A DNA stretch of 32,000 nt, taken from positions 5,178-37,177 of the forward strand of contig NZ_RCWA01000021.1 of assembly GCF_018448905.1 (NCBI RefSeq), in the 5' to 3' direction. Position numbers and translations under genes: made by a program. Every line of letters begins with the position of its first letter. The first letter of the stretch is position 1. Origin of the DNA: Photorhabdus heterorhabditis. GTDB lineage: Bacteria; Pseudomonadota; Gammaproteobacteria; Enterobacterales; Enterobacteriaceae. This document shows positions 1-32,000 of the stretch, piece by piece. The notes under the pieces were generated by a model. It was not told where the DNA came from and made no database searches. It saw only the letters and a list, made by a program, of their open reading frames with translations.

Positions 1-1264
1 TGTTCGTCCAGTTCGTGATACTACTCACCTGGAAGGTAAAGAGCTTGAGTTTAAAGTCATCAAGCTGGATCAGAAACGCAACAACGTAGTTGTTTCCCGT
101 CGTGCTGTTATCGAATCTGAAAACAGTGCAGAACGTGATCAACTGCTGGAAAACCTGCAAGAAGGTATGGAAGTTAAAGGTATCGTTAAGAACCTGACTG
201 ACTACGGTGCATTCGTTGATCTGGGCGGCGTTGATGGCTTACTGCACATTACCGATATGGCTTGGAAACGTGTTAAACATCCAAGTGAAATCGTCAATGT
301 GGGTGATGAAATCACAGTTAAAGTACTGAAATTCGACCGTGAGCGTACCCGTGTATCTCTGGGCCTGAAACAACTGGGCGAAGATCCTTGGGTAGCTATC
401 GCTAAACGTTACCCAGAAAGTACTAAACTGACTGGCCGCGTAACTAACCTGACTGATTACGGCTGCTTCGTAGAAATCGAAGAGGGCGTTGAAGGTCTGG
501 TACACGTTTCAGAAATGGATTGGACCAACAAAAACATCCACCCATCCAAAGTTGTTAACGTTGGTGATGTTGTGGAAGTTATGGTTCTGGATATCGATGA
601 AGAACGTCGTCGTATCTCCCTGGGTCTGAAACAGTGTAAAGCTAACCCATGGCAGCTGTTTGCTGAAACTCACAACAAAAATGACCGCGTTGAAGGCAAG
701 ATCAAGTCTATCACTGACTTCGGTATCTTCATTGGTCTGGATGGCGGTATTGACGGCCTGGTTCACTTGTCTGACATCTCCTGGAACGTTACCGGTGAAG
801 AAGCAGTTCGTGAATACAAAAAAGGCGACGAAATTGCCGCTGTTGTTCTGCAAGTTGATGCAGAGCGTGAGCGTATCTCTTTGGGCATCAAACAATTGGC
901 GGAAGATCCATTCAATAACTACCTGTCTGTAAACAAGAAAGGTGTTATTGTTACTGGTAAAGTCACCGCAGTTGATGCTAAAGGTGCGACAGTAGAACTG
1001 GCTGACGGCGTTGAAGGTTATCTGCGTGCATCAGAAGCTTCTCGTGACCGTGTTGAAGATGCAACTCTGGTTCTGAACGTTGGCGATGCAGTTGAAGCTA
1101 AATATACTGGTGTTGATCGCAAAAACCGCGTAATCAACCTGTCTGTTCGCGCTAAAGACGAAGCTGACGAAAAAGATGCTATCGCTTCTGTGAACAAACA
1201 AGAAGATGCGAACTTTGCTAACAATGCAATGGCTGAAGCTTTCAAAGCAGCTAAAGGCGAATAA
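1..1264 (+). CDS. rpsA: 30S ribosomal protein S1, 3' portion (5' end lies outside the window)
   Basis: The frame is open from position 2 ([36 protein letters not shown]...) and runs into listed ORF 167..1264. It has repeated S1 motifs and the C-terminus ...[12 protein letters not shown]. It is nearly identical to E. coli S1 as I recall it. Confidence 0.97.
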
Positions 1265-1328
1265 TTTAAGTGATAACGATGGATAACACATTAGTGTGTT
1301 ATCCAAACGGTAGTTTAGGGAGGTACTA

Positions 1329-1613
1329 ATGACCAAGTCTGAATTAATTGAAAGGCTTGCTGGTCAGCAATCTCATATTTCGGCCAAGACCGTTGAAGAT
1401 GCAGTGAAAGAAATGCTCGATCATATGGCTGAAACTTTGGCAGATGGTGAGCGGATAGAAGTGCGCGGATTCGGCAGTTTTTCTCTTCACTACCGTGCTC
1501 CGCGTGTAGGTCGTAACCCTAAAACGGGTGATAAAGTGGAATTGGAAGGTAAATACGTTCCTCATTTTAAACCCGGTAAAGAGTTACGTGATCGCGTAAA
1601 TATCTACGATTAA
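1329..1613 (+). CDS. ihfB: Integration host factor beta subunit
   Basis: The 94-aa protein [10 protein letters not shown]...[45 protein letters not shown] has the HU/IHF fold signature. It sits in the conserved position after rpsA. A GGGAGG SD lies upstream. Confidence 0.96.
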
Positions 1614-1650
1614 GTTTGAAGATAACGAGTTATTACTTATTTTTAATTTC

Positions 1651-1677
1651 AAACAGCACCTTTGGGTGCTGTTTTTA
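1651..1677 (+). terminator. Rho-independent terminator after ihfB
   Basis: aaaCAGCACCtttgGGTGCTGttttt: a GC-rich stem (1654-1660 / 1665-1671) followed by a T run. Confidence 0.8.
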
Positions 1678-1721
1678 TTAATAGTTCAGCTTTTTGGTCA
1701 GCATTTTGATTTACTTAAAGC

Positions 1722-2363
1722 TCATGTATAAGAAAATCTCAGATTAAATAATGTTATTGAATATGAAAAGAAATATAGCCCAAGTATAATCAAAGTGACA
1801 CCGCTGGCATAATTAATAAACTTGATAACACGATAATTAAGCATTTTTTTGGAGAAAAATATAATGGTGTTAATAAATGCAACCCAAAAAATAACACCAA
1901 TAATTGTTCCCGATGCACCGATAGCTAAACCGTATTTGTCTGATGTAATATTGTTGAGTTGTGCACTTACAGATAACCAAAAGATAATATTGTAGGGATT
2001 TAATAGTGTTAACAATACACCATCAAAAAACTGTCTATGATAGGGAGTGGAGATGATATTGATATTTTCTTCATTTTTCCTATTTATAAAGCTGATAATA
2101 CCAAACCAAATTACCATTAATGCACCTAAAAAACCAAAAATAGGCATAAAAATAGTATTAGAAAACAATTGTAATATACCAAATCCTAAAAGTAATAAAT
2201 AAATTATATCAGCAAAACAAGCACCTAAACCAAAAACCACTGCATGAAGACAACTGATATTCAAGTGCCTGCGCATAATTTCTATATTTATAGGACCAAC
2301 GGGAGCCGCAGCTCCCAGACCTAAAAGAAAAAATGTCCCTAATGTACTCATTACAGCGATCAT
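1722..2363 (-). CDS. LysE/RhtB-family amino-acid exporter (6-TM)
   Basis: The 213-aa protein is very hydrophobic. Its N-terminal FLLGLGAAAPVGPINIEIMRR resembles the LysE/ArgO family signature. This gene is absent from the E. coli ihfB-ycaI interval. Confidence 0.7.
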   Translation of the reverse strand: MIAVMSTLGTFFLLGLGAAAPVGPINIEIMRRHLNISCLHAVVFGLGACFADIIYLLLLGFGILQLFSNTIFMPIFGFLGALMVIWFGIISFINRKNEENINIISTPYHRQFFDGVLLTLLNPYNIIFWLSVSAQLNNITSDKYGLAIGASGTIIGVIFWVAFINTIIFFSKKMLNYRVIKFINYASGVTLIILGLYFFSYSITLFNLRFSYT

Positions 2364-2367
2364 ATAG

Positions 2368-3180
2368 TTAATTCCATAACATTAGATGTTTATTTAGTGA
2401 TAATCCTATAAAGCTTTGCAATGATATTCTACACCCGTCAGAAAAACTGCGAATTGCATGAGGTTTCCGGGTATTTATTATTATTAAATCCCCTTGTTCT
2501 GGTTTTATGAGAATGGACTGCGGGAGAGAGCCTCGCCAATCATATTCTGGATTGTCTTCAATTAATTCGGTGATAGGAATAGCAGGGACATCCCACAGCT
2601 CTAGCTCTCCTCCATTTGTCGGTGTTTTTATGTATATATTCACAGAGAATTGACCCAGTAAATTGATGGATTGTTGTTGAAGGCCATCAAAATGAGGTTG
2701 TTTTTCAACCATGAAAGAGCGTTCGGGCCTTCTCATAACCCTGGCAATCCCAGCATGCATCTTTTTACCTTCAAAATTTGCGATACTGGCTCCGGCAGAC
2801 CACACTTCATCCAACTCTAGACGGAATTTGTCGAAAGGCGCTAGCAATGGGGCACAGAAATTTCTGACGTCTCTTATTGCGGATAATGCATTATCAAAAT
2901 ATTTTTTATAACTATCGCTATCTTTGGATTTGCCAAAAGTTGTGTTGTAAGAAACGCCGATTCTATCAACACCATAATCAACTAAAACAATATCATCTCC
3001 TTTTTTCAAGTCATGAGGGTGACATTCCAGATTTTTATGGGAGAGAAAAAAATCAGAGAGTTTGTTTGCAAGATGACTATCTACATACTGTTTTATATGA
3101 ATTGCTAACGCTTCATTATTAAATAACTTAGTAAGATCATGTTCTCGTAAAGAATCTGATACAATTATTTCATTGTTCAT
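2368..3180 (-). CDS. 2-oxoglutarate/Fe(II)-dependent oxygenase-like protein
   Basis: It has an HxD...H triad candidate (QPHFDGL ... RKPHAIRS) followed by an RxS motif (CRISLQSF), plus a GGELELWD strand typical of the double-stranded beta-helix fold. I place the start at ATG 3180 (MNNEII), preceded by AAGGTGG. The listed 3189 start is a GTG extension. It is separated by 4 bp from the exporter gene and is probably co-transcribed with it. Confidence 0.5.
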   Translation of the reverse strand: MNNEIIVSDSLREHDLTKLFNNEALAIHIKQYVDSHLANKLSDFFLSHKNLECHPHDLKKGDDIVLVDYGVDRIGVSYNTTFGKSKDSDSYKKYFDNALSAIRDVRNFCAPLLAPFDKFRLELDEVWSAGASIANFEGKKMHAGIARVMRRPERSFMVEKQPHFDGLQQQSINLLGQFSVNIYIKTPTNGGELELWDVPAIPITELIEDNPEYDWRGSLPQSILIKPEQGDLIIINTRKPHAIRSFSDGCRISLQSFIGLSLNKHLMLWN

Positions 3181-3456
3181 AAAAACCACCTTGTTATATC
3201 TAACATGATTTTAGATGATTTTTTCCACATAGAACGTGCTGGAAAATATTTTCAATATTCTATATTAAGTAATAATATTTAATCAATGTGATTTTAATTC
3301 TAAAAATTAGATGTGAATTTCAATTGATTTAACTAATTTAATATAATATCTGGAAATAACAATTTCAAAAAGAAGTTAATTTAATATTCAATTGTGATGA
3401 TAAATAGATAATGTGATTTCTTTCGTGAATTATTTATGGTTTAGATTGTGCGTTTT

Positions 3457-3582
3457 TATACCCAATAGATTTCAATTTGCAGCGCGGCGGCAAGAGAACG
3501 CATCCCCAGGAGTATAGATAACGATGTGACTGGGGTAAGTGAACGCAGCCAACAAAGCAGCAGCTTGAAGGATGAAGGGTAT
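3457..3582 (+). repeat. ERIC (enterobacterial repetitive intergenic consensus) element, copy 1
   Basis: The sequence is TATACCCAATAGATTTCAATTTGCAGCGCGGCGGCAAG...CCCCAGGAG...GTGACTGGGG...CAGCTTGAAGGATGAAGGGTATA. It is an imperfect palindrome of about 126 bp matching the ERIC consensus and the 5 other copies in this window. Confidence 0.9.
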
Positions 3583-3872
3583 ATCTGTAATGCGGGCATG
3601 ATATCGCGATATATTTTACTTGATACTTTTGTCGAATATAAAGAAGAAAAATAAAAAACAATATGCTCGCATCAGTAAAAAACTCATCATATAACTAACT
3701 TGAAATTCACGTAAAAAATATTTTGCGAAGCGGCTCGCATTAGTTTTTGAAATTTTTCTTAATATAAAATTAATTTGTGAAGGTGTTTGATAATTCTTTA
3801 GGTGCTTATGGCTGCTTTGGAAAAGATAAGGAATACTCTGTTGCGAAAATAAAAGGGTAAGGATGAATAAGG

Positions 3873-6200
3873 ATGTGGCTTTCAGTTTTGATAAACAGGA
3901 TAACGATAAATTGGAAGCAACCGATTCCGGTAATCAGCGTTAATCAGGCTGCGATAGCAATTATTATCGGTATTATACCCTTGCTTTTTTTGCCTGAATT
4001 ACCCCAGAAATGGCAAATTATTACATTTTTGTTATTGGCTCTATTCTGTTTATTTTTGCCATTTTGTATTTGCCGGATGATCTCAATTTCATTGCTGGCA
4101 TTTCTGCTAGGGTGTTGGCAGGGAAATCATCTGCTTGAACAAATAATCTATCTTAGTGAGAGAGGACATATATCGCAGGCTATTATTGAAAGCTTGTCGT
4201 TGGGTGATGAGGGAAAAAACAAAGTTCTTCTTCGCCTGATTAAAACGGAAGATAAAATTATTTTTCCGCCGCTGTATGTCTCTGCTTATTGGGATTTTCC
4301 CTCTGACACTTTGTGTGCTGGTCAAAAATGGCAGTTAAACATGAAATTACGACCTGTTCATAGCCAGCTAAATCAAGGTGGTTATGATAGTCAGCGTAGA
4401 GCATTGGCTATTCGTCAACCTCTGACAGGAAAAGTGATCCATGCTGAATTAATTGATGAAAAATGTAATTTACGCCAGCAATTGGTCAGTAATATTGCGC
4501 CGGCTATTCGTGAGTTAAAACATAGTGGCATTGCAATGGCATTAGCCTTTGGTGAGCGTCAATGGTTGAGCAAGGAGAATAATTTATTATTACAGCAAAC
4601 AGGCACGGCGCATCTTATGGCGATTTCAGGGTTACATATTACTGTTGCCAGTATGTTTGGTTGGTGGATGGCAAGATTCTTGCAACTCTTTTTTCCTATC
4701 CATTGGATAGGGCACAGATTCCCACTGATCTCTGGCTGGATAGTCGCAATGATTTATGTATGGCTATCGGGTTGGGGTATTCCGGCTATTCGCGCCTTAC
4801 TGGGTTTGACACTTTGGCTTTATTTACGTTATAGAAATATTCTGTGTTTCCCTTGGCAATGGGCATTGTGGACTGCTGCAATTATTCTGTTATTTGATCC
4901 TCTGACCGTGCTTTCTGACAGCTTTTGGCTCTCTTTCTTTGCCGTGATGGCGCTAATGTTCTGGTTTCGCTGGGCACCGTTGGTTGAACCATTTCGTTAT
5001 GGTTGGAAATGGTTGTGGCTGCGTGGGTTATATATGCAAATGGGCATGATGTTGATGCTTATTCCCCTCCAACTATTATTGTTTCATGGCGTTAATTTTT
5101 CCGCTCTATTTGCTAATTTCTGGGCAGTGCCAATCATCTCTTTTATTACTGTTCCGTTGATCATGTTGGCATTAATCAGCGCTTTTTGTCCTTTTATTCA
5201 CGCTTTACTATGGCAATTGGTTGATTATTCTGTGACTTTCTCTTTGATCCCTTTGCCTGTTTTGCAACAGTCATGGAGTGAAACGGGTGGTTTTCCCATC
5301 TTGATAACGTTTATTGGCTGGTTTGTCGTTATTATCTGGCGATTCGCTTGGTGGCAATCATATAAGTTACTGATTGGCATTTTTTTAGGTGTCATGCTCT
5401 GTTATTTGAGGCGTAATGAAGAATATCTGTGGCGATTTTCTATGCTGGATGTTGGGCATGGGCTTGCTGTTCTCATTGAGAAAGATGGCAAGGCGTTGAT
5501 TTTTGATACCGGTAATCGCTGGGAAACGGGCAGTGTGGCTGAGAGAATGATAATTCCTTATTTGCGCTGGCACAGATTAACGCTGGAGCAAATTATTATT
5601 AGTCATAATCATCTGGACCATACCGGTGGGTTGGAATTCTTACAACGGAAATATCCTGATATTGCTGTCAGAAGTCCTTTAACCGACAATAAACATCTTC
5701 CCTGTATACGCGGTGAACAGTGGCAATGGCAAGGATTGAGCTTCCGGGTATTATGGCCGCCAGAAAGGGTAGTGAATGCGGGTAATAATGAATCCTGTGT
5801 CATTCGTGTAGAAGATGGTAAACATAGCGTGTTGCTGACCGGGGATCTGGAAAAACAGGCGGAATATAAGCTACTGGGAATAGAAAAAGACAATTTAAGA
5901 TCGACAATATTGCAGGTTCCACATCATGGTAGTAATACCTCATCTACAGCTGCCTTTATTCACACGGTTGCTCCACAATATGCATTTGCTTCTGTCGCAC
6001 GTTATAGCCCATGGCGGCTTCCGTCGATTAAGGTACAACGACGTTATCGCAAAGCCGGGGTGGAATGGCGTAGTACCTCAGTATCCGGGCAGATAACCGG
6101 TTGTTTTTACAGCGATCACGTTGAGATTATCGGATACAGACAACAAATTATGTCACGCTGGTATCATCAGTGGTTTGGTATTCGAGGCGATCATGAGTAG
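3873..6200 (+). CDS. comEC: ComEC/Rec2 (YcaI) DNA internalisation-related competence protein
   Basis: The 775-aa polytopic membrane protein has a C-terminal metallo-beta-lactamase motif (ISHNHLDHTGG ... VPHHGS). It is syntenic with E. coli ycaI upstream of msbA. The exact start codon is uncertain. Confidence 0.88.
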   Translation: MWLSVLINRITINWKQPIPVISVNQAAIAIIIGIIPLLFLPELPQKWQIITFLLLALFCLFLPFCICRMISISLLAFLLGCWQGNHLLEQIIYLSERGHISQAIIESLSLGDEGKNKVLLRLIKTEDKIIFPPLYVSAYWDFPSDTLCAGQKWQLNMKLRPVHSQLNQGGYDSQRRALAIRQPLTGKVIHAELIDEKCNLRQQLVSNIAPAIRELKHSGIAMALAFGERQWLSKENNLLLQQTGTAHLMAISGLHITVASMFGWWMARFLQLFFPIHWIGHRFPLISGWIVAMIYVWLSGWGIPAIRALLGLTLWLYLRYRNILCFPWQWALWTAAIILLFDPLTVLSDSFWLSFFAVMALMFWFRWAPLVEPFRYGWKWLWLRGLYMQMGMMLMLIPLQLLLFHGVNFSALFANFWAVPIISFITVPLIMLALISAFCPFIHALLWQLVDYSVTFSLIPLPVLQQSWSETGGFPILITFIGWFVVIIWRFAWWQSYKLLIGIFLGVMLCYLRRNEEYLWRFSMLDVGHGLAVLIEKDGKALIFDTGNRWETGSVAERMIIPYLRWHRLTLEQIIISHNHLDHTGGLEFLQRKYPDIAVRSPLTDNKHLPCIRGEQWQWQGLSFRVLWPPERVVNAGNNESCVIRVEDGKHSVLLTGDLEKQAEYKLLGIEKDNLRSTILQVPHHGSNTSSTAAFIHTVAPQYAFASVARYSPWRLPSIKVQRRYRKAGVEWRSTSVSGQITGCFYSDHVEIIGYRQQIMSRWYHQWFGIRGDHE

Positions 6201-6238
6201 AATAACCTGCTATTTCTTTTGGTGTTGGTAACTCAATA

Positions 6239-7984
6239 ATGAATGATAAAGACCTTTCTACCTGGCAGACGTTTCGCCGACTATGGCCAATCATTTCTCC
6301 GTTTAGGATTGGGCTGATAGTTGCTGCGGTTGCACTAATTATTAATGCTGCCGGTGATACATTAATGCTTTCATTGCTTAAGCCTTTACTGGATGAAGGT
6401 TTCGGCAAAGCAAGCACTGATGTACTGAAATGGATGCCGCTGATCGTGATTGCTCTGATGGTTATGCGTGGGCTATCCGGGTTTGTATCAAGTTATTGTA
6501 TCTCTTGGGTCTCCGGTAAAGTGGTGATGCAGATGCGCCGTCGTCTGTTTGGTCATATGATGGGGATGCCGGTATCATTTTTTGATCAGCAATCCACTGG
6601 CACTCTGCTTTCCCGTATTACTTACGATTCTGAGCAGGTGGCTTCTTCCTCTTCTAGTGCATTAATTACCGTGGTTAGGGAAGGGGCATCAATTATCGGT
6701 CTGTTTATTTTGATGTTTTACTATAGCTGGCAATTATCTCTGATCCTGATTGTGATTGCGCCGATAGTCTCATTGGTTATTCGCTCGGTATCAAAGCGGT
6801 TTCGCAATATCAGTAAAAATATGCAGAACAGCATGGGACAAGTGACTGCCAGTGCTGAGCAGATGCTGAAAGGGCACAAAGAAGTGTTGATTTTCGGTGG
6901 GCAAAAAGTAGAAACCGAACGCTTTAATAAAGTCAGTAACAATATGCGTCAGCAAGGCATGAAGATGGTTTCTGCTTCATCGATTTCTGATCCCATTATT
7001 CAGCTTATTGCTTCATTTGCTTTGGCTTTCGTCCTGTATGCAGCAAGTTTTCCGGAGATTATGGATACACTGACTGCGGGTAAAATTACCGTGGTATTCT
7101 CATCAATGATTGCGTTGATGCGTCCGTTAAAATCTTTGACTAATGTTAACGCACAATTCCAGCGTGGCATGGCGGCCTGTCAGACTCTGTTTGCTATTCT
7201 GGATATGGAGCAGGAAAAAGATGAAGGCAAATTGGAGCTTAAAAAAGCGGACGGTAATATTGAATTCCGTAATGTGACTTTCTGTTACCCGACTAAAGAA
7301 CTGCCAGCGTTACAAAACATTTCTATACATATTCCGGCTGGAAAAATTGTTGCTTTAGTTGGGCGCTCTGGCTCGGGTAAATCCACAATAGCGAATTTGC
7401 TGACTCGTTTTTATGATGTCAATGAAGGCAGTATTCTGCTTGATGACCATGATTTACGGGAATATACGCTTTCTTCTTTGCGCGGACAGGTTGCTCTGGT
7501 ATCGCAGAATGTGCATTTGTTTAATGACACGGTAGCGAACAATATTGCTTATGCCAGTGAAAACCAATATAGCCGTGAAGAGATTGAGCGGGCGGCTGAA
7601 ATGGCTTATGCAATGGATTTTATCAGGAAACTGGATAACGGCCTGGATACCATGATTGGTGAAAATGGGGTGTTGCTTTCTGGTGGTCAGCGTCAACGTA
7701 TTGCTATCGCGCGTGCTTTATTGCGTGATTCTCCGGTTCTTATTCTTGATGAGGCAACTTCGGCACTGGATACTGAATCCGAGCGGGCAATTCAGGCGGC
7801 ATTGGATGAATTGCAGAAGAATAGAACTTCACTGGTGATTGCACATCGTCTGTCAACCATTGAGAAAGCCGATGAAATTCTGGTTATTGAAGATGGGCAT
7901 ATTGTTGAACGAGGTAATCATCTCTCTCTGCTGGAGAAAAATGGCGTTTACTCACAACTACATCGGATGCAATTTGGGCAATGA
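6239..7984 (+). CDS. msbA: Lipid A export ABC transporter (flippase) MsbA
   Basis: The 581-aa protein has six N-terminal TM helices. Motifs present: Walker [13 protein letters not shown] signature LSGGQRQR, Walker [13 protein letters not shown]. It is collinear with E. coli MsbA. Confidence 0.97.
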
Positions 7985-8991
7985 TTGAGCGCATATGGTC
8001 AGGCCGCTCATGGCTTTATTTGCTGTTGTTACCTTTTTCAGCCCTTTATGGGCTGATAAGTGGATTACGGCGGTTGAGTTATAAAATTGGGCTGAGTAAG
8101 TCTTGGAAAGCGCCTGTACCTGTTGTGGTCGTGGGTAATTTGACTGCCGGAGGTAATGGTAAAACTCCGGTAGTTATCTGGCTGGTGGAACAGTTACAGA
8201 AAAAAGGCTATCGGGTTGGTGTTGTTTCTCGCGGTTATGGTGGTAAAGCAGAAAATTACCCTTTGCTGGTGACTGAAAATATCACAACGGCTCAAGCAGG
8301 TGATGAACCTGTGCTGATTCATCGTCGTACTGGTTCACCTGTGGCGGTTGCTCCAAGGCGGGTTGAAGCAGTAAAAGCATTATTGGCAAGTACACCACTG
8401 GATATCATCGTTACTGATGATGGTTTACAGCACTATGCTTTGCAACGGGATTTTGAAATCGCTGTGATTGATGGTGTGCGCCGCTTTGGTAATGGTTGGT
8501 GGCTGCCGGCTGGTCCGATGCGTGAATTATCTGGGCGATTGAATACGGTTAATACCATTATTACAAATGGTGGTACGCCTCAGTCAGGCGAATTATCCAT
8601 GACATTAGCTGGTGGGCTGGCGGTGAATATGGTTAGTGGTGAAAAGCGAATGGTGAACCTTATACCTGATGTTGTTGCTATGGCCGGAATTGGGCATCCG
8701 CCACGGTTTTTTGCTACTCTGCAACAGTTAGGTGCTGACTTACAAAAAGAGTGTGCGTTTGCCGATCATCAAATGTACACCAAAGATCAATTGAACCATC
8801 TGGCTGATGCAAACCAGAATTTACTCATGACGGAAAAAGATGCAGTTAAGTGTTTTAATTTTGCTCAGTCCAATTGGTGGTACTTACCGGTAGATGCTCA
8901 ATTACCGCAGGAAAAGGGGCAAGTGATGTTGGATAGCATCTGTTCACTATTGTCCGTTAGTAAATTGTCCGTCAGTAAAAAAACTGAGTAA
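7981..8991 (+). CDS. lpxK: Tetraacyldisaccharide 4'-kinase
   Basis: An ATGA overlap couples it to msbA. It has the P-loop [12 protein letters not shown] and is in the conserved position after msbA. Confidence 0.95.
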
Positions 8992-9430
8992 ATTTCAAAA
9001 GTATGCAGTGACTGCTCTGCTGGTTGGGCTTTTTACGATAACCTCATTTAGATAAGAATTTCTAATGTTTTTGCTGAGTTATTCTTTGCCAATTTATACA
9101 ATTTTAATAGTTGCTCCCAGATTTATTTGATTTTCTGCTATTGTTGAATGATATTAAAATTATCCATTGTGGCGGAGTGGCTGAACAACCGTTTTGTGTA
9201 GTTGATTCAAATTGTATAGTTGATTCAGGCAGTCGCAATGTTGGCGGGATACTTGTTTGTATCCAATTACTCAAGCAAATGCACTACTCAAGTTAAGGGT
9301 ATTTTAAGTATTGAAATGGAGATGGAGCTTTATTCGAAAACTTAATAAAGAGTAGCAAACATCAAAAACAATAGATTGAATTATTGTGAGATGAACAGAA
9401 GGGAAAGTTATCATGACATTACAATTACAA

Positions 9431-9628
9431 ATGGGCAGAGTAAAATGGTTTGATGAGAATAAAGGATATGGTGTTATTTCTCCACAGGATGGCGGGCAAG
9501 ACATATTTGTCAGTAGAAAAGCGATTGCCAATACAAAAAATAAATCACTTACAGAAGGGCAGAATGTAGAGTTCTCAATTATTCGCAACGGTTATAGTTT
9601 AACCGCAGCAGATGTGATTGCATTCTAG
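9431..9628 (+). CDS. Divergent cold-shock-domain protein
   Basis: MGRVKWFDENKGYGVISPQDGGQDIFVSRKAI...SLTEGQNVEFSI aligns with the CspA family. The RNP1-like motif KGYGVI is kept, but the RNP2 position reads IFVSR instead of VFVHF. The start is probably Met7 of listed ORF 9413..9628. Confidence 0.7.
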   Translation: MGRVKWFDENKGYGVISPQDGGQDIFVSRKAIANTKNKSLTEGQNVEFSIIRNGYSLTAADVIAF

Positions 9629-10012
9629 TTCTCTATCTTATGGAGTTATTTTATTGTTATTCTTTAATAAAGAAGGAGCTTGAGCCATGTTTCGGACAAA
9701 GGCAATAGCTCTTTTTGAAGGTACTTTCGGTGAGTCCGGAGGGAGAACGAAGTGTGTCATTATTTCACATATCACGTTTGCGCTCCGGTTTCTCGCTGCT
9801 TGTGGTTTGTGTTCACGATTTGTTAACTAGCATGGTTTGCACCCAATATCTCTCCTGAGATAGTTCTAAATCTTCAACAAATTACCCTATTTGAATTCTT
9901 GTGGATAATATTGGGAAAAGGATCGAAAGATCAAATAACAAGAGTTAACGATGATACCGGGCTTATGTTATTCTGAGCCGTATTGAATCAAGGCTCCATA
10001 ATTGGAGGATGT

Positions 10013-10192
10013 ATGGATCACCGTTTACTCGAAATTATTGCTTGCCCTGTATGTAACGGAAAACTCAGCTACGATAAAGAGAATTTCGAACTTATCTGTA
10101 AGCTAGATCGACTTGCGTTTCCTGTGCGAGATGGCATTCCAGTCCTGTTAGATCACGAAGCTCGTGAATTACCTCTGGATGAGGAAAGATAA
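10013..10192 (+). CDS. ycaR: Trm112-family zinc-ribbon protein YcaR
   Basis: [18 protein letters not shown]...[13 protein letters not shown] is nearly identical to E. coli YcaR as I recall it. The start is ATG 10013 after GGAGGA. The listed 9983 start is an upstream extension. Confidence 0.92.
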
Positions 10193-10195
10193 AGT

Positions 10196-10945
10196 ATGTT
10201 CACAGTTATTATTCCTGCCCGCTTTGCTTCGACCCGCTTACCCGGAAAGCCATTAGCCGATATTCACGGCAAGCCAATGATTGTTCGTGTGATGGAGCGG
10301 GCTATACGCTCCGGTGCTAAACGCGTTATTGTGGCGACGGATAATCACGACGTTGTTTCAGCGGTTGTTGCTGCGGGGGGAGAGGCTTGCCTGACCAGTG
10401 CGAATCATCATTCTGGTACTGAACGGTTAGCGGAGGTTATCGACAAATATCAGTTCGCCGATGATGAAATTATCGTTAACGTTCAGGGAGACGAGCCGTT
10501 AATTCCTGAAGAGATTATTAAGCAGGTTGCAGAGAATTTGGCGGGTTGCAAAGCGGGAATGGCAACTCTGGCCGTCCAGATTGATAATGCAGAAGAAGCT
10601 TTTAACCCTAATGCCGTGAAAGTGGTGATGGATAAACAGGGTTATGCACTCTATTTCTCTAGGGCGACGATCCCGTGGGAGCGTGATCGTTTTATTCAAT
10701 CGCGAGAAACGATTGGCGAGAATTTCCTGCGTCATATAGGTATTTATGCCTATCGTGCGGGTTTTATCCGTCGTTATGTACAATGGGAGCCGAGTCCATT
10801 AGAGCAGATTGAAATGCTGGAGCAATTACGAGTGCTTTGGTACGGCGAAAAAATTCATGTGGGAACAGCACTGAAAGCACCGGGAGCGGGGGTTGATACT
10901 CCAGAAGATTTAGCCGCAGTCAGAAAGGCATTGACTGAAATTTGA
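10196..10945 (+). CDS. kdsB: 3-deoxy-manno-octulosonate cytidylyltransferase (CMP-KDO synthetase)
   Basis: The N-terminus [29 protein letters not shown]... is present, the protein is 249 aa, and it is syntenic after ycaR. Confidence 0.96.
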
Positions 10946-10960
10946 TTACTGGTTTGAACC

Positions 10961-11086
10961 TATCCCAATAGATTTCAATTTGCAGCGCGGCGGCAAGAGA
11001 ACGCATTCCCAGGAGCATAGATAACGATGTGACTGGGGTAAGTGAACGTAGCCAACAAAGCAGCAACTTGAAAGATGAAGGGTATA
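10961..11086 (+). repeat. ERIC element, copy 2
   Basis: It has the same sequence family and orientation as copy 1. It lies between the convergent kdsB and elyC stops. Confidence 0.9.
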
Positions 11087-11156
11087 TTCTTTGATTAACG
11101 AAAGTGCGGCATTAATTAATTGCGCTTTCGTTTCTCCCCGTTTTTCAGGAAATGGT

Positions 11157-11993
11157 TTACGGATCAAGTTGTGAATTTACCGGCTGAGAATTATCTGATT
11201 TTTTGGGAGGCTCTGAATCTCTCGATGGTTTAATACGTTGCCAGATAGTGCCTAACGTTTCATACCATGCCCGTTCTGAATGAGACAGATAATAAGCAGA
11301 TGGCAGGTATTTTTCCCAGGGATGTAACGGTGAAGTGATCGCTAACTGATTTGCTGGGCCGGGAATGGGATTTAGCCCTTGTTGTTGAAAGAAAGTGATT
11401 GCCCGCTGCATATGATTGGCGGAGGTAACTAGAATAAAAGAGTGCTTACCAATTAATTTTTCAACTTCATTGGCTTCCTGTTCAGTATCCATGGGTTCTG
11501 TTAGTGCAATTGTATCCTCGGCGGGTACGCCGAGTGATTGTGCGACTATAGCGGCGACTTCCGCGCTGCTTTTAGAATTCGTTCCTTTACCTCCGGTAAA
11601 AACCATTTTAGAACCGGGATTGAGGTGATATAAACGGATACCTTCTGTTACCCGAGGCAAACTGTTGCTGAGTAAGTTTGAACTGGGTGCCCAATTTGGG
11701 TTATAAGTGAAGCCACCACCAAGAACTACGATATAATCAACCGGTGGATTGATGTCACTAGGCTCAGATTGATAACCTTTAGCATAAGTTGATTCCAGTG
11801 GTAACAGCAGCTTATCGGCAATGGGTTGCAGGCTTAGCAGAAGCAGCGCAAGCCAACTCAATGTGAGAACGGTTTTTCCTGTTTTTTGCCAACGGGTAAA
11901 CCACAACAATAATAAGGCAACAAGTGAAATCAGTAATATTAATGATAGAGGCATCACCATTGCCCCCAAGTACTTTTTGAATAAGAATAGCAT
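11157..11993 (-). CDS. elyC: Envelope biogenesis factor ElyC (YcbC, DUF218)
   Basis: The N-terminus MLFLFKKYLGAMVMPLSLILL...FTRWQKTGK...LLLLSLQPIADKLL matches E. coli ElyC/YcbC as I recall it. The position is syntenic. Confidence 0.88.
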   Translation of the reverse strand: MLFLFKKYLGAMVMPLSLILLISLVALLLLWFTRWQKTGKTVLTLSWLALLLLSLQPIADKLLLPLESTYAKGYQSEPSDINPPVDYIVVLGGGFTYNPNWAPSSNLLSNSLPRVTEGIRLYHLNPGSKMVFTGGKGTNSKSSAEVAAIVAQSLGVPAEDTIALTEPMDTEQEANEVEKLIGKHSFILVTSANHMQRAITFFQQQGLNPIPGPANQLAITSPLHPWEKYLPSAYYLSHSERAWYETLGTIWQRIKPSRDSEPPKKSDNSQPVNSQLDP

Positions 11994-12146
11994 TTATTTG
12001 CCTTAATTTGGTTGAGTTTTAACCATATGGCCCACGATTTGTAGTCAAAAGTGGTTATATCAATGAATGCTGTGCCAAAATAGCAGCTAGCATAATGAAA
12101 TCTCAACAGATAAATCAGATTTATTCCATTAGTGAGGCAGTTTTTC

Positions 12147-12932
12147 ATGCGGGATCGCAATTTCGATGATATTGCAGACAAATTCTCTCGTAATATTTAC
12201 GGCACAACCAAAGGTAAAATCAGGCAAGCCGTTGTCTGGCAGGATATCAGCGAATTACTGGCTCAATTACCTCAACGTCCATTGCGTATTTTAGATGCAG
12301 GTGGCGGTGAGGGTAATATGGCATGCCAATTAGCTGAATTAGGTCATCAAGTGATACTTTGTGATTTATCAGAAGAGATGATCCAACGAGCAAGGCTGGC
12401 CGCAGAAGAAAAAGGGGTCAGCCAAAATATGCGATTTATACAAAGCCCGGTACAGGAAATTAGCCAATATATAGAGCAGCCGGTAGATTTGATATTATTC
12501 CATGCGGTATTGGAATGGATTACCGAACAGAAATATGTAATAGAAGTGTTAACGAATATCATTAATCCTGGCGGTGCTTTGTCTTTAATGTTTTACAATG
12601 CTAATGGCTTGGTAATGCGTAATGCTATTTTAGGTAATTTTCATTTAGCGACACCCAATATGCAACGTCGCAGAAAACGTTCATTGTCTCCGCAAAATCC
12701 ATTAGCACCTGAACAGGTATATCAATGGCTTGCTGAATTAAATTTGGCAATTATCGGTAAAACGGGTGTACGGATTTTTCACGATTATTTGCAAAGTCGT
12801 CAATTACAGAATGAGAACTTTCCGGCGTTGTTGGCATTAGAACAGCGTTATTGCCGACAGGAACCTTATATCAGTTTGGGGCGCTACATTCATGTCATGG
12901 CCCGCAAGCCAGCGTTAAAGGAAGAATTATGA
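12147..12932 (+). CDS. cmoM: tRNA (mcmo5U) methyltransferase CmoM (SmtA)
   Basis: [29 protein letters not shown]...ILDAGGGEG (SAM-binding motif) is collinear with E. coli SmtA/CmoM. I place the start at ATG 12147. The listed 12132 start is a GTG extension. Confidence 0.92.
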
Positions 12933-14251
12933 GTGAGTATTCCCAGACTGTCCCGGAATTAGTGTCTTGGGCGAGGAAAAATGATTTTTCCATTTCATTG
13001 CCGGCGGAAAGATTAGCTCTTCTGATGGCAATTGCGGTGTTGAATAGCGAACGCCTTGACGGTGAGATGAGCGAAGGAGAACTGGTTGATGCTTTTCGTG
13101 AAGTTTGCAAAGGATTTGAGCAGACCACAGAATCGGTCGCGGTGCGGGCTAACAATGCTATCAATGATATGGTGCGGCAGAAACTTCTCAACCGTTTTAC
13201 CAGTGAACTGGCAGACGGTAATGCAATCTATCGTTTAACCCCGCTTGGTATCAGCATCAGTGACTACTACATCCGCCAGCGGGAATTTTCTACCTTACGT
13301 CTTTCGATGCAACTTTCGATTGTAGCAAGTGAGTTACATCGGGCGGCAGAGGCAGCGGAAGAAGGGGGAGATGAATTTCACTGGCACCGGAATGTTTTTG
13401 CCCCGCTGAAATATTCGGTTGCAGAAATCTTCGATAGTATTGATATGTCCCAGCGAGTGATGGATGAGCAGCAAAACTCGGTTAAAGAAGATATTGCGGC
13501 GTTGTTGAATCAAGATTGGCAGGCAGCGATTGCCAACTGTGAGCAACTGTTATCCGAAACATCCGGTACATTGCGGGAACTCCAGGACACACTAGAAGCG
13601 GCTGGAGATAAACTCCAGGCTAATTTGCTGCGTATTCAGGATGCGAATATGGACAGTGGCGGATCAGAGCTGGTGGATAAACTGGTATTTGATCTGCAAA
13701 GTAAGCTGGACCGTATTATCAGCTGGGGTCAGCAGGCGATTGATTTATGGATTGGCTACGACCGTCACGTTCACAAATTTATCCGTACTGCGATTGATAT
13801 GGATAAAAACCGTATTTTCTCTCAGCGCTTACGTCAATCAGTTCAACACTATTTTGATAACCCGTGGACCCTCATTGTGGCTAACGCGGAGCGTTTGCTG
13901 GATATGCGGGATGAAGAATTGACGTTATCCAATGAAGAAGTTACCGGTGAATTGCCGTTAGAACTGGAATATGAAGAATTCAGTGAAATAAACGAACAAC
14001 TGGCAGAAATGATTGAAAAAGCGCTGTTGATATATCAGCAGGAACAACGCCCACTGGATTTGGGTGCGGTGCTAAGGGATTATCTTGCTCAGCATCCGCT
14101 TCCTCGTCACTTTGATGTGGCACGTATTTTGGTGGATCAAGCTGTACGGTTGGGTGTGGCAGAAGCAGATTTCTCTGGGTTGCCAGCGGAATGGTTAGCG
14201 ATTAATGATTACGGAGCCAAGGTGCAGGCACATGTCATCGACACATATTGA
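12929..14251 (+). CDS. mukF: Chromosome partition protein MukF (kleisin)
   Basis: [25 protein letters not shown]... is collinear with E. coli MukF. The start ATG 12929 overlaps the cmoM stop (ATGA). The listed 12851 start is an out-of-context extension into cmoM. Confidence 0.96.
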
Positions 14252-14954
14252 ACAATTTATGCCGGTTAAACTGGCACAGGCGTTAGCCAACTCACTTTTC
14301 CCGGAACTGGACAGCCAGCTTCGCGCGGGTCGTCATATTGGGCTGGATGATCTTGATAATCACGCTTTTCTGATGGATTTTCAGGAGCAATTGGAAGAGT
14401 TTTACGCCCGCTATAATGTGGAGTTGATCCGTGCACCAGAAGGTTTCTTCTATCTGCGGCCTCGTTCAGCCACATTGATCCCGCGCTCAGTATTATCAGA
14501 GCTGGATATGATGGTAGGAAAAATCCTCTGTTATCTCTATCTCAGCCCGGAACGTCTGACTAATCAAGGGATTTTTACTTCTCAGGAGCTATATGAAGAG
14601 CTGATCTCGCTGGCTGATGAGGGCAAACTGATGAAGTTTGTCAACCAGCGATCCTCCGGTTCCGACTTGGATAAACAGAAATTGCAGGAAAAAGTGCGTA
14701 CTGCGCTTAATCGCCTGCGTCGTTTGGGCATGGTCTATTTCCTGCCAAATGACAATAGCAAATTTACCATCACTGAAGCGGTATTCCGTTTTGGTGCAGA
14801 TGTACGTAGTGGCGACGATCCTCGTGAAGTACAACTGAGGATGATCCGTGATGGTGAGGCAATGCCGGTTGAAGGCAGCTTGTCGCTTGATGACAGTGAA
14901 AATGATGAAACACCGGATAGCTCAGCAGAGGGTGCGGGAGATGAACAACCATGA
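14232..14954 (+). CDS. mukE: Chromosome partition protein MukE
   Basis: [28 protein letters not shown]... matches E. coli MukE and overlaps the mukF 3' end. The acidic C-terminal tail is present. Confidence 0.95.
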
Positions 14955-17900
14955 TTGAACGCGGTAAATTTCGTTCACTGACGCTGGTTAACTGGAATGG
15001 TTTTTTTGCCAGAACTTTTGATCTTGATGAACTGGTAACAACCTTATCAGGCGGTAATGGTGCGGGTAAATCCACCACCATGGCAGCTTTCGTCACCGCA
15101 TTGATCCCTGATTTAACCTTGTTGCATTTCCGTAACACCACCGAAGCCGGTGCCACTTCCGGTTCCCGTGATAAAGGGTTGCATGGCAAGTTGCGTGCCG
15201 GGGTCTGTTATTCAACGCTGGATGTGATTAACTCCCGTCATCAGCGGGTGGTGGTTGGGGTGAGATTGCAACAGGTGGCGGGTCGTGATCGCAAAGTTGA
15301 TATCAAACCTTTTATGATCCAAGGATTGCCAACTGCTATCCAACCTACTCAGTTACTGACTGAAAATGTCGGTGAAAGACAGGCGCGTGTATTGCCGTTG
15401 AATGAACTGAAAGACCGTCTTGATGAAATGGAAGGTGTGCAGTTCAAGCAATTTAGCTCCATCACGGATTACCATGCCTTGATGTTTGATTTGGGCGTTA
15501 TCCCCAAACGCCTACGTTCAGCGGGTGATCGCAGTAAATTCTATCGTCTGATCGAAGCTTCCCTGTACGGCGGTATTTCCAGCGCCATTACCCGTTCCCT
15601 GCGTGATTACCTGTTGCCGGAAAACAGCGGTGTTCGGAAAGCATTTCAGGATATGGAAGCGGCATTGCGCGAAAACCGCATAACGCTGGAAGCTATTCGA
15701 GTCACCCAATCTGATCGTGATCTGTTCAAACACTTGATCACCGAAGCAACTTCTTACGTGTCAGCTGACTATATGCGCCATGCCAATGAGCGGCGCACTT
15801 ATCTGGATCAAGCACTGGCATTGCGGGGTGAACTGTTTGGTAGCCACAGACAACTGGCAACTGAGCAATATCGCCATGTTGAAATGGCGCGGGAGTTGGC
15901 TGAGCAAAATGGCGCCTCCTCCGATTTAGAAACGGATTATCAGGCTGCCAGTGATCATCTAAATCTGGTGCAGACCGCCATGCGCCAGCAGGAAAAGATT
16001 GATCGTTATCAGGTGGATCTGGAAGAACTTTCCTATCGTCTGGAAGAACAGACCGAAGTTGTTGAAGAAGCCGGCGAGCTTCAGGCTGAGTATGAAGCCA
16101 GAGCGGAAGCAGCTGAACAGGAAGTGGATGAGCTGAAAAGTCAGTTGGCTGATTATCAGCAGGCACTGGATGTTCAGCAAACCCGTGCTATTCAGTATCA
16201 ACAGGCGTTACAAGCGCTGGAGCGCGCCCGTGAACTTTGTCAGCTACCGGATCTTGCCGCCGATAATGCAGAAACATGGCTGGAAACTTTTCAGGCTAAA
16301 GAGCAGCAGGCGACAGAAGCTCTGTTGATGTTGGAACAGAAATTAAGTGTGGCAGATGCGGCTCATAATCAGTTCGAACAGGCGTATCAACTGGTTAAAA
16401 GTATGGTTGGTGAAATCAACCGTAGTGAAGCCTGGCAGAGCGCTCGTGAATTGCTGCGTGATTGGCCGTCACAGCGACATCTGGCGGATCGCGTTCAGCC
16501 GTTTCGCATGCAGTTGGCTGAACTGGAGCAGCGCTTGAACAACCAACAAAATGCGGAACGTTTATTAAGCGAATTTTGTAAACGTCAGGGACAGCAATAT
16601 CAGGCTGAAGATCTGGAAGGATTACAAAATGAACTTGAAGCCCGGCAGGAAGCATTAAGTTTAAGTGTCAATGAAAGCGGTGAGCGTCGTATGGAAATGC
16701 GACAGGCGCTTGAACAGCTAAAACAGAAAATTCAGTCACTGACTGCCCGCGCCCCGGTCTGGCTGGCTGCGCAGGATACCCTGAACCAACTGTGTGAACA
16801 GAATGGTGAAGCGCTGGCGAGCAGTAATGACGTGACGGAATATATGCAGCAGTTGCTTGAACGTGAACGTGAGGCAACGGTAGAGCGTGATGAAATTGCG
16901 GCGCAGAAACGTGAGTTGGAAAAGCAGATCGAGCGCCTCAGCCAGCCGAGTGGTGCGGAAGACAGCCGGATGATTGCCTTAGCGGAACGTTTCGGTGGGG
17001 TTTTGCTGTCAGAAATTTATGACGATATCACCATTGATGACGCGCCTTATTTCTCGGCCCTGTATGGGCCAGCGCGTCACGGTATTGTGGTGCCCGATCT
17101 TTCTCTGGTTCGTCCACAGCTTGAAACGCTGGAAGATTGCCCGGAAGATCTCTATCTCATTGAAGGTGATCCTCAATCCTTTGATGACAGCGTATTTAAT
17201 GCCGAAGAGCAGACAAATGCGGTATTGGTTAAATCTTCTGACCGCCAATGGCGTTATTCTCGTTACCCTGAATTGCCGTTGTTTGGCCGTGCTGCCAGAG
17301 AAAATCGTTTAGAAGTTTTGAATTTGGAGCGCGATACCTTGGCGGAGCGTTATGCCACGCTCTCTTTTGATGTACAGAAAATTCAGCGTGCTCATCAGGC
17401 GTTCAGTCAGTTTGTCGGTAAACACCTCTCTGTGGCATTTGATACCGATCCGGAAGCGGAAATCCGTGAACTAAGGCAGCGTCACACGGAACTGGAACGT
17501 GAACTATCCCGGTTTGAAGATCAAACCCAACAACAGCGTCAGCAATATACTCAGGCTAAAGAGAGCCTGACGACATTAAATCGCCTAATCCCTCAAGTTA
17601 CGCTATTGCTGGATGAAACCTTAATCGATCGCGTAGAGGAAGTACGTGAAGAGCTGGACGAAGCACAGGAAGCGGCCCGTTTCCTACAACAGCATGGTTC
17701 GGCGCTGGCAAAGTTGGAACCGATGGTTGCGGTTCTGCAAAGCGATCCACAGCAACATGAGCAGTTGCAACGGGACTATGAAATCGCCAAACATAGCCAG
17801 CATCAAGCTAAACAACAGGCATTTGCGCTGGTGGAAGTGGTACAGCGTCGAGCGCATTTTAGCTACAGTGATTCTGCGGGTATGCTCAACGAAAATGTGG

Positions 17901-19399
17901 ATTTGAATGACAAACTGCGTCAGCGTCTGGAACATGCAGGATCGGACCGCAGCCGCGCCCGCGAACAACTGCGTCAACAGCAAGCGCAGTATTCCCAATT
18001 TAACCAGGTGCTGGCCTCCCTGAAAAGCTCTTATGAAACCAAACAAGATATGCTGAAAGAGCTGGAACAGGAGATGAAAGAGATTGGTGTTCAAGCGGAT
18101 GCGAATGCTGAAATTCGTGCCCGTGAGCGCCGTGATCGGCTCCATGAAGCGCTCAGCACTAACCGTTCCAGAATCAACCAGCTTGAGAAGCAGATCGCTT
18201 TTTGTGAAGCAGAGATGGAAAGCTTGCAGAAAAAACTGCGGAAACTGGAACGCGATTACCATCAAATCCGCGAGCAAGTGGTTGCGGCTAAATCGGGTTG
18301 GTGTGCAGTAATGCGCATGGTGAAAGACAATGGCGTTGAGCGTCGTCTGCATCGTCGTGAACTGGCTTATATGGAGGGGGGCGCGTTACGTTCCATGTCG
18401 GATAAGGCGTTGGGTGCATTGCGTCTGGCAGTGTCTGATAACGAACATCTACGTGATGCGCTGCGTTTATCCGAAGATCCAAAACGTCCTGAACGTAAGA
18501 TTCAATTCTTCATTGCGGTTTATCAGCATCTGCGTGAACGTATTCGTCAGGATATTATCCGCACTGACGATCCGGTTGATGCCATTGAACAGATGGAAAT
18601 TGAGCTGGCTCGTCTGACAGAAGAGCTGACAGCCCGCGAGCAGAAATTAGCTATCAGTTCGAAGAGTGTGGCGAATATTATCCGCAAAACCATTCAGCGC
18701 GAGCAGAACCGCATCCGCATGCTGAACCAAGGGTTACAAGCAGTCTCCTTTGGACAAGTTCGTGGTGTGCGGTTGAATGTCAACGTGCGTGAAAGCCACG
18801 CGCTATTGCTGGATGTGTTGTCTGAACAGCAAGAACAGCATCAGGATCTCTTTAACAGCCAGCGATTAACCTTCTCGGAAGCAATGGCAAAACTTTATCA
18901 GCGCCTGAATCCGCAAGTAGATATGGGGCAGCGCTTACCGCAAACCATAGGTGAAGAGTTATTGGATTACCGTAACTACTTGGAACTGGATGTTGAAGTT
19001 AACCGTGGATCGGATGGCTGGTTAAAAGCAGAGAGTGGGGCGCTATCGACAGGTGAAGCGATCGGTACCGGCATGTCGATTCTGGTGATGGTGGTACAGA
19101 GTTGGGAAGAAGAATCTCGCCGTTTGCGTGGTAAAGATATTTCCCCTTGTCGATTGTTATTCCTTGATGAAGCGGCGCGTTTGGATGCTAAATCTATCGC
19201 TACCTTGTTTGAACTATGTGAGCGCCTGCAAATGCAGTTAATTATCGCTGCCCCGGAAAATATCAGCCCTGAAAAAGGGACCACTTATAAACTGGTGCGT
19301 AAGGTATTTAAAAACCACGAACATGTGCATGTGGTTGGGCTGAGAGGATTTGGGCAGGATGTTCCGGCAACTCAATTGATTTCAGATGTTACTGCTTAA
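14951..19399 (+). CDS. mukB: Chromosome partition protein MukB (SMC-like condensin)
   Basis: The protein is 1482 aa. It has an N-terminal Walker A (GGNGAGKST), long coiled coils and a C-terminal head ([11 protein letters not shown]). An ATGA overlap couples it to mukE. Confidence 0.98.
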
Positions 19400-19428
19400 T
19401 TAAATGGGTGACTTGCGATAGCCATAAA

Positions 19429-19469
19429 AATAAAGAGAGTGCGCCACGGATGGCGCAACAGATTATTGA
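19429..19469. repeat. Hairpin motif copy A (AATAAAGAGAGT-GCGCCACGGATGGCGC-AACAGATTATTGA)
   Basis: A perfect 6-bp stem with a 4-nt loop lies at 19441-19456. The 5' flank is shared with copy C (22311). Read on the minus strand, the stem is followed by a T-rich tract, so it may also terminate higBA. It lies 42 bp after the mukB stop. Confidence 0.7.
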
Positions 19470-19485
19470 TTTTCATCCAGCACCC

Positions 19486-19534
19486 TGTTTTAATTCAGCT
19501 CCGTTCACCAGACGGAGTTTGCCGCCATGTTAAG
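19486..19534 (+). repeat. Copy X of a ~49-bp IS-left-end-like sequence ending in ATGTTAAG
   Basis: TGTTTTAATTCAGCTCCGTTCACCAGACGGAGTTTGCCGCCATGTTAAG differs at about 7 positions from 20342-20390. That second copy leads into a transposase N-terminus. Here the sequence stops at the higA stop codon. Confidence 0.7.
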
Positions 19535-19820
19535 GTGTTGGTGTAAACAGGGGAGTTAGACGAGTTAAATCTATTTCCTGTTTAACTTGTGCCAAGCTAT
19601 ACGCTTCCTGGAGTCTCAGCCACATTTCCGGCGTACTGCCGATCACGCTGGCTAAACGAACCGCCATTCCTGGCGTTACTGCCGCGCTACCTTCAACAAC
19701 ACGCCCAATAGTTGACGGTGAGACATCCAGCGCACGCGCAAGCGCTCTAAGACTAATATTTAAGTGCTCCATCTCGTCAGAGATATAGCGCCCCGGATGG
19801 GGTGGCATACGTTTAGTCAT
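19530..19820 (-). CDS. higA: HigA-type (VapI/XRE HTH) antitoxin
   Basis: The 96-aa protein MTKRMPPHPGRYISDEMEHLNISLRALARALDVSPSTIGRVVEG... has the HTH typical of HigA partners of HigB-like (killer protein) toxins. Confidence 0.85.
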   Translation of the reverse strand: MTKRMPPHPGRYISDEMEHLNISLRALARALDVSPSTIGRVVEGSAAVTPGMAVRLASVIGSTPEMWLRLQEAYSLAQVKQEIDLTRLTPLFTPTP

Positions 19821-20220
19821 TCATGATAGTCCTCGTAGTTCAGTATATATACCCGTTATCTTTCAAGTTGCCTCTTTGTTGGCTGCACTCACACCCCGGT
19901 CACATAGTTCTCTATGCTCCCGGGGATTCGCTCCTTTGCCGTCGCGATGCATCTTGAAATCCATAGGTATAAACATCACCATCGTTAAATTCGAAAGTTA
20001 ACCTCCAGTTACCCGATACGCTTACCGCCCAAATACCCTTTCGATCTCCTGTAAGTGGGTGGAGTTGAAAACTCGGTAAACTCAAATCATTCAGGCAGCT
20101 TGCTAAATCTAATGCGTTTAACAGCAGGTCTAGCCTGTTAGCATGGTGGGCAACAATTCCCGCCGTGGTTCCCTTCTCGTAATACTTTCGTAACCCTTTA
20201 TGCTTCCAACTTTTAATCAT
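19817..20220 (-). pseudogene. higB: HigB-like (plasmid maintenance killer, RelE-fold) toxin gene interrupted by ERIC
   Basis: Codons 1-83 (MIKSWKHKGLRKYYEKG...NWRLTFEFNDGDV) are followed by ERIC-encoded codons and a stop at 19912. The displaced native 3' end YILNYEDYHE* is readable at 19849-19817, with its TGA overlapping the higA ATG. Confidence 0.8.
19847..19971 (-). repeat. ERIC element, copy 3, inserted within higB
   Basis: On the minus strand it reads TATACCTATGGATTTCAAGATGCATCGCGACGGCAAAGGAGCGAATCCCCGGGAGCATAGAG...AAAGATAACGGGTATA. Boundaries are good to about +/-3 bp because of flanking TA repeats. Confidence 0.9.
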
Positions 20221-20341
20221 TGTTTGCGTCCTGTTGCGTTACGATAGACAGCATAACACGTGTCGCGCATTGCACGACAACATTTTTTTGATAAAATAAT
20301 ATCAGATTATTGACAAAGTGCTGTTTTTTTATCCGGTACTT

Positions 20342-20538
20342 TGTTTTAATTCAGTTCCGTTCACTAAACGGGGCTTGCCACTATGTTAAGAACACCCCCT
20401 CTCCAGACTTTCCCGCCAGAAACGCACTCGCTTGACGAGTTGGTTCCTAAAAATCATTTGGTCCGTCAAGTCGATGCCGCCATTGATTTCGAATTTATTT
20501 ATCCGCGAATTAGTCTCCCCATTGTATTGCCACAATAA
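20342..20538 (+). mobile_element. IS remnant: left end plus a 51-codon truncated transposase N-terminus (DUF772 / IS5-IS1182-like)
   Basis: MLRTPPLQTFPPETHSLDELVPKNHLVRQVDAAIDFEFIYP resembles the N-terminal DUF772 domain of IS5/IS1182-family transposases. The ORF then degenerates (RISLPIVLPQ*). No catalytic domain follows. Confidence 0.65.
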
Positions 20539-20580
20539 TAACGCCTTGGTGGGGGATTAAACCGGGTTAATGAGGAAAAT

Positions 20581-20607
20581 GGATGGCGCAATAGATATTT
20601 AGCTTGA
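20581..20607. repeat. Hairpin motif copy B (right half only: GGATGGCGCAATAGATATTTAGCTTGA)
   Basis: It matches the right half and 3' flank of copy C (15/16 in the flank). It lacks the left stem arm. Confidence 0.65.
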
Positions 20608-20834
20608 AAAATTGTACCGTTATTTTTTGCTTATTAGATTCGGTATTATTAATACGAGAAATGTAGTGGTCTAATAAACCCCAAAAAATCAATCAATTTA
20701 AAACCACTTTAATCGTCGTATAATTGTGGTGCCAATCACGGCATAGCGGTGTCAGTGGGCAAGCACACGGCACCATTTCAAAAAAACATTAAGGAGAAGC
20801 CTATGGCGAAACTTATTTATGGGGGTACCTCACA

Positions 20835-21518
20835 ATGCAAACAAAGGAGACTTTTCTTTCAAAGTTTGACTATCCAAATTTAGATCAAGAAATTACGGCA
20901 ATCTTTGAAGATGATTCATTACCGACGCATTCACCTGGTAATGGGGACTTAAAACGCTGGCAGAGGAAAGAATGGCCATCGGCTATAAATTTCTCCACTG
21001 GTGACGGTCGATATAATGCTCCGGATGATACTTTTGGTGTTTGCTACATGGCAGACAAGGCCGTTTCAGCGCTTGCTGAAAGTTTTGGGCGCCTGATACA
21101 TAAAGATGGGCGGAAATTTGTTGAGGAGTCTGTTATTGAAAACTCACGAATGTGTCTGATTCGCCCACTCCGGCCACTCGTTTTTGTCGATGTGGGGAAA
21201 CTTCTGGGAATGCTGCATATTACGTTAGACGTCTCAGTCGGAGATGACTACACAGTGACACAGAGAGTAATTGCGTGCCTCTACAAGCTTGCCAGAGATA
21301 AGTTTGACGGTGTTTGTTACTTATCGAGGCATTTTCCTTCCACTGATTTCTGCTATGCAGTCTGGGAATCGGATGAAGAAAGGTTTGAAGATGTAGGAAT
21401 GAAGAATCTCTCGGAATACTACGATTCAGAATACATGCTATTGAACTGGAAATACTCTAGCATCACGGCTGAAGAACTGCTCGAAGACGTGCTCCGATTC
21501 AAGGTTGTCCCGCTTTAA
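20835..21518 (+). CDS. RES-domain protein (putative NAD+-targeting toxin of the RES-Xre family)
   Basis: The pattern DGRYNAPDDTFGVCYMADKAVSALAES ... TQRVIACLYKLARDKFDGVCYLSRHFPS fits the R...E...S order and spacing of the RES domain. The SD for ATG 20835 is weak. Confidence 0.6.
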   Translation: MQTKETFLSKFDYPNLDQEITAIFEDDSLPTHSPGNGDLKRWQRKEWPSAINFSTGDGRYNAPDDTFGVCYMADKAVSALAESFGRLIHKDGRKFVEESVIENSRMCLIRPLRPLVFVDVGKLLGMLHITLDVSVGDDYTVTQRVIACLYKLARDKFDGVCYLSRHFPSTDFCYAVWESDEERFEDVGMKNLSEYYDSEYMLLNWKYSSITAEELLEDVLRFKVVPL

Positions 21519-21529
21519 GTTTGTGCCAG

Positions 21530-21558
21530 GCGTGTCCTTTTCGAAAGGACACGCTTTT
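21530..21558 (+). terminator. Hairpin terminator between the convergent RES and HTH/DUF2384 genes
   Basis: GCGTGTCCTTTtcgAAAGGACACGC followed by TTTT: an 11-bp perfect stem. The T tract overlaps the stop of the minus-strand gene. Confidence 0.75.

Positions 21559-32000: not shown

What the first reader, a model, noticed from the sequence alone, without database searches (positions are those of the whole stretch)
19817..20220. ERIC element inserted inside higB, cutting the toxin's C-terminal tail off while leaving higA intact
On the minus strand, HigB-like codons 1-83 (...NWRLTFEFNDGDV) run to about 19972. The sequence then becomes the canonical ERIC terminus (TATACCTATGGATTTCAAGATG..., as in the other copies). 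ERIC supplies an unrelated 19-codon tail (YTYGFQDASRRQRSESPGA) and a stop at 19912.

Immediately past the other ERIC end the minus strand reads TAT ATA CTG AAC TAC GAG GAC TAT CAT GAA TGA, which is YILNYEDYHE*. Its TGA overlaps the higA ATG (ATGA, 19820-19817). Deleting the ~125-bp ERIC restores a 93-aa HigB collinear with Proteus vulgaris Rts1 HigB, whose C-terminus I recall as ...GDAYILNYEDYH. From memory, D90, Y91 and H92 of that protein are reported as active-site residues.

The expressed chimeric protein would therefore lack Y91/H92. A structured ERIC RNA now also separates toxin and antitoxin cistrons that were originally translationally coupled. This is a clean, datable example of MITE-mediated toxin inactivation. 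TA dinucleotides flank both ends.
Basis: partly seen in the sequence, partly recalled or inferred. Interest (0 to 1): 0.65.

Follow-up and report, generated by a model that had tools for sequence, protein, structure and literature searches.

The report
ERIC repeat disrupts higB toxin gene
A 120-bp mobile repeat (ERIC) has landed inside the toxin gene of a higBA toxin-antitoxin pair in Photorhabdus heterorhabditis, replacing the toxin's catalytic tail and leaving the antitoxin gene whole; it is a tidy but ordinary case of a selfish toxin gene being knocked out.

Summary
The minus-strand ORF 20220..19912 (102 aa) is HigB codons 1-84 fused to 18 ERIC-encoded codons. The insert is a 120-bp ERIC plus a duplicated TA (19850-19971), one of six ERIC copies in the window. 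Removing 122 bp restores a 93-aa ORF. That ORF covers Pfam HigB-like_toxin end to end, is 52% identical to Proteus vulgaris HigB over 92 ungapped residues, and matches P. cinerea HigB at 92/92 residues.

ERIC-free alleles sit at the same mukB-adjacent locus in several Photorhabdus species, and their sequence shows the empty site. The chimera has Y91->A and H92->S. Published mutagenesis shows either change alone abolishes HigB toxicity. higA (19820..19530) is intact.

All three P. heterorhabditis assemblies seen carry the insertion. P. noenieputensis has an ERIC at the same TA in the same orientation. However, the P. heterorhabditis haplotype is closest to the ERIC-free P. cinerea allele, so one event versus two is unresolved and the dating is not clean.

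higB at this locus also decays by frameshift or 5' deletion in other species, while higA stays intact. This is a new example of two known things: MITE insertional inactivation and toxin-first decay of chromosomal TA modules. Toxicity was not tested. Interest is low to moderate.

The parts
19912..20220 (-). Present chimeric ORF (102 aa): HigB residues 1-84 plus an 18-residue ERIC-encoded tail, stop TAG at 19914-19912. Identical to WP_054479911.1 of Photorhabdus heterorhabditis.
   Evidence: Pfam PF05015 matched only over profile positions 1-84 of 91
19972..20220 (-). Native higB 5' part, codons 1-83 (through V83). 100% amino-acid identity to the intact P. cinerea HigB over this part.
19850..19969 (-). 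ERIC element core, 120 bp (TACCTATGG...ACGGGTA). Has terminal inverted repeats. Its RNA is predicted to fold into a long hairpin of -46.9 kcal/mol, z = -6.0.
19970..19971 (-). TA target-site copy on the higB 5' side of the ERIC. The register is ambiguous within the TATA run.
   Evidence: filled versus empty site comparison
19848..19849 (-). TA target-site copy on the higA side of the ERIC.
19817..19849 (-). Stranded 3' remnant of higB: codons 84-92 (YILNYEDYH) plus GAA TGA. It is out of frame with the chimeric ORF. It carries the catalytic D90, Y91 and H92 codons and a P. heterorhabditis-specific TAA->GAA change at the old stop.
19830..19834 (-). GAGGA Shine-Dalgarno-like motif 9 nt upstream of the higA ATG. 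It lies downstream of the ERIC and so is retained.
   Evidence: read from the sequence; function inferred
19530..19820 (-). higA antitoxin gene, 96 aa, intact (HTH_3; TIGR02607 HigA equivalog). 97-99% identical to HigA of other Photorhabdus species.
20221..20300 (-). Presumed higBA promoter/operator region. Contains the inverted repeat TGTCG-N9-CGACA and a TATGCT -10-like hexamer that aligns with TATAAT in the Mixta homologue. Present in P. heterorhabditis; deleted in P. noenieputensis and P. antumapuensis.
   Evidence: sequence and alignment. The consensus scan did not call it. Inferred only.
19470..19534 (.). Downstream copy of a 65-nt direct repeat that brackets the higBA cassette. It starts at the higA stop codon.
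   Evidence: (D5)
20326..20390 (.). Upstream copy of the same 65-nt direct repeat (82% identical to the downstream copy).
   Evidence: (D5)

Best explanation
The window comes from Photorhabdus heterorhabditis. Next to mukB lies a higBA type II toxin-antitoxin cassette, with the toxin gene first and a HigA helix-turn-helix antitoxin second.

Shown here: a 120-bp ERIC miniature transposable element inserted at a TA inside the run GTT-TATATAC at higB codons 84-85 and duplicated that TA. The insertion shifts the frame. HigB residues 85-92 (ILNYEDYH) are replaced by TYGFQDAS plus ten more ERIC-encoded residues. The true C-terminal codons are stranded out of frame just upstream of higA.

Inferred: the chimera lacks Tyr91 and His92. 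In P. vulgaris HigB, changing either residue alone abolishes growth arrest and cuts mRNA cleavage about 200-fold. The product should therefore be a non-toxic remnant.

Inferred: higA keeps its own GAGGA ribosome-binding motif and start codon downstream of the ERIC, so it can still be translated. It is now uncoupled from higB translation, with a stable ERIC hairpin in the transcript between the two cistrons. In Yersinia, ERICs of one orientation lower the level of the upstream mRNA segment relative to the downstream one. If that holds here, expression would shift further towards antitoxin.

The net state is an antitoxin-only remnant. This is the usual toxin-first decay of a chromosomal TA module. 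The same locus reaches that state by frameshift or 5' deletion in other Photorhabdus species.
For: - Identity of the chimera. It is identical to WP_054479911.1 of P. heterorhabditis. Its 90%-identity cluster mates are intact 92-93-aa Photorhabdus HigB proteins.
- Filled versus empty site. P. cinerea, P. kayaii, P. temperata, P. antumapuensis and three P. luminescens-named assemblies read GATGTT-TATATAC-TGAAC with no ERIC. The window reads GATGTT-TA[TACC...GGGTA]TA-TATAC.
- Restored ORF. It is 92/92 identical to P. cinerea HigB and 48/92 identical and ungapped to P. vulgaris HigB, with H54, N71, R73, D90, Y91 and H92 in register. In 41 aligned homologues, Y88, E89, D90, Y91 and H92 are invariant.
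- Mutagenesis. H54A, D90A, Y91A, H92A, Y91F and H92F each fully restore growth. D90A, Y91A, H92A and deltaH92 lower the cleavage rate 77- to 215-fold. The deltaH92 variant carried foreign residues after position 91, much like this chimera (PMC5027501).
- ERIC status. Six copies lie in 32 kb. The element matches unannotated intergenic sequence in 4531 of 5426 E. coli genomes at 75-80% identity, over 90-96% of its length in the best hits shown, including the hsdR-hsdM spacer. The predicted hairpin has z = -6. The literature states that ERIC-type MITEs with TA flanks are very abundant in Photorhabdus (PMC3184786; 711 copies, PMC10969869).
- Antitoxin. higA is intact and conserved at 97-99% in every species, including those where higB is broken by frameshift, 5' deletion or truncation.
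- Not an artefact. The insertion is present in three independent P. heterorhabditis assemblies.
Against: - Toxicity of neither the chimeric nor the restored protein was measured. The inference rests on a homologue that is 52% identical.
- Asp90 is retained by chance in the ERIC-encoded tail. Both low-confidence structure models still place a strand at residues 82-90. Residual folding and HigA binding therefore cannot be excluded.
- No transcript data exist, so the effect of the ERIC on higA expression is inferred from Yersinia work that I could read only second-hand.
- The promoter was not detected by the simple consensus scan.
Confidence: 0.85

Rival explanations
1. Two independent hits. The ERICs in higB of P. 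heterorhabditis and P. noenieputensis are separate insertions into the same TA. Under this reading the site is an ERIC hot spot, ERIC has been mobile recently in Photorhabdus, and the P. heterorhabditis event is young. It would post-date the split from the P. cinerea haplotype and pre-date the common ancestor of the three sequenced strains.
For: - The P. heterorhabditis higBA haplotype differs from ERIC-free P. cinerea at 4 of 526 sites, but from ERIC-bearing P. noenieputensis at 11 of 526. One derived site unites P. heterorhabditis with P. cinerea and none unites it with P. noenieputensis.
- The flanks agree: 1/221 versus 12/223 differences upstream.
- The P. noenieputensis higB ERIC is no closer to the window's (94.5%) than a non-orthologous P. 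kayaii copy is.
- The central-loop variant GAG is shared with another P. heterorhabditis copy (window 30171-30297). The variant GCA is shared with a neighbouring P. noenieputensis copy. All 11 other sampled copies have GAT or TAT.
Against: - Same TA and same orientation by chance is improbable without a hot spot, and no target motif beyond an AT-rich TA context was seen.
- The ERIC divergence (4 substitutions in 122 bp) equals the haplotype divergence, as co-descent would predict.
- The loop variants rest on very few copies. Gene conversion between neighbouring copies could also produce them.
Confidence: 0.45
2. One insertion, later spread or lost. A single ancestral ERIC insertion either moved between species by homologous recombination of the cassette or was precisely excised, restoring higB in lineages such as P. 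cinerea.
For: - The site and orientation are identical.
- higBA DNA is 96-99.5% identical between species whose mukB is only 90-91.5% identical, so this cassette does recombine across species.
- TATA direct repeats and long inverted repeats flank the insert. That geometry can favour slippage-type precise deletion (inference).
Against: - It requires either a precise 122-bp excision or a very short conversion tract.
- The ERIC divergence of 3.3% is larger than expected if the transfer post-dated the 0.8% split between the P. heterorhabditis and P. cinerea haplotypes.
- The species-specific loop variants argue against it.
Confidence: 0.35
3. The chimeric HigB is still functional. It could be a weakened toxin, or a catalytically dead HigA-binding partner that has been retained for regulation. 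Under this reading the ERIC fusion is a protein-remodelling event rather than a knockout.
For: - Codons 1-84 carry no further lesion in three strains.
- H54 and, by chance, D90 are present.
- Intragenic ERIC C-terminal fusions have been proposed as a source of new peptides (PMC2759123).
- NCBI annotates the product as a normal toxin.
Against: - Y91 and H92 are invariant in homologues, and each is individually essential for toxicity in P. vulgaris HigB.
- In P. vulgaris, HigB does not influence HigA operator binding (PMC6393540), so a regulatory role for a dead HigB is not expected.
- In P. noenieputensis the same allele has also lost its promoter and first codons, which is the behaviour of a pseudogene.
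- The three strains are too similar for an intact 5' part to indicate selection.
Confidence: 0.07
4. Assembly or sequencing artefact. A repeat collapsed into the gene during assembly.
For: None. It was considered only because ERIC is a high-copy repeat.
Against: The same junctions occur in the window and in two independent assemblies (LJCS01000041 and VTUW01000010). These differ from the window by a 2-nt indel inside the ERIC and by scattered SNPs. Two P. noenieputensis assemblies show the same junction.
Confidence: 0.01

Closest known systems
Proteus vulgaris Rts1 HigB/HigA (PDB 4MCT, 4MCX, 4PX8; ribosome-dependent mRNA endonuclease of the RelE superfamily)
   Same: The gene order is the same: toxin first, then an HTH antitoxin. 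The restored HigB is 52% identical over 92 ungapped residues, with an identical C-terminus YILNYEDYH and conserved H54, D90, Y91 and H92. HigA matches P. vulgaris HigA at E 1e-19.
   Different: The gene here is chromosomal, next to mukB, and interrupted. The expressed product ends ...VYTYGFQDASRRQRSESPGA and lacks Y91 and H92. The best solved HigA relative is E. coli CFT073 HigA (2icp), not the Rts1 protein.
ERIC / IRU / RU-1 miniature inverted-repeat elements of Enterobacterales, including the intragenic C-terminal ORF fusions described by Delihas 2007
   Same: The size is similar. It has terminal inverted repeats, TA flanks with a TA duplication, many dispersed copies and a long RNA hairpin. 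It is 75-80% identical to E. coli copies. It creates a C-terminal fusion that reads into the element.
   Different: Delihas reported no insertions within conserved domains of superfamily proteins. This one lies inside the conserved HigB domain, in its last strand, and removes catalytic residues. The window copy is slightly short: 120 bp, with a 2-nt loss relative to sister strains.
Decay of chromosomal toxin-antitoxin systems (for example ccdO157 in E. coli, Mine et al. 2009, as cited in PMC3184786)
   Same: A chromosomal TA cassette sits at a variable intergenic spot. Toxin genes are inactivated repeatedly and in different ways across lineages, while the antitoxin persists.
   Different: The TA family differs (HigBA versus CcdAB). 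One of the inactivating lesions here is a MITE rather than a point mutation or deletion.
MITE insertional inactivation of genes (MITEaba12 in hns, Correia elements in Neisseria genes, MITEs in avrA and hopX1, mcy genes)
   Same: A non-autonomous element inserts in a coding sequence and disables it. Related strains retain the empty site (PMC10969869).
   Different: The target is a TA toxin gene. My searches found no published case of an ERIC in a TA toxin, but the search was limited to open-access text.

Membership tests
ERIC (enterobacterial repetitive intergenic consensus) MITE | Length of about 127 bp with a conserved core and imperfect terminal inverted repeats | tested here: met
   The core is 120 bp here, and the insert is 124-125 bp in sister strains and species. 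It aligns over its full length with five other window copies at 81% mean column identity. The arms pair in the fold.
ERIC (enterobacterial repetitive intergenic consensus) MITE | TA dinucleotide at both ends, arising from duplication of a TA target | tested here: met
   The empty site reads GTT-TATATAC in seven orthologous alleles. The filled site reads GTT-TA[TACC..GGGTA]TA-TATAC, which is exactly one extra TA plus the element.
ERIC (enterobacterial repetitive intergenic consensus) MITE | Many dispersed copies, mostly intergenic | tested here: met
   Six copies lie in 32 kb and five are outside long ORFs. More copies occur in other Photorhabdus loci. The literature reports 711 copies in P. 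luminescens.
ERIC (enterobacterial repetitive intergenic consensus) MITE | Sequence homology to the E. coli/Salmonella ERIC consensus | tested here: met
   blastn gives 75-80% identity, over 90-96% of the element in the best hits shown, to unannotated intergenic sequence in 4531 of 5426 E. coli genomes. One example is the hsdR-hsdM spacer. That these E. coli sequences are the named ERICs rests on the literature and my memory; the records do not label them. Rfam has no model and gave no hit.
ERIC (enterobacterial repetitive intergenic consensus) MITE | Mobilisation in trans by a transposase | not testable with these tools
   The transposase is unknown even in the literature. Here mobility is inferred only from filled and empty sites.
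HigB toxin (Pfam PF05015, RelE superfamily) | Full-length match to the HigB-like_toxin domain | tested here: not met
   The present 102-aa ORF matches profile positions 1-84 of 91 only. The in-silico restored ORF matches 1-91 of 91 at E 1.9e-19. The gene is therefore HigB by descent, but its product is truncated.
HigB toxin (Pfam PF05015, RelE superfamily) | Catalytic residues His54, Asp90, Tyr91 and His92 (P. vulgaris numbering) | tested here: not met
   The chimera has H54 and D90 but A91 and S92. The restored ORF has all four. Their requirement comes from PMC5027501.
HigB toxin (Pfam PF05015, RelE superfamily) | Toxin gene upstream of, and overlapping, a HigA HTH antitoxin gene | tested here: met
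   higA lies immediately downstream. It meets TIGR02607 (100.9 bits, cut-off 47.7) and matches solved HigA structures. Intact alleles have a TAATG overlap.
HigB toxin (Pfam PF05015, RelE superfamily) | Ribosome-dependent mRNA cleavage and growth arrest neutralised by HigA | not testable with these tools
   This needs expression assays.
Functional type II toxin-antitoxin module | Both partners intact and co-expressed | tested here: not met
   The toxin ORF is disrupted and the antitoxin ORF is intact. Expression was not tested.

The most novel reading that the evidence does not exclude
The TA at higB codons 84-85 is a recurrent ERIC target that was hit independently in P. heterorhabditis and P. 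noenieputensis. That would mean ERIC elements have transposed recently in Photorhabdus, and that MITE insertion is a repeated, possibly selected, route to silencing this toxin. A rarer variant is that the element can be lost precisely, which would make the toxin gene reversibly switchable.
Probability: 0.4. Interest if true: 0.45.

Novelty: new member of a known kind. Interest (0 to 1): 0.3.

Why it matters
- **Annotation.** The 102-aa P. heterorhabditis product (WP_054479911.1) and the 117-aa P. noenieputensis product (WP_376744764.1) are both labelled as ordinary RelE/ParE toxins. They are probably dead fusion products, so TA censuses that count them will overcount active toxins.
- **ERIC mobility.** The locus offers matched filled and empty sites for an ERIC element in closely related haplotypes. 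That is direct evidence of ERIC mobility in Photorhabdus, a genus where the element is extremely abundant and its transposase is unknown.
- **TA evolution.** Together with the frameshift and deletion alleles in sister species, it illustrates toxin-first decay of a chromosomal TA cassette with retention of the antitoxin.

None of this changes current understanding. It is a clean textbook-style example, not a new principle.

Tried and rejected
- **Rfam.** A scan of the whole window at gathering thresholds found nothing. ERIC has no Rfam model, so this says nothing about the element.
- **NCBIfam.** It has no model that catches this HigB, restored or chimeric. Pfam and the PDB search were used instead.
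- **Structure prediction.** AlphaFold2 models of the chimera (mean pLDDT 58) and of the restored protein as a control (mean pLDDT 65) were both poor with the 41-sequence alignment. They cannot show whether the ERIC tail disrupts the fold, so I did not run fold searches on them.
- **Promoter scan.** The consensus scan did not call a promoter upstream of higB. The likely -10 (TATGCT) falls below its threshold, so the promoter assignment stays an inference from alignment with the Mixta homologue.
- **ERIC ranking.** Ranking ERIC copies by similarity, to decide whether the P. noenieputensis higB copy is orthologous, was uninformative. It ties with an unrelated P. kayaii copy.
- **Other chimeras.** Checking cluster members of unusual length (83, 112, 60 and 73 aa) found only start-site artefacts or other truncations.
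- **Papers not held.** The primary papers De Gregorio 2005 and Schureck 2014 are not in the library. Their content is cited second-hand.
- **Assembly artefact.** Considered and rejected.
- **Genome scan.** Species coverage of the filled/empty survey is therefore incomplete.
Full report
**1. What is in the sequence**

On the minus strand an ATG at 20220 opens a 102-codon ORF that ends at TAG 19914-19912. Its first 84 residues (MIKSWKHKGL...NWRLTFEFNDGDVY) match Pfam HigB-like_toxin (PF05015) over profile positions 1-84 of 91. After GTT (Val83, ending at 19972) the DNA reads TATACCTATGGATTTCAAGATG... and supplies the tail TYGFQDASRRQRSESPGA.

The stretch 19848-19971 belongs to a dispersed repeat:
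- A 45-nt arm recurs twice more in the window at <=3 mismatches, against 0 expected by chance.
- The repeat finder and a six-way alignment show full-length copies at 3457-3584, 10964-11087, 26592-26721, 27997-28110 and 30171-30297.

Downstream of the element, 19849..19817 reads TAT ATA CTG AAC TAC GAG GAC TAT CAT GAA TGA, which translates as YILNYEDYHE*. This TGA overlaps the ATG (19820-19818) of a 96-codon ORF. That ORF is an HTH_3 protein and meets the NCBIfam HigA equivalog TIGR02607 (100.9 bits, cut-off 47.7). It also matches solved HigA structures.

**2. The excision test**

Removing 122 bp in any register within the TATA runs yields one 93-aa ORF.
- It covers PF05015 positions 1-91 of 91 at E 1.9e-19.
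- It aligns residues 1-92, without gaps, to P. vulgaris HigB (4mct_B, E 1.4e-30). Identity is 48/92 and the C-terminus YILNYEDYH is identical.
- His54, Asn71, Arg73, Asp90, Tyr91 and His92 fall at the same residue numbers as in P. vulgaris HigB.
- In an alignment with 40 homologues, Y88, E89, D90, Y91 and H92 are invariant.

**3. Whose genome, and the natural empty site**

The chimeric protein is identical to WP_054479911.1 of Photorhabdus heterorhabditis, and HigA is identical to WP_054479910.1. Two other P. heterorhabditis assemblies carry the same junctions: LJCS01000041 (which I take from memory to be strain VMG) and VTUW01000010 (strain Q614, also from memory). Both differ from the window by scattered SNPs and a 2-nt GA indel inside the ERIC, downstream of the chimeric stop. 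The window is therefore a third strain, and the insertion is real and probably fixed in the species.

A scan of one genome per species found the same cassette beside mukB in other Photorhabdus. P. cinerea, P. kayaii, P. temperata, P. antumapuensis and three assemblies named P. luminescens read ...GATGGTGATGTT-TATATAC-TGAACTAC... with no ERIC.

Comparing filled and empty sites gives GTT-TA[TACC...GGGTA]TA-TATAC. This is a 120-bp element plus a duplicated TA, the signature described for ERIC-type MITEs (PMC3184786; PMC2229807). P. cinerea HigB is 92/92 identical to the restored ORF. The in-silico restoration thus reproduces an allele that exists in nature.

**4. Is the element an ERIC?**

- It has the right size, inverted termini, TA flanks and copy number.
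- Its RNA is predicted to fold into a long hairpin (-46.9 kcal/mol; shuffles average -27.5; z = -6.0).
- It matches unannotated intergenic DNA in 4531 of 5426 complete E. coli genomes at 75-80% identity, over 90-96% of its length in the best hits shown. One example is the hsdR-hsdM spacer.
- Reviews state that ERIC-like MITEs are especially abundant in Photorhabdus, with 711 copies in P. luminescens.

Rfam has no model for ERIC and returned nothing.

**5. Consequence for the toxin (inferred)**

Schureck et al. 2016 studied P. vulgaris HigB.
- H54A, D90A, Y91A, H92A, Y91F and H92F each completely relieve growth arrest, although the proteins remain soluble.
- D90A, Y91A, H92A and deltaH92 lower the cleavage rate constant 77-, 215-, 184- and 190-fold.
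- The deltaH92 protein carried foreign linker residues from position 92 onward, a close analogue of the present fusion (PMC5027501).

The chimera reads Y84 T Y G F Q D90 A91 S92. Asp90 survives by coincidence, but Tyr91 and His92 are gone. I therefore consider the product non-toxic with high but not complete confidence, because the evidence comes from a 52%-identical homologue.

AlphaFold2 models of the chimera and of the restored control were both of low confidence (mean pLDDT 58 and 65). They add only that residues 82-90 are modelled as the last strand in both.

**6. Consequence for the operon (inferred)**

In intact alleles the higB stop and the higA start overlap as TAATG. In the window the chimeric ORF stops 91 nt before the higA ATG, and the ERIC hairpin lies between them. 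Translational coupling is therefore lost.

A GAGGA motif 9 nt upstream of the higA ATG lies downstream of the ERIC and is retained. Independent initiation remains plausible.

Reviews summarise work in Yersinia showing that co-transcribed ERICs, in one orientation, expose an RNase E site. This makes the upstream mRNA segment less stable than the downstream one. If that applies here, it would favour antitoxin over the toxin remnant.

In P. vulgaris, HigB does not alter HigA binding to the operator (PMC6393540). Autoregulation by HigA should therefore persist.

All three P. heterorhabditis strains also share a TAA->GAA change at the old higB stop.

**7. The wider pattern at this locus**

higB is broken in several different ways across Photorhabdus:
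- a 1-nt frameshift in P. temperata;
- loss of the promoter and codons 1-57 in P. antumapuensis;
- a 73-aa truncation in one P. laumondii protein;
- an ERIC plus a 252-bp 5' deletion in P. noenieputensis.

In the four loci examined at the DNA level, higA stays intact at 97-99% amino-acid identity. This is the familiar toxin-first decay of chromosomal TA modules.

Intragenic ERIC C-terminal fusions were catalogued by Delihas 2007. MITE insertional inactivation is a recognised category. Full-text searches found no report of an ERIC in a TA toxin gene. I therefore class this as a new member of a known kind.

**8. Can the event be dated?**

P. noenieputensis carries an ERIC at the same TA in the same orientation. 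The insert is 125 bp, and its reading frame runs through the element to give a 117-aa product, WP_376744764.1.

Several observations argue against a single shared event:
- Over 526 shared non-ERIC columns, P. heterorhabditis differs from ERIC-free P. cinerea at 4 sites and from P. noenieputensis at 11. One derived site unites P. heterorhabditis with P. cinerea.
- The upstream flank shows 1/221 versus 12/223 differences.
- The two higB ERICs are 94.5% identical, no more than a non-orthologous P. kayaii copy.
- Each shares a central-loop variant with another copy in its own genome: GAG in P. heterorhabditis and GCA in P. noenieputensis. Eleven other sampled copies have GAT or TAT.

These points lean towards two independent insertions at a hot spot. 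The sample is small, however. A single insertion followed by inter-species recombination or precise loss is not excluded. Such recombination is plausible, because the cassette is 96-99.5% identical between species whose mukB is only about 91% identical.

The event can be bracketed: it is older than the common ancestor of the three strains, and probably younger than the split from the P. cinerea haplotype.

**9. Verdict**

The thing itself is an ordinary, well-documented kind of event and a neat example of it. The practical lesson concerns annotation, since both chimeric products are labelled as normal toxins. Interest is 0.3.

Noticed in passing
window 19470-19534 and 20326-20390: A 65-nt direct repeat (82% identical) brackets the higBA cassette, and each copy contains a small hairpin. 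The downstream copy begins at the higA stop codon. Both copies are present wherever the cassette is whole in Photorhabdus. The upstream copy is lost with the 5' deletions in P. noenieputensis and P. antumapuensis. Homologous cassettes in Mixta, Xenorhabdus and Rosenbergiella lack the repeat. It may be an insertion scar or an attachment-site duplication.
   Followed up: partly
window 19400-20661 versus 17000-19399; loci L001, L005, L007, L059: higBA and its immediate flanks are 96-99.5% identical between Photorhabdus species, while the adjacent mukB 3' half is only 90-91.5% identical. This implies that the cassette has been exchanged or recombined between species more recently than the species split.
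   Followed up: partly
window 19429-19458, 22311-22340, 24119-24148: A 30-nt hairpin repeat (AATAAAGAGAGTGCGCCACGGATGGCGCAA) occurs three times. The first copy is terminator-like and lies between the convergent mukB and higA genes.
   Followed up: no
window 23496-23749 and 23816-24057: A duplication of roughly 250 bp (92-96% identical, offset about 310-320 bp) lies at and beyond the 3' end of an Rpn/YhgA-like Transposase_31 gene (22809-23759).
   Followed up: no
window 20383-21518: A RES-domain gene (20835-21518) has no recognisable Xre-type partner upstream. The spacer holds a 51-codon ORF whose sequence looks, from memory, like an IS transposase N-terminal fragment; it had no Pfam hit. The stretch from mukB to the PVC-like genes (Pvc16_N and AAA at 29251-31693) looks like a flexible island.
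   Followed up: no
window 19848-19971 and 30171-30297; L077 9625-9751 and 10220-10346: ERIC central-loop variants appear species-specific in the small sample. GAG occurs in two P. heterorhabditis copies, GCA in two neighbouring P. noenieputensis copies, and GAT or TAT in all 11 others. This may mark young, lineage-specific ERIC subfamilies.
   Followed up: partly
window 27997-28110: One ERIC copy carries a 14-bp internal deletion relative to the others (the GAGCGAATCCCCGG segment is missing).
   Followed up: no
L075 and L076 (P. akhurstii CP053107, P. luminescens CP022160), gene at 2501-2794: A second higA paralogue (97 aa, about 90% identical) sits at an unrelated locus with no higB called upstream. 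It is another orphan antitoxin of the same family. P. caribbeanensis L063 holds a higB fragment of codons 1-36 only.
   Followed up: no
public annotation of window 19912-20220 and L007/L077: NCBI names the 102-aa (WP_054479911.1) and 117-aa (WP_376744764.1) ERIC-fusion products as 'type II toxin-antitoxin system RelE/ParE family toxin' with no pseudogene flag.
   Followed up: yes
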